Shown: one piece after another, positions 1-64,000 of the stretch
Layout of the letters: each line of letters begins with the position of its first letter
Position numbering within the stretch: the stretch's first letter is position 1
Assembly: GCA_043761585.1 (NCBI GenBank)
Contig: JAYUNN010000035.1
Coordinates: forward strand, 32,706 to 96,705
DNA length: 64,000 nucleotides
Direction: 5' to 3'
From: a bacterium
GTDB taxonomy: Bacteria; Patescibacteriota; JACMRA01; JAYUNN01
Made by a program: the position numbers and the translations under genes
The notes under the pieces: generated by a model
What the model saw: the letters and a program-made list of their open reading frames with translations, nothing else
Databases searched by the model: none
Told to the model about the DNA's origin: nothing

Positions 1-1
1 T

Positions 2-187
2 TTGGAGTTACTTGAAATGCATCTGAGATTTTATAAATCTGATCTGCAGGCTCATAAAAACTACGCTGAACTCAAACGATTTTTTAAAATTTATATCAAC
101 GGCTTTGCGGGGTCGGCAGAATTGAGAGCCAAACTTATGGCTACACAACAAGTCGATCAAGCTTTGGACTTGGTAACAAAATTATAA
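2..187 (+). CDS. 3' end of a tRNA-dihydrouridine synthase (Dus family) gene that begins upstream of the window
   Basis: The frame is open to the left edge. The tail YAELKRFFKIYINGFAGSAELRAKL resembles the C-terminal helical domain of DusB-type enzymes. This is motif-level recognition only. Confidence 0.4.
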   Translation: MELLEMHLRFYKSDLQAHKNYAELKRFFKIYINGFAGSAELRAKLMATQQVDQALDLVTKL

Positions 188-1450
188 AATTTCCAAAATT
201 TTTGAAGTTATTACGATGATCAAACCTAAACCCACCAAGCCAAATTCAATCAAAATATTTCCAAAAGGCTGATAAAACGGTTCATTCTCCCAGCTATTTT
301 CGGTGATTTGAGCTGCGCGCAGTTGACTCGGATATTGCCCAGGGCCGACCCCAAACACTAGCGTCAGAGGTTTTTTCTGCATAAAGGCTATAAGAGTAGC
401 GTGTTGTTTTAGGCGATATAAATCAGAGTTGGAGCGAGTGGCTAGACTAAAAACGAGTAAAACAAACAACAAAATCGGCAAAATGACCACAAAAATTTTA
501 TGATGCAAGGTGAAATCTGAAATATATTTTTTAAAATTCAATGTTTTATCAGCGTCTCGATATTTTAAAAATAAGCTAATAATTCCCCAAATCGTCAAAG
601 CCATAAAAGCCATGCGACTGATTGAAATAGCTATCACAGCTAGGCTAAGTAAAATATTTAACAGTTCAAGGTTGAGTTTATTTTTAGAAAGTCTATTTAG
701 TTTAAAACCAGCGGTACTACTTAAAAAGCCAAATACACCCAAAAATCCTAAAATATTGGGATGCGGCATCAAACCATAGCCGCGTAGCACAATTTGACCT
801 GAAAATGGTATGATTTGCTTGGCAATTCCGGCAGTTGAGCTCAAGCTTAGATTTGGCTCACCCAACCAACCAAGCCCCAGGCTTCGAGCCACCACCACTT
901 GATAAATTGCTAGAGCTAGATTTACACTCAAAATAACTAAAATGGTAAGAGATTCCCACTTTTTGGTTACTTTGAGCCTATCGAAATCCTGAGCAAAAAC
1001 TCCCAGTAGTGCGAAGATAGCTGCTGCGACTGTACTACTAACTAAAATATGATCGAAACAAAAGTAAGGCAATAGAATTAGCAGCCATTTTGGTTTGTAT
1101 TTATAGCACAAACTAACCGAAAGCATCAAGGCTAAAATTGTTAAAAATCCCGTTTTGAAAATATATAACTTACCTAAGTTGTTAAAAATCCAGTATAAAA
1201 TCAAACTCAAACCCAAAATAGCAAAAGCTAAGCTTGGTTTTAAGTCAAAATTTTTAACTTTTGTTTTTTTTAAAATTGAGAGCAGAAAACTGCACAAAAC
1301 TAAAATAAGCCCTAGATCAGCCAATCTAAAAATCAACCCAAAAAACTCACCATCACGATTAAGGCCGAGTAAATGCAAGCCCACATCAAAAGACTTGATG
1401 TAAATCAAACCAAAAAACAGAAAAATCTTACTCAGTTTTGGCAGTTTCAT
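182..1450 (-). CDS. polytopic membrane protein, possibly O-antigen ligase/Wzy-like
   Basis: A 422-aa ORF with about 10-12 hydrophobic segments and a large loop. It overlaps the pgl stop by 23 nt. The family assignment is weak. Confidence 0.45.
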   Translation of the reverse strand: MKLPKLSKIFLFFGLIYIKSFDVGLHLLGLNRDGEFFGLIFRLADLGLILVLCSFLLSILKKTKVKNFDLKPSLAFAILGLSLILYWIFNNLGKLYIFKTGFLTILALMLSVSLCYKYKPKWLLILLPYFCFDHILVSSTVAAAIFALLGVFAQDFDRLKVTKKWESLTILVILSVNLALAIYQVVVARSLGLGWLGEPNLSLSSTAGIAKQIIPFSGQIVLRGYGLMPHPNILGFLGVFGFLSSTAGFKLNRLSKNKLNLELLNILLSLAVIAISISRMAFMALTIWGIISLFLKYRDADKTLNFKKYISDFTLHHKIFVVILPILLFVLLVFSLATRSNSDLYRLKQHATLIAFMQKKPLTLVFGVGPGQYPSQLRAAQITENSWENEPFYQPFGNILIEFGLVGLGLIIVITSKILEIL

Positions 1451-2156
1451 TTAGCACAAAAATAGTAGTGTTTTGGTGATCATCGATGATTTTGCGAATA
1501 GGGAAATCGAAATAATCGCCTGTTTCGCTAAGTGCTTTTTCCAAAGTGATTACCTTGTCAGCGCCATTTAAAGTCACATAAATATCATCGCTGGCGAGCA
1601 AGGCTTTATAGGTCAGAGTTAGGCGCTCTTTTGGAGTGCCGGTAGTGTTTAGACTAAAAGTAGCTAAATTTTGAGTGTCATGTAGCGTGGCTGCGTCTCT
1701 TGGAAACAGTGAAGCAGTATGGCCGTCGTTACCCATACCTAAAACCACCAAATCAAATAAAAAATCACTATCTTCGTCTTCGTCATCCATAATTGACTCT
1801 AGATTTTGATTGTAAATTTGTGAACATTCCTGAATCGGTAAATCAGTATTCCAAGTCTGGAAACCATGCACAAAAGTTAGATTTGCACCAAAGATATCAG
1901 CGATTAATTTGTGATTTGAAAGCTGATCAGTGCTAGGTACGTAGCGCTCGTCGACTAAATATATCTCTAGTCTATCCCAGGGAATTACCTGACTCTGAGC
2001 TAGTTTTTCATAGATTGGGATTGGAGTTTTACCGCCTGAAAGAGCGATTCTAGCCAGGCCATTTCGATCATAGGCATCCAAGATTTTTTCCTCAATTAAA
2101 TACGCGATTTCAGTTATAAAATCATCGGTGTGTGTAAATTTAAGTAGTTTAGACAT
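1428..2156 (-). CDS. pgl: 6-phosphogluconolactonase
   Basis: Motifs ALSGGKTPIPIY, LVDERYVP and LGMGNDGHTASLFP are typical of the SOL/DevB lactonase family. Confidence 0.8.
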   Translation of the reverse strand: MSKLLKFTHTDDFITEIAYLIEEKILDAYDRNGLARIALSGGKTPIPIYEKLAQSQVIPWDRLEIYLVDERYVPSTDQLSNHKLIADIFGANLTFVHGFQTWNTDLPIQECSQIYNQNLESIMDDEDEDSDFLFDLVVLGMGNDGHTASLFPRDAATLHDTQNLATFSLNTTGTPKERLTLTYKALLASDDIYVTLNGADKVITLEKALSETGDYFDFPIRKIIDDHQNTTIFVLNETAKTE

Positions 2157-2261
2157 AATGTAATTTTTTTAAAGTTGATCCAGATTTTAGCTTATTTTAC
2201 GATCGATTTTCACCTTAATCAGTGAATATTTTAAATTTAACTGTCATCAAAGGCTATTTTC

Positions 2262-2720
2262 TTAGTGTTTCCCAATTGATGGTTCTCGAGTATAAATAGC
2301 AGCATCTAAATGACTGCTCCAATTAATTTGAGTCTGGATCTGATTTAAATTTTGGTCAAGATAATCGCGGCTATCGACATCATCTTGAAAATCTAGATAT
2401 TTTGCAAGTCTTATATTTTTTTCGGTCTCAAACAAAGCCAAACTATTTAGCCAAATACTGATCACTCGAGCGTCAGTAAAACCAGCTTTCTGCCCTAAAA
2501 TAAAAATAATAGCCAGATTTTGATGATTATTTAAATGTGGCCAAATTGTATCTGACCAGATTTCTTGAAATTTTTTAAAAAGTTCTAAAATAATTTTTTC
2601 ATCAGCTTTAGAGTTAGTTTTAGAGTCAAAAATTGATTTAAGTTCACGATTTTGGTAGCTAAAAACCTCTAAGTTGCGATTTAGTTTGATGATTAAGGTG
2701 CCTAATTGTTCGGTGTCCAT
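2262..2720 (-). CDS. hypothetical protein with weak resemblance to the TsaB/YeaZ N-terminal domain
   Basis: A 152-aa ORF whose start is 4 nt after the jag stop. The segment ILGQKAGFTDARVISIWLNSLAL loosely resembles the GPGSFTGxRIG region of TsaB. Confidence 0.45.
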   Translation of the reverse strand: MDTEQLGTLIIKLNRNLEVFSYQNRELKSIFDSKTNSKADEKIILELFKKFQEIWSDTIWPHLNNHQNLAIIFILGQKAGFTDARVISIWLNSLALFETEKNIRLAKYLDFQDDVDSRDYLDQNLNQIQTQINWSSHLDAAIYTREPSIGKH

Positions 2721-2723
2721 ATT

Positions 2724-3287
2724 TTAAAGGCTAGTATTTTGAGATCGAAAGACTTGTTCATATTTTTCAATATCAATTACTTTAGCATCTTCGATACCCC
2801 TGGTGGCGCTACCTGTAGTTGGTCTGACGATCATGCGTCTGTTACTACCTTCGCCGATACTACTACTTTCCAGACCTTTATAATCCACCAGTGAATTGTG
2901 GATCAATCGGCGCTCATATGAATTCAAGCCTTTGATAATGATTTGTGCACCGTCTTGCAAAACCTCTTTATATGCCATCTCTCGGATCATCTTGGCTATA
3001 AATCGCTCTCGACGCGTACGATATCCAGCGACATCAAGTATAAAATGTGTGCGGTTTTCAGGGTAACGAGTGTGAAAAAGTGTTCTTAAAATGTGCTGAA
3101 TTGCCAATAAATTTTCGCCCTGATCACCAATCAAAGTTTCATTGTCATCACTCTCGAGTCCAATTCGCCACTGCTGCCCCTCAGATTCAAAATTTGCCGT
3201 GAGGTTTTGGGTTAGTCCGCGAGTTACGTTTTCCAATAATTCAATGATTTCAGTTTTATACTTGATAAAGTCGGATATTTCAGACAT
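2724..3287 (-). CDS. jag: Jag/KhpB-type RNA-binding protein (KH plus R3H)
   Basis: The C-terminal R3H signature is YERRLIHNSLVDYKGLESSSIGEGSNRRMIVRP, preceded by a KH-like region. Confidence 0.75.
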   Translation of the reverse strand: MSEISDFIKYKTEIIELLENVTRGLTQNLTANFESEGQQWRIGLESDDNETLIGDQGENLLAIQHILRTLFHTRYPENRTHFILDVAGYRTRRERFIAKMIREMAYKEVLQDGAQIIIKGLNSYERRLIHNSLVDYKGLESSSIGEGSNRRMIVRPTTGSATRGIEDAKVIDIEKYEQVFRSQNTSL

Positions 3288-3407
3288 AGATTATTGTTTA
3301 CGGATTTAATCCATTAAATAATAGTTATGTTGTTTAATTTGGTCAAACACCTTGGTTTTGTCAAACTAGAATTAACTTTAAGGTTGATTTTATAAAATTA
3401 GCTCAAT

Positions 3408-3430
3408 AAAAAGTCCCGCTTTAAGCGGGA
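3408..3430 (-). terminator. rho-independent terminator of the FKBP gene
   Basis: Stem tcccgct/agcggga (7 bp, 3-nt loop), followed on the minus strand by a T5 run. Confidence 0.6.
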
Positions 3431-3501
3431 AATTAATTGGGTTTAAGAGTGCATTAAATCTTAAATATCAAGAAATAAATATCCTGAAATAACTGATAGT
3501 T

Positions 3502-4086
3502 TTATTTTGTATGCTCTGTGGCTAGCAACTCTAACTCAAATATTAAAGTAGCATTTGGTGGAATGGCAGAACCCGCACCTCTAGCACCATAACCAAGCTC
3601 AGATGGGATAGTCAGCGTTCGTTTGCCGCCGACTTTCATACCGATTATACCTTCTTCCCAGCCTTGGATGACTTGACCGATACCGATTTTGGTCGTAAAT
3701 GGTTGACCTTTAGGGATAGAACTGTCAAAAACTGTGCCATCGGTAAGCATACCGGTATAATGGATTGTGACTGTGTCAAGGTTCTGAACCTCTTCACCAG
3801 TGCCTTTTAAGGTGTCATCGATAATTAAGCCATTTGGCATAGTAATTGCATTTGCTGAAGGGGGAGTTGGAGTCATAGATTTTGAGTTAGTTGGGTTGGT
3901 AGATTGGGTTGATTTTGATTCAGCTGTTGTTTTAGGCTTGGTTTCACTACTACCTTCATTGGCGACTTGAGTCGTGTTTTGAGTAGTACTAGAATCTTTC
4001 GGTTGATTGATCACAGCGTACACTAGTCCAGAAACTAGCACTAAACCAGTAATGACACTAATAATAATCGTGGGGGTTAGTTTCAT
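3502..4086 (-). CDS. membrane-anchored FKBP-type peptidyl-prolyl cis-trans isomerase
   Basis: An N-terminal TM and a low-complexity linker are followed by the FKBP core TIHYTGMLTDGTVFDSS...GIGQVIQGWEEGIIGMKVGGKRTLTIPSELGYG. Confidence 0.9.
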   Translation of the reverse strand: MKLTPTIIISVITGLVLVSGLVYAVINQPKDSSTTQNTTQVANEGSSETKPKTTAESKSTQSTNPTNSKSMTPTPPSANAITMPNGLIIDDTLKGTGEEVQNLDTVTIHYTGMLTDGTVFDSSIPKGQPFTTKIGIGQVIQGWEEGIIGMKVGGKRTLTIPSELGYGARGAGSAIPPNATLIFELELLATEHTK

Positions 4087-4327
4087 AAAAAATCGGAAGT
4101 TGCATTTATAAAAAAACCATTACTGGGTTAGTTTGTCAAATTTTGCAATTTAAAATGGCTAAAATAGCACAAAAATAGGCTTTCTGGCTTTACAAGAATG
4201 ATGCTGCTAGATAAAAATTGCCCCAGTAAAAAACCCAAAACAACTCCTCTAAATCACCTAAATATTATTGATGTAAACCATGCCACCGACTTGACAGCAT
4301 TGAATTAGCTACCTAAAATTTAGGGAT

Positions 4328-5788
4328 ATGCTGGTCAAAATCAAGGGTGCAACAATCAAAACTCTTAAAAAATTTTTAACCCCAGAAACTTTACGGCGGT
4401 TTCGACCTTTCTATCATGGTCTAAGAGCCCTAACAGCCTCCACAGTGTACGGAAACCCAGGTAAAAAACTAAAACTAATTGGTATCACTGGCACCAAAGG
4501 CAAAACTACCACTACGGTTTTCTTAGGTCGACTTTTAAATCTTTCTGGCTATAAAACCGGCTATATCTCCTCAGCCATAGTCAACCAAGGCGACTTCGAG
4601 CTCGGTAAATTTAATTCAGGTTTCACATCTAGCGGCGAGACCTTAAATAAATTTAAAATGAGTACTGCTGATACTTGGGAAATGCAAAAAACCTTGGCTC
4701 AAATGCTCCAAAATGGCTGCGAGTATGCGGTTATCGAGATGACTAGCCAAGGTCTTGAGTCGAATCGACACCTTGGATTAGGCGGCTTTAACGCCACTAT
4801 TTTTTTAAATATGTTTCCCGAGCATCTCGACGCGCACGGTGGGCTGGAAAATTATAAAAAAGCCAAAGCAGTTTTACCTCAAAATACTCGCTTAAATGGT
4901 ATTTTTATTTCCGATTTAGAGGCTGATCACCTAGACTACATGCTCAAATCGATTGAGGATCGCCGAGATTTAAAGCGAGTTTTAATAGATTTCAATAATT
5001 CTAGTAAAACTATAGCCGATCTCAAAGAATTTAACTTCAACGAACTCGAAAAATTTAAGATTGAACAAAATCTCAAAAGTTATCAGATTTTAAATTATCA
5101 GGGTAAAAAAGCCGAAACCAATTTTTTAGCTAGATTTGATGCTCTAAATCTAGGCTTTGCTTGGGTGACTATGCTCCAACTTGGGTTGAAACCAGATTTA
5201 CTAAAGCTATCTCAAGTCTGGGGTGTACCAGGGCGCATGGAGTGGGTAGTGCGAAACGGTCAAAAAATCTATCAAAGCCAACACCGAAGTAGTAAAATTT
5301 TGAAAATTAATCCAGGTTTGTCGATTATGGTTGACTATGCTCACGAAACCGAGAGCCTAAGACAGCTGCTGGAAACCTTGAATAAGCTCAAACTAAATAA
5401 AGACTTTGATAAAATCGTGCATGTTTTCTCAGTGACTGGTAGTGGCCGAGATATTTGGAAGCGACCTCAAATGGCTAGGGTTACAGCTCAAATCAGTGAT
5501 TTGATAGTCTATACTAGCGAAGATCACGACGCTCAAGACGATTTAAATATTATTGAAACTGAGGTTTTAGAGTTTTTACGACAAAATCGGGCTAAAAAAG
5601 TAATCACGGAACCAGATAGGCTTAAGGCTTTAAAACTGGCCGTATCACAAGCCGAAATTGACTTTCCAAATCAAAAAGTTTTGATCGTCTCAACTGCTAT
5701 GGGCAGCCAGCAAGGCATGCAAACTGCGGCTGGAATAATAGAATGGGATGAGCGAGAAAAATGGCTCGAAGCACTGGAGTCAAATTAG
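4328..5788 (+). CDS. murE: Mur ligase, MurE-like (UDP-MurNAc-L-Ala-D-Glu:diamino acid ligase), short N-terminus
   Basis: P-loop IGITGTKGKTTT, the DYAHE motif, and a C-terminal TSEDHD region at the position of the MurE DNPR motif. Confidence 0.7.
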   Translation: MLVKIKGATIKTLKKFLTPETLRRFRPFYHGLRALTASTVYGNPGKKLKLIGITGTKGKTTTTVFLGRLLNLSGYKTGYISSAIVNQGDFELGKFNSGFTSSGETLNKFKMSTADTWEMQKTLAQMLQNGCEYAVIEMTSQGLESNRHLGLGGFNATIFLNMFPEHLDAHGGLENYKKAKAVLPQNTRLNGIFISDLEADHLDYMLKSIEDRRDLKRVLIDFNNSSKTIADLKEFNFNELEKFKIEQNLKSYQILNYQGKKAETNFLARFDALNLGFAWVTMLQLGLKPDLLKLSQVWGVPGRMEWVVRNGQKIYQSQHRSSKILKINPGLSIMVDYAHETESLRQLLETLNKLKLNKDFDKIVHVFSVTGSGRDIWKRPQMARVTAQISDLIVYTSEDHDAQDDLNIIETEVLEFLRQNRAKKVITEPDRLKALKLAVSQAEIDFPNQKVLIVSTAMGSQQGMQTAAGIIEWDEREKWLEALESN

Positions 5789-6581
5789 TCAAACTAAACT
5801 TATATAGACGTGTAGTTGCGGGCATACGCTTTTATAAAAGTATTTAGGTAAAAACTAAAAATGGCGGCATATCTCGCGGCACAACTACAATCAAACTACG
5901 GGCAAAGTAAAAGCCTGGTTATTTGATAACTCGTTTGCCTCAGTTGAGTTTTTGGCATTGATTTATATTTGAATTTTCAACCAAGTCTCGTCTAAAATTA
6001 ACAATATACTTTGCCTTGGGTTTTGCTTACGTCAGGATCACCACCTCGGGTTTAGAGAGTACTAGCTATTTACATTCCTAGCGGCCCAATTTGCGGCCCT
6101 ATCCTCCAAAAATTTACTCAGCTTGGAAAGCTTATACTTCCACTGCTTTTTAGCAAACACAGATTTCGACACTTTTAAATTTGCAATGACTGTAGACATT
6201 AATTTTACCATTTTATATATTTTCTTCCCCTAGCATATAATTTTAAACAATTTGTGATTTATACATTAGAATATTTGGAATTAATCTTATTTGTATCATC
6301 AGTATTTTGGGTTTTTTTTGTGCTGGATGTATTGCTTTTTGCCTAAGTTATGACTAAAGTAGCAATTTAGCATTAAATCGATTTACACCTTTGCAAATAT
6401 CTTTTCAGGCAAAACGCTTCCTTTGTATTTACCGATGCAGATTTATCTTGAAAATTTATTAGCATAGAGACTTTATATGTGTTTCTAGAAAGTTTGAATT
6501 GGTGCATTTCTGTACACATCCTAGCGTTAAAACTAGCTAGATTTGGTTTAGAGTGAAATGAAATATTGGACTTTAGAAATA

Positions 6582-6705
6582 TTATTATGGAAGAGGGTAA
6601 ATACCCCGAAGCTTGCTTCGCACTCTTTTCATAACAAGCTTGGCGAACGAAGTGAGCTTTTCCGTTAGGAATACCTAGTAGCTTGCTGCGAGGAAGCTTA
6701 TTTTT
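6582..6705 (+). repeat. copy 1 of a ~124-bp structured repeat (partner at 47445..47569)
   Basis: About 85-90% identical by eye to 47445..47569, in the same orientation. It contains the hairpin gggtaaataccc and a 13-bp stem (6608-6620 with 6648-6660) that includes three G:U pairs when read on the plus strand. Confidence 0.8.
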
Positions 6706-7222
6706 GCATATTAGCACCAAACCAAAACACACCGACTGGACCTAAATGCCACAAAAGTCCGTGCAAAATAATCCAAGTGTTAGCACTGAAAGCTTCTCCC
6801 GTACCTGTAAAAGAGTCAGCGTAACCTCCGAAGAGCTGAACCGCAAACTTTGGAAAGAAAGTTGGCATGGGTTGCTCAGTAAAAACTCGATTGAAAACAT
6901 ACAAATACATACCGATTATCAAAAATCCCAGCAGCATTCGTTCAGGTCCGCCACCACCATCTTTGTCGATATTTATCGATAGATTGTCTACAAAAAATTG
7001 TTTAATTATTAGAGTTATCAAAAAACATGTCATGAATAAAACTATCCAAATTCCGTTACTATCAGTTATTTGCACGCCAGCTAAACCTAGCATCCTAATT
7101 CCAAATTCAGCAATCCAAATAATTATGCTATGTAGCGGCTGGAATACAAAAAATGAGATCAAAATGGCAACATACCAAGCTGATAAATTTTTTCGTCCAG
7201 CTTGAAAATGATCAAAAGGCAT
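6698..7222 (-). CDS. hypothetical integral membrane protein
   Basis: A 174-aa ORF with about 5 hydrophobic helices and no recognisable motif. Its stop codon lies inside the end of the 124-bp repeat. Confidence 0.5.
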   Translation of the reverse strand: MPFDHFQAGRKNLSAWYVAILISFFVFQPLHSIIIWIAEFGIRMLGLAGVQITDSNGIWIVLFMTCFLITLIIKQFFVDNLSINIDKDGGGGPERMLLGFLIIGMYLYVFNRVFTEQPMPTFFPKFAVQLFGGYADSFTGTGEAFSANTWIILHGLLWHLGPVGVFWFGANMQK

Positions 7223-7307
7223 AACTTAAAATATAGGTAAAATTCAAATTTATTACAATATGATCTAAAACATCATCAAATAGCCTCAAACGACACTTTT
7301 TAAAAAT

Positions 7308-8294
7308 TTATTTTTTATTTTTCTTTAATTTAAAGAATTTAGAATTTCTTTGATTTTTAGAGTTAGGCTTTTTATTTGATTCTGGTGTTTTGAAAGGTTT
7401 AACGTCTGTAGCTTGGACTTCGATGATATCACTATTTTCGAGGCTCTCAGGCTTGGTATTTATGTTTGGGTTTTCACTCGGGACTATTTCTTCGTCAATT
7501 AAAATAGGTGCTGAGTCCAATCGATGGTTTCGCGCTAAAATAAACTGTTGAATAAAACTAAAAACAGTACCGCCTAAAAAGTAAATATTCAAACCTGCAG
7601 GGAACTGTAAATTGATGACAAAACTCACCACAGGCATAAAATATGTCATCTGAAACTGCAAAGTTTTATTGAACATTTCAGGATCCATGAGTGATTCTGA
7701 GTCACTATCTTTTGTTTTCTCTTTAACTGGACCTTTTTGAGCGTCAGTTGGAAAAATATACTTTGTCATCAAAAAAGTAAAAATCAAAGTCAAGACGGAC
7801 AAAAAAGTCACAATCCAACCTTTGTCCTGAATCGGAATAAACCCAAAAGCTATATTACTAATTTGAAGCTGGTGATCGCCGTACAAAAATGGGTACAAAC
7901 CCACTAATTCCTCACCTTTATTTACTTTTTCAATCAATCTAAACAGCGCAAAATAAATCGGTAACTGTAAAAGAATGATCAGTCCCGATAAACTAGCTTT
8001 GATATTATATTTGGCATAAAGTTTTTTTAAAGCTTCTTGTTGCTTGACTATATCGCCTTTATAAACCTTTTGGATTTGCTTTATTAGTGGCTGGATTTGT
8101 CGAGTTTTTTGACCTGTAATATAGCTACTACGAATAAACGGCCACATAATAGCTCGGATCAAAAACGCCATAAAAATGGTCGCTAGTCCGACATCCCGAG
8201 AAATAAGATAAATTCCGTAAAATACATTTAAACTAGGCTGATAAAAGACAAGGTCGAAAAAGTTCATAAATTTTAGAGTATCAGAGATAGTCAA
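7308..8294 (-). CDS. yidC: membrane protein insertase YidC (short Gram-positive type) with a basic C-terminal tail
   Basis: The segment AFLIRAIMWPFIRSSYITGQKTRQIQPLIKQIQKVYKGD...LYAKYNI matches the YidC/Oxa1 core, and the tail is Lys-rich. Confidence 0.85.
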   Translation of the reverse strand: MTISDTLKFMNFFDLVFYQPSLNVFYGIYLISRDVGLATIFMAFLIRAIMWPFIRSSYITGQKTRQIQPLIKQIQKVYKGDIVKQQEALKKLYAKYNIKASLSGLIILLQLPIYFALFRLIEKVNKGEELVGLYPFLYGDHQLQISNIAFGFIPIQDKGWIVTFLSVLTLIFTFLMTKYIFPTDAQKGPVKEKTKDSDSESLMDPEMFNKTLQFQMTYFMPVVSFVINLQFPAGLNIYFLGGTVFSFIQQFILARNHRLDSAPILIDEEIVPSENPNINTKPESLENSDIIEVQATDVKPFKTPESNKKPNSKNQRNSKFFKLKKNKK

Positions 8295-8382
8295 ATAGAT
8301 ACGGGGCAGTTTGTCAAAAAACTAGTAATTAGCTACGCTAGCATAAATCACAACTAAGATCAACCCTAATCATAAATTTACT

Positions 8383-8913
8383 ATGAATCCAAAATTTTTA
8401 CCTATAATTACAATATTGGCTTTTACCGCATTGGGTGGCTGTGCTGTTTTGGGAGCACTCTGGTCGGTAGATCATGAAAAACTCCAAGCTGAAAATCAAC
8501 GCCTGCAGACTTTGGCGATTCAAGAACGTGACTACAAATCTCAGCTTCAAGAACTGCTCGACAACAATCTAAACTCATCCTCTGAGCTAGTCCAAGCCAC
8601 TGACACCTTGATCAAAGAAGTCAAAAGCTTGTCAACTCAGGTAAAAGGTAGTTTCAGGGTTTTAAATGGTAATGTGGAGCTACTGCCTGGAGTAAACGCT
8701 AAACTGTTAGAAAACACCCAGGCTCAAGTCGAAATTGAAATAGACAATACCGATGCCAAAATTACCTCATCTATCAAGCAAAAAGACAGTATTAACAATC
8801 GAGTCAACGCAATTTTTAGTGGCAGTGATCAAAATCAGCAGAACCGAGCCGATCCTCGAGAAGGAGTCCGTAGTCCTAGTCAGCTAAACAGCACGGACTC
8901 TAATAAAAAATAA
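8383..8913 (+). CDS. hypothetical membrane-anchored coiled-coil protein
   Basis: The N-terminal hydrophobic segment PIITILAFTALGGCAVLGAL is followed by a Q/E/L-rich helical region. Confidence 0.5.
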   Translation: MNPKFLPIITILAFTALGGCAVLGALWSVDHEKLQAENQRLQTLAIQERDYKSQLQELLDNNLNSSSELVQATDTLIKEVKSLSTQVKGSFRVLNGNVELLPGVNAKLLENTQAQVEIEIDNTDAKITSSIKQKDSINNRVNAIFSGSDQNQQNRADPREGVRSPSQLNSTDSNKK

Positions 8914-9267
8914 TAAACAGACAATATTTTGCAGCTTAGATCTACAGGCCTAAAAATAAAATAAAACGCATGAAGTAGTCGAAAATAAGTAGTTGTAAAA
9001 ACTAGTATTTAAGATTAACTTCCTGCATTTCTAAGCTCGACTTGTTTATTGACGCAAAAAACGCAGTTTGTCAAGTGTCGTGTGGTATAAATACTTGACA
9101 ATGGCATTTTGGTTGGCTGGATGACCTTATATTCTAAATATTTACTGATTAAGACAGAAAAAAGATAAGCGTGAGATTTTTGTTTCGTGGAAACATTGGC
9201 TTAAATCCAAATAGCAAAACTCCTAAAACATTAAAGCAAAATACTTTCATCAAAAGTCAAAGCTTTT

Positions 9268-9420
9268 TATTTTCCACTTTGCCTTAGCATTTGGACTTCT
9301 TAGCTGCGCAAAACCTTTCACCGCAAGCAAAGCTAAACTTTTTATTATTTCAAGACTCAGATCGCATACTCTGCCATTCCAAGTAAGGTGTTTTTGGAGA
9401 AAGAAGTGGAGAAAGTGGGC
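9268..9420 (+). repeat. intergenic element family X, copy
   Basis: Shares ordered blocks with the other X copies: ttccactttgccttagcatttggact, caagcaaagc, atttcaagactcagatcgc and aagtaaggtgtttttgg, then a purine-rich tail. Terminal pairing is tccacttt with aaagtgg. Confidence 0.6.
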
Positions 9421-9564
9421 TCAATATTTGGTTTTGCTGTAAATTTTTAAATTAGGTCAGTTTTTTTGTGCTAATTGCTCGCGACAAAATAATATACACA
9501 TAAAAAAATTCCCTATTAGGGGAAGGGGAATGTAAATATAGATTTAATTTTTGTAGTTGAGGTT

Positions 9565-9641
9565 TCTTAAAGGATGGTGCAATCGGCAGGAATCGGACCT
9601 GCGACCTTCTGGACCGCAACCAGACGCTCTAATCCACTGAG
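9565..9641 (-). tRNA. tRNA-Arg (anticodon GCG), CCA encoded
   Basis: Hand-folded cloverleaf GCAGTCG-TA-GCTC-AGTGGATTA-GAGC-G-TCTGG-TTGCGGT-CCAGA-AGGTC-GCAGG-TCCGATT-CCTGC-CGATTGC-ACCA, with U33, G37 and A20 present. Confidence 0.9.
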
Positions 9642-9683
9642 CTACGACTGCTAAGATTTATTTATTTTTGCCTTAAATATATA

Positions 9684-9760
9684 TGGTGGATTCGGTGGGA
9701 TTCGAACCCACGACCAGAGGATTAAAAGTCCTTTGCTCTACCGAGCTGAGCTACAAATCC
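9684..9760 (-). tRNA. tRNA-Lys (anticodon UUU), CCA encoded
   Basis: Hand-folded: acceptor GGATTTG/CGAATCC, anticodon loop CTTTTAA, T-arm GTGGG-TTCGAAT-CCCAC. There is one A:C mismatch at 27:43. Confidence 0.9.
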
Positions 9761-9787
9761 ATGATAATTTAAACTTTCAAGTTGTAA

Positions 9788-9912
9788 AATTTTTCTCTAA
9801 AACTAAAAAATACACTCGCTTAGAACAGTCTTAAAACTACAGCAAAATTTTAGATTTGTCAAGAAGATGGTTTCAAAGTCTTTTTTTAGAAAGAATTAAG
9901 GCTAAAACAAGT
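9788..9912 (-). repeat. intergenic element family X, reverse-oriented copy
   Basis: The plus-strand ctaaaaaatacactcgcttagaacag matches the reverse complement of the X 3' block (ccaaaaaatacctcgtttagagcag at 50700-50730). It lies just downstream of the minus-strand gene 9966..10574. Confidence 0.45.
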
Positions 9913-9965
9913 TTTGTTGCTTCTTAAAAAACTACAAATTTGAATTTAGCAATTTTTGTAAAAAC

Positions 9966-10574
9966 TTAAATTAATTCAGAAACTTTTTGATTATAAAGCT
10001 TGATAAATTCGGGATGAGACTGACTTAGTTTCGCAATCGAATCATCATTTAACTGCAAATATAAATTTACTTGATTTGATATCATGGCTTGAAATAGAGT
10101 TTGCTTGGTGGTGTTGTAGTAAAGCGTTTGCGAGTTTGCGATATCGCTGGCTACATCATGTATTTCATCTGCTGTGAAACGCACCAAATTTCTTTTAGGG
10201 GCAACCAATCCCAAACTGTCAGCCAAAAATGGACGGCATAAGATATAGATATTTTCCGTTTGAAAATCTTGCCAGATATGCTCCAAAATTCGATCCATAG
10301 TTCCAGGTTTGGTGGACACAAAACACCCAATATTTATGATTTCAACTCCATCAAGAAATATATTAAAATCTCGCTCTATCAAAACGGCTGCCACTAACAC
10401 ATTTTTAATCTCCTCAATCCAATATACAGAATCACCCTTTAGGGCAATTTTATTTATATATGATCGTTCGCGAATGGGAACTAAAGGGCTATATCGCACT
10501 ATGAGCTTGTGGAGCTGACTTACGATTGAGCTCCGATTGCGACTTATTCGATTTAGTAGGTTTTTTTGTGCCAC
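9966..10574 (-). CDS. hypothetical protein
   Basis: A 202-aa ORF with a GTG start and no confident motif. Confidence 0.5.
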   Translation of the reverse strand: MAQKNLLNRISRNRSSIVSQLHKLIVRYSPLVPIRERSYINKIALKGDSVYWIEEIKNVLVAAVLIERDFNIFLDGVEIINIGCFVSTKPGTMDRILEHIWQDFQTENIYILCRPFLADSLGLVAPKRNLVRFTADEIHDVASDIANSQTLYYNTTKQTLFQAMISNQVNLYLQLNDDSIAKLSQSHPEFIKLYNQKVSELI

Positions 10575-10761
10575 CTTAAAATGAAGAATTATTGGGTTTC
10601 AAATGAAATGACATTATTACATAATCCTTTTTTTGTCAATCTTTTGTAGCATCTTTTTTTGATAATTAAAAACCCTTGTTCCAAAGTCAGTTTATTTTCG
10701 CATTATTTTCACAAATTCTTTCTTAAAAACTAGGTTATGTAAAGAAAACCAAGACTCTGGA

Positions 10762-10790
10762 TTGCCAAAAAAAAAGCACTGTGTTATACT
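10762..10790 (+). promoter_or_regulatory. sigma70-like promoter upstream of the large surface protein gene
   Basis: TTGCCA, a 17-nt spacer, then TATACT. Confidence 0.4.
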
Positions 10791-10913
10791 CAGGATTACA
10801 GATATTTTTACTACAAATTTCTGCAAAATATAAACCCAGAAAATGGATGTAAAATCTGTCTATGGTTTTTTAAAAAACAAACATTTTATATCACAAAAAT
10901 ATAAACAAAACAT

Positions 10914-13900
10914 ATGCCAGAAAAATCTAAATTACCGAAGTTTAAATCTTTTCAATTTAATTCAAAATCTAAGCCTTTTTTTCAAAGAGTTTCAGTTATT
11001 ACCGCTTTTGTAATTACTTGTAATTTATTTGCTGGAATTGGTTTTTTTGTTAGCCAGGCCTCCAAAGCTCAAGTTTTGGGTGTGGTCAGTGGAAAAGATG
11101 GCTACAAACTAAGATATTCTAAAACCACCAATGGTGCTTTGACTTTTGCTGGAAATAGTCTATGTCTCTCAGATGCACAACCACAAGGCACCTGCGGAAC
11201 TTTTATTACCACAGACGAAAGTTCTAGTGACGCACCTTACAAGGCTGGAACTACAAGTGATTGGACTAAAAATTCTTCTACAGGACTTTTAAGAATCCCC
11301 ACTGGAAGCGAAATTTTATACGCAGAATTAATCTGGGGTGGCAGTTATAAATACAAAGATTTGGATTTGACTGACAAACTAGATACTCCAGTAAATTTAG
11401 TAACTCCAAAAGGTAGTTATAAAATTTCACCAGATGCTGCTACTAGCGCTCAAGTTTCGGAATCTAGCGCTTATGTCAGAACAGCTAACGTGACTGATAT
11501 TATTGGCACTGATGGATCTGGAATGTATACAGCTGGTAATATTCCTGCAACGATGGATCGCACAAATCCTTACAATAACTACGCTGGTTGGACATTAGCT
11601 ATTGCTTATCGAGACTTGAAACAACCACCACGTAATCTTAGCATCTTTGTCGGATCTGAGCAAGCCGGACCAGATCAACTCAGTAATGTGGCAGAGGTTA
11701 AAGGTTTTGCCACCCCAACTAACGGTAATATTTCAGGTCGATTGCTAGTTAGTGCTCAAGAAGGTGATCCATGTTATAGTGGTGATCAAATGCGTTTTGG
11801 CCAGACACAAACTGGGCTCACAGCACTTTCAGGTCCAAATAATCAAAAGGGTAACTTTTTTGCCGCTAAAATTAATGATGATAATGGTAAAATCGACACT
11901 TCTGGAAGTTTTGGAACCAGTAACCAACCAACCAGTAGCTGTAATAATGCCAAACGTCAAGGCTGGGATATTGCCAACGTAGATATTTCTTCACTTTTAA
12001 AAACGAATCAAACTAGTGCTTACGCTCAAGGCTACTCAACAGGTGATGTGTACATGATAAATGCGCTCGGTATGCAAATCGACGTCAATGCAGCTAAGCC
12101 AGAAATAGTACTCAAGGTCGACAAAGATGAAGCTAAAATCGGCGATGTTTTGACTTATACTATGAAAGTTACCAATACTGGTACTGCAAACAGTGACAAC
12201 ACAACCTTAAAAGGTTTGATTCCAGCTCAAACCAGTTTTGTGACTGATAGTCTAAGCGTGGCTGGAAAAACTGTCCCAGGATCTGATGCAAGCACCAATG
12301 TAGGCACTCTCAAGCCTGGTGAATCAATAGAGGTCACTTACCAAGTCAAAGTAACCGATGCTCCAACTACAGGTAAATTTGTAAATACAGCCGATCTAGA
12401 CTATGAATACACTATGGTACAAGGGGATCAGCCGATTAAAGATAGCACTAAAAGCAATGAAGTTATAACTAATTACAATCTTAAACCAAATCTTCCACCT
12501 GTCGCTAAAGATGATCAGAGCCAAACAGAACAAGCTAAAATGGTCACAATCGATGTTTTAAATAATGACAGCGACCAAGATGGAAACTTAGAGCCAAACA
12601 GCCTAAGTATCACAAAAAATCCCGCTAATGGCAACGCAATGATCACCGATGGCAAGATAAATTACACTCCAAAAGATGACTTTACTGGAATCGATACTTT
12701 TGAATATCAAATTTGTGACTCAAAACAGCTGTGCGATACTGCCAAAGTCAGTGTTACAGTTTCACCGAAACCAGATCAAATCGTAGCTCCAAGCGCGATC
12801 GATGATTCCACTTCAACTAGTTTAAATACTCCAGTTTCAATTGAGATTTTGAAAAATGATACCTTTAGTGGTCAAAACCCTAGCTCAGTCAAACTTAGTA
12901 CATTAACCTCACCCACAAGTGGCCAAGTTAGCTATGATCTGGACGGTAAAGCTAATTATATTCCAAATTCTGGATTTAGCGGCCAAGATGTTTTTGAGTA
13001 CAAACTCTGCGACAAGACCCTGGAATGTGCTACCGCTAAAGTCACAGTCACCATCAAACCAGCCGATGTCCCAGTTGACAACAAGCCAACCGAACCCACA
13101 ACTACAACAGCGGTCACAACTGTCGAAGCGCTTCCAAACACTGCTAAAACCCAAGTCAACAAACCAGTTATAGTTCCTGTTTTGGAGAATGATAAAACAA
13201 ACTCTACTCTGGATAAAACCAGTCTTAAAATCAAAACCTCACCTACAAATGGCGTCGCCACAACTAATCCAGACGGCACCCTAAGCTACACCCCCAAAAA
13301 TGACTATAGTGGTAAAGACTCTCTAGTTTATGAGATTTGCAACACTGAAAAGATTTGCAGCCAAAGTACAGTCGATGTCTCGATTGATGCTGGAACTGTG
13401 ATTGCACTACCAGTGATACTAAAACCAGTTGCGGCAGATGATGCAGCTCAAACCACTCCTGGAAACCCTGTGTTGATTTCAGTTTTGAAAAATGACTCAG
13501 CTCCCGACGATGTTTTGGATCCAGCTACTTTGAAAATTACCCAAAACCCTAGTGTTGGTAATGTAATTGTTGATCAAAAAGCAGGCAGCTTAAATTATAT
13601 TCCAAATCCAAACTTTAAAGACGGTGATAGTTTTAAATATCAAATCTGCAACTCAAAAGGTGCGTGTAGTACAGCTACAGTGTCTATCACTAGCAAAACT
13701 ATCAAGCCAGCCCCAAGCACCGCTCAAACTACAACTGGCGGCACTACAGTTACTCTACCATCTACCGATAAACCGGCTGCTGCAGTCACAACTTCAACTT
13801 CAACCAAAACCCCTGAAAGCAGTTCACTTGATCTAGCGGCCCCAGCTCAAACCCAAACAAACCCAACTCAAATCGATGCTGAACCAGCTCCTAAGCCTGC

Positions 13901-14129
13901 AAAAAATGTAGCTGGTATCGCTGACAAACAAAGTGAAATTGCACCACTTAAAAAGCCTGGTCAAGTCTTGGGTGTCTCAGAAATGGGTCAGCAATTAGTT
14001 CGAACTGGTGGTGAGTTTGGTATAAACATAATTCTACCATTAAACTTAGGTTTAATTGCCATTATTTTTGCACTAAATAAATATACCCAAAATCAAGAAA
14101 TTCGCAAAAACAGCACAGGTATCAACTAG
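10914..14129 (+). CDS. large secreted surface protein: N-terminal domain, DUF11-type repeat, four Cys-pair Ig/cadherin-like repeats, Thr/Pro-rich stalk, C-terminal LVRTG-TM-basic tail
   Basis: N-terminal TM/signal; the DUF11-like segment VDKDEAKIGDVLTYTMKVTNTGTA...GESIEVTYQVKV; four repeats of the pattern DD..T....PV.I.VL.ND.....L......I...P..G......G...Y.P...F.G.D.F.Y.IC.....C..A.V.V.; and the ending LVRTGGEFG plus a hydrophobic helix plus KYTQNQEIRKN. Confidence 0.85.
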   Translation: MPEKSKLPKFKSFQFNSKSKPFFQRVSVITAFVITCNLFAGIGFFVSQASKAQVLGVVSGKDGYKLRYSKTTNGALTFAGNSLCLSDAQPQGTCGTFITTDESSSDAPYKAGTTSDWTKNSSTGLLRIPTGSEILYAELIWGGSYKYKDLDLTDKLDTPVNLVTPKGSYKISPDAATSAQVSESSAYVRTANVTDIIGTDGSGMYTAGNIPATMDRTNPYNNYAGWTLAIAYRDLKQPPRNLSIFVGSEQAGPDQLSNVAEVKGFATPTNGNISGRLLVSAQEGDPCYSGDQMRFGQTQTGLTALSGPNNQKGNFFAAKINDDNGKIDTSGSFGTSNQPTSSCNNAKRQGWDIANVDISSLLKTNQTSAYAQGYSTGDVYMINALGMQIDVNAAKPEIVLKVDKDEAKIGDVLTYTMKVTNTGTANSDNTTLKGLIPAQTSFVTDSLSVAGKTVPGSDASTNVGTLKPGESIEVTYQVKVTDAPTTGKFVNTADLDYEYTMVQGDQPIKDSTKSNEVITNYNLKPNLPPVAKDDQSQTEQAKMVTIDVLNNDSDQDGNLEPNSLSITKNPANGNAMITDGKINYTPKDDFTGIDTFEYQICDSKQLCDTAKVSVTVSPKPDQIVAPSAIDDSTSTSLNTPVSIEILKNDTFSGQNPSSVKLSTLTSPTSGQVSYDLDGKANYIPNSGFSGQDVFEYKLCDKTLECATAKVTVTIKPADVPVDNKPTEPTTTTAVTTVEALPNTAKTQVNKPVIVPVLENDKTNSTLDKTSLKIKTSPTNGVATTNPDGTLSYTPKNDYSGKDSLVYEICNTEKICSQSTVDVSIDAGTVIALPVILKPVAADDAAQTTPGNPVLISVLKNDSAPDDVLDPATLKITQNPSVGNVIVDQKAGSLNYIPNPNFKDGDSFKYQICNSKGACSTATVSITSKTIKPAPSTAQTTTGGTTVTLPSTDKPAAAVTTSTSTKTPESSSLDLAAPAQTQTNPTQIDAEPAPKPAKNVAGIADKQSEIAPLKKPGQVLGVSEMGQQLVRTGGEFGINIILPLNLGLIAIIFALNKYTQNQEIRKNSTGIN
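12494..13695 (+). repeat. four tandem ~90-aa Ig/cadherin-like coding repeats inside the surface protein
   Basis: Protein-level periodicity is visible in the translation (VLNNDSD / ILKNDTF / VLENDKT / VLKNDSA), and each unit has two conserved Cys. Confidence 0.65.
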
Positions 14130-14395
14130 AAAATTCGCAAAAAACATATCATAGATGATATAAATGCCTATTTTGACATGAGTAGTGAATTAGTGTAAGC
14201 TTGTATTACATTTGATATTATCAAAAATAAAAACCAAAATAAAAACTAACAATACAACTGCCAAATTGCATTTATCTTGGATATATTTAAAGCTCAAATT
14301 GAAGTCTAGCATTTTCCCGATGAGGAATAAATTTGATATTTTAAATAAATTTTAAGCAAAGTCGATTTGGCGGTTTTTATCATACAAAAACAAAT

Positions 14396-15160
14396 ATGAT
14401 CGGTGAATACAAACGCTTTACGGGTAGAAAACTGCATTTATTGGGCATAGTATCTGTGTTCCTAGTCTTTGCCATGTTCGCAGGCATTTTCATTTTTGCC
14501 TTCAAGCAGGATGTGACCAAAACTGCATTTGCAGGAAATTATACTGCCAGTGATGTTATAGAAATGGTAAATCAACAGCGCGTCAAAAATAATTTACCAG
14601 CTCTGAAAACTAATCCCAAATTAATGGAGGCCTCGCGTAATAAAGTTGAAGATATGGTAGCCAATAGCTACTTTGCCCACATTAGTCCAATTGACGGCAA
14701 AAAATGGTCGACTTTTATCAGAAATTCTGGTTATGACTATATCGAAGCAGGTGAAAACTTGGCTAATGGCTTTGATAATACACCAGATTTAGTAAACGCC
14801 TGGATGAATTCGCCCACCCACCGGGACAATATTCTAAACCCAAATGTCGATGAGACTGGATTAGCCGTTAAGTCAGGCTATCTAGATGGTTATCCCACTA
14901 TTTTTGTAGCTCAAAGCTTTGGAAAGTTAGACGTACCTGCTCTCACTAGTGAGAAAAACACATCTTCAAAATCGAATACGACTCCAGCTAAAAATGTAGC
15001 TCCAGAAACACAAAAAACAAGTGAAAAAAAGACTGAAGCAAAGAAAGTTGAAATTCCAGTCAAGTCAGTTCCACTAAAAATAGATAAGGCAAAAAAAGTG
15101 GGGGAGGGTCTAAATTGGGAAGATCAAGTTAAGTTTCAAAATCAAGATTTATTCAAATAA
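14396..15160 (+). CDS. membrane-anchored CAP/SCP (YkwD-like) domain protein
   Basis: Contains NQQRVKNNLPAL, YFAHISP, GENLANGF and WMNSPTHRDNIL, which are characteristic of the CAP superfamily. Confidence 0.8.
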   Translation: MIGEYKRFTGRKLHLLGIVSVFLVFAMFAGIFIFAFKQDVTKTAFAGNYTASDVIEMVNQQRVKNNLPALKTNPKLMEASRNKVEDMVANSYFAHISPIDGKKWSTFIRNSGYDYIEAGENLANGFDNTPDLVNAWMNSPTHRDNILNPNVDETGLAVKSGYLDGYPTIFVAQSFGKLDVPALTSEKNTSSKSNTTPAKNVAPETQKTSEKKTEAKKVEIPVKSVPLKIDKAKKVGEGLNWEDQVKFQNQDLFK

Positions 15161-15399
15161 AATTTATTTAGATAAATCGCGATATTTTTAGATAATTTCT
15201 ATGAAAACTGCAGACTAAATATCAATTTTTATATTGTTTTTAGCTGTTTTTTTTAAAACCCAAAAATCAAACTTTAAAAATAAACTCTCTTGCATGTAAT
15301 TTTGGGATGTTTTTACAGAATAAATTCTCTCTTGTCACAAAGTTTGCTACAAACAAGAGTAAAAATTAATTTTTTGGTACTTAGCTATTTTTTACAATG

Positions 15400-15595
15400 A
15401 AATACTCATCTCAAAATATGATTGTTTTGTGTTTTCGATTCTGCCTTAGTATTAGACTCATTCTTTTTACACAATCTCGCTTTGCAAGGAATAAAGCAAC
15501 ACTTTCCTTATTTTTTCAAAGTCCAAATATGCTCTTTCCTATTAATCCGACCCAAGCAAGGTATTTTTTAGGGTAAAGTTTAGATGAGGGGACAC
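15400..15595 (+). repeat. intergenic element family X, copy
   Basis: Blocks ctgccttagtattagactcattc, ctcgctttgcaagg, attttttcaaagtccaaatatgc and caagcaaggtattttttaggg. Terminal pairing is ctcatct (15405-15411) with agatgag (15582-15588). Confidence 0.6.
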
Positions 15596-15753
15596 GTTTA
15601 ATACTTTAATACTTAGTTTAGTTACTAAGATTTTAATAAAAATTAGGTGATTAGATCAAAAAAATACTTATATACCAGACCCATACCAAAACCTAGGCAT
15701 TCACTATCAACAGATTGTATTTATAGCTCAAATAGCTAATTAAGAAATCACTT

Positions 15754-17259
15754 TTATTCTTGCACCATGCTAATTTTTGCACCTAGGCTATTTAGCCGTT
15801 CGGCGATTTGCTCATAGCCTCGATTGATTGAGTACACGTTGCGTAGCACTGACACACCGCTGGCTCCAAGCATGGCAATCAAAATGATAGTAGCTGGCCT
15901 AAGGGCAGGCGGACAGACCACTTGAGCTGCAGAGAAATGTGTGCCACCTTCAATATAAACTCGATGAGGATCAGCCAAAATCATGGATGCACCTAGTCTA
16001 GTTAGTTCCATAAAATAAATTGCCCGAGTCTCGTAGCTCCAGTCGTGAACCAGGGTCGTACCATCTGCTAGCGCCGCAATCGGCACGAAAAATGGTAGAT
16101 TATCCATGTTGATACCTGGGTATGGATTGCTGCAAATTTTATCAGGCAGAGCTTTGAGTTTGGATGGTTTAGTAGTGATGTCGACTAATTTGGTCATGCC
16201 ATTTTTAGAGATATAGGGCTTAGTTTTGGTGTATTTAAAACCCATTTTTTCTAGTTTTAAAAGCTCTAATGATAAAAAATCAATCGGGCAGCGGGTGATA
16301 GTTATACTACTTTGAGTGACTATAGCCGCCGTTAAAAACATCATGGTCTCAGTAGGATCTTCGCTATTGTAGTACTCCACATCCTGATCAATATTTTCTA
16401 CGCCATAGACAGTCATAGTCGAGGTACCGATACCGTCAACCCGCACACCTAACTTGATCAAAAAATTGGCGACCTCTTGAACCATGTAGTTAGCTGACGC
16501 AAATTTTATGGTAGTTTTCCCAGGTATTTTAGCTGCAGCTAGCAAAATATTTTCGCAAGCCGTGTCTCCAGCTTCGTACATAATTACTTCTGCGGCTTTA
16601 AGTTCACCAACTTTTATATCATAGGTGGTATTTGTGGTCTTGATTTTGACACCTAGGCTTTCTAGGCCGTACTGATGCGCAGTAATGCTGCGAGTACCCA
16701 GTTTGCAGCCTTGAGAGTTGGGAATTGAAAAATTTTTAAATAAATGAATTATTGGTCCGATAAACATTAAAATAGTCCTAGTTTTTCGGGCTGAATCAGC
16801 ATTTATACCACCCAGATTTAGCTCTTTGGGCGGAGTGATTTCTAAGCTTTTAAGATCTACCCATTTTGTCACCACACCGATACTTTCCATAACCTCTAAA
16901 ATACGATTAACCTCTTCAATTCTTGGAATTCCGTGCAGAGTAGTTTTACCCTTATTTAGCAAGCTTGCACAGAGCAAACCCATGGCACCATTTTTGGAAG
17001 TATTGGTTTCGATCGTGCCGCTGAGTTGGTGACCACCTTCAATTTTAAAGTCCATCGAACTTTTAATAGTAATAAATTTACGATTTAAAGCTTGGCTTAT
17101 TTTAGTTAGCATTTCAGTGGAAAAATTTTGCTCACCTTTCTCCATTCTAGCTATAGCACTTTGACTGGTACCTAAAAGCTCTGCAAAATCAGCCTGAGTC
17201 AACTCTTTTTGCTCGCGTAGATCTTTGACAAAAGTAGCGATCTTACCCTGTAATGACAT
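15754..17259 (-). CDS. murA: UDP-N-acetylglucosamine 1-carboxyvinyltransferase (MurA) with an N-terminal XRE-type HTH domain
   Basis: Residues 1-65 are LREQKELTQADFAELLGTSQSAIARMEKGEQNFSTEMLTKISQAL (HTH_3 pattern). The remainder matches MurA: SGTIETNTSKNGAMGLLCASLL, and the catalytic Cys context QGCKLGTRSI. Confidence 0.85.
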   Translation of the reverse strand: MSLQGKIATFVKDLREQKELTQADFAELLGTSQSAIARMEKGEQNFSTEMLTKISQALNRKFITIKSSMDFKIEGGHQLSGTIETNTSKNGAMGLLCASLLNKGKTTLHGIPRIEEVNRILEVMESIGVVTKWVDLKSLEITPPKELNLGGINADSARKTRTILMFIGPIIHLFKNFSIPNSQGCKLGTRSITAHQYGLESLGVKIKTTNTTYDIKVGELKAAEVIMYEAGDTACENILLAAAKIPGKTTIKFASANYMVQEVANFLIKLGVRVDGIGTSTMTVYGVENIDQDVEYYNSEDPTETMMFLTAAIVTQSSITITRCPIDFLSLELLKLEKMGFKYTKTKPYISKNGMTKLVDITTKPSKLKALPDKICSNPYPGINMDNLPFFVPIAALADGTTLVHDWSYETRAIYFMELTRLGASMILADPHRVYIEGGTHFSAAQVVCPPALRPATIILIAMLGASGVSVLRNVYSINRGYEQIAERLNSLGAKISMVQE

Positions 17260-17296
17260 AAAATAATAATAAGTTTTTTAAAAATACAATATTATG

Positions 17297-17318
17297 AATA
17301 TATCATATATGATATATT
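17297..17318. promoter_or_regulatory. perfect 22-bp palindrome (candidate operator) in the murA promoter
   Basis: AATATATCATATATGATATATT is its own reverse complement. It abuts the minus-strand -35 box TTGACA (plus strand tgtcaa, 17318-17323), about 40-60 nt upstream of the murA ATG. Confidence 0.5.
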
Positions 17319-17391
17319 GTCAAGACTTTTGGTACACGCACTTAGCTTTACAAATCTGATCAAGAAAATTATGTTTGAAGTATTGTAGCTT

Positions 17392-17733
17392 ATGAATAAA
17401 TACGCCGTTTTTTCCTCAATTCAAGACTTAATTGATCTGCATAATCTCAATGGAGCTGGTAAAAGTATCGATCAATCAGATGTTTGGAATGCTATCGAGA
17501 GTTTTTTAGTCAAGGCTCGTCACAAACATGCCCAGAAATTAAAAAAGGGTTTTGTCGTAAATTTAGGGATTATAGTCGGTAAAGGCGTGAGGTCTAAAAA
17601 CTGGATAAACGGTAAAAACCCACTACGGTACTACGCCGAAGAATATCTAGATCACTGCGGACATAGTTGGCGAAACGGCCGAATTGGTGAGGGTGAAGAG
17701 GGGGTTATCGTTGTGGAATTTGGTTTAAATTAG
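17392..17733 (+). CDS. small Smr-like domain protein
   Basis: IDLHNLNGAG...NLGIIVGKGVRSKN...YYAEEYL resembles the Smr pattern DLHG...IIHGKGxHS. The match is weak. Confidence 0.4.
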   Translation: MNKYAVFSSIQDLIDLHNLNGAGKSIDQSDVWNAIESFLVKARHKHAQKLKKGFVVNLGIIVGKGVRSKNWINGKNPLRYYAEEYLDHCGHSWRNGRIGEGEEGVIVVEFGLN

Positions 17734-18739
17734 GCATTTGAGATGAGCCACCAAGACTTTGGTTTGGCATTGTTTGAGGCTGAGTGTAGGAGTTTTGAGT
17801 TGGAGCGACCGAGTTTGTAGCTTGATTTTGGGCTTGCAAATCTAAAATGCAGTATAGCATAGCTCTATCACTAGGATTTTGAATATTAAGTGGTTTATTT
17901 AAAACTGGTTCTTGACCATTGCAAGAAGCTGGTAAAGTTTTAGCTGCACTTTGTGTCGGGTTTACTTGAGGTGCGGGAGCCATGTCGGTACTTAAGTTTT
18001 GAGCGTTAGCGGCCACGGCATTGTTTGGGGCTACAAAAGCTGGAGCATCTGATTCAGGAGTAGGTGTGGCGTTGATTAGGTTTTGACTAGATGCTAGTTG
18101 AGGAGCTACGGCTGCTTTAGAAGCTGGTTGCCCAGTTACTGATTGAGTAGCTAAAGTAGTGGCTTGGTTTTGAGCTAGCATATTTTGATCGACTGATTTA
18201 TTTTGAGACTTTTGTGAAGCTGTTAAGCTAGAATAGGCACGATCCGCGACACTTGCAACTTTACTATCAAGACCATAATAACCAGCTGCGCCACCAATGA
18301 TGAAAAATCCAGAAAGCAATAAAATCATTCCAAATGCAAAATTTGCAAACGAGTTTTGGGGTTTTGAGGTAGACTGCTGTTCAGGTTCTGAAAAACCTAA
18401 TTTTTGGAGCTGATTTTGCACTTCTAGCTGGACCATTTCCGCCATGTCATTGCCTTTTAGTGATGAGTTTTCAGATTTATCATATTCAAATTCGCTCTTT
18501 TTTTGATTATAACCATCTAAATTTTGTTTTGCATTCGAGGTTACCCGATTTAACTTATCAGCTAGCATCATACCATCGATATATGCTTCTTGCAGCCATC
18601 GTTTACTCATAGATTTGATAGACTGTGTCAGATCAAGATCGCTACTTGTTTCACGATCAGCCAGACGGCTATATAAATCATCTAATAAATCGCTATTTTG
18701 ATCATTATGTTGTTTGTTTTGGTAGTTGCGGTAAGACAT
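17705..18739 (-). CDS. hypothetical single-pass membrane protein with a Q/N/S/A-rich low-complexity ectodomain
   Basis: A 344-aa ORF with a central TM (FAFGMILLLSGFFIIGGAAGYYG) and a low-complexity C-terminal half. Confidence 0.5.
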   Translation of the reverse strand: MSYRNYQNKQHNDQNSDLLDDLYSRLADRETSSDLDLTQSIKSMSKRWLQEAYIDGMMLADKLNRVTSNAKQNLDGYNQKKSEFEYDKSENSSLKGNDMAEMVQLEVQNQLQKLGFSEPEQQSTSKPQNSFANFAFGMILLLSGFFIIGGAAGYYGLDSKVASVADRAYSSLTASQKSQNKSVDQNMLAQNQATTLATQSVTGQPASKAAVAPQLASSQNLINATPTPESDAPAFVAPNNAVAANAQNLSTDMAPAPQVNPTQSAAKTLPASCNGQEPVLNKPLNIQNPSDRAMLYCILDLQAQNQATNSVAPTQNSYTQPQTMPNQSLGGSSQMPNLNQIPQR

Positions 18740-18920
18740 ATTTTGTGTTTTTTATAATTTTTTGTATCAATACATAGTGTATTTTATAAAACATTTTTAG
18801 ACAAGAATATTATTAAAGGTTTTAAATTTGATTGCTATACTCCGCTTAAAACTAAGGTGGATGACAATCACACGCCATAAAAATCTATCGCTACTAGATA
18901 TAACCAATAAGTATTAAAAT

Positions 18921-20330
18921 ATGAATATAAAAAATTTAACACATCAAATATTGGTCTTTTTAACAGAACAAATCCTAAAAAAATTTAAGCGGCAATATCT
19001 AAAATCTACTGAAAGTAAAATGAGCGTGATTTTAGTAGCTGGTAATATTGGTAAAAGCTCGCAAACACTCTTTTTAAGCCAAGCTTTTGAAAAAATAGGT
19101 TACAGTGTTTGGTCTGGTACCACTCAAAATAAAAATCGTAACACTTTAACTGGTTTGATAATAACACTGGGTGAATTCGAGTACAATTTAGAACAAGTTG
19201 GCTTGATCCCAAAAATTGGCTTCATTTTAAAAGCTATTCAAGTTTGGTTCTTTAAAAATTGGGATTTTAGCCCCAGACCAAATATTTTGATTTATGAAAT
19301 TGGTGTCGATCGATCAGGTGAAATGGCTGATTATATCCAGGTATTCGAACAAATTGATTGGGTTGTTATTAGCAATTTTGGTCCTGAGCACACGGTTGGC
19401 TTTCCAGAAGATTTTGACGATCGCAGTTTTGAGCTATCCAAAACAAATTTAGCTGATTTATACGATCTAAATCCCGAGTTTAATTTAAGTGTAAATTTGC
19501 CTGGAAAACTAATTTCAAACACTTTAAAAAATTGCTATCTCGAACAGTTAAAGCTACTCACAATCGCTAAAAATTATATTTTACCAGCCGATTTTGAATT
19601 ATCAGGTTTAGAGCTAATACTAAAACAAAATGGCAATCTTAAAGCCATAAAATTAGATCCTAGTCGGCAAAGTGATTACACTTTAATTTGTTCGGGTTTT
19701 CAGACTCCAATAAATTATTTGTTACCAAAAAGTTTTGCGAGACAAATGGTCATGACTCGCGTTTTAGCTCAAAATTTTGGCGGTACAGAGACTCAATTTC
19801 AACAGATTTTAGATACTTTAGTTTTACCAAACGGTCGTTTTGGTCTTTTTGACGGTATAAATCAATCTAAAATCGCAGATGGCAGCTATAATTCTGATCC
19901 AGCCAGCCTAGATTCATTTTTGGAGTTGCTCTTAGAGTTGCGACCAAAAAAGCTGAACTATCTAGTTTTAGGTGAGATGCGCGAACTCGGAAATGACACT
20001 ATCGAAGTCCACCAAAGAATCTTAACTAAGCTTGAGAGTATTTCAAAGCATCTTGAGATTAAAGTGCTTTTGCTTGGTGCGACCTGGCTTGATTGCGATC
20101 TAAGTCCGCTTAGTGAAATTACTCAACATTTCAATAAAGTTGGGGAAATTATAGCCGATTTTAAGTCAAAACCACCTCAAAATCATAGCTGGTTTTGGAT
20201 TAAAGGTTCACAAAATACTATATTTCTTGAAAGTTTAGTAGAGTCACTCCTAGAAAATCCAGTGGACGAGTCCAAATTAGCTCGGCGTGGACGCGACTGG
20301 GATTTGGTCCGCGATCAGTGGTGTCGGTAG
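18921..20330 (+). CDS. murF: Mur ligase, MurF-like (D-Ala-D-Ala adding enzyme), divergent
   Basis: P-loop VAGNIGKSSQT, plus DGSYNSDPASLDSFLELL, which corresponds to the MurF DDSYNANP motif. Confidence 0.6.
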   Translation: MNIKNLTHQILVFLTEQILKKFKRQYLKSTESKMSVILVAGNIGKSSQTLFLSQAFEKIGYSVWSGTTQNKNRNTLTGLIITLGEFEYNLEQVGLIPKIGFILKAIQVWFFKNWDFSPRPNILIYEIGVDRSGEMADYIQVFEQIDWVVISNFGPEHTVGFPEDFDDRSFELSKTNLADLYDLNPEFNLSVNLPGKLISNTLKNCYLEQLKLLTIAKNYILPADFELSGLELILKQNGNLKAIKLDPSRQSDYTLICSGFQTPINYLLPKSFARQMVMTRVLAQNFGGTETQFQQILDTLVLPNGRFGLFDGINQSKIADGSYNSDPASLDSFLELLLELRPKKLNYLVLGEMRELGNDTIEVHQRILTKLESISKHLEIKVLLLGATWLDCDLSPLSEITQHFNKVGEIIADFKSKPPQNHSWFWIKGSQNTIFLESLVESLLENPVDESKLARRGRDWDLVRDQWCR

Positions 20331-20460
20331 TTGGAAATTTAGACTCAAGGCATGATTTTATAGTCAAGATTCCCCAAAATAGTTTTAAAAATATTTTAAA
20401 TTCAAATACTAAATCTCCCTGAGACAAGATACTTTATCAAAAAGTAAATCGTGTAATTTT

Positions 20461-20585
20461 TACACTCCGTCCCACCATTTAAGCTCCTGAGCTCCACAAA
20501 TTCGCTTTGCTTATTTATTCTGAGTTCAAACAGTTGCGCAGTAATTACGTTTCAAACGAGGTGTTTTTTGTAGCAGTAGAAGCTT
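20461..20585 (+). repeat. intergenic element family X, copy
   Basis: Blocks tacactccgtcccacc, ctcctgagctccacaaattcgctttgc, gagttcaaacagttgcgcag and caaacgaggtgttttttgtagc. It starts 130 nt downstream of the murF stop. Confidence 0.6.
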
Positions 20586-20808
20586 TTAATATTTGGTATC
20601 GATATTAGAGTTTTAAAGGTTCTAACTTGTCATATCGCGCTACTATCATAATTTCTTAGGATCAAGAACGGTTAAAAAAATGTTTGACAAAAAACAGGAT
20701 ATACAACTTAAATTAGAAAACAGTTTTAGTGGTATGTTTGGTGCGGACTAAGAGGAATGCCCACAGTATTTAGCCAAAAATCACCCCAGTTTATAATAGT
20801 CTAAAAGT

Positions 20809-21381
20809 ATGAAAAACAACAAGAATCCAAAAAACCTAGATGGCATCGTAAAATCTGAAGATATTACAGCTAAAGATCAAACTTCAACCAATGCTGACAC
20901 TAAGAAAACAGCGAAGGTATCAAGTACAAAACTAGTTAAAAGCAAAAAAACTAATTTCTTAGGTCAGGTTTTCGCTGAACTTCGTAAAGTTGAGTGGCCA
21001 AGCTTTAAATATGTGGTCGGTTGGTCTGCTACAATTATCTTATTTACAGCTGTAATTGGCTCAGTTATAGGTTTTACGGATTATTATTTTGAGTCTGGAG
21101 TTAAATTCGTAGATTGTACGTCACCAAATGGTAGCAAAAATCAAGGCGTACAAGAGTGTGTCAAAGATTTAACCACTAGCTTGACGTTTCAAAAATATTT
21201 CAATCGTGATTTAGTAAATTCTGCTCCCGCAACTGCGAACCCAGCTCAGGAAGATGCCAATTCAGCAATCTCCCCTACACTGACTCAGCCGACCATCACT
21301 TCTGATCCTGCTGCCTTAACAGCACCACAAAATCCACAAGATAGCGCCCCAGCTGCTGAGCCTACCCCAAGTACTAAATAA
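20809..21381 (+). CDS. secE: preprotein translocase SecE with long N- and C-terminal extensions
   Basis: The core FLGQVFAELRKVEWPSFKYVVGWSATIILFTAVIGSVIGF matches the SecE TM/KV-WP motif, and the gene lies immediately upstream of nusG. Confidence 0.75.
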   Translation: MKNNKNPKNLDGIVKSEDITAKDQTSTNADTKKTAKVSSTKLVKSKKTNFLGQVFAELRKVEWPSFKYVVGWSATIILFTAVIGSVIGFTDYYFESGVKFVDCTSPNGSKNQGVQECVKDLTTSLTFQKYFNRDLVNSAPATANPAQEDANSAISPTLTQPTITSDPAALTAPQNPQDSAPAAEPTPSTK

Positions 21382-21403
21382 TAAATATAACTACAAATAA
21401 TTT

Positions 21404-21991
21404 ATGATGAAAAATACAGCTAGCAATGTCTACACCAAACCGACCTTTAGTGATCAACCTCATTGGTATGTTGTTCAGACATATGTAGGTTTTGAGGATG
21501 TAGTTAAAGGAAATTTAGAGCAAAAATTTGGTAATTTAGGTCAAATGGAAAGAGTCTTGGAGATGTATATTCCAACCATGACCATAACTTCCATCAAAAA
21601 TGGTAAACGCAAACAAAAGGAATTAAAAGTTTATCCTGGCTATTTGTATGTTCATTTGGTTTTGGATGAAGAATTAGCCTACACTATTCAAAGTACACAA
21701 TATGTAGCTAAGATTGCCGGAACTGGCGAATTTGCAGTGGCTCTAGATGATGGCTATGTCGAAAACTTAAAACTAAAACTCTTGAGTCAGGCTGAAGAAT
21801 CCAATCAAGTTCAAGCTGATCTCGATATTGGTGACTTTGTAAAAGTAGTGGAAGGGCCATTTAAAGATATGCAAGGTAAGATTTCTGGCTTCAGTGCCAC
21901 TAAAGACAGGGTAAGTCTTATGCTCAAGGTTTTTGAACGCGAAACAAACGTAGAACTCGATATCTTACAAATCGAAAAAGCCAATAAATAG
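21404..21991 (+). CDS. nusG: transcription termination/antitermination factor NusG
   Basis: NGN motif HWYVVQTYVGFE and KOW motif GDFVKVVEGPFKDMQGKISG. Confidence 0.9.
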   Translation: MMKNTASNVYTKPTFSDQPHWYVVQTYVGFEDVVKGNLEQKFGNLGQMERVLEMYIPTMTITSIKNGKRKQKELKVYPGYLYVHLVLDEELAYTIQSTQYVAKIAGTGEFAVALDDGYVENLKLKLLSQAEESNQVQADLDIGDFVKVVEGPFKDMQGKISGFSATKDRVSLMLKVFERETNVELDILQIEKANK

Positions 21992-22042
21992 TTTGTAAAA
22001 AACCCAAAGTTACACACTCAAATTATACTTTCCTAAGCTTAC

Positions 22043-23209
22043 TTAGGATCCGTTTGTATCACATTCACTACCAACGTTGCACACATAAATACGACTCGAA
22101 ATCCTCAAGTCTAAATAACTTATTTTACTCTCTTTTATATCTTTGCCAAGCTTGGTGGTTTGGATCATAGTATCTAGGCGATTTAAATTTTCATTTAAGG
22201 GAATATTTTGGGAATCCATAATTATCTTGGACTCATTTTCCGTAGTAAAAAACACGTCGGTGTCACGCTCAAACAAAGTTTTGATTTCTATCCTAACAAT
22301 TTTAAGTCCTCGCTCTTGAAGTTTTGGTAAAGCCTGATCAATGAAATATAAACGATTTAATTGATTGTTTTGGACCAAACTATCTGGCCTAAATTCAGAG
22401 AATACTTTTGTGAGGGCTTCAGAGTCTACATTTTTGTGATTGGCCGACACCATTACGATTTTTTCACGATCACCACCAAAATTTTTACCGATCACTTTTC
22501 CAGTGTGACTGATAAGATAATAATCTGAATTGATTTTCAAAGTAGTTAAAATTGGTTCGGTGCTAATGCTCAGATCTGCTCGATCTGGCCAATATCTACC
22601 ATCTAACTGGACTTTGGTGATACTTGGTTCTATTTCTCGGGCGGCAGCTGTAAGAGTTTGATTGTTTAAAAACCAAAAATGATTGTCAGGAATGACTACC
22701 AGAAGATTTTTTTGAGTAAAGTTTTGGACGATTTTTTGAGTCGTCAAGGGGTCGACATAAGAACCCGTTGTAAATTTAATATTGTAGTTTTTGACTAGAA
22801 AATCAGTGCTAAAAGTGGTCAAATAACAAGAATAACCAACTATCGAACTCACAAAAATATAAATTAACCAAGTTTGGGTTGCGCGACTAAAAACAAATTT
22901 TTTAATTAAATTTAGTAAATTAGTGCCACGCAGATTTATTTCCAAAAGTAATCGCCCAGATTTTATAAAATTATAACTATCTTTGACTCCTAAAGGTGTA
23001 AACCTAAACGCCAATTTTTTAATTAGATTTGAAATCCCAGGTCTTGGGACAAAATTTTGGTCTTTTTTTTGCAATCTGTCTTTAAAAGGCGTGCGACTCG
23101 GTAAGGCTTTTCGACTTACTCCAAAATAAACACTCTTACTATAAGTGGTTTTATTATCAGGTTTAGTGGCCTCTCTTGCTGGTTTAAATAAATTTTTGAA
23201 GCTTGTCAT
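22043..23209 (-). CDS. FtsQ/DivIB-like cell-division protein (TM plus POTRA-like region)
   Basis: Basic N-terminus, a single TM (WLIYIFVSSIVGYSCYL), then a pattern resembling POTRA/FtsQ (VKNYNIKFTTGSYVD...SITKVQLDGRYWPDRADLSISTEPIL). Confidence 0.45.
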   Translation of the reverse strand: MTSFKNLFKPAREATKPDNKTTYSKSVYFGVSRKALPSRTPFKDRLQKKDQNFVPRPGISNLIKKLAFRFTPLGVKDSYNFIKSGRLLLEINLRGTNLLNLIKKFVFSRATQTWLIYIFVSSIVGYSCYLTTFSTDFLVKNYNIKFTTGSYVDPLTTQKIVQNFTQKNLLVVIPDNHFWFLNNQTLTAAAREIEPSITKVQLDGRYWPDRADLSISTEPILTTLKINSDYYLISHTGKVIGKNFGGDREKIVMVSANHKNVDSEALTKVFSEFRPDSLVQNNQLNRLYFIDQALPKLQERGLKIVRIEIKTLFERDTDVFFTTENESKIIMDSQNIPLNENLNRLDTMIQTTKLGKDIKESKISYLDLRISSRIYVCNVGSECDTNGS

Positions 23210-23354
23210 GAGTTATATATTTATGACTAGCTTAGACAAATTTGTCTAGCTCATACTTAAAGTTTGGCGCTAATTGACATTTTAATAACCAAATGGTAAC
23301 GTCTTTTATAAAACTTACGCAATAAAAATCTAATTGCTTATTTATACTCATAAT

Positions 23355-24659
23355 ATGCTAAAATTGGAACTTGAAAAATTACGAGAATTGTTTCAAAAAA
23401 GCCCAGAGCATAACTTGGATTTAAAGCTTTTGCTGGACTCGAAAACCGAACTTAATAGAGTTAAAACTCAGATTTTATCGAGAAATCAAGGTTTTATTGA
23501 TCTTCCGAGCGATATTGCAAACTTAGACTTGATTACTGATTTTACGTCTAAAAATAGAGCTAAATACACTTCGATTGTTTTGATCGGTATCGGAGGATCC
23601 AGTTTGGGTCCAAAGTGCCTATTACAGGCTTTGGGTGATCAAAACTCGACCCCAGTACATATTCTTGACAATATCGATCCCGATGAAATTGCGACTGTTT
23701 CCGAGCATTTAGATTATAATGGTACGCTTTTTCTTATAATTACCAAATCGGGTACAACTCCTGAAACTATCGCAACTTACTTGCATTTTAAAGCCAAAGT
23801 CGCAGAACTCGGTTTGCTTGCCAATGAGCACTTTGTATTTATCACTGATCCAGGTGAAAACTACTTACAAGAAATTGCTAAATTGGAACATATTCCAGTG
23901 TTTGAGATCCCAGCTAATGTGGGTGGTCGTTTTTCAGTTTTATCCAGTGTGGGACTGGTTTTAGGGGGTTTTTTGGGTTTTGACCTCAAAGAGCTTTTAG
24001 CTGGAGCTGCCGCCATCAATCAAGATTTTTTGGCTGACACTAAGGCTGATAATCAAATTTGGCAATTAGCTAAAATTCAATTTGAGCTCGCGAAATTAGG
24101 TAAAAATATGGCTGTAATCATGCCATACTCTAGTCGTTTAAATAGTTTTGGTCATTGGTATACTCAACTTTTTAGTGAAAGCCTTGGTAAAGAATTTGAT
24201 CGAACTGGCAACTTGGTAAATGTTGGTATAACGCCCATCCCTGCAGTAGGTGCCACAGATCAGCACTCGCAGTTGCAGCTTTTTAAGGCTGGCCCAAATG
24301 ATAAATTGGTCATATTTATACAGGTTTTAGAATTTGACCACCAGATTTTTATTCCTAAAATTGAGCATCCTAGTTTAGCGTATTTGTCTGGTCAATCCCT
24401 TAATAATTTGATCCGCAGCGAATACCAAGCCACCAGCCAAAGCCTAACTGAATCAAATCGTGCAAACCTAACTATTACAATCCCAAAAGTAAATGCTTTT
24501 TATCTCGGTCAACTTTTTCAGTTCTTTGAACTAACGGTGGCTTGTTTGGGTGAGCTTTATGAAATAAACACCTTTGATCAGCCTGAGGTCGAGCGCGGCA
24601 AAATCCTAACCAAGCAAATTTTAGAAAACACGGCAGTACATAACCCACTAAATCCTTGA
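23355..24659 (+). CDS. pgi: glucose-6-phosphate isomerase
   Basis: Contains GIGGSSLGP, ITKSGTTPET and GGRFSVLS. The ATG at 23355 is preferred over the TTG at 23334. Confidence 0.85.
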   Translation: MLKLELEKLRELFQKSPEHNLDLKLLLDSKTELNRVKTQILSRNQGFIDLPSDIANLDLITDFTSKNRAKYTSIVLIGIGGSSLGPKCLLQALGDQNSTPVHILDNIDPDEIATVSEHLDYNGTLFLIITKSGTTPETIATYLHFKAKVAELGLLANEHFVFITDPGENYLQEIAKLEHIPVFEIPANVGGRFSVLSSVGLVLGGFLGFDLKELLAGAAAINQDFLADTKADNQIWQLAKIQFELAKLGKNMAVIMPYSSRLNSFGHWYTQLFSESLGKEFDRTGNLVNVGITPIPAVGATDQHSQLQLFKAGPNDKLVIFIQVLEFDHQIFIPKIEHPSLAYLSGQSLNNLIRSEYQATSQSLTESNRANLTITIPKVNAFYLGQLFQFFELTVACLGELYEINTFDQPEVERGKILTKQILENTAVHNPLNP

Positions 24660-24678
24660 CTAATAGTAGTTTAAGTTT

Positions 24679-25254
24679 TTGACTCAACTAATACTTGTGA
24701 CCTTTGAAGAATTTTACCAGCAAACTTTTAAGAATACTTTCCGTTTTTTCTACTACAGAGGCGTAAGTTTTGACCTGGTTGATGATTTGACTTCTGAGGT
24801 TTATATTCGTTTTTATCAAAAATATAGCCATAAACTAGATCAGATTCCTGATGGATTTACCGAATCTAAAAAAATCATTGGTGGTATCGCTAATCTTATT
24901 TTAAAAGAATCTTTTCGAGAGCAAACTAAATATAAAATTTTTGAATTACCTGAAGATGTCAGCGCTCAAGATTTATTTCAGTTTTATGAGTCAGACAGCT
25001 TTGAGACTGATTTTGAATCCAAACAACAACTACTATATCAAGCTTTATCGACTTTAAATCCGACTGTAAAACGTGTTTTAGAGCTGAAATATATCCAAGG
25101 TAAAACCAGAGCACAAATCGCTGAAACCATCAATATTTCTCAAGATATGGTCCACACTTATCAAAAAAGAGGTCTCAAATATCTCAAAGACAGATTAAAC
25201 GGATCTAATTTTCAAACTGATGAAGTTAAAGATTTAATAGAAAATTTTATATAA
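24679..25254 (+). CDS. ECF-type (sigma-70 family) RNA polymerase sigma factor
   Basis: Region 4 HTH is ELKYIQGKTRAQIAETINISQDMVHTYQKRGLKYLKD, with a region-2-like DLTSEVYIRFYQKY. The start is TTG or GTG. Confidence 0.8.
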   Translation: MTQLILVTFEEFYQQTFKNTFRFFYYRGVSFDLVDDLTSEVYIRFYQKYSHKLDQIPDGFTESKKIIGGIANLILKESFREQTKYKIFELPEDVSAQDLFQFYESDSFETDFESKQQLLYQALSTLNPTVKRVLELKYIQGKTRAQIAETINISQDMVHTYQKRGLKYLKDRLNGSNFQTDEVKDLIENFI

Positions 25255-25288
25255 ATTACTTAGCTGTGCCCCCTTACACATATAGCTT

Positions 25289-27772
25289 ATGAATATGGAT
25301 AAACAAGTTCAAGATTTTGAAGTAGAGAATATGCTAGAAAACTGGCAAAAAACCCCCCTTCAGCCTACGACTTGGCTAGCGGCTAAGGATCGAATTTGGT
25401 CAAAAATCTCAGCTAAAACCTTGAACCTGGACACTGATTCACAATTTTCAAATCTACAAAGTAAATCTCCTATGTCATCAGAAAATCCCCAAAGTGATCT
25501 AAGTACAATCCAAACTACTAGCTCTAATAAACTCAAAAATCCTAAACCGTGGTTTTTGCAACCCCTCAATCTATCACTAATTAGCTTAGCTATGATTTTG
25601 ATAATAGGTGGCGGTGCTGGATTAGTTTACTTAAATCAATCTAATCAAAAATTAAATGAGCAGCTGGCTTTGCGAAAAGAAATGAAAAACTCAAAAACTG
25701 CCCTAAACCCAATTTCTAAAACAGATTTAAGCTTAGATGAAATTCGTGGACTCGCCACCATCAAACTAAGCAACTACACCAATGGTGCCAGTTTGGATGA
25801 GATTCAAAGCTCATCGAGCAAAAATGTAGCCACGCAACCAAACACCACTGGCGGCTTAGGTGGCGCTGGAGCTCCTGTTGCAAACCCCACATCAATAAAA
25901 AAAGAAGTTCAGACTCCGACCTCAGAAGCTTTAGTCAAAGAAAAGGGGATAGTTGATAAAGTTGTGTACTATACGGAAAATTTGAATACTGAAACGAATG
26001 ATGGCATCGCGTTTCCCTTTTTGAAAAATGTGCCAGGCTTTGACATAAATAAACCCGTCAAAACTCAGTCATGGACATCAGCTAATTACTCCAAATATAT
26101 CACGAGTCAAGACGGTAAAATATTTTCTTACAATATCTACACACCTGAATATAGTGTCGATTTTAAAGGTGGAAAATATGCTGTTAAGGAAATCTTTGAT
26201 CAGAAATTGTTTTTGTCAGGTTTTTCTCAGGATGTTCCCAACACCGAACTAAGCTCGTTAAAATCAATTTTGAGCGACGCTTCTCTTAAAGACAGTGGTA
26301 GGCAAGATATTGATGGTAAAAACTACAAGGTTTTAGAGACGGATACAGCTAAGATGGCTACTGATCCAAATTCTAATGACAATAATATAACAACCACTAA
26401 ATACTATCTCGACACAGCTAAGCTGAGTGTATTTAGAGTCGAATATTACACTAATAAAATTTTAGTATCAAGTAGCACTCAAACCAACTATCAAGAATAC
26501 AAAGATCCGAATCTAAGCGAGCTTTTTGGCGTGTCAGACCTAGGTCAGACCGAGATCAAGACGGTCAAGCGTCCAGTTTATCAAGACAGTATCAACGACC
26601 TTTCTGATATTAGTAAAAAAATGGCTCTATATGTACCTGCTAATGTCACCGAAAAGGAATTAAAAATGAGCTTCAGTGCTTATAATACTTCGTATTATGA
26701 CAGTTCAGAGATTGATCAGTTGACTAACACCAAAGATTTTGATCCAAGTTTGGATGACACCTATCTCAAAACTTCGCTAAATCCTGCGGTCGCCGAGTAC
26801 TATTTAAACAATTTTTTTAGCAGCGCGTATCGAAAACCAGTCATATCAGAAGAAGGTCTTAAAATCAAACTCCAGCGAAATCAAACCATCAAACTGGACG
26901 GTAAAGACACTGCCGCAGTTTACAAAGAGGTTTATTCCGAAGGTCAAGAAATCTTCTACCAACTTGAGTTTGAAAGTCCAGATGGGCTATGGTATAAGAT
27001 TAGCGAATATCCGTCTAATCTTCCAGTTGGTCAGGCACCAGTATTAGCCCAATCCAAAAACATCAAACTTACAAAACTAAGTTCTGATCTAGTAGATAAA
27101 ATCACCAACTTTCAAAAAGATAGAAGTGCTAGTTTTGCTGACATAGACTCTGAGTCCAAGCTAGAAGATATTTCTAAAAATATTCGAATTTTACCTGGAG
27201 ATCTAAGTAAAGACTATAAAATATCACTCTATATGGTTTCAAAATCTAGAAAAGTCGGCTCTGCTTCAAAGTGTGAGAAGTACTTGGATTCTGGTTATAG
27301 TTTAATTGGCTGTCTAATCGAGCAATACAATGGTTTTACACTAAATTTTTATGAAAAATATGATTCAAATATCGCCTTTAGTAGCACTGTTGGAGCAAAT
27401 TCAATAGGGCCAAAAGATTTGAATTTCAGCGTGCTCGATACCAAGTTTGAAAATTTAGACTTAGCTAAATATGCTAAGCTAATCACAGAAAATACACCGC
27501 TTTCGACTCAGAATACCAGCAGCAGTATTAGTGGCGATGAGAAGATTAAGGAATTTAACTATAATGATGGCTACACTAATATGACTATTTATTTCAGTGC
27601 CTATAAAGACAAGACTATCGTCATTTCCAGCTCATCTCTAGTTAGAGCTCAACTTTTAGATATACTAAAAAAATCTGATTTCGATCGGGATCTAAATGTT
27701 TTGCTAGCTCAAATCAAAGAGAGTAAGATGCCAATTTCGGATCCTAAACCAATTTTTGATTTAAATAAATAG
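25289..27772 (+). CDS. large single-pass membrane protein, candidate anti-sigma/sensor partner of the adjacent sigma factor
   Basis: It starts 35 nt after the sigma gene. A short cytoplasmic N-terminus and a TM (LSLISLAMILIIGGGAGLVYL) are followed by a ~700-aa extracytoplasmic region with no recognised motif. The function is inferred from position only. Confidence 0.55.
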   Translation: MNMDKQVQDFEVENMLENWQKTPLQPTTWLAAKDRIWSKISAKTLNLDTDSQFSNLQSKSPMSSENPQSDLSTIQTTSSNKLKNPKPWFLQPLNLSLISLAMILIIGGGAGLVYLNQSNQKLNEQLALRKEMKNSKTALNPISKTDLSLDEIRGLATIKLSNYTNGASLDEIQSSSSKNVATQPNTTGGLGGAGAPVANPTSIKKEVQTPTSEALVKEKGIVDKVVYYTENLNTETNDGIAFPFLKNVPGFDINKPVKTQSWTSANYSKYITSQDGKIFSYNIYTPEYSVDFKGGKYAVKEIFDQKLFLSGFSQDVPNTELSSLKSILSDASLKDSGRQDIDGKNYKVLETDTAKMATDPNSNDNNITTTKYYLDTAKLSVFRVEYYTNKILVSSSTQTNYQEYKDPNLSELFGVSDLGQTEIKTVKRPVYQDSINDLSDISKKMALYVPANVTEKELKMSFSAYNTSYYDSSEIDQLTNTKDFDPSLDDTYLKTSLNPAVAEYYLNNFFSSAYRKPVISEEGLKIKLQRNQTIKLDGKDTAAVYKEVYSEGQEIFYQLEFESPDGLWYKISEYPSNLPVGQAPVLAQSKNIKLTKLSSDLVDKITNFQKDRSASFADIDSESKLEDISKNIRILPGDLSKDYKISLYMVSKSRKVGSASKCEKYLDSGYSLIGCLIEQYNGFTLNFYEKYDSNIAFSSTVGANSIGPKDLNFSVLDTKFENLDLAKYAKLITENTPLSTQNTSSSISGDEKIKEFNYNDGYTNMTIYFSAYKDKTIVISSSSLVRAQLLDILKKSDFDRDLNVLLAQIKESKMPISDPKPIFDLNK

Positions 27773-27898
27773 TTTTGACTAAATTATAATCTTCAATTGC
27801 AATAAAAGCATGTCCATTTTAAAGTCTTGTTGCGGTACAAAATTTCTATCCCTTTAGGAGTATTTTGACTGCATTTAGCTTTTTAGAATGATTAGTTT

Positions 27899-27926
27899 GG
27901 CTCCTGCAAAAGGGAGCCTTTTATTT
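27899..27926 (+). terminator. rho-independent terminator
   Basis: Stem ggctcc/ggagcc with an 8-nt loop, followed by ttttattt. Confidence 0.65.
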
Positions 27927-28050
27927 AAAATAATTTAGTATAACCATTAAATATCTAGCAATTAACTACAAAATCAATAACTGTGCAAAACCTCACTTTT
28001 GAGCAAGCAATCTGATTACTTAAAAGATTTATCTCTAAAAACCCAAACTT

Positions 28051-30375
28051 ATGTCTACCCAAAATCAATTACCATCAATTACCCTTTTTGACACATATTT
28101 AAGGCAAAACGTTAGCTTGAATATGGAAAATACAGTCGTTCCAGGCACTATAAAAATGTATTCCTGTGGCCCGACCGTGTATGGATATCAGCATATTGGC
28201 AATATGCGTGCAGTTTGGCTACCAGAGACGATCGCAAACCTAGCTAAAATGGCTGGTTACGAGGTGGAATGGGTCTCAAATATCACCGATGTTGGTCATT
28301 TGGTCGATGACGGTGATGACGGTGAAGATAAACTAGAAAAAGGTGCCAAGCGTGACGGCAAAGATGTCAGATCGATAGTGGATTTTTATACTGATGATTT
28401 TATAGTGCAGTGCAAAACCTTGAATTTTGACTTACCTACAGGCAAAATGAACCCGAAAGCTACTGAGTATATCCAGGAGCAGATGATTTTGGCCTTAAGC
28501 CTACTTCGAGATCAAAAAGCCTACCTTTTAGAGGATGGTATTTATTTTGATAGCGATAAACTCAAAACTCAAAACTCAGAAAAAGCAACAAATAATCTTG
28601 AGAAAATTGTAGAAAAAATCCAAATATTAAAATCTAAAAAGAATCACAAGCCTTTTATAGTAGTTATTGATGGGCGAGCTGGAAGCGGTAAAAGTACCTT
28701 GGCTAAAGAAATCCACTCCCAAATCGATGATTCAAAATATTTCAATTTAGATGCTTATACAATTCGTGGTGGTAATTCATTTAATCAACTAAATATTGAT
28801 CAAACTTTTGAGGCAGACTTTGAAAATACGCAATATGAAACCGATCGAATTGCAGCGGAGATATTAAAAAATCAGGGCAGTTTAATCATTTTAGATGGTT
28901 GTTTTAGTTATAAAAATTTAGCTAATATTGAGATCGATTTTAAAATATGGGTCGAAGTAGACAAAGATACTGCCTTGGAAAGGGCATTGGCTAAAGAGCT
29001 CACAAAAGATCAAGACGCAAGTCTAGAAACGATCAAACTATCAAGTGTAAAATGTCAAGAAGCCGAAGATAGGTATATTTTGGAGTTTGACCCTAAAAAT
29101 AGGGCAGACCTAAGTATTTTTGCACGAAACCATAACTATGAAATTATTGAAAATATCAAAAACTACACTGGTCGCGACATCAAAAACACTACTAAAAATC
29201 CTGAAGATTTCGCACTTTGGAAATTTGTCGATGAGAAGAGTCTGCAAAAATGGCGAATGGGGGACTTTACTGGTGCAAATCAAATCATTGAGCAAATTAA
29301 AAATGCATCGAATTCACAAGACTTAATCCAAACTCCTATCAACCAACAACAAGAGAATAATCGAGTTTTTACTCAAACCTTGGATTTTGAGGCTTTGTAC
29401 AGTAGTTGGAGCTGTCCAGGTTGGCACTCTGAGTGCGTGGCCATGATTAGCCAGATTATCGGGTCAAAGCGATTTAGTTTCGTAAATCAAGTTAAAAATA
29501 GCCAGTCTGATATAGGTTCCAGTGAAATTAAGCGTGTAGAAAATATCAAAGCTGAAATAGATATTCACACGGGCGGCGAAGATCATATCGATATTCACCA
29601 TAAAAATGAGCGATTACAGTCTAAAGCCATGGGTTTTGAGCTCTCAAAATATTGGGTTCACAATAAATTTGTTACCGTAGATGCCAAAAAAATGAGTAAA
29701 AGTCTGGGAAATGTCTATACGGTTACAGGTAAATTTACCAAAACTGGCTTTTATAGCTTTGAAAATCCACCGATAAATCAATTTAACCCAGAGTTGAAAC
29801 ACCAAATCGCGAAAAAATATCTTGAACTTAAGCTTATCAAAAATGTTGCAGAAATAGACTGGGATAACTTTAAATTTGATCCTTTAGCATTTAGGATGCT
29901 GCTGATGGAACATCATTACACCGATCAAATGAATTTCACTTGGGACAAACTTTGGCAAAGTCAGATGAGACTTTGGGGGCTGCGCAAAGAGGCAGCTAAA
30001 CTACAAGATCAAAACTCCATCCAAAGTGCTCATAAATCAGTTAATTTTGAAAATCTACTTAGCATTTTAGCCAATAATTTAGATATTCCAAATTTTTTGG
30101 AAAAATATCATGCACTGCTAGTGCAGACAGCTCAAACAAATCAACTGGATAATATTTACACACTTGATTATCTAGACCAAAACTTCTTGAAGTTAAGCCT
30201 CTTCAGACCTCAAACAGAAGCAAAAATTCTTGATTTGGCCTCGATTCGTCAAAAATTTAAAGCGGAAAAAGACTATCAAAAATCTGATGAAGTTCGTGCT
30301 AAAATCCAAGAGTTTGGCTATCAGGTTGATGATTATTCTGTAGGTTGTGGACTTTGGTGGCGAGGCGATCGCTAG
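28051..30375 (+). CDS. cysS: cysteinyl-tRNA synthetase with a ~210-aa insertion containing a P-loop kinase-like domain
   Basis: HIGH motif (YQHIGNMR), DFALWKF, the zinc/active-site context CPGWHSECVAM, and KMSKS. Between YFDSDK and NPEDFALWK lie a Walker A (VVIDGRAGSGKSTLAKE), a Walker B-like segment (SLIILDGCF) and the Udk-like FKIWVEVDKDTALERALAKE. Confidence 0.85.
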   Translation: MSTQNQLPSITLFDTYLRQNVSLNMENTVVPGTIKMYSCGPTVYGYQHIGNMRAVWLPETIANLAKMAGYEVEWVSNITDVGHLVDDGDDGEDKLEKGAKRDGKDVRSIVDFYTDDFIVQCKTLNFDLPTGKMNPKATEYIQEQMILALSLLRDQKAYLLEDGIYFDSDKLKTQNSEKATNNLEKIVEKIQILKSKKNHKPFIVVIDGRAGSGKSTLAKEIHSQIDDSKYFNLDAYTIRGGNSFNQLNIDQTFEADFENTQYETDRIAAEILKNQGSLIILDGCFSYKNLANIEIDFKIWVEVDKDTALERALAKELTKDQDASLETIKLSSVKCQEAEDRYILEFDPKNRADLSIFARNHNYEIIENIKNYTGRDIKNTTKNPEDFALWKFVDEKSLQKWRMGDFTGANQIIEQIKNASNSQDLIQTPINQQQENNRVFTQTLDFEALYSSWSCPGWHSECVAMISQIIGSKRFSFVNQVKNSQSDIGSSEIKRVENIKAEIDIHTGGEDHIDIHHKNERLQSKAMGFELSKYWVHNKFVTVDAKKMSKSLGNVYTVTGKFTKTGFYSFENPPINQFNPELKHQIAKKYLELKLIKNVAEIDWDNFKFDPLAFRMLLMEHHYTDQMNFTWDKLWQSQMRLWGLRKEAAKLQDQNSIQSAHKSVNFENLLSILANNLDIPNFLEKYHALLVQTAQTNQLDNIYTLDYLDQNFLKLSLFRPQTEAKILDLASIRQKFKAEKDYQKSDEVRAKIQEFGYQVDDYSVGCGLWWRGDR

Positions 30376-30472
30376 AATCGACAAGTAAATTCTTAAGCCA
30401 AGTTGCTAAATCAAGAGCTAGGCGTAAATTTATCAGTAAGATTTACTAATCCAATCTCAAGAAAAAGAGGGT

Positions 30473-31192
30473 TTAAATAAGTAGTTGGGCCCAAACTAAA
30501 CGATTGAGAACACTGGCTTGGTTTAATTTTTTGGCAATCAAAATATTTTCAAAAATATGAGCCAGCTTCACACTCGAGTCATTTTTCAAGATAACCTCGC
30601 TTAAGAAATACTCTAGTTGCCAGAGCCAAATTTCCAGACCTTCTCGGGAAATATTTTTAAAATTAGGATTTTGGATTTTTTGATTTTGGATTAAATTTTG
30701 AATAAAGGCTCGAGCTTCGGGTAGCCCAGCAGTCAACTCGGCATTTTTTTCCCGATCGATGTATTTTAAAGCTATCTGAGTCGGTAAAACCCTGAGATCG
30801 CAGCGTGAAATTATAGTTGTAAGCGCTTGGGACTTAGTTCTAGCTGTTAGAATCAGGTTTAGGTTACTAGGTGGCTCTTCTATAAAACGCAGCAGGCCTT
30901 GTTGCATTGGCAGGCTAATTTTTGATAAACTTCCTAAAATTAGATAAGTCGGTCGATCATAGCGAATAAAAAGTGGAACCAGAGTGTTAGCCAAATCTTC
31001 TTTACTTTGCGTCCCTAGCGTTAGAATTTGCTTAGAATTAATCAGGCATTCAGTCTCGTGTTTATCAAAATTGGTTTTAAAATTTGTCCAATCGATATGC
31101 CTGAAATCGCTACTATTTAAAATATTAGTTGCTAAATCCTGAGCTAAGCGCACCTCATCGACTAAAAAGTTGGTTATCAGCAAGTGATTCAT
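30473..31192 (-). CDS. holB: DNA polymerase III delta-prime-like clamp-loader subunit (P-loop absent or degenerate)
   Basis: PMQQGLLRFIEEPPSNLNLILTARTKSQALTTIISRC matches the NALLKTLEEPP...TI.SRC signature. Confidence 0.6.
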   Translation of the reverse strand: MNHLLITNFLVDEVRLAQDLATNILNSSDFRHIDWTNFKTNFDKHETECLINSKQILTLGTQSKEDLANTLVPLFIRYDRPTYLILGSLSKISLPMQQGLLRFIEEPPSNLNLILTARTKSQALTTIISRCDLRVLPTQIALKYIDREKNAELTAGLPEARAFIQNLIQNQKIQNPNFKNISREGLEIWLWQLEYFLSEVILKNDSSVKLAHIFENILIAKKLNQASVLNRLVWAQLLI

Positions 31193-31267
31193 ACTCTAAC
31201 TATAGATTTTCTGGACAATTTTTGTCAAAATTTAGAAATTGACTTGATTTGTATGGTCGTAGTGCAA

Positions 31268-31360
31268 GTTGGTTCTTCTGAAGTTTGCTACATCAAATCA
31301 CTTTAGCTATGTAAAAATGATTACCACAAAGGTAGGGTTTTGTAGTGCTAAAGATTCCAA
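31268..31360 (+). repeat. possible partial copy (3' half) of element family X
   Basis: gaagtttgctacatcaaatcacttt resembles atagtttgctactcatcaattcgctt at 60328-60353, and cacaaaggtagggttttgtagtgc resembles the X 3' block. Confidence 0.3.
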
Positions 31361-31621
31361 AAGCCTTAATGAGGTGCGAAATAAAGTGATTTAATTTTCT
31401 ATAAATACATCTTATTTTAAAGAGTTTCGTTATTTGGATTAAAAATAATTTAGTATTTATTACTATTTGAAGCAAATTAATCAAGGTGCGCATTACCCTA
31501 AATTTCAAGGCAATTTCAAGGCTTTAACTGTGCAAAATATATAACTAACTAATTGCTCTCTAAATAAGATCAAGCAAAGAAAAACCAGCCTCGCGAAAAA
31601 GACTGGTTTGTTAAGATAATT

Positions 31622-31696
31622 TGGTGGACGGTGAGGGATTCGAACCCCCGACCCTCTCGGTGTAAACGAGATGCTCTACCACTGAGCCAACCGTCC
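31622..31696 (-). tRNA. tRNA-Val (anticodon UAC), CCA encoded
   Basis: Hand-folded: GGACGGT-TG-GCTC-AGTGGTA-GAGC-A-TCTCG-TTTACAC-CGAGA-GGGTC-GGGGG-TTCGAAT-CCCTC-ACCGTCC-ACCA. Confidence 0.9.
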
Positions 31697-31721
31697 AAAT
31701 ACCTTCTAAAGTATATAGATT

Positions 31722-32060
31722 TTATTTGATTTCGTCAAGTTTAAATCGTGTGACCAAGATAGCTAAAAGGTTTAAGAGACCTAAAATGATACAACCCCAA
31801 AGTAAATTTCGGTTTGCAGTAACACCTAAAAGGTTTGGTGAGAAAGCAGTTAGAATAGCTAAAACTGCCCATATTAAAACCACAAGTCTGGTATTAAGCA
31901 ATTTCATAATTCCAAAGTTAAAATCACTTACTCCACCTAAAATTAGATATAAGAACCCCAATATTATTAAGCCAATTTCAACTTGACCAAATGCAAAACT
32001 AGAAACTAGAAGTGCTAGTCCTGAAATATAAGTTAAAGCGATACTGTTATTAGGGTTCAT
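31722..32060 (-). CDS. small hypothetical membrane protein (4 TM)
   Basis: A 112-aa, strongly hydrophobic ORF immediately downstream of rplS. Confidence 0.5.
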   Translation of the reverse strand: MNPNNSIALTYISGLALLVSSFAFGQVEIGLIILGFLYLILGGVSDFNFGIMKLLNTRLVVLIWAVLAILTAFSPNLLGVTANRNLLWGCIILGLLNLLAILVTRFKLDEIK

Positions 32061-32093
32061 AATATTTAAATTTAAATGTTGCCTGGAATTATT

Positions 32094-32507
32094 TTAAGCT
32101 ATGGTAGATTTTTCAATGGTTGGAGCTACAGCCCTAGGCATTACTTTTTTAGCAGATTTAGCTCGAATGGACTTATTTGGATCTTTAATTTGAGAAAGAT
32201 AGTAAAGCTTAGACTTTCGTCCTCTTTGCTCGACCACCACTTCGATTTTTTGGATCATTGGTGAATGGAGCGGGAAAATTCTAGTTACTTTAATACCAGC
32301 AGTAGCATTTTTAAGAACTGTGAAACTGCCATCAACGCCTGCGCCGTTTTTCTTTACAATAACTATTCCTTCAAAAATCTGAACACGCTCTTTGGCTCCT
32401 TCACGAATAAAATAGTGTACTTTGACAATTGAGCCAGTTGTAAAGTTTGGAATGTCAGCTTTCAGCTGAGCAGTTACTATGGCACTTGAGTTAATTATAT
32501 CAGACAT
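32094..32507 (-). CDS. rplS: 50S ribosomal protein L19
   Basis: FTTGSIVKVHYFIREGAKERVQIFEGIVI...RIFPLHSPMIQKIEVV matches L19. Confidence 0.9.
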   Translation of the reverse strand: MSDIINSSAIVTAQLKADIPNFTTGSIVKVHYFIREGAKERVQIFEGIVIVKKNGAGVDGSFTVLKNATAGIKVTRIFPLHSPMIQKIEVVVEQRGRKSKLYYLSQIKDPNKSIRAKSAKKVMPRAVAPTIEKSTIA

Positions 32508-32540
32508 GGTTTGGTTTTATATTGATTAGAAACATTCTAT

Positions 32541-33794
32541 TTACTTTGATTCTTGAGCAGTTTCAACTTCTGGCTTTGGAGTGACCTCCACCTTGTCAGC
32601 TTTGTTAGAGTCGTCGTGCTTTGGCAGGTCACGTCTAGCTTTGATCTCGGTGTCTATTTTTAGAGCCTCATCATAAGCCAAAAGTGATAGTGATAAGCGA
32701 TAGTCAGTTGGATGAATTTCAATTACTGTAAAATCATACTCTTGACCAACTTTCAAAATATCATGAATTTTAGCTGGGTTGTCCATAGGTGTAGCACTCA
32801 TTTGACCGATATAGCATAAGCCTTGGATTTGGTTTTCGGTAACACAAATAGCACCATATGAAGTGATCTTAGTGACTTTAGCTTTGATAGTACTGCCAAC
32901 TCTAGTTGAATCAGCAAAATGAACCCAAGGATTTTCTTGTGTTTGTTTGATTGATAGATTTACTCGACCATCACCATCAATTGAAATAATTTTAGCATTA
33001 ACTAGTTGAGCTAAACTAAAGCTCTCGCGTGGATCTTCAACTTTTTTCCAAGCTAGCTCAGAAATGTGAATTAAACCTTCTAACTCTGTGTCGAAGCGGA
33101 TAAATAAACCAAAATCTACAATACCACTGACTCGTCCTTCAACGACATCACCAACTTTATACTTACTGAGTTTTTGACCTAACATTTCATCCGAAACGGC
33201 TTTTTCAGAAACAATCAACTTATCTGTTTCTCGATCTAAATCATCGATCTTAACTGCAAAGCTTGAACCGATATATTTTTGCATTTGCTTCAAAAGTGTA
33301 TTACTTTCACTAATTGAAGTTTGCTTGATAGAGTGTGAAGGTGAAAGTAAGCTAGCAGGTAAGAAACCAATTACACCACGAACTTTGACCATCAAACCAC
33401 CACGGTTGCAGTGCACAATTTTAGCGTCAGTAATAGATTTTTTCTCGTAGATATCCTGAAGCTCATTCCAGATTTGATCTCGACCAATGGCTCTAAAACT
33501 CATTTCTACCATTCCTTTTTCATTTTCAAGACTTAAAACTAGAGCCTCAACTTCAGCGCCTGGTTTGATACTGCTCAGATATTCATCATTGTAAAGTTCC
33601 ATTCCGCGAACTACACCTAAGCCAATTGTGGGTAAGTCTACCAAGACTTCATTTTTAGAGATGGATAAAACCATACCTTTGACCACTTGGCCAACACTTA
33701 TATCTTTATATACTTCTGGTGCTGTACTTGCGTAGGCGATCAAGTCGCTCATACCCGGCTGGGTATCTGAATTTAAATTTGATGGATTAGTCAT
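32541..33794 (-). CDS. rpsA: 30S ribosomal protein S1 (four S1 domains)
   Basis: Repeated S1 OB-fold patterns: G.VV.G.V..I......VD, then GF.P, then GLIHISE. Confidence 0.85.
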   Translation of the reverse strand: MTNPSNLNSDTQPGMSDLIAYASTAPEVYKDISVGQVVKGMVLSISKNEVLVDLPTIGLGVVRGMELYNDEYLSSIKPGAEVEALVLSLENEKGMVEMSFRAIGRDQIWNELQDIYEKKSITDAKIVHCNRGGLMVKVRGVIGFLPASLLSPSHSIKQTSISESNTLLKQMQKYIGSSFAVKIDDLDRETDKLIVSEKAVSDEMLGQKLSKYKVGDVVEGRVSGIVDFGLFIRFDTELEGLIHISELAWKKVEDPRESFSLAQLVNAKIISIDGDGRVNLSIKQTQENPWVHFADSTRVGSTIKAKVTKITSYGAICVTENQIQGLCYIGQMSATPMDNPAKIHDILKVGQEYDFTVIEIHPTDYRLSLSLLAYDEALKIDTEIKARRDLPKHDDSNKADKVEVTPKPEVETAQESK

Positions 33795-33945
33795 AATTGA
33801 TAATACTTAAAAAACACTCATCATCGATTAGGTTACAAAACCTGCTCCGAGCTTTATTTTTAAGAGAATTTTAATAAAAAACTTTCAGTTATGACTTTGC
33901 TTTATTTGCAGCAATTTGTCAAGAAAAAAATAGCTTTGAAACTTT

Positions 33946-36144
33946 CTAAAAGTCAATAATCACGCCTTCACCATTGGAATTTAGCAGTCTATTTATATTG
34001 GAACTTGGTTCAATTAAATCAATTAAATTACCATTTTGCCCAACACTGATATTGTTGTTGCTAAAAGCCGGGACTGGATAAAAAACAAAATTGCTTTGCC
34101 TTGTCTTGTAACGTAGCGTCAGCTCGGTGGTATCTTCCTCGTTGACATAAGTGCCGATGACTAAGCTTTGATCACTTTGTTGATAGGTAAAACTTGTGCC
34201 GTTTAGATCGTTGCTGCTTTGTATGACTTTCTCTATAGCAGCTGGAGTATACAATTCCTTTTTTCCTTGATCCTTGATATTTAAAGAGTAAAATGGTCGT
34301 ATAAATGGAGTTTTATAGCTTTGTTCAGATTCTAAAGAATATTCTGTAGCGTCTTTTGGGAGCTGAAAAGCTAAAAAGGTAACACCATTTCCAGAATTAT
34401 ATTTTCGTTGCAATAAATTTAAATTTTTGTAATTACGACTATATTTGAGCACAACTTCAAAGTTGCCGCCACTTTCCGGAGTGAGATTTATATTAAAATC
34501 ATGAATTGCAAAAATATCTCTTTTGTCAGCAGATAAATTGGCTTGTAAAAAAGCTAAAGTCGCGGTTTGGTGGTTTGATTGACCGCAATCTAACTGAGTC
34601 ACAGTAACCCAAAGAAGCTTGCATGAAATCCCAACTTGATTGTTTTTTTGGCAAGTTTGAGTACCTGCAAAATTTATTAATTCCCATAGGTTTTCTAAAT
34701 TTATATTTTTTGACCAAATCTGAATGTCTCGAGTATATCCTGATTTTAGCCATTCTAGCCCACGTTCAATCAAATCTTGATTTGCTAATATTTTATCAAT
34801 ATTTAATACCAAACTAAGTAAAATTGTACCAATTGCTGATTTAGGATTTGAAATATCTTGGATTTCAATAGCAGTTAGCTTCTCGATTTGATCGTAAAAA
34901 TTCGCTTGAGTTAAAGTAATTTGATTTTTAGATTTATTATTCGTTGAGCCACTTAAGTCACCTAGATCGACTTTTAACTCAGTTTTACTGTCAAATAGAT
35001 TTTTGATTAAGTTTGGAGTCAAAAAAATCACAGTATCGGCACTTTGACCTTTCTTTGCCTGACTAAATTCACTCTCAATTAAGCTTGCCGAGTCGGGAAA
35101 ACATGAAAAATAGTTTAGATTTTTAATACCATGTGGCTGGTATCGACCATACTGCAGGTCGTAGTACCAGTTTACTGGAAAAGTCATCAAGGTTTTGCTT
35201 TGATCTTCCTCCACTTTATAAATCGATTCACCTTTGCCTATGTCAAACCGGCCTTGAGTAATATTTATAGATAAATATGAGCCAATAAAACCGCCAGTTG
35301 GCCTGGATTCACCCAAGTTTTGATTAAAAATTAAAATTTTATGTATATTTTGATACCCTAAAAAATCTAGTATAGCTAGTCTGTTTTGATAAATTTGGCG
35401 TATCAAGTCAATTATGTCATCACTCAACCCCAGAAGCTGGCGTATTTTTTCAACTTGGGCGTTTGGTAGCCAAAAAACCCAACTAATTAAATTTTTAATT
35501 TTTTGCAGAAATTGCTCAGTTTGTCTCAGTAAATCAGGCAATCGATCGAAAAATATTTGTAAATATTCGGTAAAATTTTTTGGCAAATTAGAACTTAAGC
35601 CATCGCTACCAATTTTAAATTGAACTAAGTCTTGAGTGGATTCGATCCAGTTTTGAGCTAAGCTCCAGCTTTCTGACACAAGACTTCGAGTATCTACTAT
35701 GGGCCAGAGCTTGCTATCTAGCGGTTTTAGCTCTTGATCCAGGGTATTGATTAGAGCCTGAGCTTCTTGGATTGAATTTTGTAAATTTTGTTTATTTTTT
35801 AAAGTTGCTAAAATTTGTAGCATTTTTTGCGCTATCTGGGTCGAGCTCTGGGCGATCTTTTGATTTGTATTTATGAAACTATTGGTGATATTAGTTGAAA
35901 ATAGTAGTAACGCCAGCAGTATAGAAATAGTGGTAATAAGTTTTACACGTTGACTGGATTTGCGTTTTAAGTTTTGCCAGTTTCTAAAATTAGCCTTGAT
36001 CAAATTTAGTTTTGACCAGCGTTTTTGGTCAACATTAGGACTTGCTTCAAATTCAAACGGATGATCATGGCGAAGTTTTCTAAGCCGATCAAACTTTGAA
36101 TCTTCATCGGGTCCATAAATTTCATCAGACTCATCTTTTGACAT
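33946..36144 (-). CDS. DUF4012-like membrane-anchored protein
   Basis: An N-terminal TM is followed by ESRPTGGFIGSYLSI, which I recall as the DUF4012 signature (RPTGGFIGSY). Confidence 0.6.
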   Translation of the reverse strand: MSKDESDEIYGPDEDSKFDRLRKLRHDHPFEFEASPNVDQKRWSKLNLIKANFRNWQNLKRKSSQRVKLITTISILLALLLFSTNITNSFINTNQKIAQSSTQIAQKMLQILATLKNKQNLQNSIQEAQALINTLDQELKPLDSKLWPIVDTRSLVSESWSLAQNWIESTQDLVQFKIGSDGLSSNLPKNFTEYLQIFFDRLPDLLRQTEQFLQKIKNLISWVFWLPNAQVEKIRQLLGLSDDIIDLIRQIYQNRLAILDFLGYQNIHKILIFNQNLGESRPTGGFIGSYLSINITQGRFDIGKGESIYKVEEDQSKTLMTFPVNWYYDLQYGRYQPHGIKNLNYFSCFPDSASLIESEFSQAKKGQSADTVIFLTPNLIKNLFDSKTELKVDLGDLSGSTNNKSKNQITLTQANFYDQIEKLTAIEIQDISNPKSAIGTILLSLVLNIDKILANQDLIERGLEWLKSGYTRDIQIWSKNINLENLWELINFAGTQTCQKNNQVGISCKLLWVTVTQLDCGQSNHQTATLAFLQANLSADKRDIFAIHDFNINLTPESGGNFEVVLKYSRNYKNLNLLQRKYNSGNGVTFLAFQLPKDATEYSLESEQSYKTPFIRPFYSLNIKDQGKKELYTPAAIEKVIQSSNDLNGTSFTYQQSDQSLVIGTYVNEEDTTELTLRYKTRQSNFVFYPVPAFSNNNISVGQNGNLIDLIEPSSNINRLLNSNGEGVIIDF

Positions 36145-36298
36145 ACTAATACACTAAAATACTTTTTTATTCATTGCAAATTTTCAAAGTAAAGGCTAGT
36201 TGACAAAATACGCAAAATACCTTGTATATACTTATATTATTATACATTATTTTTAATAAAATCTTTTTGATATCTTTTCGTTTCACACTTCAAATTCT

Positions 36299-36964
36299 AT
36301 GTTTAAAATCAGTAAATCTATTGCATTTGTAATGCTAATTAGTTTAACAATTGTGTCATCTTTAGCTGCAGTTGAGGCTGGAGCTAAAACCAAAGCCCAA
36401 ATTAGTCGAACCAATGCCGCATTACAAGCCAAAAAAATAAAAGATGAGCGAGGTCGCCAAGCGGCTCAGCAGGTTGTTGTTAGAACTCCTTGGGATAATG
36501 GTAACGTTTACGATAGCGTCCAGGAGCTAGATGAATCTGGTGTAAATGAAACAATCCGCCAAATGTCACGCGACGTTGCTGATCAAAAATTGGTATACGT
36601 GAATCTTGCAAAACAATCATTCGTAGCTCTAGAAAACGGTGAGATAGTACGCAAAAGTAGCAGTGTCACGACTGGTAGAAATACATTTGATACTATTCAA
36701 GGTGAGTTTCAAATTTGGGATAAAACCTATAAAAAAACTTTACGTGCACCGAGTCCAAAATACGGTACCTACTCTTTAGCTGTAGATTATTGGATGCCTT
36801 TTCATAAAGGCTATGGGCTACATGACGCACCGTGGCGTTCGGTTTTCGGTGAGCAGAACTATAAAGTTGGTGGCTCACACGGCTGTGTAAATATGCAAAC
36901 TCCTGATGCAGAGTGGCTTTTCCAGTGGTCTAATATCGGTACAACAGTTTTTGTGAGTAAATAA
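36299..36964 (+). CDS. L,D-transpeptidase (YkuD domain)
   Basis: Signal peptide, and the catalytic motif YGLHDAPWR...GGSHGCVNM. Confidence 0.85.
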   Translation: MFKISKSIAFVMLISLTIVSSLAAVEAGAKTKAQISRTNAALQAKKIKDERGRQAAQQVVVRTPWDNGNVYDSVQELDESGVNETIRQMSRDVADQKLVYVNLAKQSFVALENGEIVRKSSSVTTGRNTFDTIQGEFQIWDKTYKKTLRAPSPKYGTYSLAVDYWMPFHKGYGLHDAPWRSVFGEQNYKVGGSHGCVNMQTPDAEWLFQWSNIGTTVFVSK

Positions 36965-37384
36965 TCGCACCAAAAGGTTTAGCTAAAATATACACCCATT
37001 ACAATATTTCACTTTGTTTTCCAAATTTGTTTTGGTTGAGAATGTGTAGTAAATGTCTTGGGTTTTTTGATTGTGGCAAGTGATAAACACATCTGAAGTT
37101 CTATCTCATATCTTCATCATAAGTTTATTAAATCGAAATAAGCTATTGCAACTCGGGCTACCTCATCTTTGTGCGGTGAGAAAACTTGTTTTAATTAAAG
37201 GTGATTGCACTTGACTTTTTGTATTTTTATGGTGTAAAAATAAATTTACTCGGTAGTAAAATTTGAGAATTTATGATTATAGTAATTTATTTCGTTGGTA
37301 AAATTTGCTATAAATCTGGATTTCAGGTAGAACTTTGAGATATTTATAATCAGCCGCGACCACAAAATTAAAATACTACAAAAC

Positions 37385-38899
37385 ATGCTCAAAGTACAAC
37401 GATTAGCTACAGTTTGGAGTGCTACAATATTTTTTTTGATAATCTCACCTATTTTAGCTATTTATGCTTTGGGTTATGATTTTGATTTGAAAAAAAATGA
37501 TTTAAAAAATACCATTACTACAAGCCTAGAAACCGCACCTGATGGGGCAAAAATTGAAAGTTTAGGTGATTTTGGGCGACAAATTAATTATAGTAATTCA
37601 GATTTTAGATTGCCCACAAACAATCAATTTAAAGTTGATATAACTAAAGAAAATTTTAAAAGTGAAGAATTTTTACTTAAAGGTAAGACTGCAGAAAATA
37701 GTTTAGTCAGACTTAAAAAGATACATCTATTACCTACAGATGAGCAAACTAATTTTAAAATTGATCCGGCTTGGTCTGATATTAGTTTTGTAAGTAAGGA
37801 TCTGTTACTTTTTAGCAAAACAGATGAGTCACAAGGTCAGAAAAAATGGTTTTTACAACTGTACACTTATGGTGGATTTTTAGGCCAGCCAAAATTAATC
37901 TCATCTTTTGTTTCCAAGACCGACCTAACCATAGACCAGTCTCTACCGATCAATCTAGATATGAGTCTTGAGCCGACTATGGCTCAGATTCCGACTAATA
38001 GTTTTTGGGAAGAACTTGATACAGATATTTTTTGGCAAAAAGAAACTCAAACTTATTTGTTTAAAGACTCCTTAGGAGTTTGGAAAATTTGGCAAAGTGG
38101 GTTCTTGAGCTTAGGTGAACTGGACACAATTTGGCTAGGTCAAAATATGATATTATTGCACGACAGAGTAAAATCCAAAAATCTTTACTTGTATAATATC
38201 AATTTAGATGTATTGACCTATTTAACAGATAATATTCAAGCGGTTTCATTTAACAATAATGAACTTTGGGTTTGGACTCAAGACTGGTTATATAGATTTG
38301 CTAAAGATGATATTAAAACTTTACAAAATTTAAATTGGGATCGATTTAAAAAATATAAAATATCAGAATTTGAAGGTTATAGTAGCTCAAGTCCATATCC
38401 CGAAGGTGTCGGTTTTAAGGTTAAAAATGTGTATCAAGGTATAATTACTTATATTAATGGACAAATTTTTTACTTAGCTGATGGCCAAACTGACAAGTGG
38501 AAATTGGTTGCAGAAAATGTGAAATTTTGGACCTCAGCCTGGAACAGCGTCTTTTGGATTAGTGGTGACAATTTGTTGATGACACAAAACCTTGAGCTGG
38601 GTTATCGCCGTTTTATCGCGCCATTAAACTTTAATACTGATAATATAAAGGTCATAAATATGGATTACTATGCTAATTGGCATCGTGTATTTTTCTATGT
38701 TTCGGATACAAAAAATCCCAATCCAAACATGCAAGTCTACTCAATTTGGTATAATCCAGACTTTGTAAACAACGAAATTAGAACTTTTAGTCAGCAAAAA
38801 TGGCTTGATGAGAAAGTGTGCCGAAGTTTTATTGAGGGTGGCTATATTTTTTGTATAAATAATGATAATGATCTCATCACACTTAGAAACACCAATTAA
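37385..38899 (+). CDS. hypothetical membrane-anchored protein
   Basis: A 504-aa ORF with an N-terminal TM and a Trp/Tyr-rich, probably beta-rich ectodomain. No motif was recognised. Confidence 0.55.
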   Translation: MLKVQRLATVWSATIFFLIISPILAIYALGYDFDLKKNDLKNTITTSLETAPDGAKIESLGDFGRQINYSNSDFRLPTNNQFKVDITKENFKSEEFLLKGKTAENSLVRLKKIHLLPTDEQTNFKIDPAWSDISFVSKDLLLFSKTDESQGQKKWFLQLYTYGGFLGQPKLISSFVSKTDLTIDQSLPINLDMSLEPTMAQIPTNSFWEELDTDIFWQKETQTYLFKDSLGVWKIWQSGFLSLGELDTIWLGQNMILLHDRVKSKNLYLYNINLDVLTYLTDNIQAVSFNNNELWVWTQDWLYRFAKDDIKTLQNLNWDRFKKYKISEFEGYSSSSPYPEGVGFKVKNVYQGIITYINGQIFYLADGQTDKWKLVAENVKFWTSAWNSVFWISGDNLLMTQNLELGYRRFIAPLNFNTDNIKVINMDYYANWHRVFFYVSDTKNPNPNMQVYSIWYNPDFVNNEIRTFSQQKWLDEKVCRSFIEGGYIFCINNDNDLITLRNTN

Positions 38900-38994
38900 G
38901 TTTTAGATTTGAGATGTAAATTCTATTTTATATTTGACAATTTTGTGCTAATTAAGCACCTTGAATAATGATCAGCTTTATTGAAAATTAAACT

Positions 38995-40653
38995 ATGTTT
39001 CGCAGAATACTACTTGCATTTACGGATGCCGAATTGAGAACTAAACTTCTTAAAATTATATTGTTAATTTTGACTGCCAGATTTTTGGCACACATTCCGA
39101 TTCCAGTTTTAGGTATCCAAGATATTTCTGGAACTATAAATAATGATGCTGCTTTGAGTCTTTTAAATACCATTTCAGGTGGTGGATTCGGGCAACTTTC
39201 ATTTGTAATGCTCGGAATTGGACCCTATATTACTGCTTCAATTGTATTTCAACTTTTAGGTGTTTTATTTCCCAAAATCAAAGAAATTCAACGTGAAGAA
39301 GGTGAAACTGGGCGTAATAAAATCAATAAATGGACTCGCTGGCTAACTGTTCCACTGGCAGCAATTCAGGCTTGGGGAATTTTAAATTTCTTAGCTAGTG
39401 ATAACGGCTCAAACACACGAGTAGTTCTACCTAAAGTGTTGACTCCAGAGGGCGGAGCTATTACTAGTGAAAGCTTCTTATACTGGCTCGCTATCGTAGG
39501 TAGTATGGTAATCGGCTCACTAATAGTGATGTGGATTGGAGAAATTATTACCGAATATAAAATGGGAAATGGTATCTCGATCATGATTTTATCAGGAATC
39601 GTCTCAAAGCTTCCAGGAAGCATCTACAAAATTCTTTTTGGTAATCCAGATACTGGTACAACTGGCGTTATTTACAACTTATTTAAAGCTGTCTCCCGAA
39701 TTTTTACAAACCCTCAATCCTTGCTTAATTGGGACAAATGGAAAGGTTTTTGGAATACAAATTATTACTGGGCACCAACTAGAAATATAATTTTCTTCTT
39801 AGTTATCTTTTTGATTACTTTGACTTTCGTAGTATTTATAAACGATGCCGTTAGAAAACTTGTTATCATCTATTCTAGGCGTGGACACAACGAAGGAACT
39901 AGTCGAACTTTATCTCAAGTCAAGTCTGATTTGCCAGTTAAAGTCAACCAAGCCGGTGTAATCCCAATAATCTTCTCAGTATCTTTTATTTTATTCCCGT
40001 CTATTATTTCTAGATTTTTCCAAACTGCAAACCAGCAAGGATTACGGCAAGGTGCCAAAGCCGTTAGTGATTTCCTGAGTGCTGACTCAAAAATTGGTGC
40101 ACATTTCCTATCTTATCAAGTCTCAAACAAAGTCGAAGCTCTTAATGGTATCAAATTTGTGACTAACCCAACTACTTCTCAAAACTTTACTGGGTTAAGT
40201 TGGTTTGAAGGCTTTAATTGGTCAAAATTGAATATTGATTGGTTGCCAAGTTTCACTTGGACTTTCAATGGAATACTAGCGTACAACTTTTTCTACTTTT
40301 TCTTGATTGTATTTTTCACTTATTTTTACACTACCATCATTTTCAATACTGAGGAAATTTCTGAAGATTTGCAAAAAAATGGTGCTTATATTCCTGGGTA
40401 TAGACCTGGAGTTGAGACTTCAGATTATCTAAGTGGAGTATCAAATAGACTGAATGTAGCTGGTAGTTTTTTCCTTGCAATTATTGCTCTGATACCTTTA
40501 TTATTTTCAAATGCTATCACTTTTGGTGACAGTAATGTCAATGGAATTATTGGGGGGACATCACTTTTGATTTTAGTTGCGGTAACTATCGAGACTTTAA
40601 AACAAATTGAAACTCAGGCAATTTCTATCGATTATGATAGATTTGCTAAATAA
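38995..40653 (+). CDS. secY: preprotein translocase SecY, enlarged (552 aa)
   Basis: LLKIILLILTARFLAHIPIPVLG, SLLNTISGGGFGQLSFVMLGIGPYITASIVFQLL and NGAYIPGYRPG are SecY signatures. The protein has two extra loops relative to typical ~440-aa SecY. Confidence 0.85.
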   Translation: MFRRILLAFTDAELRTKLLKIILLILTARFLAHIPIPVLGIQDISGTINNDAALSLLNTISGGGFGQLSFVMLGIGPYITASIVFQLLGVLFPKIKEIQREEGETGRNKINKWTRWLTVPLAAIQAWGILNFLASDNGSNTRVVLPKVLTPEGGAITSESFLYWLAIVGSMVIGSLIVMWIGEIITEYKMGNGISIMILSGIVSKLPGSIYKILFGNPDTGTTGVIYNLFKAVSRIFTNPQSLLNWDKWKGFWNTNYYWAPTRNIIFFLVIFLITLTFVVFINDAVRKLVIIYSRRGHNEGTSRTLSQVKSDLPVKVNQAGVIPIIFSVSFILFPSIISRFFQTANQQGLRQGAKAVSDFLSADSKIGAHFLSYQVSNKVEALNGIKFVTNPTTSQNFTGLSWFEGFNWSKLNIDWLPSFTWTFNGILAYNFFYFFLIVFFTYFYTTIIFNTEEISEDLQKNGAYIPGYRPGVETSDYLSGVSNRLNVAGSFFLAIIALIPLLFSNAITFGDSNVNGIIGGTSLLILVAVTIETLKQIETQAISIDYDRFAK

Positions 40654-40702
40654 ATATCCAAATAACTTGCATACAGATTTATAAATCTTTGACTAAGTTT
40701 TA

Positions 40703-40724
40703 CTTCCCATTTGGGAAGTTTTTT
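40703..40724 (+). terminator. rho-independent terminator after secY
   Basis: Stem cttccc/gggaag with a 4-nt loop, followed by a T6 run. Confidence 0.65.
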
Positions 40725-40806
40725 GTGTGTATGTTTTTGGTTATCGATTTTACTTTTCTTTACAATTTTGTGAAACTTTACTTATATTTAGAATATACAA
40801 ATTATT

Positions 40807-41391
40807 ATGAATTTAAATTATTGTGTTTTTGATATCGAAACTCAAAACTGGTTCACCGATTTACCACCTGGTTCAAACCTCAGTCATCTCAAAATTTCGG
40901 TTTTAGGAGCTTATTTTAGCCAAGATGATATTTATATTGCTTACTTAGAACACGATTTAGAGGCTTTTGTGGAGCGTTTAAAAAATGTTGACTTAGTCAT
41001 CGGCTACAACTCCATTGGCTTTGATTTACCAGTCCTGCAGCCTTATACTGACTTAGATTTGAAGTCACTTCCGAGTTATGATTTGTTATTAGAGATCGAG
41101 AAACAAGTCGGCTACAAAGTAAAACTCGATGATGTGGCTAAAGCCAGTCTCGGAATAGCTAAAACTGATAAAGGTAGTAATGCCACCGCATACTATAGAG
41201 CTGGGACTTGGGATAAATTGATAGATTATTGTATGTGGGATGTGCGTATCACTAAAGACGTATTTGAGATGGCCTTAAATACAGGTAAGCTAAAATATAA
41301 AGATTTTATGGATAACAAAGAAGTAGGTGTCGACAAACCAAACTTTAAGCTACCTAAAAATTTGAGATATTTCGAAAAGGGGATTTGGTAA
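40807..41391 (+). CDS. RNase H-fold 3'-5' exonuclease-like protein (DEDD type)
   Basis: CVFDIETQNWF (ExoI-like DxE), IGYNSIGFDLPVL (ExoII-like) and YCMWDVRIT (ExoIII-like). Confidence 0.55.
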   Translation: MNLNYCVFDIETQNWFTDLPPGSNLSHLKISVLGAYFSQDDIYIAYLEHDLEAFVERLKNVDLVIGYNSIGFDLPVLQPYTDLDLKSLPSYDLLLEIEKQVGYKVKLDDVAKASLGIAKTDKGSNATAYYRAGTWDKLIDYCMWDVRITKDVFEMALNTGKLKYKDFMDNKEVGVDKPNFKLPKNLRYFEKGIW

Positions 41392-41532
41392 GGTTTTATT
41401 TAGTGTTTCTAAGGTAAATAGTCACGGTCACTGTGCCTTTTGGTGTGGTTGACCGATTTTTTTAGCTTTAAATCTTTAAATTCAACACCCAAACCTTTTA
41501 AATACTTTTATCAGAAATTTGATTGTTTTATT

Positions 41533-41685
41533 TACACCCGCCCAGTGATCTGGTTTCCTGAGCCCCCAAAATCTGGTTTGGTAAGGCAATTTTATAGCTT
41601 TCTATTTTTATTTTAAAAGTTAAACGGTCGTGGGATTCATTCATTTTAAAGGTGTTTTTTGTGGTAAGGGTTAAAGGGAGATGAG
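41533..41685 (+). repeat. intergenic element family X, copy
   Basis: Blocks tacacccgcccagtg, ttcctgagcccccaaaatctggtttgg and ttaaaggtgttttttgtggtaagggttaaagggagatgag. It overlaps, and probably explains, the 67-aa minus-strand ORF 41528..41731. Confidence 0.55.
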
Positions 41686-41965
41686 CTTTGTATTTGGTTT
41701 TACTATTAAAGCATCCGCGTCTTTTACTCACTTAAACTTATGTTCGAAAAGTGCGATATATTAATTATTTTTGCATTGTTTCAAGCAAGATCAATTTACT
41801 ATGAAAACCACAATTTACTTCAAATTAAACACAATGATTTTGTATTTTGGCCATTTGGAATTTAAAAATTTCTTGATTAAAAATACAGGCAAATTTAATT
41901 TTGAATTTAAAAGTTTGGTAATTTTGGGATTTAGACTAGTCTGACACTCAAAAGCAAAATAGGAC

Positions 41966-41995
41966 TTGACAATAAAAGCACGAAAGTGCTAATAT
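41966..41995 (+). promoter_or_regulatory. sigma70-like promoter of the nrdR-nrd operon
   Basis: TTGACA, an 18-nt spacer, then TAATAT. Confidence 0.45.
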
Positions 41996-42025
41996 ACCAA
42001 TAGGTAGTAATATAAAAACTATCAG

Positions 42026-42043
42026 ACCACAATATATAGTGTT
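42026..42043. promoter_or_regulatory. NrdR box
   Basis: ACCACAATATATAGTGTT fits the palindromic NrdR-box consensus acaCwAtATaTwGtgt. It lies ~30 nt downstream of the -10 box and 107 nt upstream of nrdR. Confidence 0.6.
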
Positions 42044-42149
42044 TCAGGTTTTTTAAAACCTATTAAAATGCTATTTAATAGAATCATCACACAAGGCGAT
42101 TTACTGGCTTGTAACAAATTTAAAATTTCATCTAAAATAACTTTTTTTA

Positions 42150-42593
42150 ATGCTTTGCCCAAACTGCAAAACCTCTCGTGATAAAGTCCTAGATAGCCGA
42201 GAAAGTAAAGATTGCACGTCTATTCGGCGACGACGGCAATGCCTCAACTGTGATTATCGGTTTTCGACTCTGGAAGTTCTCAAACCATTAGATCTGATAG
42301 TTGTAAAGAAAGATGGGACTCAAGTTGAATTTAATGAGAAAAAACTCTCGTTTGGAATTCGAAAAGCTTTTAATAAGCGCTTTGTAAACCAAAAGCAGAT
42401 TGATGAAATGATCTCAAAAATAGTCGAAGAAATAGTTTTTTTGAAGAAAAACCCGATTAAATCAACTGAAATTGCTGAAATAGTTTTGACGCATTTAAAA
42501 CAAGTTGATATCGCGGCCTATGTATGCTTTTGGGCTATGTATGGCAACTTCTCGACTTTAAAGGAGTTTCAAGATTTGATTGAGCGCGCTTAA
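42150..42593 (+). CDS. nrdR: transcriptional repressor NrdR
   Basis: Zinc ribbon CPNC...CLNC, SRRRRQC-like IRRRRQC, and an ATP-cone. Confidence 0.9.
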   Translation: MLCPNCKTSRDKVLDSRESKDCTSIRRRRQCLNCDYRFSTLEVLKPLDLIVVKKDGTQVEFNEKKLSFGIRKAFNKRFVNQKQIDEMISKIVEEIVFLKKNPIKSTEIAEIVLTHLKQVDIAAYVCFWAMYGNFSTLKEFQDLIERA

Positions 42594-42690
42594 AATCTTT
42601 AAGCTATAATTTTACTTTAAAATCAGGCTCCAACACCTTTCATATAAACCCAAATTTTATTTAAAACCTAATTTCTACATAATTTTAAAT

Positions 42691-43674
42691 ATGAACACAA
42701 CTACTCAAATGCCATCAAACACTAACTATTTATTGACTCCAAACCCGCATAGATACGTGGTGTTTACCGAAGAAGCCATGCAAGTCGTAGTAGATATGTG
42801 CGACAAGCAGGAAGCAAATCTATGGCTCTCATCGGATATAAATTTGACTCAAGACTCTCAAGACTGGCTCAAAATGACTCCCTCTGAGCAATTTTATATC
42901 AAGCAGATCTTGGCTTTTTTTGCTGCTTCTGATGGTATCGTAGGTGAAAACCTAGCTATTAATTTTATCCATGAAGTGCAGGTACCAGAGGTGCGGTATT
43001 TTTATTATTTTCAGTCAATGATGGAAGCTGTCCACGCCAAAGTGTATTCACAATTGATAAATACCTTTATCGGTTCTGCTGCTGAGCGTAGCGAACTATT
43101 TGACTCGATCGAAACCAATCCAGTGATTGCCAAAAAAGCAGACTGGGCTTTTAAGTATATGAAGCCTAAAAATGCTGATTTTAGTACTAGATTACTGTCA
43201 TTTTTAGCTATTGAAGGGATTTTTTTCGCGGGTTCTTTTGTGGCTATTTTTTGGCTGCGAGATCGTGGTATTTTAGCCAATTCTCTAGGTGTTGCCAATG
43301 AATATATTTCACGCGATGAGACGCTACATGCCGAGTTTGCCTGCACTCTCTACAATGAATTTTGTCACGACCTCAGTGAGGACCAGATTAAAGCAGTCTT
43401 ACTTTCAGCGTTAGATATTGAAAAAGAATTTATTGCTCACGCTTTACCAGATCGCATGTTTGGGATGAACGCCGAGATGATGATTCAGTATTTGGAATTT
43501 GTGACTGACACTTGGTTGGAGGCTTTGCACTGTCAACGAGTCTTCAATGTCAAACAACCATTTGCTTTTATGGAAACTATCGGGCAAAAACGCAAAGACA
43601 ATTTCTTTGAGAAAAGTAGGACAAACTACGCCAGAAATACTGAAAATAAGCAGTTGGATTTTGCTTCACTTTAG
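42691..43674 (+). CDS. nrdB: class I ribonucleotide reductase small (R2/beta) subunit
   Basis: Di-iron/tyrosyl motifs: FFAASDGIVGENL, MEAVHAKVYS, LAIEGIFFAGSF and RDETLHAEF. Confidence 0.9.
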   Translation: MNTTTQMPSNTNYLLTPNPHRYVVFTEEAMQVVVDMCDKQEANLWLSSDINLTQDSQDWLKMTPSEQFYIKQILAFFAASDGIVGENLAINFIHEVQVPEVRYFYYFQSMMEAVHAKVYSQLINTFIGSAAERSELFDSIETNPVIAKKADWAFKYMKPKNADFSTRLLSFLAIEGIFFAGSFVAIFWLRDRGILANSLGVANEYISRDETLHAEFACTLYNEFCHDLSEDQIKAVLLSALDIEKEFIAHALPDRMFGMNAEMMIQYLEFVTDTWLEALHCQRVFNVKQPFAFMETIGQKRKDNFFEKSRTNYARNTENKQLDFASL

Positions 43675-43692
43675 GTAAAACATAACTGATTT

Positions 43693-44241
43693 ATGGGAAC
43701 TCTTACGCATTTTAAAAGATCTGCAACTACCCCGAAAGCTTCGCCTTCACCCCTAAATAGGGGTACGAGTACTGCCACTACAAATAGTACCCCTTTCAAG
43801 GGGTCAGAGCGGAGCTTTCGGGGTTGTGCCGAGCTTGCACCAGAGGTAATAGCTCTATTTCAAAGAACTCACTATAACAAAAGTCTTTTAAATAGGTCGA
43901 AGAACATGTCGCGAACCATGACAAAAGCTGAAAGTCGAATCTGGTTTGATTTGCTATCCAAAAAACAGTTACTCGGTTTAAAATTTATCAAGCAGAAAAT
44001 CGTTTTTAGTTATATATTAGACTTTTACTGCTCTGAGCTGTCTCTAGCCATAGAAATCGATGGAGAAAGCCACGATGCAAAGCTTGATTATGACAAAACT
44101 CGAGACAATTACATTAAGGCTTGTGGTATAAATGTTATAAGATTAAGTAATCATGATGTTTTTGGGAATTTAGAAGGGGTTAGGGAGTTTTTGATTGAGG
44201 AGGCGGGGAAGATTAAAAGTTTTAAAATTAATAAAACATAA
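43693..44241 (+). CDS. DUF559 (Vsr/PD-(D/E)xK-like) endonuclease-domain protein
   Basis: MTKAESRIWFDLLSKKQLLGLKFIKQKIVFSYILDFYCSELSLAIEIDGESHD...IRLSNHDV is the DUF559 core. The first ~45 codons are encoded by hairpin-rich DNA, so the true start is uncertain (next ATG at 43906). Confidence 0.7.
   Translation: MGTLTHFKRSATTPKASPSPLNRGTSTATTNSTPFKGSERSFRGCAELAPEVIALFQRTHYNKSLLNRSKNMSRTMTKAESRIWFDLLSKKQLLGLKFIKQKIVFSYILDFYCSELSLAIEIDGESHDAKLDYDKTRDNYIKACGINVIRLSNHDVFGNLEGVREFLIEEAGKIKSFKINKT
43729..43824 (+). other. ~95-nt three-way-junction-like structured element at the 5' end of the DUF559 ORF
   Basis: An outer 15-16 bp stem (43730-43744 with 43809-43823, one U:G on the plus strand) encloses hairpins acccctaaataggggt (43749-43764) and acccctttcaaggggt (43789-43804). 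Confidence 0.6.
43786..43830 (+). repeat. left arm of an inverted repeat bracketing the DUF559/HEPN-motif cassette
   Basis: agtacccctttcaaggggtca (43786-43806) is the exact reverse complement of 44748-44768. Roughly 15 of the next 24 inward positions also match. Confidence 0.75.
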
Positions 44242-44248
44242 CTAATTT

Positions 44249-44722
44249 ATGCTTAATTTTTTATTGGAAGAAATTAATAATTCACTTGATACAGGGAACT
44301 ATTATGTTGCTCTTGTATCTGCGTTAACCGCAATTGACATTGCTACATCTTATGAAAATAGTGGAAATACTACTAAGGATTTGTTTGTTAAATGGTTTGA
44401 GGATAATTTACAAAATAAATATACCGTTAAATTCACCAATGACCTAAAAGTTTTTCTCAATGGGGCTGATTGCTACGCTTTGAGGTGCAAGGTTTTGCAT
44501 TGTGGCTCAGACTTTACAGGTGACCAAAGAGCTTCTGATGTACTGGAGAAATTTAAATTTACGACTGCCAATGCGCATAATAATTTTACAGAATTTAATG
44601 GTAAATCAAGATTACAATTAAATGTGAAATGGTTTTGTACTGATGTTGTTAATTCAATTTCAAGTAAACGTTATCCCATACCGTCAAATGCATTAATTAT
44701 TTATAACGACATAAATTTCTAA
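44249..44722 (+). CDS. hypothetical protein with a HEPN-like Rx4H motif
   Basis: A 157-aa ORF starting 7 nt after the DUF559 stop. The predicted helical protein contains ALRCKVLHCG (R-x4-H). No other motif was recognised. Confidence 0.5.
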   Translation: MLNFLLEEINNSLDTGNYYVALVSALTAIDIATSYENSGNTTKDLFVKWFEDNLQNKYTVKFTNDLKVFLNGADCYALRCKVLHCGSDFTGDQRASDVLEKFKFTTANAHNNFTEFNGKSRLQLNVKWFCTDVVNSISSKRYPIPSNALIIYNDINF

Positions 44723-44723
44723 A

Positions 44724-44768
44724 GCTACAACCCCCAAGCCTTCGGCTTGACCCCTTGAAAGGGGTACT
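44724..44768 (-). repeat. right arm of the inverted repeat bracketing the cassette
   Basis: tgaccccttgaaaggggtact (44748-44768) is the reverse complement of 43786-43806. The hairpin aagccttcggctt is adjacent. Confidence 0.75.
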
Positions 44769-44823
44769 CCCATAAAACTAACTCCACCTTATCAATTTTT
44801 CATATTTTCACCTCCCCAATTTT

Positions 44824-47400
44824 ATGTTTGTTAAAACCTCCACCGGTCTTGAATCAGTTGATTTCAATAAAATCTTGAAAAAAATTGCTAAATACAGTGC
44901 TGGCTTAAATCAGAAAGTTGATCCTGATTTAGTGGCTCAAAAAACCATTCAAAGTATGATTGACGGCATTTCTACGGCCGAACTAGACAATCTCTCTGCT
45001 GGAATCGCGGCTAATTTCACCAATGTTCATCCAGATTATTCGATTTTAGGAGCAAGACTACTGGTCAATCGCCTGCATAAACAGCTTGAAATTGGCAGTC
45101 GCACATTTACTCAAAATCTGGCTAGAATGTATAACCAAGTCACGCACGGTAAAAAATCTAGTCGAGTTTCTAAGGAGATGTACGAATTTTGTGTTAAGTA
45201 TGAAAATGAAATCGAGGCTATGATTGATTATGATTTGGATTATGATAACTATGATTATTCGGCGATCATGTCATATATTAAAAGTAGTTTGCGTAAAATT
45301 GAAGATGAAACTGCTGAATCTCCGAGCCAGATGTTTATGAGAGTTGCGATAGGTTTGCATATCCCAAAAAAACGTCCTGAGGCAGAGTTGGATAAAATCG
45401 AGGCCTACGCTGGGTTTAGACCTGAGAAATATCGGCTGATGGAGCTAACCGACGAGCAAAGACTGGCTGAAATATACCGCTATTATCGCCAACTAGCTGA
45501 GCGTAAAGTCTCACCTCAGAGTCCGATTATCGTACATGCTGGTAGCGACCTAAATCAAATGCCAAGCTGCTATTTACAGTACTGCGGTGACTCGCTTACG
45601 GGCGATGACTACTATACTGATGGCGTCGTAAAAGGCATCATGGGCTCACTGACACAGATGGCGGCTCAAGGTAAATCTGGCGGTGCTACAGGTGTAAATA
45701 TTTCAGATTTGCGCTCTAAAGGTAGCTATATCGCCAAAACTGGGGGTACCTCCAATGGTATCTTGCCATTTATGAAAATGTTTGATGCTTCTATTTCAGC
45801 TATCGACCAAGGTGGTCGGCGTGCTGGAGTCTGCACACTATATCTAGAACCATGGCACAAAGATGTTTTGGATTTTTTGGATGCGGGAGATCACTTTACA
45901 GTCGAAGAAAAACGCTGTAAACATATTTTTTACGCTCTTTACACCAACGATTTGTTTTTTAAACGACTGATCGAGGGTCAAAATAACGCCAAATGGACCA
46001 TTTTTGATCCGGCTGACGTGGTAGCTCGGCTCGGTCACTCACTCACTGATGTATACGGTCAGCAGTTTGAACAGGAATACGAACTACTCGAAAGTGAGGG
46101 GATCGGACAAACCATACCTTTAATGGAGATCTGGAATCGGGTTTGCAAGCTAATCCAAATCAGTGGTAATCCCTATCTGGTACATAAAGACAGTATAAAT
46201 AGCAAATCAAACCAGCAAAATATCGGGGTAGTCAAAGGTTCTAATGTGTGCTGTGAGGTGACACTGGTTTCAAATAGCGATGAAACTGGTGTATGTGTCC
46301 TATCTTCGATATCTCTACCTCGCTACATCGATCCTGTGACCTTAGAATTTGATTTTGATGCTCTGATCGAGACAGGAGGTCTAACCACTCGCAGCCTCAA
46401 TAATGTGCTTGATATTCAGCATTATCCTACGCCTGAAACTAGAAATTCGTGCATGTCTAGTCGAGCTATTGGTGTGGGAGCTCAAGGTTTGGCGGATGTA
46501 TTTGCTATTTTAAAAATGGATTTTGATAGTTCTGAAGCTAAAAGTTTGAATAAAAAAATCTACGAATGTATTTACTATGGCTGTATGCGTGAAAGTATGG
46601 AGCTAGCTAAACTGGAAGGCGCTTATAAATATTACCCAGGTTCGCCAGTTTCAAAGGGAGTTTTGCAATACGATATGTGGGGCCTCAAAGAAGCAGATTT
46701 ATTTTTAGGAGCCAAATGGGTTGAGCTAAAAGAAGAGATCGCTAGATATGGTGTCAGAAACAGTGAAGTGACCGCGCTCATGCCCACTGCTAGTAGCTCG
46801 ATCCGAATGGGCAACAATGAAATGCACGAACCATTTACTCGAAATATATACATTCGCCAGTATATCGGCGGTTCGGTTCGGGTAATCAATCGCTACTTGG
46901 TCAACGATCTAACTGAGCTAGGACTTTGGAATGAGCAGCTTTGTAACCAAATCATCTGGGCTGATGGTAGCGTCCAGGGGATAGCCGCGATTCCAGCTGA
47001 GATTCAGGCTCGATATCGCACCGCCTACGAGCTAGACTTTAAGACTATGATTGATTTGATGGCCGATCGCAGTCCGTTTGTATCACAAGCTGCGTCACTA
47101 AATCACTTTATTACTTTTGAGGCCAGTGGTCCGACCGCCTTTACGCAGCGGGTAATTTACGCCTGGAAAAAAGGCCTCAAGACCCTTTCATACTACATGC
47201 ACACCGAGACCGCCTCGACAGCTAAAAAAGAACTCGGTGGCTTATCTAGTCAAATCCAAAACCCAGCCAGTGAACCAGCTTTTGCATCGAATCTGCGAGT
47301 ATCACAAAAACTAAATATACCTGAGCACCTCGACCAAATCCAAACCTTAGAAGCAGGGGAGCTCGATGCCCTACAGGACTGTGAGAATTGTTCTAGTTAG
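44824..47400 (+). CDS. nrdA: class I ribonucleotide reductase large (R1/alpha) subunit with N-terminal ATP-cone
   Basis: Active-site GSNVCCEV, the radical-transfer SYYMHT, and a C-terminal CENC redox tail. Confidence 0.9.
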   Translation: MFVKTSTGLESVDFNKILKKIAKYSAGLNQKVDPDLVAQKTIQSMIDGISTAELDNLSAGIAANFTNVHPDYSILGARLLVNRLHKQLEIGSRTFTQNLARMYNQVTHGKKSSRVSKEMYEFCVKYENEIEAMIDYDLDYDNYDYSAIMSYIKSSLRKIEDETAESPSQMFMRVAIGLHIPKKRPEAELDKIEAYAGFRPEKYRLMELTDEQRLAEIYRYYRQLAERKVSPQSPIIVHAGSDLNQMPSCYLQYCGDSLTGDDYYTDGVVKGIMGSLTQMAAQGKSGGATGVNISDLRSKGSYIAKTGGTSNGILPFMKMFDASISAIDQGGRRAGVCTLYLEPWHKDVLDFLDAGDHFTVEEKRCKHIFYALYTNDLFFKRLIEGQNNAKWTIFDPADVVARLGHSLTDVYGQQFEQEYELLESEGIGQTIPLMEIWNRVCKLIQISGNPYLVHKDSINSKSNQQNIGVVKGSNVCCEVTLVSNSDETGVCVLSSISLPRYIDPVTLEFDFDALIETGGLTTRSLNNVLDIQHYPTPETRNSCMSSRAIGVGAQGLADVFAILKMDFDSSEAKSLNKKIYECIYYGCMRESMELAKLEGAYKYYPGSPVSKGVLQYDMWGLKEADLFLGAKWVELKEEIARYGVRNSEVTALMPTASSSIRMGNNEMHEPFTRNIYIRQYIGGSVRVINRYLVNDLTELGLWNEQLCNQIIWADGSVQGIAAIPAEIQARYRTAYELDFKTMIDLMADRSPFVSQAASLNHFITFEASGPTAFTQRVIYAWKKGLKTLSYYMHTETASTAKKELGGLSSQIQNPASEPAFASNLRVSQKLNIPEHLDQIQTLEAGELDALQDCENCSS

Positions 47401-47444
47401 TCAAGTGGTGGAAGATTCGGGCAATTCAGGGGTAAGTGGTTTTG

Positions 47445-47569
47445 TTATTATGGAAGAGGGTAAATACCCCGAAGCTTGCTTCTCACCCTTTTCATAACAA
47501 GCTTAGTAAACGAAGTGAGCTTTTCCATTAGGAATACCTCGTATTTTGGCTCTCGAGGAAGCTTATTTT
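47445..47569 (+). repeat. copy 2 of the ~124-bp structured repeat (partner at 6582..6705)
   Basis: Same orientation as copy 1 and about 85-90% identical by eye. It lies 45 nt after the nrdA stop and 36 nt before the AT-rich gene at 47605. Confidence 0.8.
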
Positions 47570-47604
47570 GAGTTTGATTTAGTGTTTGTTTGGAGATTTA
47601 GAAA

Positions 47605-49065
47605 ATGTTTAGAAATATGATTGATTGCACAAATTGGATTGACGTCCTTAAAACCCTTAGTGATCCTAACCCAAGTTGCACAATCCAAAATCCATTAATT
47701 ATACCAATTGTTAGCACGCTCATACTAAGTATTATAGGAATCATTTTGCATTTTTTTAAGAAAAAACTACTCAACTCTTGGAGTATAATGAGCCAAAAAG
47801 TTATTCGGTTTTGGAAAAAGATTATTAAGAAAAAACTAACCTTAGTAATCTGTATCAGCCATGAAACAGAAGAAGAGAAAATGCGCATAAAAAACGATTT
47901 TATACAAACTATAAAAGATTTGATACAAGATCAAAAGCTTAGTCGAGAAATTGATTTGAAGATTGAAAATAATGATCAGCTGTTAGACAAGCTAAACAAT
48001 TATCACGGTAGTCAAGAAGAGATTAAGTATATAAATGAAGTTGTGTCAGGAGATTTTTTTATTTATGGATCAGTTAAAAAACGGGATGAATCTAAAAAAG
48101 ACACTTTCATACTAAATTTAAAACCTTTAGTAATGCCTGGAAAAATTTCAAAAATTTCAGATTACAATCAAAACCTCATCCAGGATTCGTTAAATGAAAT
48201 ATGGATATCAATATACAACATAAATAAACAATCTGAATTAACAGGCTTTGTTTTGAGTGCTGAATTAAGCTACATATCTTCAATATACATACTCGCAATA
48301 TCTACATTTATAAGTAAGAATTATGTAATGAGTGAGAAGTTATTCAAAAGCTTCAATTCGAATATTTTGGAAAAATACGTGAATTTCCCTAAATTGAGAG
48401 GCTTAAAATTAAAGACAGACATATTTTTGTCTGCCATCTACTTTAATTATGCCACTGAAGAACATAAAAAAAGAAGTAAAAAACAAGGTGACATAGATCA
48501 ACACATTGCACAATCACTAAAATACGACCATAAGAATTATAGCACATATCTTTTGAAAGCTAAGATAGAGTTTGAAAGCGGTAATGTAAAATCTTCTAAA
48601 AACACTATTAAAAAAGCAAGGAATCACAGTAACTCTGATTCCACCTGGATGTACAGCGAAGCTTTTCTTTTTTTATGGCAAAAAGAATACAATAAATCCC
48701 TTGTGCAATATAAAAAACTAAATAAAAAAAATTGTTTTGATGAGCAAAAAACAGTCGAAGATGTATGCAAATTTATAAAGAAGTTACACAAAAATAATCT
48801 TAAGCGAAATGACTTATTATTTATTTTAGGTTTTTTACACTATAATAAAACAAAAGATTTTGGCGCTGCTAAGTATCACTTCGATAATTTTATTAGCAAA
48901 ACTATAAATGATCCTCAGTTAAAAATTTTACGAGATTATGCTAAGGTGTGCCTTTCAGATATTGGAAATCAGAATTTAAAATTTAATTTAATATTTAGAC
49001 CAGTTGTTTTCTTAAAAGAAACATTTTTTAAATTAATTAATTTTTTTAAATCACAAATTTCATAG
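47605..49065 (+). CDS. hypothetical membrane-anchored protein with C-terminal TPR-like repeats, in an AT-rich islet
   Basis: A 486-aa ORF with a TM (PLIIPIVSTLILSIIGIILHFF). The C-terminal helical repeats look TPR-like (YLLKAKIEFESGNVKSSKNTIKKA, AFLFLWQKEYNKSLVQYKKL). Hand counts on sample lines give ~27-30% GC. Confidence 0.6.
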   Translation: MFRNMIDCTNWIDVLKTLSDPNPSCTIQNPLIIPIVSTLILSIIGIILHFFKKKLLNSWSIMSQKVIRFWKKIIKKKLTLVICISHETEEEKMRIKNDFIQTIKDLIQDQKLSREIDLKIENNDQLLDKLNNYHGSQEEIKYINEVVSGDFFIYGSVKKRDESKKDTFILNLKPLVMPGKISKISDYNQNLIQDSLNEIWISIYNINKQSELTGFVLSAELSYISSIYILAISTFISKNYVMSEKLFKSFNSNILEKYVNFPKLRGLKLKTDIFLSAIYFNYATEEHKKRSKKQGDIDQHIAQSLKYDHKNYSTYLLKAKIEFESGNVKSSKNTIKKARNHSNSDSTWMYSEAFLFLWQKEYNKSLVQYKKLNKKNCFDEQKTVEDVCKFIKKLHKNNLKRNDLLFILGFLHYNKTKDFGAAKYHFDNFISKTINDPQLKILRDYAKVCLSDIGNQNLKFNLIFRPVVFLKETFFKLINFFKSQIS

Positions 49066-49163
49066 CAGGAGCTACAGGGCGTCCAAAAAGCTCAGTAAAA
49101 GGAGTAAGGGAATTTCCAAATGCTCATTCGTATGAATTTGCTAATCTGGATCAATGCAAGCGA

Positions 49164-49373
49164 GTGATTAAAACTATTGATCTATTTATCCAGATACATG
49201 AAACGGAAGACGAAAATAATCCATATAAAATTGTCACAAGTAAAACAATAGTAAATGCAGGAATTTATAGTGACAGAAAAAAAGTAGCTCCATTGTTTAG
49301 CACTCTTTCACTAAATAGCCTTATCATATATGGTGGGCAAAGGTTCTATTGGAAGCTAAATCCTGAAAAGTAA
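49164..49373 (+). CDS. small ORF, possibly winged-helix-like; frame is open from 49050 without an ATG
   Basis: GTG start in the track. The same frame is open 38 codons further upstream (GATGRPKSSVKGVREF...). This could be a truncated gene. Confidence 0.3.
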   Translation: MIKTIDLFIQIHETEDENNPYKIVTSKTIVNAGIYSDRKKVAPLFSTLSLNSLIIYGGQRFYWKLNPEK

Positions 49374-49426
49374 GAAGAGCTAAAAGCTTACAAAGGATAT
49401 TGCATTGGATTAGCAATACCATAAAC

Positions 49427-50029
49427 TTATGACAGATCTAAATCGTGATAATTTTTCCATTGGCTCCACCAAACGACCCCAAATCCAAGACTTGCCCCGA
49501 CTAAATTGCTCATCATATCAAAAATAGTATCGGGATAATATAGAGCATATTTGGAATTTAAACCCCAAAGTACTCGCAGTCCAAATTCTACAAATTCCAC
49601 CAGATTTCCAAAGAAACAGATCACGCTCAAAACCAGTATAAATAGACCTAAATGTGCTATTTTTGACTGGGTTTTTGTATAAATCATTTTCCAGGCCGGC
49701 AGCAGCAAAACCACCAGAGCCATGGCCCACAGAGAGTGCTCGACTCGATTTACCCAAAAGTAAAAATTATCAGATTTTAGACCCAGTATCACAAATTTTA
49801 TAACACTTCCAAGAAGCGGATATAAATACAAACTCCCAGTATAAAGCTGATTTTCAAGCGGTGAAAGCACTTTAACTTTGTCAAAGACACTCCAAAAAAG
49901 ACTGATCCCAAGCCAAACTAGTAAAAAAATCAACCAAGTCGGTGCGATCAAAAAACCGATTGCCGCTAAAATTGTGAAATATACTAGTCGAAACTTGAGT
50001 TCGAGATTTAATTTATTTAAAAGATTCAT
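49427..50029 (-). CDS. hypothetical integral membrane protein (about 6 TM)
   Basis: A 200-aa hydrophobic ORF with no motif recognised. Confidence 0.55.
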   Translation of the reverse strand: MNLLNKLNLELKFRLVYFTILAAIGFLIAPTWLIFLLVWLGISLFWSVFDKVKVLSPLENQLYTGSLYLYPLLGSVIKFVILGLKSDNFYFWVNRVEHSLWAMALVVLLLPAWKMIYTKTQSKIAHLGLFILVLSVICFFGNLVEFVEFGLRVLWGLNSKYALYYPDTIFDMMSNLVGASLGFGVVWWSQWKNYHDLDLS

Positions 50030-50148
50030 AGTTAAAATTTTTATTAAAATATAGGGTTTAAACTTACTTAGGTATTTTCTCTAGTTTGGATTATAGTGCT
50101 CTGTGTAGGTTTGAGCAAATTTATTGTAAAGAAAAATGATTAGCCGTT

Positions 50149-50541
50149 TTAAATTCTAGAATTTGGGTTAAGTTCTTCATCGCAATTGAATTCAAAGTAG
50201 AGATTAAATTGTACCGATTTAGGTAATTGGACCAATAAAGGCTTTAAAGATTTTAAATTTACGGGCATTTTTTGGTAGTTTTTTATCAAAATCAGTAATT
50301 CTTGTTCTAATTTTGGATACTCTAAATAGTCCATTTTATCCCAATCGTAGACTATAATTTGCCCAATTTTTTGTCGTATTTCACACCGAGTTTGATAAAT
50401 TTTTTTAAAAAGATGGAAATTTTCAACTATAAAAATTAAAAAGTGTGTCGAGGATATTACGAGCTGTTTGATACCGTTACACAGGTTTTCAGACGAAGTC
50501 CGAGTGGTTCTATCTGAAACTGTTACGGTTTCGTGTGTCAC
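50149..50541 (-). CDS. hypothetical protein
   Basis: A 130-aa ORF with no motif recognised. Confidence 0.45.
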   Translation of the reverse strand: MTHETVTVSDRTTRTSSENLCNGIKQLVISSTHFLIFIVENFHLFKKIYQTRCEIRQKIGQIIVYDWDKMDYLEYPKLEQELLILIKNYQKMPVNLKSLKPLLVQLPKSVQFNLYFEFNCDEELNPNSRI

Positions 50542-50589
50542 AGCCTAAAACCTCTAAAAAAAGCTATGTTTATAAAAAATCAGCTCATT

Positions 50590-50755
50590 TTTACATTCTC
50601 TACATCGCTCCAGTATCGGACTCTTTCCTTTTTACAAAGTCTCACTTGATAAAGAAGGCTATGATCTTTTTACTTGTTCCGAGTTCAAACAGTTCTGCAG
50701 CAATACTGCTCTAAACGAGGTATTTTTTGGGAAGAGGGCGGGGAAATATAAAAAT
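50590..50755 (+). repeat. intergenic element family X, copy
   Basis: Blocks ccagtatcggactctttcctttttacaaagtctcacttg, gagttcaaacagttctgcagcaatactgc and taaacgaggtattttttgggaagagggcgggg. Its orientation is opposite to the flanking minus-strand genes. Confidence 0.6.
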
Positions 50756-50779
50756 AGGAAATAAAAAAGAGTGTGTTTA

Positions 50780-51415
50780 TTACTTTGTTCGGTTATTGAC
50801 AGGCATAAACTGGAATTGTAAACCATAAAAGATTAGCATCTCAAATAGGCTAAATCCCAAAATAAATACCAAGCCCTGCCAGCCAGGATTTAGTTTGCCC
50901 AGCACATCGAGCGGAGCAGTAAAAATATCCCAAGAGTTTAGCCGCACAAATCTACCTAAATAAATCCCAAAGCTAATCACTCCAAAATACAGTATTTGGA
51001 AAAATATTTTAGGTTTAAATTCTTTAAAAAGTAGCTGGGTTTGGCTGTAAAATAAGACTATTCCGATGAGAAAAAGTCCAAGCATGCTTAGTAAATTTCC
51101 TAAATCTGGGCTAATTGCACTATTTTTTAATAACTCCCAAAATTGAAGTGGTGTACCACCTCGATCGTAAATATTTGCACTTGGGTCAGTCGCAAAAATA
51201 TGAACTAAGTCGGTGGTTAGGTAAATACTGTTTGGTAAAAATAAAAACATCACCAACAAATTTAAGTAGTATAAAGATTTGAGGGACTTTCTTTGAGATA
51301 ATTTGGCTAAAGACCAAAAAATATACGGTACAATTGCCAAAGCAACGTTCCAAATTATCCAATATTTAATGATAAAGTTGGCTAAAAAATTCATATACTT
51401 CAAGATATGTTTCAA
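50780..51415 (-). CDS. polytopic membrane protein (possibly DUF1361-like), last gene of the pspA operon
   Basis: 211 aa with about 6 TM. NVALAIVPYIF and LPNSIYLTTDLVHIF resemble what I recall of DUF1361. It starts 16 nt after the AAA+ gene stop. Confidence 0.5.
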   Translation of the reverse strand: MKHILKYMNFLANFIIKYWIIWNVALAIVPYIFWSLAKLSQRKSLKSLYYLNLLVMFLFLPNSIYLTTDLVHIFATDPSANIYDRGGTPLQFWELLKNSAISPDLGNLLSMLGLFLIGIVLFYSQTQLLFKEFKPKIFFQILYFGVISFGIYLGRFVRLNSWDIFTAPLDVLGKLNPGWQGLVFILGFSLFEMLIFYGLQFQFMPVNNRTK

Positions 51416-51431
51416 AAACTAATATCAAAAT

Positions 51432-53039
51432 TTATTCTAGTAAATCAATGTCTGTAACTTCGGCTAGGGCTGCAGCAATTTGCTTATTTATGGTATTTAT
51501 ATCAATCGAAGAGCGAAAAGCGTGTATAATTTGCACAAAATCTTTAACAGCCAAATTATCGCCATTTAATATTTCCACTCGCTTGCATTTAATCAAAAGG
51601 CTTTCGATATCAGCTCCCGAACGAATTTCAACCAAATCTGATTCGTTTAAAGAGTTTAAAAATGAGTTAATATCGACTTTTAAACCAATTTTTTTAGCTA
51701 AAACCTGAAATAAAACCAGTTTTTCGGCTATATTTTTGGGGTAAAATAGTGGAATATGGACTTCAGCTCGACCTTGGCGTTTGAGATCCACTGGCAGCAG
51801 CTCAGGTCTAGAAGTCAGCAGCATCCAAATTAATTTACCTCGATTGGTGGTATCACCCATAGTTTGAGCCAAGCTTGCAAAAACTCGTTTGTCAGTACCG
51901 CTGTCACCATTTTCGTCTCGATTACCCAGAGCTGCGTCAGCCTCATCAATCATGATCACCACTGGTGCTAAATTCTGCAAAGTAGTCAATACTTTTTCCC
52001 AGTTGGCCTCGGTGCTACCGACCCAGCGATCTCGAAAATTTTTGAGTTTCACTACAGGTACACCAGCTTCACCCGCAAAACACTCGGCTAAAAATGATTT
52101 GCCTGTGCCTACTGGTCCGCAAATCAAATATCCCATCGGCACAGCCTCCAGGCGACCGTCTTTTAAAAGTTTAGCATCTTCTCGCAGTCTTTTTTTAGCC
52201 TTATCTTGTCCAGCAAGATTATCAAGGGTGCGAGCGGTTTCAACAAATTCAAAAAATTGGGCATTTTCTTTTTCGATCAACTCTTTTTTAACTTTAGACA
52301 AGTCGTCAATCACTATTTCTTTATCTTTAAAATTTAAAAATAGCTCAAAAATAGCTTTGCGGTTTAGGCCATTGATTAGTTTAGAAATCGTAATTTGGCT
52401 CAGGTCAGTCTTAATTTTAAAATATTTTAAAAACTTTTGAACTGTTTTTTTACGCTCATCTTGATCTGGAAAATCGATCAATATTTTTGATATATCAGTG
52501 TTGGAGCTGATTTGTGGGGAAATAAAATTTAGATTTGAGGTGGTTAAAACCACGGTTATGTTTTGCTGCAAAATACTTTTATTTTTGGCCCATTCTAAAA
52601 GAGTTACTAGCACTTTTTTTTGCTCTAGCTCGAGTGTGGATAGTTCTTGGGCTGGGATCAAAAGCTCGGCCCAAGACACAATCAGGGCCACACTTTTTTG
52701 CGTGCCGACTATTTTTAAAAATCGATCAAGTAACCTAAAGATTTCACCAGAATCCGCAGGCAGTCTATCCATATAGGTTGTACCTTTTAGGCTATCATAG
52801 CCACTAAGTAATTTTTGGAATTCAAGTTTTGAGCTTTCATCTCGAAATTTTAACCCAGTTCCAATGTTAAATTCGAGTACAATTTCACGTGAACCAAACA
52901 CAGTTTGGCTTAGATACGCACTTAATTCTTGGTCGACTTGATCGGTATCTTCAAATAAATCGTCGATGTTGCCATGCAGTATAAAAACGGACTTTTGTTT
53001 ATTTAGATAGTTTTCTTTCAGGGTTTCAAGCCAAGACAT
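51432..53039 (-). CDS. tandem AAA+ ATPase: degenerate N-terminal AAA-like half plus an active classical-clade AAA domain
   Basis: Walker A GPVGTGKS, Walker B VIMIDEAD, sensor/SRH region LLTSRPELLPVDLKRQGRAEVHIPLFYP. The N-terminal half keeps the AAA topology (VFILHGNIDD, VALIVSWAELL, VVLTTSN, IDFPDQDERKK) but lacks a P-loop. Confidence 0.85.
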   Translation of the reverse strand: MSWLETLKENYLNKQKSVFILHGNIDDLFEDTDQVDQELSAYLSQTVFGSREIVLEFNIGTGLKFRDESSKLEFQKLLSGYDSLKGTTYMDRLPADSGEIFRLLDRFLKIVGTQKSVALIVSWAELLIPAQELSTLELEQKKVLVTLLEWAKNKSILQQNITVVLTTSNLNFISPQISSNTDISKILIDFPDQDERKKTVQKFLKYFKIKTDLSQITISKLINGLNRKAIFELFLNFKDKEIVIDDLSKVKKELIEKENAQFFEFVETARTLDNLAGQDKAKKRLREDAKLLKDGRLEAVPMGYLICGPVGTGKSFLAECFAGEAGVPVVKLKNFRDRWVGSTEANWEKVLTTLQNLAPVVIMIDEADAALGNRDENGDSGTDKRVFASLAQTMGDTTNRGKLIWMLLTSRPELLPVDLKRQGRAEVHIPLFYPKNIAEKLVLFQVLAKKIGLKVDINSFLNSLNESDLVEIRSGADIESLLIKCKRVEILNGDNLAVKDFVQIIHAFRSSIDINTINKQIAAALAEVTDIDLLE

Positions 53040-53085
53040 ATTTAGTTTAAAGTAGATTAGCAGTTTTTTATAGCGTTAAGGCATT

Positions 53086-54870
53086 TTAGAAATAACTAGC
53101 AATTACCTCCAAAAGCTTTTGTATATCACTCGTATCACCAAACTGAACTCGGGTATCACTAGCTCTGGCAATAGCATTTAAGGCATTTAGATCAGCATCT
53201 TTACCATAAGCGATCGGAATAACTAAAATTGGGTTATCACCTTTTTTGATCTTGCTTAGCAGGTCAGTCACATCGGCTAAACTGTGCGTGCTATTGGTGT
53301 CGCGGCCGTCACTAAGTAAAATAATAGCTCGAATACTTTGATCTTTAGGATCGGTATTTTTATCTAAAGTATCTAAGGTTTGATACAAGCCGTCATAAAG
53401 TGCAGTCGATCCATCGGCAACTACCTGATCTAAATCATTGTTTATTTTGGCTTGATTGGACTCAAGTGGTGCCAGCGCCGATAATTCTTTAACCTCAGTA
53501 TTAAAAATCTTCAAACCGACTCGATTGGCAATAGGCAATTTTTCCACAAAAGTTCGCAGTGCTTTGACCGCATTTTGAAGCGGCAGACCATCCATCGAGC
53601 CAGAAGTATCTAAAAGCATGAAAACTTCACTTTTCTTTTTGACCAGATTCCAGCTCTGCTGAATTGCCGAAATCACTTCAGGAGTCGGCAAATTTAGAGT
53701 AGTTTTTGGTTGGCTTGGATCTACGCCTAGTTCACCTGTTAGAGGATAGCCTAGCGGCACTTTATCATTTACTGGCCTAAATCCATTTTCCAGTATTTTT
53801 TGCTGGACTTTTTCACTTAAAACATAACTTGTGAAGACTTTAGCGGCCGCTGCTTGCTCGTCACTGACCCAGCTAGCTTTTGGAATCGCAAACGGATGAT
53901 CATGAATTAAAGTACCTTCTTTAGGGTAAAGCGCGATTAGTTTTTCAGTTGGTTTAGTGTCCGTTTTCCCTTGATTGATATAGATTAGATCGTTTTCTTC
54001 CAGAGCTACAAAATCTAAATATTGAGGACCTTGAGCGATATATTCTTTAAATTCAGTGGTTCGACTCGAGTAATGTTTGATCAAATTTTCAATGCTTCGC
54101 ACACCTTCTTTGACTTTTTGGTCGGCGATTGTGACTTGAGTTAATTGTTCTTGATTTGGGTTTCCAGACAAATATTTACTGCTGGCGTAAAATTCACCAA
54201 TTAAAGTAGATAATCCAGTAGAACTAATTTGCGGATCGGTATGTCCGTAGTAAACTTTTTTGCGCGTCAAAGTGGGGGAGTAACTTAACCAGCCATTTGG
54301 GTCATTTAAGACATCTATCAGCTCTTGCCAGCCAATTTCTTTGCCGGGATTTTTAGCCTTAATCAGATTTAGCCTACTTTCCCAGATAGCGATTACGACT
54401 GGGGTATTAGCGGTGGCTATAGCTTCGTCCATTTTAAAAACTTCTTTTCCAGTTTCAAAATTCACCAATTGTAGCCAAGTAGACACGCTTGGTTCAAAAA
54501 TAGTTGGCCGCTCGACTTGATCCGTTTTGGAGCCATTGATAGCGCTGACTATGTCGGTCCTTACCGTACCAGACGAGCCTGATTTACCAGTTATTTTGAT
54601 CTTTTTTTCACCATTTTTGAGTTTCTCACCAGTTATGGGATTGATGCTTTTTTCAAAAGAATTATTAAAATCTTGAATGGCGTCTTTAAGATAGCTTTCA
54701 GATTCTGGGGCGTAAATTATCGAGATTTCAGTGGTGGCTCGATTATCGCTGCCAGATATGGTACCAAAGTTAAAATTGGCAAAATTTGGTACCAGCTGTG
54801 AAATCAAAATTGCTATAGCAATAACTGCAAAGGCTATAAATACAGCTAAAGAAGATTTATTATTAGTCAT
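53086..54870 (-). CDS. membrane-anchored extracytoplasmic protein: solute-binding-protein-like domain fused to a C-terminal vWA domain
   Basis: N-terminal anchor (LAVFIAFAVIAIAILISQL). The vWA MIDAS is VFMLLDTSGSMDG, followed by ILLSDGRDT. The ~400-aa region upstream is SBP-like (family recalled as substrate-binding and VWA domain-containing protein). Confidence 0.7.
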   Translation of the reverse strand: MTNNKSSLAVFIAFAVIAIAILISQLVPNFANFNFGTISGSDNRATTEISIIYAPESESYLKDAIQDFNNSFEKSINPITGEKLKNGEKKIKITGKSGSSGTVRTDIVSAINGSKTDQVERPTIFEPSVSTWLQLVNFETGKEVFKMDEAIATANTPVVIAIWESRLNLIKAKNPGKEIGWQELIDVLNDPNGWLSYSPTLTRKKVYYGHTDPQISSTGLSTLIGEFYASSKYLSGNPNQEQLTQVTIADQKVKEGVRSIENLIKHYSSRTTEFKEYIAQGPQYLDFVALEENDLIYINQGKTDTKPTEKLIALYPKEGTLIHDHPFAIPKASWVSDEQAAAAKVFTSYVLSEKVQQKILENGFRPVNDKVPLGYPLTGELGVDPSQPKTTLNLPTPEVISAIQQSWNLVKKKSEVFMLLDTSGSMDGLPLQNAVKALRTFVEKLPIANRVGLKIFNTEVKELSALAPLESNQAKINNDLDQVVADGSTALYDGLYQTLDTLDKNTDPKDQSIRAIILLSDGRDTNSTHSLADVTDLLSKIKKGDNPILVIPIAYGKDADLNALNAIARASDTRVQFGDTSDIQKLLEVIASYF

Positions 54871-54966
54871 ATTTGGTCGTATCGTGTGTAAATTTATGCT
54901 TTAGATTCTGTTAGTACTAGATTTATCGCTACAAGCTACGCACTAGTCAAGTAAAATAATTTTTAT

Positions 54967-55833
54967 TTATGTTTTTAGACCTATTTTTGTGGGAGCTACT
55001 TTATCATCAACGGACAGTTTTTGCTCCACACTGAGCATTTCCGACTCAAATCGCTCAATATCAGCCACGACCGACTCTAAACTATCGGTTAAAACCTGGC
55101 TTTCATCCACCAAATCCTGCTGATCTTTGAGTCCGACTTTGGTTAAATAGCTATAGGATTGCTCCATACTACTCAAAATTCGAGCCAAATATGAATCGAT
55201 ACGCTCTAATCTCATACCGACGCTTTGAACCAAAAGTAGCTGATTTTGTTTTAAAAAAATGACTTTCTCGTATTCTTTTTTAGCCACCGGATCTGTCACC
55301 TGAGCGATTTGATTTTTTAAATCATTAATTTCAAGTATGCTTTGATTTAGGTCTTCAGTTTTCAAAAATTTTCGAGCCAACTCTTCTTGGCGGGATAGAT
55401 CTACTAATTGAGCCACCATTTTATTGAGTGATTCAAGTACAAAAGCATCAAAAGACTGGCCGACCGAGTCTAAATATTTTAAAATTTCTTGAATTTTACT
55501 CAGATTTTGCTTAGCTTTATTTAAGTCAAACTTAACTTCCTCAAAAGAGGATTGTAAGAGCTGCTTGTTAATGATCTCAAAAAGTAAATTTATAGATTTT
55601 AAACTCTGTTTTTGGTCGCTATTATTACCCAATACTTGTTTGATAAAATCGGGATTATTGGTGTCGAACCAGGCAGAAATAACCGCCATAAATAGTGCCA
55701 GCGGTATCATAATGACTCCAACAGTTGGTAAAAACAGGGCAATTATTATCCCAAAAGCCAAAATCACTATCGGAATTGGGCGACCTAGTGCTACTAGAAA
55801 TACTTTGGTAAAATTTTGGAAACCATTTGCCAT
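54967..55833 (-). CDS. two-TM protein with a cytoplasmic coiled-coil domain (XpaC/TelA-like by architecture)
   Basis: Two adjacent TM helices (PIVILAFGIIIALFLPTVGVIMIPLALFMAVISAWF) precede ~220 aa of heptad-rich helix. Its ATG overlaps the pspA stop (TAATG). Confidence 0.6.
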   Translation of the reverse strand: MANGFQNFTKVFLVALGRPIPIVILAFGIIIALFLPTVGVIMIPLALFMAVISAWFDTNNPDFIKQVLGNNSDQKQSLKSINLLFEIINKQLLQSSFEEVKFDLNKAKQNLSKIQEILKYLDSVGQSFDAFVLESLNKMVAQLVDLSRQEELARKFLKTEDLNQSILEINDLKNQIAQVTDPVAKKEYEKVIFLKQNQLLLVQSVGMRLERIDSYLARILSSMEQSYSYLTKVGLKDQQDLVDESQVLTDSLESVVADIERFESEMLSVEQKLSVDDKVAPTKIGLKT

Positions 55834-56570
55834 TAACCAATAGTCTTAGTGGTGATAGACTCAGCAGCCTCATGAGTTTTAGAGTTAGCTTTAGTGGACG
55901 AAGAGATGTCAATATTCATTTCTGCAGCAAATTGTTTATACAAATCTTGAGCTTGAATTTCCTCGGCTTTCTTTTCTAGCTTAATATCAGCCATGTCTGG
56001 TGTTTTCGAAGCTATGATGAGTTTAGCTTCATCTTGAGCGGCCTGTTTATTTAGTTTTTCGAGCATTTCGTCGTTACTATATGCCACATCGCCCACTTCG
56101 TAGGTTTGAAATAATTCTGCAAGCTCACCTTTTAGCTTAGATACTTTACTGTTATCGATTGCATCTTTGATTTTTTCAGTTTCTTGCTTGATTTTTCGCA
56201 CTTGGGCGTCACGCAGTTCTTCCATAGTTTGGAGTCCAGTTTGAGCTGCTTTGAGTGATTCTGCGATTTTTAGCTTTTGGGTTATATTGCGTTGAAGCTG
56301 TAGAGCAATATCTTGACCGATAGCGTCTTCGCCTGACATAGCCGCCGCTTTGAGCTTGGTTCGGAGATTAGCTTCGGTTTTGATTGATTCATTTTGCTCT
56401 CTTTCTAGTAAAATTACCGCGCCTTGGGCCTTAGCCAAACCCTGATTCATTTTGGGAATCTGGTCGCGCATCTCGCGGATATTATTTTCTAAAATAGTAA
56501 TTGGGTCCTCGGCTGCGCTTAAAAATTTATTGAAGAAGGCTTGAATTAGTCGCGAGAGTCGGTTAAACAT
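55833..56570 (-). CDS. pspA: PspA/IM30 family protein (bacterial ESCRT-III superfamily)
   Basis: MFNRLSRLIQAFFNKFLSAAEDPITILENNIREMRDQIPKMNQGLAKAQG is the canonical PspA/IM30 N-terminus, and the rest is a long coiled coil. Confidence 0.85.
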   Translation of the reverse strand: MFNRLSRLIQAFFNKFLSAAEDPITILENNIREMRDQIPKMNQGLAKAQGAVILLEREQNESIKTEANLRTKLKAAAMSGEDAIGQDIALQLQRNITQKLKIAESLKAAQTGLQTMEELRDAQVRKIKQETEKIKDAIDNSKVSKLKGELAELFQTYEVGDVAYSNDEMLEKLNKQAAQDEAKLIIASKTPDMADIKLEKKAEEIQAQDLYKQFAAEMNIDISSSTKANSKTHEAAESITTKTIG

Positions 56571-56576
56571 AAAGTA

Positions 56577-56592
56577 TCAGATTATAATCTGA
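56577..56592. promoter_or_regulatory. 16-bp perfect palindrome between the putative pspA -10 box and the start codon
   Basis: TCAGATTATAATCTGA. The minus-strand candidate promoter is TTGGAC (56616-56621), an 18-nt spacer, then TATAGT (56592-56597). The palindrome itself contains TATAAT. Confidence 0.35.
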
Positions 56593-56632
56593 CTATATTT
56601 GCACTTAGAGTTTTTGTCCAATTTTAAATCAA

Positions 56633-56660
56633 AAAAAATCCTGAGGTTAAACTCAGGAAA
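56633..56660 (-). terminator. rho-independent terminator separating the upstream gene from the pspA operon
   Basis: Stem tcctgag/ctcagga (7 bp, 6-nt loop), followed on the minus strand by a T8 run. Confidence 0.7.
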
Positions 56661-56689
56661 TTTAGTAAGTCCAGTTTAAAATTGAAATT

Positions 56690-57628
56690 TTACTTGGTTT
56701 TAGATGCTTTTTTACGCATATTTAGGACATATAAAGCTATTCCAGCAATCAGTGCAATACTTATTACTGCACCAGCACCATATAACAAGTTGTTATTTTC
56801 CACAGTTGGTTTTTCAACAGTAGTTTTACTTGAGTTTGGACTCGCTTCCACATTTTGAGCATTTAAAGAAGCGGATTTACTGACTTCATTTTTACCTATT
56901 TCTAGCGCTGCTGGAGTGGTAGTGGTGGCAGTTTGAGACTTGATCAGAGCTTGATTGGTTTCTAAGGCTGCGATATCAGGTGCATTTTCTTTGTTGGTGG
57001 GTAAGGTTACTGCTGATTCGTCTGCGTTACCGACGTTGATTTTCCAGCTGATCTGGTTGGCATCAAAACCACTTGGGAAAAATAGTCGACCAGAACCATA
57101 AAGTACAGACCCAGAAGTAGGTGCATTAGCTTTCAATGCGACTTTGATACTAATTTTGGCTGGAGTCGCTGCAGGTATCATGCCATCGGCGCAGCCGCCT
57201 TCGGGTCTAACTTTGCACTCAGATTGAGGTGAAATTCTGATTTTCAAAGTGTCTCCGTCGTTGTAAACAGCATCAGAAACATTAAATTCAGTGGTTTTAG
57301 CACCTTCTGCAGGTTTTTTAGTAGCGTAATCAATCGGTGAAGTCTCAGTAATTGATTTGACTTCAAGTAAATCAGAGGCCTCAGATCCGGCTAATTTTTC
57401 TAAAGATAGCTCGAAATATCCAGGAGCTGTACTAGATGAGGTATTTTCATAACTATAATTGTAGATCGCTTCTGGAGCTGCAGCAGAAAGCACGTCATCA
57501 TAGCGACCTATATCTGCCTTGTATTCAGCTTGTACAAAAGTTGAGCTAGATAGACTCAGGGCTGAGACACCAAAAGCTAGTATAGATAAAACGATTATTG
57601 ACTTAAATTTATTGTTATTTTTGTGCAT
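56690..57628 (-). CDS. secreted protein with a C-terminal TM anchor
   Basis: Signal peptide (SIIVLSILAFGVSALSLSSSTFVQA) and a C-terminal helix plus basic tail (GAVISIALIAGIALYVLNMRKKASKTK). Confidence 0.6.
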   Translation of the reverse strand: MHKNNNKFKSIIVLSILAFGVSALSLSSSTFVQAEYKADIGRYDDVLSAAAPEAIYNYSYENTSSSTAPGYFELSLEKLAGSEASDLLEVKSITETSPIDYATKKPAEGAKTTEFNVSDAVYNDGDTLKIRISPQSECKVRPEGGCADGMIPAATPAKISIKVALKANAPTSGSVLYGSGRLFFPSGFDANQISWKINVGNADESAVTLPTNKENAPDIAALETNQALIKSQTATTTTPAALEIGKNEVSKSASLNAQNVEASPNSSKTTVEKPTVENNNLLYGAGAVISIALIAGIALYVLNMRKKASKTK

Positions 57629-57669
57629 AAGAGTATGTATATTTGTATCTTTGTGAGTATATCTTATAA

Positions 57670-58824
57670 TTAAAAACTAGGCAAGCCTTTGTTTATTTCC
57701 CTAACTTTGGCTACATTTTGGTTGTGTTCGTTGTTGTCTTTACCAAAATACATTTTACCACTTCGGTCGCTAACAAAGAATAAATAGTCGTTTGTACCAG
57801 GCTCTAGTGCCGCTACCAGACTGTCTAAACTCGGATTGGAGATCGGCCCAATTGGAAATCCAGTCACTACATAAGTGTTGTAGCCAGTTTTATATTTGCT
57901 GTTACCCCAATTTAAATCACCGTCTAGACCCACCCCCTTTTTACGATCTACTCCGTACCAGACTGTTGGATCGGCTTGCCAGCGTATATTTTGGTTCACT
58001 CGATTGAGATATACTTTAGCCACTTGCCGTCTTTCTACAGTCAAATCAGACTCATTAACTAAAGCTTTAATATAATTTCTACCAACCTCGCGCTCAACTA
58101 CGGAAGCTAAGATAATTTGCTGATATAGTTTTTCTTTGGCTATTTTCGGGTCTTGATCAAAACTGGACCGATTTTTTGACCAATATTTGTTGGAAAAGTT
58201 TTTTAATACCTTGGCAGTCACTATGTCGGCTTTTGAACCTTTGAAAAAGCTATAGGTATCAGGAAATAAATAACCCTCCAGATAATATTTAGGACAGTTA
58301 TTATAAATTTCACCGTATTTGCAGTCAGTTCTAACTGGTGGTAAAAATTCGTATTTTTCAGATTCAAAATTTTGTGGAACCTGGATATAATCTAGAAAAT
58401 CTTTACTTGAAATGACACTAGCTTTTTCTAGTTTGGTCGCAATGTCTTCGGCCGTATCGCCCTCGATAAAAGAAATCGTGACAGTGTTTTCTTCAGGACC
58501 AGCTTTTTGAGCGTTGATTTGCCATAAAATGTCAGCTGGCTTGGCTGGAAGATCTAGCTCATAAACCCCAGCTTTTAGGTTTGGAACCGTACTATATTTA
58601 CTGATAAATGGCAAAAAATCCGCATTATTTATGATTTTATCGTCTTGGAGTTTTGTAGATAAAGTGGTTAAAGTTTCACCATTTTTAATTTCAAGTTTGT
58701 ATTTTCCAGTCGGCGACTGTGCTGGAGTCGCAAAAACACCATTGTAGCCGTAAAATACAACCCAACCAACCAACCCCAAAACCAGGAATGTAATAATAAT
58801 TTTTAGAAAGACAATTGATTTCAT
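57670..58824 (-). CDS. mltG: endolytic murein transglycosylase MltG (YceG-like)
   Basis: N-terminal TM, ILASVVEREVG, YLNRVNQNIRWQADPTV, YNTYVVTGFPIGPISNP. Confidence 0.85.
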   Translation of the reverse strand: MKSIVFLKIIITFLVLGLVGWVVFYGYNGVFATPAQSPTGKYKLEIKNGETLTTLSTKLQDDKIINNADFLPFISKYSTVPNLKAGVYELDLPAKPADILWQINAQKAGPEENTVTISFIEGDTAEDIATKLEKASVISSKDFLDYIQVPQNFESEKYEFLPPVRTDCKYGEIYNNCPKYYLEGYLFPDTYSFFKGSKADIVTAKVLKNFSNKYWSKNRSSFDQDPKIAKEKLYQQIILASVVEREVGRNYIKALVNESDLTVERRQVAKVYLNRVNQNIRWQADPTVWYGVDRKKGVGLDGDLNWGNSKYKTGYNTYVVTGFPIGPISNPSLDSLVAALEPGTNDYLFFVSDRSGKMYFGKDNNEHNQNVAKVREINKGLPSF

Positions 58825-58914
58825 ACGGTGTTAAAATTTGTCTTAATATTAAAACTGTCAATGCGGCTTTAGAATTTTTAGGTTAGGTTACTCAGGGCCC
58901 AAGTTTTTAGCTTG

Positions 58915-58943
58915 TTGACAAAAGCTTAAAATTGGTTTATTAA
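58915..58943 (+). promoter_or_regulatory. sigma70-like promoter positioned for a leaderless or near-leaderless transcript
   Basis: TTGACA, a 17-nt spacer, then TATTAA. The -10 box ends 6 nt before the ATG at 58950. Confidence 0.4.
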
Positions 58944-58949
58944 AAAAAT

Positions 58950-59423
58950 ATGTACCACAAAATTTTACCATCATTTAGAAAGATTGTTAAATACGTTTTA
59001 AGCCTGACTGTCGGCCTAATTATACTATGTTTACCGATTACTTCACAGGCTCAAACTCAGTGCCAAATCTACAATCCAAACACACCGAATTTTGGTCCAA
59101 ATTGTATCCCACTATTTAAAGATTTTCAAGGCAGCAAACAGGGAATCAGCGGCGCTTTGATTAAAATAGCTGATTATGCCATCTTTATTTTAGGCGGCCT
59201 AGCCGTTTTAATGATAGTTTACGCTGGATTTTTATTTGTGACTGACGGTGGCTCTGGTGAGCGTTCTGGCCGAGGTCGCAAAATCATTTTTAACGTCATC
59301 ATAGGTGTAATTATAGCGCTGGCTTCTTATACGATAGTTAGTTTTGTCTCAGGCACGGTCTCAAATCTCGATATTTCAAACCTCAATGGCGGCAGCACAA
59401 ACAACAATAGCACGATTCAATAA
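58950..59423 (+). CDS. TrbC/VirB2-like (T4SS-pilin-like) small membrane protein
   Basis: Signal/TM, a Cys-containing ectoloop, then two TM helices with the pattern LIKIADYAIFILGGLAVLMIVYAGFLFVT...GRKIIFNVIIGVIIALASYTIVSFV, which is common in CPR pilin-like proteins. Confidence 0.5.
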   Translation: MYHKILPSFRKIVKYVLSLTVGLIILCLPITSQAQTQCQIYNPNTPNFGPNCIPLFKDFQGSKQGISGALIKIADYAIFILGGLAVLMIVYAGFLFVTDGGSGERSGRGRKIIFNVIIGVIIALASYTIVSFVSGTVSNLDISNLNGGSTNNNSTIQ

Positions 59424-59719
59424 ATAAATTACTATCTATAATTTACATGAAATAGTGATAGTAATCCGTAGTTTAGTTCACGGTAGCGATTATAAGCACC
59501 AATTAAAGTTTCTATAGTTTGTATTTTTCACTATAGAATTTGTAAACTTTTTTAAAACCAAGTAGATTATTAGACTATAAAATACTGCGACCATTTTAGG
59601 CAAAAAAACTGATTTTAGTATGGCGATAACGTCGAGTATTACTGCTGCGAGACAGTTCATCGCTCAATTTATAATAGTTTTTTTTATAAATAATTTATAT
59701 CTTTTAAGATTCAAGATTT

Positions 59720-60163
59720 ATGCTTGCTAGTGTATTTTTAGAAAATCTATACCAACTGAGTCATCAAGACCAGAGTCAAATAAAAGGATTTGGACCTGTT
59801 TTAGCTAAAAATTTACTTGAATTTACAAATTCGGACCGCTTTCAAAAGCTGTTACTCAAATTTAGAGAGCAAGAAGCTAGCCAAATCAATATTGACATCA
59901 AAACTGATAAAAATAAAATTGGCAGCGGGCCATTATTTTACCAAAATATTTGTATCACTGGTACTTTTGAGCAGTCACGTGAAGATTTAAAGACATATTT
60001 TAAAGGCTTAGGGGCAGATATTACTGATTCGGTGACTAAAAAAACTACTATTTTGTTAGTTGGAGCTGACCCAGGTGGGAAACTAGCCAAAGCAAAACAG
60101 CTCGAGATTATGGTTTTTGAGTCGGTCGCAGAACTGCAAACTAAGTTTGATATACCTAATTAA
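59720..60163 (+). CDS. stand-alone HhH-BRCT protein equivalent to the C-terminus of NAD-dependent DNA ligase LigA (possible gene remnant)
   Basis: IKGFGPVLAKNLLEF (HhH), and ICITGTF...REDLKTYFKGLGADITDSVTKKTTILLVGADPGGKLAKAKQLEIMVF (the LigA BRCT pattern). No adenylation or OB coding is visible in the 296 nt upstream. Confidence 0.6.
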   Translation: MLASVFLENLYQLSHQDQSQIKGFGPVLAKNLLEFTNSDRFQKLLLKFREQEASQINIDIKTDKNKIGSGPLFYQNICITGTFEQSREDLKTYFKGLGADITDSVTKKTTILLVGADPGGKLAKAKQLEIMVFESVAELQTKFDIPN

Positions 60164-60229
60164 TATGCAGTTAAGTTTTCAAACTTCAGTTGATAAATAG
60201 CAGGAATTTATAGGTTTGAGACTTTTTAT

Positions 60230-60397
60230 ACTTTCCACCTCGTCCTGGCATTTCCACTCCTGAGCTCCCCAAAACTTTGCTTTGTACGAAAAAGGGCGAG
60301 TTTTCATTATTTTTTTCAAAGTTTAAATAGTTTGCTACTCATCAATTCGCTTCAAATAAGTTGTTTTTTTTGCCGAGAAGATGGAAAGAAGATGGAT
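60230..60397 (+). repeat. intergenic element family X, copy
   Basis: Blocks ctttccacctcgtcctggcatttccactcctgagctccccaaaactttgctttg, tttttttcaaagtttaaatagtttgctactcatcaattcgc and caaataagttgttttttttgccgagaagatggaaag. Terminal pairing is ctttccacc with gatggaaag. Confidence 0.6.
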
Positions 60398-60411
60398 TAA
60401 AAATAGGCGTG

Positions 60412-60437
60412 AAAAATCCCAGGACAAGAGCCTGGGA
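60412..60437 (-). terminator. rho-independent terminator of the Thr/Ala/Gly-rich surface protein gene
   Basis: Stem tcccagg/cctggga (7 bp, 7-nt loop), followed on the minus strand by a T5 run. Confidence 0.65.
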
Positions 60438-60459
60438 AATTTAATTTAGATCCTTTAGT

Positions 60460-61470
60460 TTAAAATGAAGGAATGATAGTGTAAGTATCTTTTTGGGTGT
60501 ATAAACCAGCCGCTGTGTCAGAAGAAATAGCAGCATTGTGAGTAACTAAAGCAGTATTTGTGACATCAGCTGAAGCAGCAGGGTTATTTGATCCAGACAC
60601 AGTTTGGATGGTTGTGGCTGGAGTGTTTACATAACTCACTGAGTTGGTTGCACCAGCATTGTAGGCCGCAGCCAATGAAGTTGCAGTAGCTCCGCCATTG
60701 GTGGCAGCACCTTTGGTGATTACTACACCGTAACCTGGAGTACCAGCTGTGATAGCTGACCCGCCTGACCCGCCTGCACCAGCTGCAGCGTTCGGGATAA
60801 AGGCTGTTCCGTTGGTAAAATTACCACTAGTGGAAACGTTGATAGTATAGCCATTTGTAGCGTTGGTACCAATTTTGAGACGGTAAGCGCAGCTTCCTAC
60901 AGCTGTTGTGCTCAAAGTTCCCATATCGCACAAATTAGTATTGGCTGTATCACCTGTGTTTCGGATGACAAAACTCAAAGTTGGTGTAACTAAAGCTCTG
61001 ACTAAGACTACGTTAGCTTGACCTGAATATTGTAGGTTGGAACCAGAATCCACTGAAGTTGAGATTGTAAAAGCGTAGTTTCCAGCTGTGGCAGGGGAAG
61101 TAAGAGCTGTAGTAGCAATAGTCACGGTGGCTCCTGAAACAATCGCCGCCGCAGTCGTGATAGTCGAAGTAGTTGTACTTCCAGATATGGCGTTAGTAAT
61201 TGCTACAGTTGGGGCTGTGGCGTTGACGGTAGTGTTTGCTGTAGTTAAGGTACCAGTATAGCTGCTATCATAAGAAAGCAAGATTACTGAGCCCAGAGGC
61301 AATGCCGCTGAGGTGGTAAAGCTAACTGTAGTACTTCCAGCTGTTGAAACTGTTTGCGCACTTGGGGTTACGGTTACTGCTACACCCGCTGCTTCAACTT
61401 TAGAAGCAAAGGGAACGGTGGCTAAAAGCATACCACCTAAGACCATATAAGATAGTAATTTTGTCTGCAT
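60460..61470 (-). CDS. secreted Thr/Ala/Gly/Ser/Asn-rich surface or fibre protein
   Basis: Signal peptide ending KVEAAG. It has almost no charged residues, shows beta-strand-like alternation (TPTLSFVIRNTGD, YRLKIGTNATNGYTINV, YTQKDTYTIIPSF), has higher GC than its neighbours and a strong terminator. Confidence 0.7.
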   Translation of the reverse strand: MQTKLLSYMVLGGMLLATVPFASKVEAAGVAVTVTPSAQTVSTAGSTTVSFTTSAALPLGSVILLSYDSSYTGTLTTANTTVNATAPTVAITNAISGSTTTSTITTAAAIVSGATVTIATTALTSPATAGNYAFTISTSVDSGSNLQYSGQANVVLVRALVTPTLSFVIRNTGDTANTNLCDMGTLSTTAVGSCAYRLKIGTNATNGYTINVSTSGNFTNGTAFIPNAAAGAGGSGGSAITAGTPGYGVVITKGAATNGGATATSLAAAYNAGATNSVSYVNTPATTIQTVSGSNNPAASADVTNTALVTHNAAISSDTAAGLYTQKDTYTIIPSF

Positions 61471-61588
61471 ATATATTTGTTTTTGTTAAAAAATTGTTTG
61501 CATTGCATTGTGGCTCATGTTTTTAATTTGGTCAACGCATTATTTTTTGATTGACAGTATCTCGAATTTCCCTTTTATTTAAATAGCT

Positions 61589-62650
61589 ATGATCCGCCGT
61601 ACAAAGCTAGTTTATCAAGTTTTTAGAGCATTTTCAAAGTTTAGCAAATCGCTAACTTTTATCATTTTGATCTCTACTTTAGTAAGTGTGTGTATTAGTA
61701 CGGCTTATACCGCAGCCGCCTCAAATAATCGCGGTCTGATCGTCTCGCCAATTACCAATGATTTGGACGTCGATAAAGGGCAAGTCTACGAGTACAATCT
61801 AAACATGGAAAACGATACTGATAGCTACAAATATAATATAGAAATCTCAAAACAATCATTTGCTCCATCTGAAGTCGACGGTGTCCCAGAGTTGATAGAT
61901 TTTTCTAAAACCAATGATTATTCTAGCTGGTTAACTTTTGAAAAAGACAGTTTTAGTATCGAGCCCACTAAAGAACAAGATATCAAAGTCAGGTTAAACA
62001 TTCCTCAAGATGCCAAATCGGGTGGCTATTACTTTGCAATCATTTTGACTGACAACCCAAATCTGAGTGACGACAGCGTTTCTGGTGTAAAAATCACTCA
62101 AAGAATTGTGTCGCTACTTTTTGTAAATGTAAAAGGAAAAGTTGATCGGATTATAAAGTTTCAAAATTTAAGCAGCAATTTAAGTTTGTATGATCCATTT
62201 TTTGACTCGATCTTGCTGAAATATCAGCTAAGACTTGAAGGCGGAAGTTACACCAAACCAAGCGGAAATATTTTCTTAAACAAAGGTTCCGAATCGGGAG
62301 TGACAGTATTTCCCTTAAATCCGGAGGAAAAAATAATTTTACCAGGCTCAAATCGAAGTCTGCAGATTTCTAGTCCAGCGAGTGTAAATGTGCCATTTCT
62401 AAGCAATACTGCTGGTGAACCTGTCCAAAATAACGACGCTAAGACCAGTAATACGGTATTTAAAGATTGGCAAAAACCACTAATTGGAGTCCAAAATGTA
62501 GAGGCTAGAGTAGTTTATGTAAATCAAGCTGGTAAATCTGAGCAATCCAGCAATCTAAATTTATATTTTTTTCCATGGAAAACTTTGCTATTGGTTTTGA
62601 TTCCTGCTGCTGTGTTTTACATGATCTACAGGTTTTTAAAAAAGCGGTGA
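61589..62650 (+). CDS. cell-surface protein resembling the DUF916/DUF3324 (CscA-like) architecture, with a C-terminal TM and basic tail
   Basis: Signal/TM, then VSPITNDLDVDKGQVYEYNLNMENDTD...SWLTFEKDSFSIEPTKEQDIKVRLNIPQDAKSGGYYFAIIL, ending LLVLIPAAVFYMIYRFLKKR. The family was recalled from the pattern only. Confidence 0.5.
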   Translation: MIRRTKLVYQVFRAFSKFSKSLTFIILISTLVSVCISTAYTAAASNNRGLIVSPITNDLDVDKGQVYEYNLNMENDTDSYKYNIEISKQSFAPSEVDGVPELIDFSKTNDYSSWLTFEKDSFSIEPTKEQDIKVRLNIPQDAKSGGYYFAIILTDNPNLSDDSVSGVKITQRIVSLLFVNVKGKVDRIIKFQNLSSNLSLYDPFFDSILLKYQLRLEGGSYTKPSGNIFLNKGSESGVTVFPLNPEEKIILPGSNRSLQISSPASVNVPFLSNTAGEPVQNNDAKTSNTVFKDWQKPLIGVQNVEARVVYVNQAGKSEQSSNLNLYFFPWKTLLLVLIPAAVFYMIYRFLKKR

Positions 62651-62747
62651 GACAAACTCAACTTACTTTAAAAGTTTTACAAAATGCCTAATTTTAAACC
62701 AATTTAATCTAAAAGTACAACAGTTAGCGCTAAATATTTGATATAAA

Positions 62748-63953
62748 ATGCCTACCTCCACCCAAAAATATCTATCAAAAGCGCTTCAAAAATCAGATTT
62801 GAAGTCAGAGCCAAAAATACAACCTGAAACTTCAAGTGAGTCGGTGCAAACAGATATACAAACTAAAGCATCACCCGAAACCCCCCTAAAACCTAAAACA
62901 ATTAAAACTGATGAATCTTTTGCTATGACTACTTCGCAAGAGTTAGGTCCAAAAATTTTTCATAAGACAGACCAAAGAATTGATAAGCTAGAGAAATCAC
63001 TCAAAACCAGAACTAATATTCTGTTAATTATAGTTTTGATTACAGTTGGGATAAATTTAATTTTTATTTTTTCAAGACCTCAAAACACTAACCAAAGTAC
63101 AGATATGCCTAGTTCGAGCTTAAATCAAGCTGCTATAGCTGATCCCAAGCAAAAAAATTTAAATCAAGCCAGTGTTTATATTTTCGAAAACAACCCGGCA
63201 ATTTTTGATTTTGGTTTCAAAATTGATCTAAAACCAGATTATATTGCCAATTTAAACGATCCTAATTGCAGAACCCCGATTGTGCCACCAACAGTAAATG
63301 GTTGCGGTTTTGGGTTGGATTTACAAAAAATAGGATTGCCTAAAACTGGAGTTTACTATCGATCGATTACTGTGGTGACCGATACCATGACCAATAACCA
63401 AAAAATACAAATTGATCTCAAAGACTATGAAAAAGGACAGTTAGCCCAAAGTGTGGGCACCGTTAACTCCGACCCAGGTCCTCAAAAAATTATTTTACCA
63501 AGCGCTATTTCAAATAGTCAGAGCTTGTATTTTAGATTTTGGGCACCAGAAAATGTGATCAAGATTAAGAAGATTATGATTGACTTTTTTTCTACAACTG
63601 ATCTTAAACCGGTAAAAATAAACTTGGCAACACCTTTTAAAGGCGATCAAATAGGGACAATTTATTTGGACTCAGACGGTAATGGGAAATTTTCGCAAGA
63701 TGTAGACAAGCGCTGGGAATGTACGCCCACATTTCCAGGAGTTTTGCCAATAAAACTCAAAGATCAAACTAGCTTTAAGCTTTTGCGCCAAGATGACTGT
63801 ATGACTGAAAATAAATTAGAAAGTTGGCAGACAGATTCAGGCTTAAATAGCTTGCCCGCTGCTAAATGGCTGCTGGTGATAGATCCCCTAACTGTGGCCA
63901 GTTTTGAAACTAAAGCTGACACCGAGAGTACAAGTATTGATCTTAAGTTTTAA
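62748..63953 (+). CDS. hypothetical single-pass membrane protein with a Cys-containing ectodomain
   Basis: A 401-aa ORF with a TM (ILLIIVLITVGINLIFIF). No motif was recognised. Confidence 0.55.
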   Translation: MPTSTQKYLSKALQKSDLKSEPKIQPETSSESVQTDIQTKASPETPLKPKTIKTDESFAMTTSQELGPKIFHKTDQRIDKLEKSLKTRTNILLIIVLITVGINLIFIFSRPQNTNQSTDMPSSSLNQAAIADPKQKNLNQASVYIFENNPAIFDFGFKIDLKPDYIANLNDPNCRTPIVPPTVNGCGFGLDLQKIGLPKTGVYYRSITVVTDTMTNNQKIQIDLKDYEKGQLAQSVGTVNSDPGPQKIILPSAISNSQSLYFRFWAPENVIKIKKIMIDFFSTTDLKPVKINLATPFKGDQIGTIYLDSDGNGKFSQDVDKRWECTPTFPGVLPIKLKDQTSFKLLRQDDCMTENKLESWQTDSGLNSLPAAKWLLVIDPLTVASFETKADTESTSIDLKF

Positions 63954-64000
63954 CCCCGACTTATTAGGATGATTAAAATCATCAAAGCTTTAACGCCGCG

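What the first reader, a model, noticed from the sequence alone, without database searches (positions are those of the whole stretch)
50780..56570. Five-gene operon coupling PspA (ESCRT-III superfamily) to a classical-clade tandem AAA+ ATPase, an extracytoplasmic SBP-vWA protein and two membrane proteins
**Seen in the sequence.** Five co-directional minus-strand genes have short gaps. The pspA stop and the next start overlap as TAATG, and the remaining gaps are 96, 46 and 16 nt. The unit is insulated upstream by a strong terminator (56633-56660) and followed downstream by a 238-nt gap carrying a repeat element.

The gene order is:

- PspA/IM30.
- A 2-TM protein with a long coiled coil (XpaC/TelA-like architecture).
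- A membrane-anchored solute-binding-like domain fused to a vWA domain with an intact MIDAS (DTSGS).
- An AAA+ protein with a degenerate first half and an active second half carrying classical-AAA hallmarks (GPVGTGKS, IMIDEAD, SRPELLPVDLKRQGRAEVHIPLFYP).
- A 6-TM protein.

**Established knowledge.** PspA/Vipp1 are bacterial ESCRT-III homologues. In archaea and eukaryotes, ESCRT-III polymers are remodelled by the classical AAA ATPase Vps4/CdvC.

**Inference.** This could be an envelope-sensing and membrane-remodelling module. An outside ligand or adhesion sensor (SBP-vWA) and a membrane coiled-coil adaptor would be coupled to an ATPase-driven PspA polymer cycle. I do not know of this five-gene combination as a described system.
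Basis: partly seen in the sequence, partly recalled or inferred. Interest (0 to 1): 0.8.

Follow-up and report, generated by a model that had tools for sequence, protein, structure and literature searches.

The report
PspA operon with Cdc48-like ATPase
A candidate-phyla bacterium carries a conserved four-gene cassette linking the membrane-repair protein PspA, a two-pass membrane coiled-coil partner, a cell-surface binding protein and a Cdc48-like unfoldase; it is a new variant of a system already predicted by comparative genomics in 2024 but never tested in the laboratory.

Summary
Five co-directional minus-strand genes sit at 50780-56570 with the stated junctions and domains.

- **Conserved unit.** Only four genes form a conserved cassette: PspA, a 2-TM coiled-coil protein, SBP-vWA and a tandem AAA. 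DUF1361 follows the ATPase only in the closest relative checked.
- **Prior description.** The core is not new. Ravi et al. 2024 (PMC11237479) described bacterial PspA linked to an "inactive-classical-AAA + classical-AAA" ATPase, a membrane-anchored "TM+Snf7" protein, and an SBP(PBPB+OmpA)/ABC transporter.
- **Linkage.** In 45 well-flanked loci of ATPase orthologues, 39 carry PspA and/or the membrane partner on the same strand. They span Balneolaceae, Acidobacteriota, Myxococcota and Planctomycetota.
- **Membrane partner.** The window's 2-TM protein is homologous to that partner. I found no Snf7, TelA or XpaC signal in it.
- **ATPase.** It folds like Cdc48/p97 D1-D2, with a dead D1 and no MIT domain. 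It is not a Vps4 member.
- **New here.**
  - The SBP-vWA replacement, with no ABC transporter.
  - SBP-vWA pairs with the same membrane-partner family in Chloroflexota-type loci that lack PspA and the ATPase.
  - The ATPase-linked PspAs share a conserved C-terminal KT[IV]G tail, and the partners share a basic tail.

**Verdict:** new variant of a known, experimentally untested kind.

The parts
56639..56658 (-). Terminator-like hairpin (TCCTGAG-TTTAAC-CTCAGGA followed by T8). It ends the upstream gene and insulates the unit.
56592..56620 (-). Promoter-like site TGGACA-17-TATAGT, 21 nt upstream of the pspA ATG. It is a consensus match only.
   Evidence: Promoter-like sites are not enriched over shuffles in this region (28 found against 25.5 expected), so this is weak evidence.
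55833..56570 (-). PspA/IM30 (ESCRT-III superfamily), 245 aa. It has an N-terminal amphipathic helix alpha0 and a C-terminal 'AEMN...linker...TKTIG' tail; KTIG are the last four residues (nt 55836-55847).
   Evidence: PF04012 scores 42.7 bits against a cut-off of 33.9. Residues 1-149 align to solved Vipp1/PspA chains, E 4e-5. The C-terminal motif is shared with ATPase-linked PspAs of other phyla.
54967..55833 (-). Membrane partner ('TMCC'), 288 aa. It has an N-terminal 2-TM hairpin (about aa 10-57), a cytoplasmic all-helical coiled-coil domain, and a basic tail KIGLKT. The start codon overlaps the pspA stop (TAATG).
   Evidence: There is no Pfam or NCBIfam family. The family has 89 representative clusters. 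It is homologous to the conserved ~295-aa partner C1 of other phyla: hhalign probability 95%, E 3.6e-8, controls below 2%, with bridging HMM hits down to 4e-17. The AF2 model has pLDDT 75 and is all helical. The positive-inside count places both termini in the cytoplasm.
53086..54870 (-). Membrane-anchored extracytoplasmic SBP-vWA protein, 594 aa. It has an N-terminal signal anchor (aa 8-27), a type-2 periplasmic-binding-protein fold (SBP_bac_11/8), and a vWA domain with a complete MIDAS (DTSGS 421-425, T489, D521).
   Evidence: Full-length orthologues at 54-58% identity occur in Anaerolineae and other Chloroflexota.
51432..53039 (-). Tandem (type II) classical AAA ATPase, 535 aa. D1 is degenerate: 'ILHGN' replaces Walker A (aa 20-24) and 'IVSWAE' replaces Walker B (aa 120-125). 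D2 is active: Walker A GPVGTGKS 308-315, pore loop 1 RWVG 338-341, Walker B IDEAD 364-368, invariant GDSGT 378-382, and the SRH with two Arg at 410-426. There is no N-terminal MIT or double-psi-barrel domain, no TM segment and no protease domain.
   Evidence: The AF2 model has pLDDT 84. Foldseek aligns the full length to p97/Cdc48/Rix7/NVL/AFG2 D1-D2, E 3e-19, TM-score up to 0.62.
50780..51415 (-). DUF1361 polytopic membrane protein, 211 aa with a TTG start or 204 aa with an ATG start. It is a co-directional downstream neighbour that may be co-transcribed here, but it is not a conserved member of the cassette.
   Evidence: PF07099 scores 88.5 bits. It is present downstream of the ATPase only in the 70%-identical relative L092. 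In L082 and L093 a tRNA U5-methyltransferase sits there, and in L083 and L084 opposite-strand genes.
50670..50729 (.). Copy of an intergenic repeat (78% identical to 20511-20570) in the 238-nt gap downstream. It marks the end of the gene string and is not part of the system.

Best explanation
This is a lineage-specific version of a widespread bacterial module: PspA, a membrane partner, and a Cdc48-like ATPase. The lineage is candidate-phyla-radiation and Dojkabacteria-like.

**Shown**

- pspA and the gene for a 2-TM coiled-coil partner are translationally coupled.
- The partner's coiled-coil domain faces the cytoplasm.
- The partner family is also found next to the ATPase gene in other phyla, often with overlapping stop and start codons.
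- The ATPase has the fold of a D1-D2 classical AAA unfoldase. D1 is dead. D2 is intact, with an aromatic pore loop and arginine fingers.
- The cassette order PspA, partner, SBP-vWA, ATPase is kept in divergent relatives.

**Inferred**

- The partner anchors or nucleates PspA (ESCRT-III-like) polymers at the membrane.
- The hexameric ATPase engages the conserved C-terminal tails and threads subunits through its D2 pore. These tails are KT[IV]G on PspA and a basic R-V-R-like tail on the partner.
- This disassembles or recycles the polymer. It would be a functional analogue of Vps4 that arose from a Cdc48-like ATPase.
- The surface-exposed SBP-vWA reports or exploits an envelope or ligand state through the partner's TM hairpin. 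It stands in the position held by SBP-OmpA plus an ABC importer in Acidobacteriota, Myxococcota and Planctomycetota.

DUF1361 is only a neighbour.
For: **Conserved linkage**

- Of 84 other loci of ATPase orthologues, 45 have at least 9 kb upstream and at least 6 kb downstream. In these, 34 carry PspA, 37 carry the partner, and 39 carry either, all on the same strand.
- Chance expectation is about 1% per locus. That estimate rests on general knowledge of one to three pspA genes per genome.
- Minimal forms exist: PspA, C1, AAA in L057, and PspA, AAA in L046.
- The four-gene order recurs in L082, L083 and L084 (ATPase 49-55% identical) with unrelated flanks. SBP-vWA, AAA is also kept in L093.

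**Partner homology and topology**

- hhalign gives 95% probability against the C1 partner.
- Bridging HMM hits reach E 4e-17.
- K+R counts are 177 and 214 in the flanks against 30 in the hairpin.

**ATPase**

- The fold is tandem AAA, E 3e-19 to p97/Cdc48.
- By sequence it is closest to VAT/p97/NVL, E 5e-33.
- Pore loop, Walker B and SRH residues are invariant across the family.

**C-terminal motifs**

- K[TS][IVL]G occurs in the last 45 aa of 38 of 50 linked PspAs and 18 of 18 short PspA-like proteins. Shuffled tails average 0.43, with a maximum of 3.
- E. coli PspA lacks the motif, and so does the L091 PspA, which has no adjacent ATPase.
- Partner tails match [RK][VILT][RK] in 40 of 91, against 1.3 expected.

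**SBP theme**

- Acidobacteriota carry SBP+OmpA plus an ABC permease and ATPase.
- Riflebacteria (L070) carry SBP(+OmpA-like) plus a separate secreted vWA protein with DTSGS.
- Some archaeal ESCRT loci carry a ProX-type SBP (PMC10936438).

**Independent proposal**

Ravi et al. 2024 independently proposed ATP-dependent membrane remodelling for the core system.
Against: - There is no experimental evidence for any step, and no transcript data.
- SBP-vWA orthologues (56-58% identical) in five other loci have no PspA or ATPase nearby. The contigs that carry a name are attributed to Anaerolineae or Roseilinea. SBP-vWA therefore has a function independent of them, and its position in the cassette could reflect insertion by gene transfer.
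- Six of the 45 well-flanked ATPase loci, mostly Rhodothermales, show neither PspA nor the partner within 10 kb. The 46%-identical relative L085 has two unrelated unknown genes upstream instead.
- Some linked PspAs lack the KT[IV]G tail: Thermoanaerobaculia, and several Acidobacteriota with KTIA.
- The motif counts are not phylogenetically independent.
- The partner shows no detectable ESCRT-III or Snf7 similarity, so it is not shown to be a polymer subunit.
- A 96-nt gap containing a TTGACT...GATAAA-like site precedes SBP-vWA. The unit may not be a single transcript.
Confidence: 0.5

Rival explanations
1. The ATPase is a membrane-protein extraction or quality-control machine. It would be a Cdc48/Msp1-like unfoldase that pulls the 2-TM partner, or mis-inserted or damaged envelope proteins such as the SBP fusion, out of the membrane. 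PspA would only seal or stabilise the bilayer during extraction and would not itself be the substrate.
For: - The fold and sequence are closest to Cdc48/p97, which extract membrane proteins.
- In Acidobacteriota the partner gene is the one directly abutting the ATPase, with stop/start distances of 0 to -14 nt.
- The partner carries its own conserved C-terminal tail.
- PspA is a known membrane-stabilising effector (established knowledge).
Against: - The PspA tail motif is at least as well conserved as the partner tail.
- Minimal loci with only PspA and the ATPase exist: L046, and the Planctomycetota loci where the two are adjacent.
- There is no protease or degradation partner in the cassette.
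Confidence: 0.2
2. The cluster is two functionally separate units brought together by genome compaction or gene transfer. One is a PspA, partner (and ATPase) stress module. The other is an SBP-vWA surface adhesion or ligand-capture protein that works with the partner family or alone. On this view there is no signalling from SBP-vWA to the ATPase or PspA.
For: - SBP-vWA is 56-58% identical to orthologues that lack PspA and the ATPase nearby. That is far closer than the ATPase is to any non-CPR relative (about 40%), which suggests horizontal acquisition.
- A 96-nt gap with a possible internal promoter precedes the gene.
- In L090 a 1.8-kb insert separates the partner and SBP-vWA.
Against: - SBP-vWA sits between the partner and the ATPase in L082, L083 and L084, and directly upstream of the ATPase in L093, with tight spacing of 0-66 nt to the ATPase.
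- In three of five non-CPR loci SBP-vWA is immediately followed by a member of the same partner family.
- Non-orthologous SBP fusions and a secreted vWA protein recur in PspA-ATPase operons of other phyla.
Confidence: 0.2
3. The cluster is an anti-phage or conflict system built around an Iet-like AAA ATPase and a vWA protein.
For: - The ATPase domain matches IetA models in PADLOC (72.5 bits) and NCBIfam IteA (63 bits).
- vWA domains occur in several conflict systems (PMC7159879, listed).
Against: - The matches cover only the generic AAA domain (aa 300-512) and lie far below the family cut-off (63 against 510).
- There is no IetS protease and no other defence component. The other four proteins have no credible PADLOC hit.
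- The neighbours are housekeeping genes such as YceG/MltG.
- The conserved partners are PspA and transporters, not nucleases or proteases.
Confidence: 0.03

Closest known systems
Bacterial 'PspA + inactive-classical-AAA/classical-AAA ATPase' operons with a membrane-anchored 'TM+Snf7' protein and an SBP(PBPB+OmpA)/ABC transporter. Described by comparative genomics in Ravi et al. 2024, mSystems (PMC11237479). Examples: Clostridium sp. BNL1100 AEY64320/21, Cand. Handelsmanbacteria OGG56892.1, Archangium gephyra AKJ06548.1.
   Same: - PspA of the same subfamily (C2 profile, E 9e-78).
- An orthologous ATPase: about 40% identity over the full length, with the same dead-D1/live-D2 architecture.
- A homologous membrane partner.
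- An extracytoplasmic SBP-fusion protein in the operon.
- My survey reproduces the published gene orders in Acidobacteriota and Archangium.
   Different: - The SBP is of another family (SBP_bac_8/11, not NMT1/PBPB). It is fused to vWA rather than to the peptidoglycan-binding OmpA domain.
- There is no ABC permease or ATPase anywhere in the 64-kb window.
- The cassette is compacted to four genes.
- The paper does not mention vWA (0 occurrences).
- The host is a candidate-phyla-radiation bacterium.
Archaeal and eukaryotic ESCRT-III / Vps4 (CdvB / CdvC)
   Same: - An ESCRT-III-superfamily polymer-former is encoded next to a classical-clade AAA ATPase.
- The ESCRT-III-like proteins have short conserved C-terminal tails after a flexible linker. 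In position these are reminiscent of MIM motifs.
- Some archaeal ESCRT loci also include an SBP (ProX; PMC10936438).
   Different: - The ATPase has no MIT domain and no single-AAA architecture.
- It scores 47.8 bits against a cut-off of 650 on the CdvC model.
- No Vps4 chain is among the 60 best PDB sequence matches listed or the 50 best fold matches.
- Current reviews state that Vps4-like ATPases are absent from bacteria (PMC7619361; PMC10936438).
Cdc48 / p97 / VAT / NVL / Rix7 type II classical AAA unfoldases
   Same: - The D1-D2 tandem fold aligns over about 600 columns (E 3e-19, TM-score up to 0.62).
- These are the best sequence matches (E 5e-33).
- Pore loop, Walker B and SRH arginines are present in D2.
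   Different: - There is no N-terminal double-psi-barrel substrate or adaptor domain.
- D1 lacks Walker A and B.
- It scores 71 bits against a cut-off of 803 on the CDC48 model.
- At 535 aa it is much shorter.
- The genomic partners are PspA and membrane proteins.
E. coli PspF-PspABC and B. subtilis LiaIH phage-shock systems
   Same: - PspA is the effector.
- A small integral membrane partner recruits or anchors it (PspB/C, LiaI).
- An AAA+ protein is functionally tied to PspA (PspF).
   Different: - PspF is an NtrC-type sigma-54 activator that PspA inhibits. It is not a classical-clade unfoldase.
- There is no PspB/C, LiaI or Toastrack homologue here.
- E. coli PspA lacks the C-terminal KT[IV]G tail.

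Membership tests
PspA/IM30 (PF04012; ESCRT-III superfamily) | Score above the Pfam gathering threshold over the whole domain | tested here: met
   42.7 bits against a cut-off of 33.9; residues 2-218 match profile positions 3-214 of 220.
PspA/IM30 (PF04012; ESCRT-III superfamily) | N-terminal amphipathic helix alpha0 and the alpha1-alpha3 hairpin align to solved PspA/Vipp1 structures | tested here: met
   Residues 1-149 align to Vipp1/PspA chains 8qbv, 6zvr and 7o3w from residue 3, E 4e-5 to 1e-4.
Ravi et al. 2024 PspA / tandem classical AAA system | PspA gene and ATPase gene co-directional in one neighbourhood | tested here: met
   True in the window. True in 34 of 45 well-flanked orthologue loci.
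Ravi et al. 2024 PspA / tandem classical AAA system | ATPase with two AAA domains, the N-terminal one inactive | tested here: met
   - Pfam AAA matches only aa 305-430.
- D1 has HGN in place of the P-loop and WAE in place of Walker B.
- The whole chain superposes on p97 D1-D2.
Ravi et al. 2024 PspA / tandem classical AAA system | Membrane-anchored helical partner (the 'SIG+TM+Snf7' protein) in the operon | tested here: met
   - The window's 288-aa protein is homologous to cluster C1.
- C1 occupies the 'TM+Snf7' position in the Acidobacteriota and Archangium operons.
- hhalign gives 95% probability, E 3.6e-8. Bridging hits are and gene orders.
Ravi et al. 2024 PspA / tandem classical AAA system | SBP with PBPB+OmpA domains plus an ABC permease and ATPase (the longer operon form) | tested here: not met
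   - The window's SBP is of the SBP_bac_8/11 type, fused to vWA.
- It does not match the C8 profile (E 0.047).
- No ABC components occur in the 64-kb window.
Vps4 / CdvC | N-terminal MIT domain followed by a single AAA domain | tested here: not met
   The N-terminal 260 residues form a degenerate AAA domain, not MIT.
Vps4 / CdvC | Score above the NCBIfam CdvC equivalog cut-off | tested here: not met
   47.8 bits against a cut-off of 650. This is lower than the FtsH (77), CDC48 (71) and PAN (56) models.
Vps4 / CdvC | Phylogenetic placement of the AAA domain inside the Vps4/meiotic clade | not tested
   No reference set of Vps4, katanin, Msp1, FtsH and Cdc48 sequences was available for a tree. 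Only ranked similarity is available.
Cdc48 / p97 / VAT | D1-D2 tandem classical AAA fold | tested here: met
   Foldseek E 3e-19 over about 600 aligned columns, TM-score up to 0.62.
Cdc48 / p97 / VAT | N-terminal double-psi-barrel/beta-clam domain and nucleotide-binding D1 | tested here: not met
   - The protein starts directly with D1 (beta1 at aa 18-23).
- D1 has no Walker A.
- The CDC48 model scores 71 bits against a cut-off of 803.
FtsH | N-terminal TM segments and a C-terminal M41 zinc protease | tested here: not met
   Only the AAA core matches (aa 195-459 to model positions 84-356 of 598; 77 bits against a cut-off of 600). There is no Peptidase_M41 hit.
ESCRT-III / Snf7 (for the 2-TM partner) | Detectable sequence, profile or fold similarity to Snf7, CHMP, PspA or Vipp1 | tested here: not met
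   - hhalign of the family against a PspA alignment gives probability 0.6-1.4%.
- A 38-sequence profile against PDB finds no ESCRT-III chain at E <= 10.
- Neither Snf7 nor PspA is among the 25 families listed from Pfam scans of the 38 members (192 families matched at E <= 1).
- Foldseek of the pLDDT-75 model finds nothing at E < 0.06 and no ESCRT-III.
- Very remote homology is not excluded.
TelA / XpaC (for the 2-TM partner) | Match to the TelA or XpaC (Halogen_Hydrol) Pfam families | tested here: not met
   No such hit for the window protein at E <= 1, and neither family is among the 25 listed for the 38 relatives.
vWA domain with a functional MIDAS | DxSxS ... T ... D metal-ion-dependent adhesion site | tested here: met
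   DTSGS at 421-425, T489 in GSTALY, and D521 in LLSDG. The VWA match is E 3e-16.
MoxR-type AAA+ / vWA chaperone pairs | The ATPase belongs to the MoxR/AAA_3/AAA_5 clade and pairs with a cytoplasmic vWA protein | tested here: not met
   The ATPase is classical clade (PF00004) with no MoxR-family hit. The vWA lies behind an N-terminal signal anchor and is therefore predicted to be extracytoplasmic.
Iet anti-phage system | IetA ATPase above cut-off together with an IetS protease | tested here: not met
   IteA scores 63 bits against a cut-off of 510. The PADLOC IetA match covers the AAA domain only, and there is no IetS.
DUF1361 (PF07099) | Score above the Pfam gathering threshold | tested here: met
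   88.5 bits against a cut-off of 25. The gene is not conserved in the cassette.

The most novel reading that the evidence does not exclude
The 2-TM coiled-coil family would be a previously unrecognised transmembrane hub. Outside the cell it pairs with surface SBP-fusion proteins: SBP-vWA in CPR and Chloroflexota, SBP-OmpA elsewhere. Inside the cell it organises a bacterial ESCRT-III cycle.

In that cycle a Cdc48-derived ATPase with a dead D1 is recruited by MIM-like C-terminal tails. These are KT[IV]G on PspA and a basic tail on the hub. The ATPase would then disassemble PspA polymers.

This would be an independent bacterial counterpart of Vps4. It would contradict the current view that bacteria lack such an ATPase. 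It would also mirror the proposed origin of Vps4 from Cdc48 by loss of one ATPase domain.
Probability: 0.3. Interest if true: 0.8.

Novelty: new variant of a known kind. Interest (0 to 1): 0.55.

Why it matters
**The open question.** How bacterial ESCRT-III proteins (PspA, Vipp1) are taken apart and recycled is unresolved.

- A 2025 review states that a Vps4-like ATPase appears absent in bacteria (PMC7619361).
- Makarova et al. 2024 confine ESCRT systems to archaea and eukaryotes (PMC10936438).
- The module surveyed here is conserved across phyla and consists of PspA, a membrane partner and a Cdc48-like ATPase. It was flagged only computationally, in 2024, and it is the most direct candidate for such an activity.

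**What this locus adds.**

- It is a minimal four-gene form in a reduced CPR genome.
- It shows that the membrane partner also pairs with SBP-vWA independently of PspA.
- It supplies candidate recognition tails that can be tested by truncation or mutation.

**If the mechanism holds,** it would show convergent or parallel recruitment of classical AAA unfoldases to ESCRT-III polymers in bacteria and archaea. It would also link envelope or ligand sensing to membrane remodelling.

Tried and rejected
1. **TelA/XpaC-like identity of gene 2.** No Pfam or NCBIfam support.
2. **Gene 2 as a divergent Snf7/ESCRT-III, as labelled by Ravi et al.** hhalign against PspA, a profile against PDB, Pfam scans of 38 members and Foldseek of an AF2 model were all negative or only coiled-coil noise. 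I kept this as "not shown".
3. **DUF1361 as the fifth member.** Rejected from the neighbourhoods of relatives.
4. **Orthology of the window SBP with the SBP-OmpA (C8) of other phyla.** No profile match. I treat it as an analogous replacement.
5. **Defence-system reading.** PADLOC and NCBIfam give only generic AAA-domain similarity.
6. **FtsH-like housekeeping protease.** No TM segments and no M41 domain.
7. **Metagenome scan with the broad partner alignment.** It failed because no stretch was conserved enough. The narrow alignment gave only three loci.
8. **Ycf46 lead.** UniRef names the myxobacterial orthologues "ycf46". Literature shows cyanobacterial Ycf46 is a stress-induced AAA ATPase of unknown mechanism. 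I could not test orthology for lack of a reference sequence, and no paper links Ycf46 to Vipp1 or PspA.
9. **L085 (ATPase 46% identical).** The two upstream genes (449 and 333 aa) match none of my profiles and have no credible Pfam family match (best E 0.027). They remain unexplained.
10. **L070 long ORF.** The 741-aa "SBP+vWA" ORF turned out to be a high-GC overlap artefact. The real genes are an SBP and a separate secreted vWA protein.

Full report
**1.

The ORF list shows five minus-strand ORFs at the stated coordinates. They are:

| Gene | Coordinates | Length |
|---|---|---|
| PspA | 55833-56570 | 245 aa |
| 2-TM helical protein | 54967-55833 | 288 aa |
| SBP-vWA | 53086-54870 | 594 aa |
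| AAA | 51432-53039 | 535 aa |
| DUF1361 | 50780-51415 | 211 aa |

- Reading the junctions confirms the TAATG stop/start overlap between pspA and gene 2, and gaps of 96, 46 and 16 nt.
- A terminator-like hairpin with a T8 tail lies at 56639-56658. A TGGACA-17-TATAGT site lies at 56592-56620, just upstream of pspA.
- The 238-nt downstream gap carries a copy of an intergenic repeat. Positions 50670-50729 are 78% identical to 20511-20570.
- Pfam confirms PspA_IM30, VWA plus SBP_bac_11/8, a single AAA match at aa 305-430, and DUF1361. Gene 2 has no family.
- The MIDAS is complete: DTSGS 421-425, T489 and D521.

**2. The source organism**

- An independent assembly carries the identical locus.
- A 57%-identical ATPase is annotated as Candidatus Dojkabacteria.
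- The window has about 36% G+C and small, tightly packed genes.
- A Patescibacteria/CPR origin is therefore likely, but it was not proven for this contig.

**3. The ATPase**

*Distribution.* It belongs to a large family. More than 7,800 proteins match at E <= 1e-10. Full-length orthologues of about 570 aa and about 40% identity occur in Balneolaceae, Myxococcota, Acidobacteriota, Planctomycetota and others.

*Motifs (17-sequence alignment).*
- In D2 the Walker A, the NFR..G pore loop (with an aromatic Trp or Phe), the Walker B DEAD, a GDSG loop, and the SRH segment RP.L.P.DLKRQGR.E are invariant or nearly so.
- In the N-terminal half, an HGN-type motif replaces the P-loop and D.AE replaces Walker B.

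*Fold.* An AlphaFold model has pLDDT 84. It superposes over about 600 columns on D1-D2 of p97/Cdc48, Rix7, NVL and AFG2, with E 3e-19 and TM-score up to 0.62.

*Sequence similarity.*
- The best solved relatives are VAT, p97, NVL and NSF (E 5e-33 to 1e-28). FtsH follows at 1e-17, and no Vps4 chain is in the top 60.
- NCBIfam scores are FtsH 77, CDC48 71, IteA 63, PAN 56 and CdvC 48 bits. All are far below their cut-offs.

*Conclusion.* It is a type II classical AAA with a dead D1. It has no MIT or Cdc48-N domain, no TM segment and no protease. "Classical-clade tandem AAA" is right. "Vps4-like" holds only by analogy.

**4. Linkage to PspA is conserved and already published**

*Prior work.* Ravi et al. 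2024 (PMC11237479) describe three things:
[quoted passage not shown] They propose ATP-dependent membrane remodelling comparable to Snf7/Vps4.

*My survey.* I examined 84 other loci of ATPase orthologues: 80 from GTDB species genomes and four from relatives found by protein identity. The published gene orders are reproduced:

| Lineage or locus | Gene order |
|---|---|
| Acidobacteriota | C15 > PspA > SBP(NMT1-type)+OmpA > ABC permease > ABC ATPase > C1 > AAA |
| Myxococcota | PspA > SBP > C1 > ... > ABC ATPase > ... > AAA |
| Planctomycetota and a deltaproteobacterial MAG | PspA > AAA > ... > SBP-OmpA > permease > ABC ATPase > C1 |
| Balneolaceae | PspA > short PspA-C-half-like protein > C1 > enoyl-CoA hydratase > CNNM/CorC > AAA |
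| L057 | PspA > C1 > AAA |
| L046 | PspA > AAA |

Among the 45 loci with at least 9 kb upstream and at least 6 kb downstream of the ATPase, 34 have PspA, 37 have C1 and 39 have either, always on the ATPase strand. The six without either are mostly Rhodothermales.

**5. Gene 2 is the conserved membrane partner**

- Its family is small. There are 89 representative clusters among 1.84 billion representatives, nearly all 260-300 aa.
- Profile-profile comparison with C1 gives 95% probability, E 3.6e-8 over 210 columns. Five control families score below 2%.
- Distant members of the gene-2 family hit the C1 HMM at E down to 4e-17.
- C1 occupies the position of Ravi's "SIG+TM+Snf7".
- Across 89 members, K+R counts are 177 and 214 in the two flanks of the hydrophobic hairpin and 30 inside it. 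Both termini, and so the coiled-coil domain, are cytoplasmic.
- I could not confirm an ESCRT-III or Snf7 relationship. hhalign against PspA gives 0.6-1.4%. The PDB profile search finds only designed coiled coils. Pfam scans of 38 members give only coiled-coil noise. Foldseek of a pLDDT-75 model finds nothing better than E 0.06.
- TelA/XpaC is likewise unsupported.

**6. What is specific to this locus**

- Three relatives whose ATPases are 49-55% identical keep the order PspA > partner > SBP-vWA > AAA, amid entirely different neighbours (L082, L083, L084). L093 keeps SBP-vWA > AAA.
- DUF1361 follows the ATPase only in the 70%-identical L092. Elsewhere the next gene is a tRNA methyltransferase or lies on the other strand. 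The conserved unit therefore has four genes, not five.
- The window contains no ABC transporter parts and no second PspA.
- The SBP does not match the SBP-OmpA profile.
- SBP-vWA is 54-58% identical over its full length to proteins of Anaerolineae, Caldilineae and other bacteria. That is much closer than the ATPase is to any non-CPR relative, which suggests horizontal acquisition.
- In five such loci there is no PspA or tandem ATPase nearby.
- In three of those five (L086, L095, L096/97) SBP-vWA is immediately followed by a 241-aa 2-TM coiled-coil protein of the same partner family (E 1e-17, full-length match). It is preceded by a related membrane-anchored 340-aa protein, of which only the L086 member has a weak SBP_bac_11 hit.
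- SBP-vWA plus partner is therefore a module in its own right. The partner family is the common element between surface SBP fusions and the PspA/ATPase pair.
- In a Riflebacteria locus (L070) the operon is AAA > PspA > SBP > a separate secreted vWA protein with DTSGS > SBPs > permease > ABC ATPase. A vWA link has thus arisen more than once.

**7. Conserved tails**

*PspA.*
- Alignment of ATPase-linked PspAs from six lineages shows "QFKxEMG", then a variable linker, then KT[IV]G (EKELGP/EKTLGP in Planctomycetota) close to the C-terminus. In the window KTIG are the last four residues.
- K[TS][IVL]G occurs in the last 45 residues of 38 of 50 linked PspAs and of all 18 short PspA-like proteins. 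Shuffled tails give a mean of 0.43 and a maximum of 3.
- Exceptions are Thermoanaerobaculia, Acidobacteriota variants with KTIA, and L082.
- E. coli PspA lacks the motif. So does the PspA of L091, where PspA > partner has no adjacent ATPase.

*Partner.* The partners end in a basic [RK][VILT][RK] tail in 40 of 91 cases, against 1.3 expected.

*Caveat.* These counts are not phylogenetically independent, and the controls are few. The tails are leads for recognition motifs, not demonstrated ones.

**8. Mechanism**

*Shown.*
- Conserved co-directional linkage.
- Translational coupling of pspA with the partner here, and of the partner with the ATPase in Acidobacteriota (stop/start distances 0 to -14 nt).
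- Cytoplasmic orientation of the partner's helical domain.
- An intact substrate-threading D2.

*Inferred.*
- The partner anchors or nucleates PspA polymers.
- The ATPase hexamer recognises the C-terminal tails and extracts subunits, recycling the polymer.
- The surface SBP-vWA couples an envelope or ligand state to this cycle through the partner's TM hairpin.

*Rivals.*
- The ATPase extracts the partner or other membrane proteins, Cdc48/Msp1-like, with PspA only protecting the bilayer.
- SBP-vWA is functionally independent of PspA and the ATPase.
- The cluster is a defence system. This is poorly supported: only generic AAA-domain similarity to IetA, and no IetS.

**9. Novelty and interest**

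- It remains purely computational and little noticed. A 2025 review still says a Vps4-like ATPase "appears absent in bacteria" (PMC7619361). Makarova et al. 2024 confine ESCRT systems to archaea and eukaryotes, while deriving Vps4 from Cdc48 by loss of one ATPase domain (PMC10936438).
- The window contributes a compact CPR variant with SBP-vWA and no transporter. Neither vWA nor this pairing is mentioned in Ravi et al. or in any paper holding the terms searched.
- The survey adds the partner/SBP-vWA module and the C-terminal tails.
- I rate it a new variant of a known kind, with moderate interest (0.55).

Noticed in passing
L086 9967-10566; L095 7846-8574; L096 7756-8481 (with SBP-vWA at L086 8001-9737, L095 6001-7749, L096 6001-7737): In non-CPR loci the SBP-vWA orthologue sits in a conserved triad: a 340-aa membrane-anchored protein (weak SBP_bac_11 hit in L086 only), then SBP-vWA, then a 241-aa 2-TM coiled-coil protein of the same family as the window's gene 2. 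L086 shares flanking genes with L096, and the related contigs that carry a name are attributed to Chloroflexota. No PspA or tandem ATPase is nearby. The L086 copy looks frameshifted, with the TM part in another frame.
   Followed up: partly
L006 6349-6804, L010 6370-6825 and 16 other Balneolaceae loci: A ~150-aa protein is encoded between PspA and the membrane partner. It is homologous to the C-terminal half of PspA only (hhalign 98.5%). It carries the same EMG...KT[IV]G tail in all 18 copies, so it may be a decoy or adaptor for the ATPase. A 121-aa ORF occupies the same position in L084 (3992-4357), but its relationship was not tested.
   Followed up: partly
L062 4222-4920 (cluster C15); also L057 and L071: A conserved ~232-aa protein with no Pfam family lies immediately upstream of pspA in Acidobacteriota and Thermoanaerobaculia versions of the operon. 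It has no counterpart in the window.
   Followed up: no
L085 4633-6980: A relative whose ATPase is 46% identical has two unknown genes upstream (449 and 333 aa) instead of PspA, the partner and SBP-vWA. They have no credible Pfam family match and match none of my profiles.
   Followed up: partly
L090 3922-5757: In a close relative, a 1.8-kb stretch with almost no ORFs is inserted between the partner gene and SBP-vWA. The region after SBP-vWA does not show the expected ATPase start. This may be a mobile or non-coding insert, or decay of the cassette.
   Followed up: no
window 20459-20570, 50670-50729, 9271-9312, 60232-60273: A family of short intergenic repeats. D2 is 42 nt in three copies. D3 is 60 nt in two copies at 78% identity and lies adjacent to D2 at 20459-20570. 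Its nature is unknown.
   Followed up: no
window 6582-6685 and 47445-47548: A 104-nt direct repeat at 91% identity, with the copies 40.9 kb apart.
   Followed up: no
window 43726-43827 and 44727-44768: GC-rich inverted repeats: 41-42-nt arms at 80-83% complementarity, one pair 20 nt apart and another flanking 899 nt. No Rfam family matched at gathering score.
   Followed up: no
window 56690-57628 and 57670-58824: Two genes lie upstream of the cassette. One is a 312-aa protein with an N-terminal signal or TM segment, a C-terminal TM segment and no Pfam family. The other is YceG/MltG (E 2e-62). These are envelope-related neighbours, but they are not conserved next to the cassette in relatives.
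   Followed up: partly
P0047 and P0101 (Stigmatella and Archangium orthologues of the ATPase): UniRef names these orthologues "AAA domain-containing protein ycf46". Cyanobacterial Ycf46 is a stress-induced AAA ATPase of unknown mechanism (bioRxiv 10.1101/2025.07.21.665879). If the proteins are orthologous, a Ycf46-Vipp1 connection would be worth testing.
   Followed up: partly
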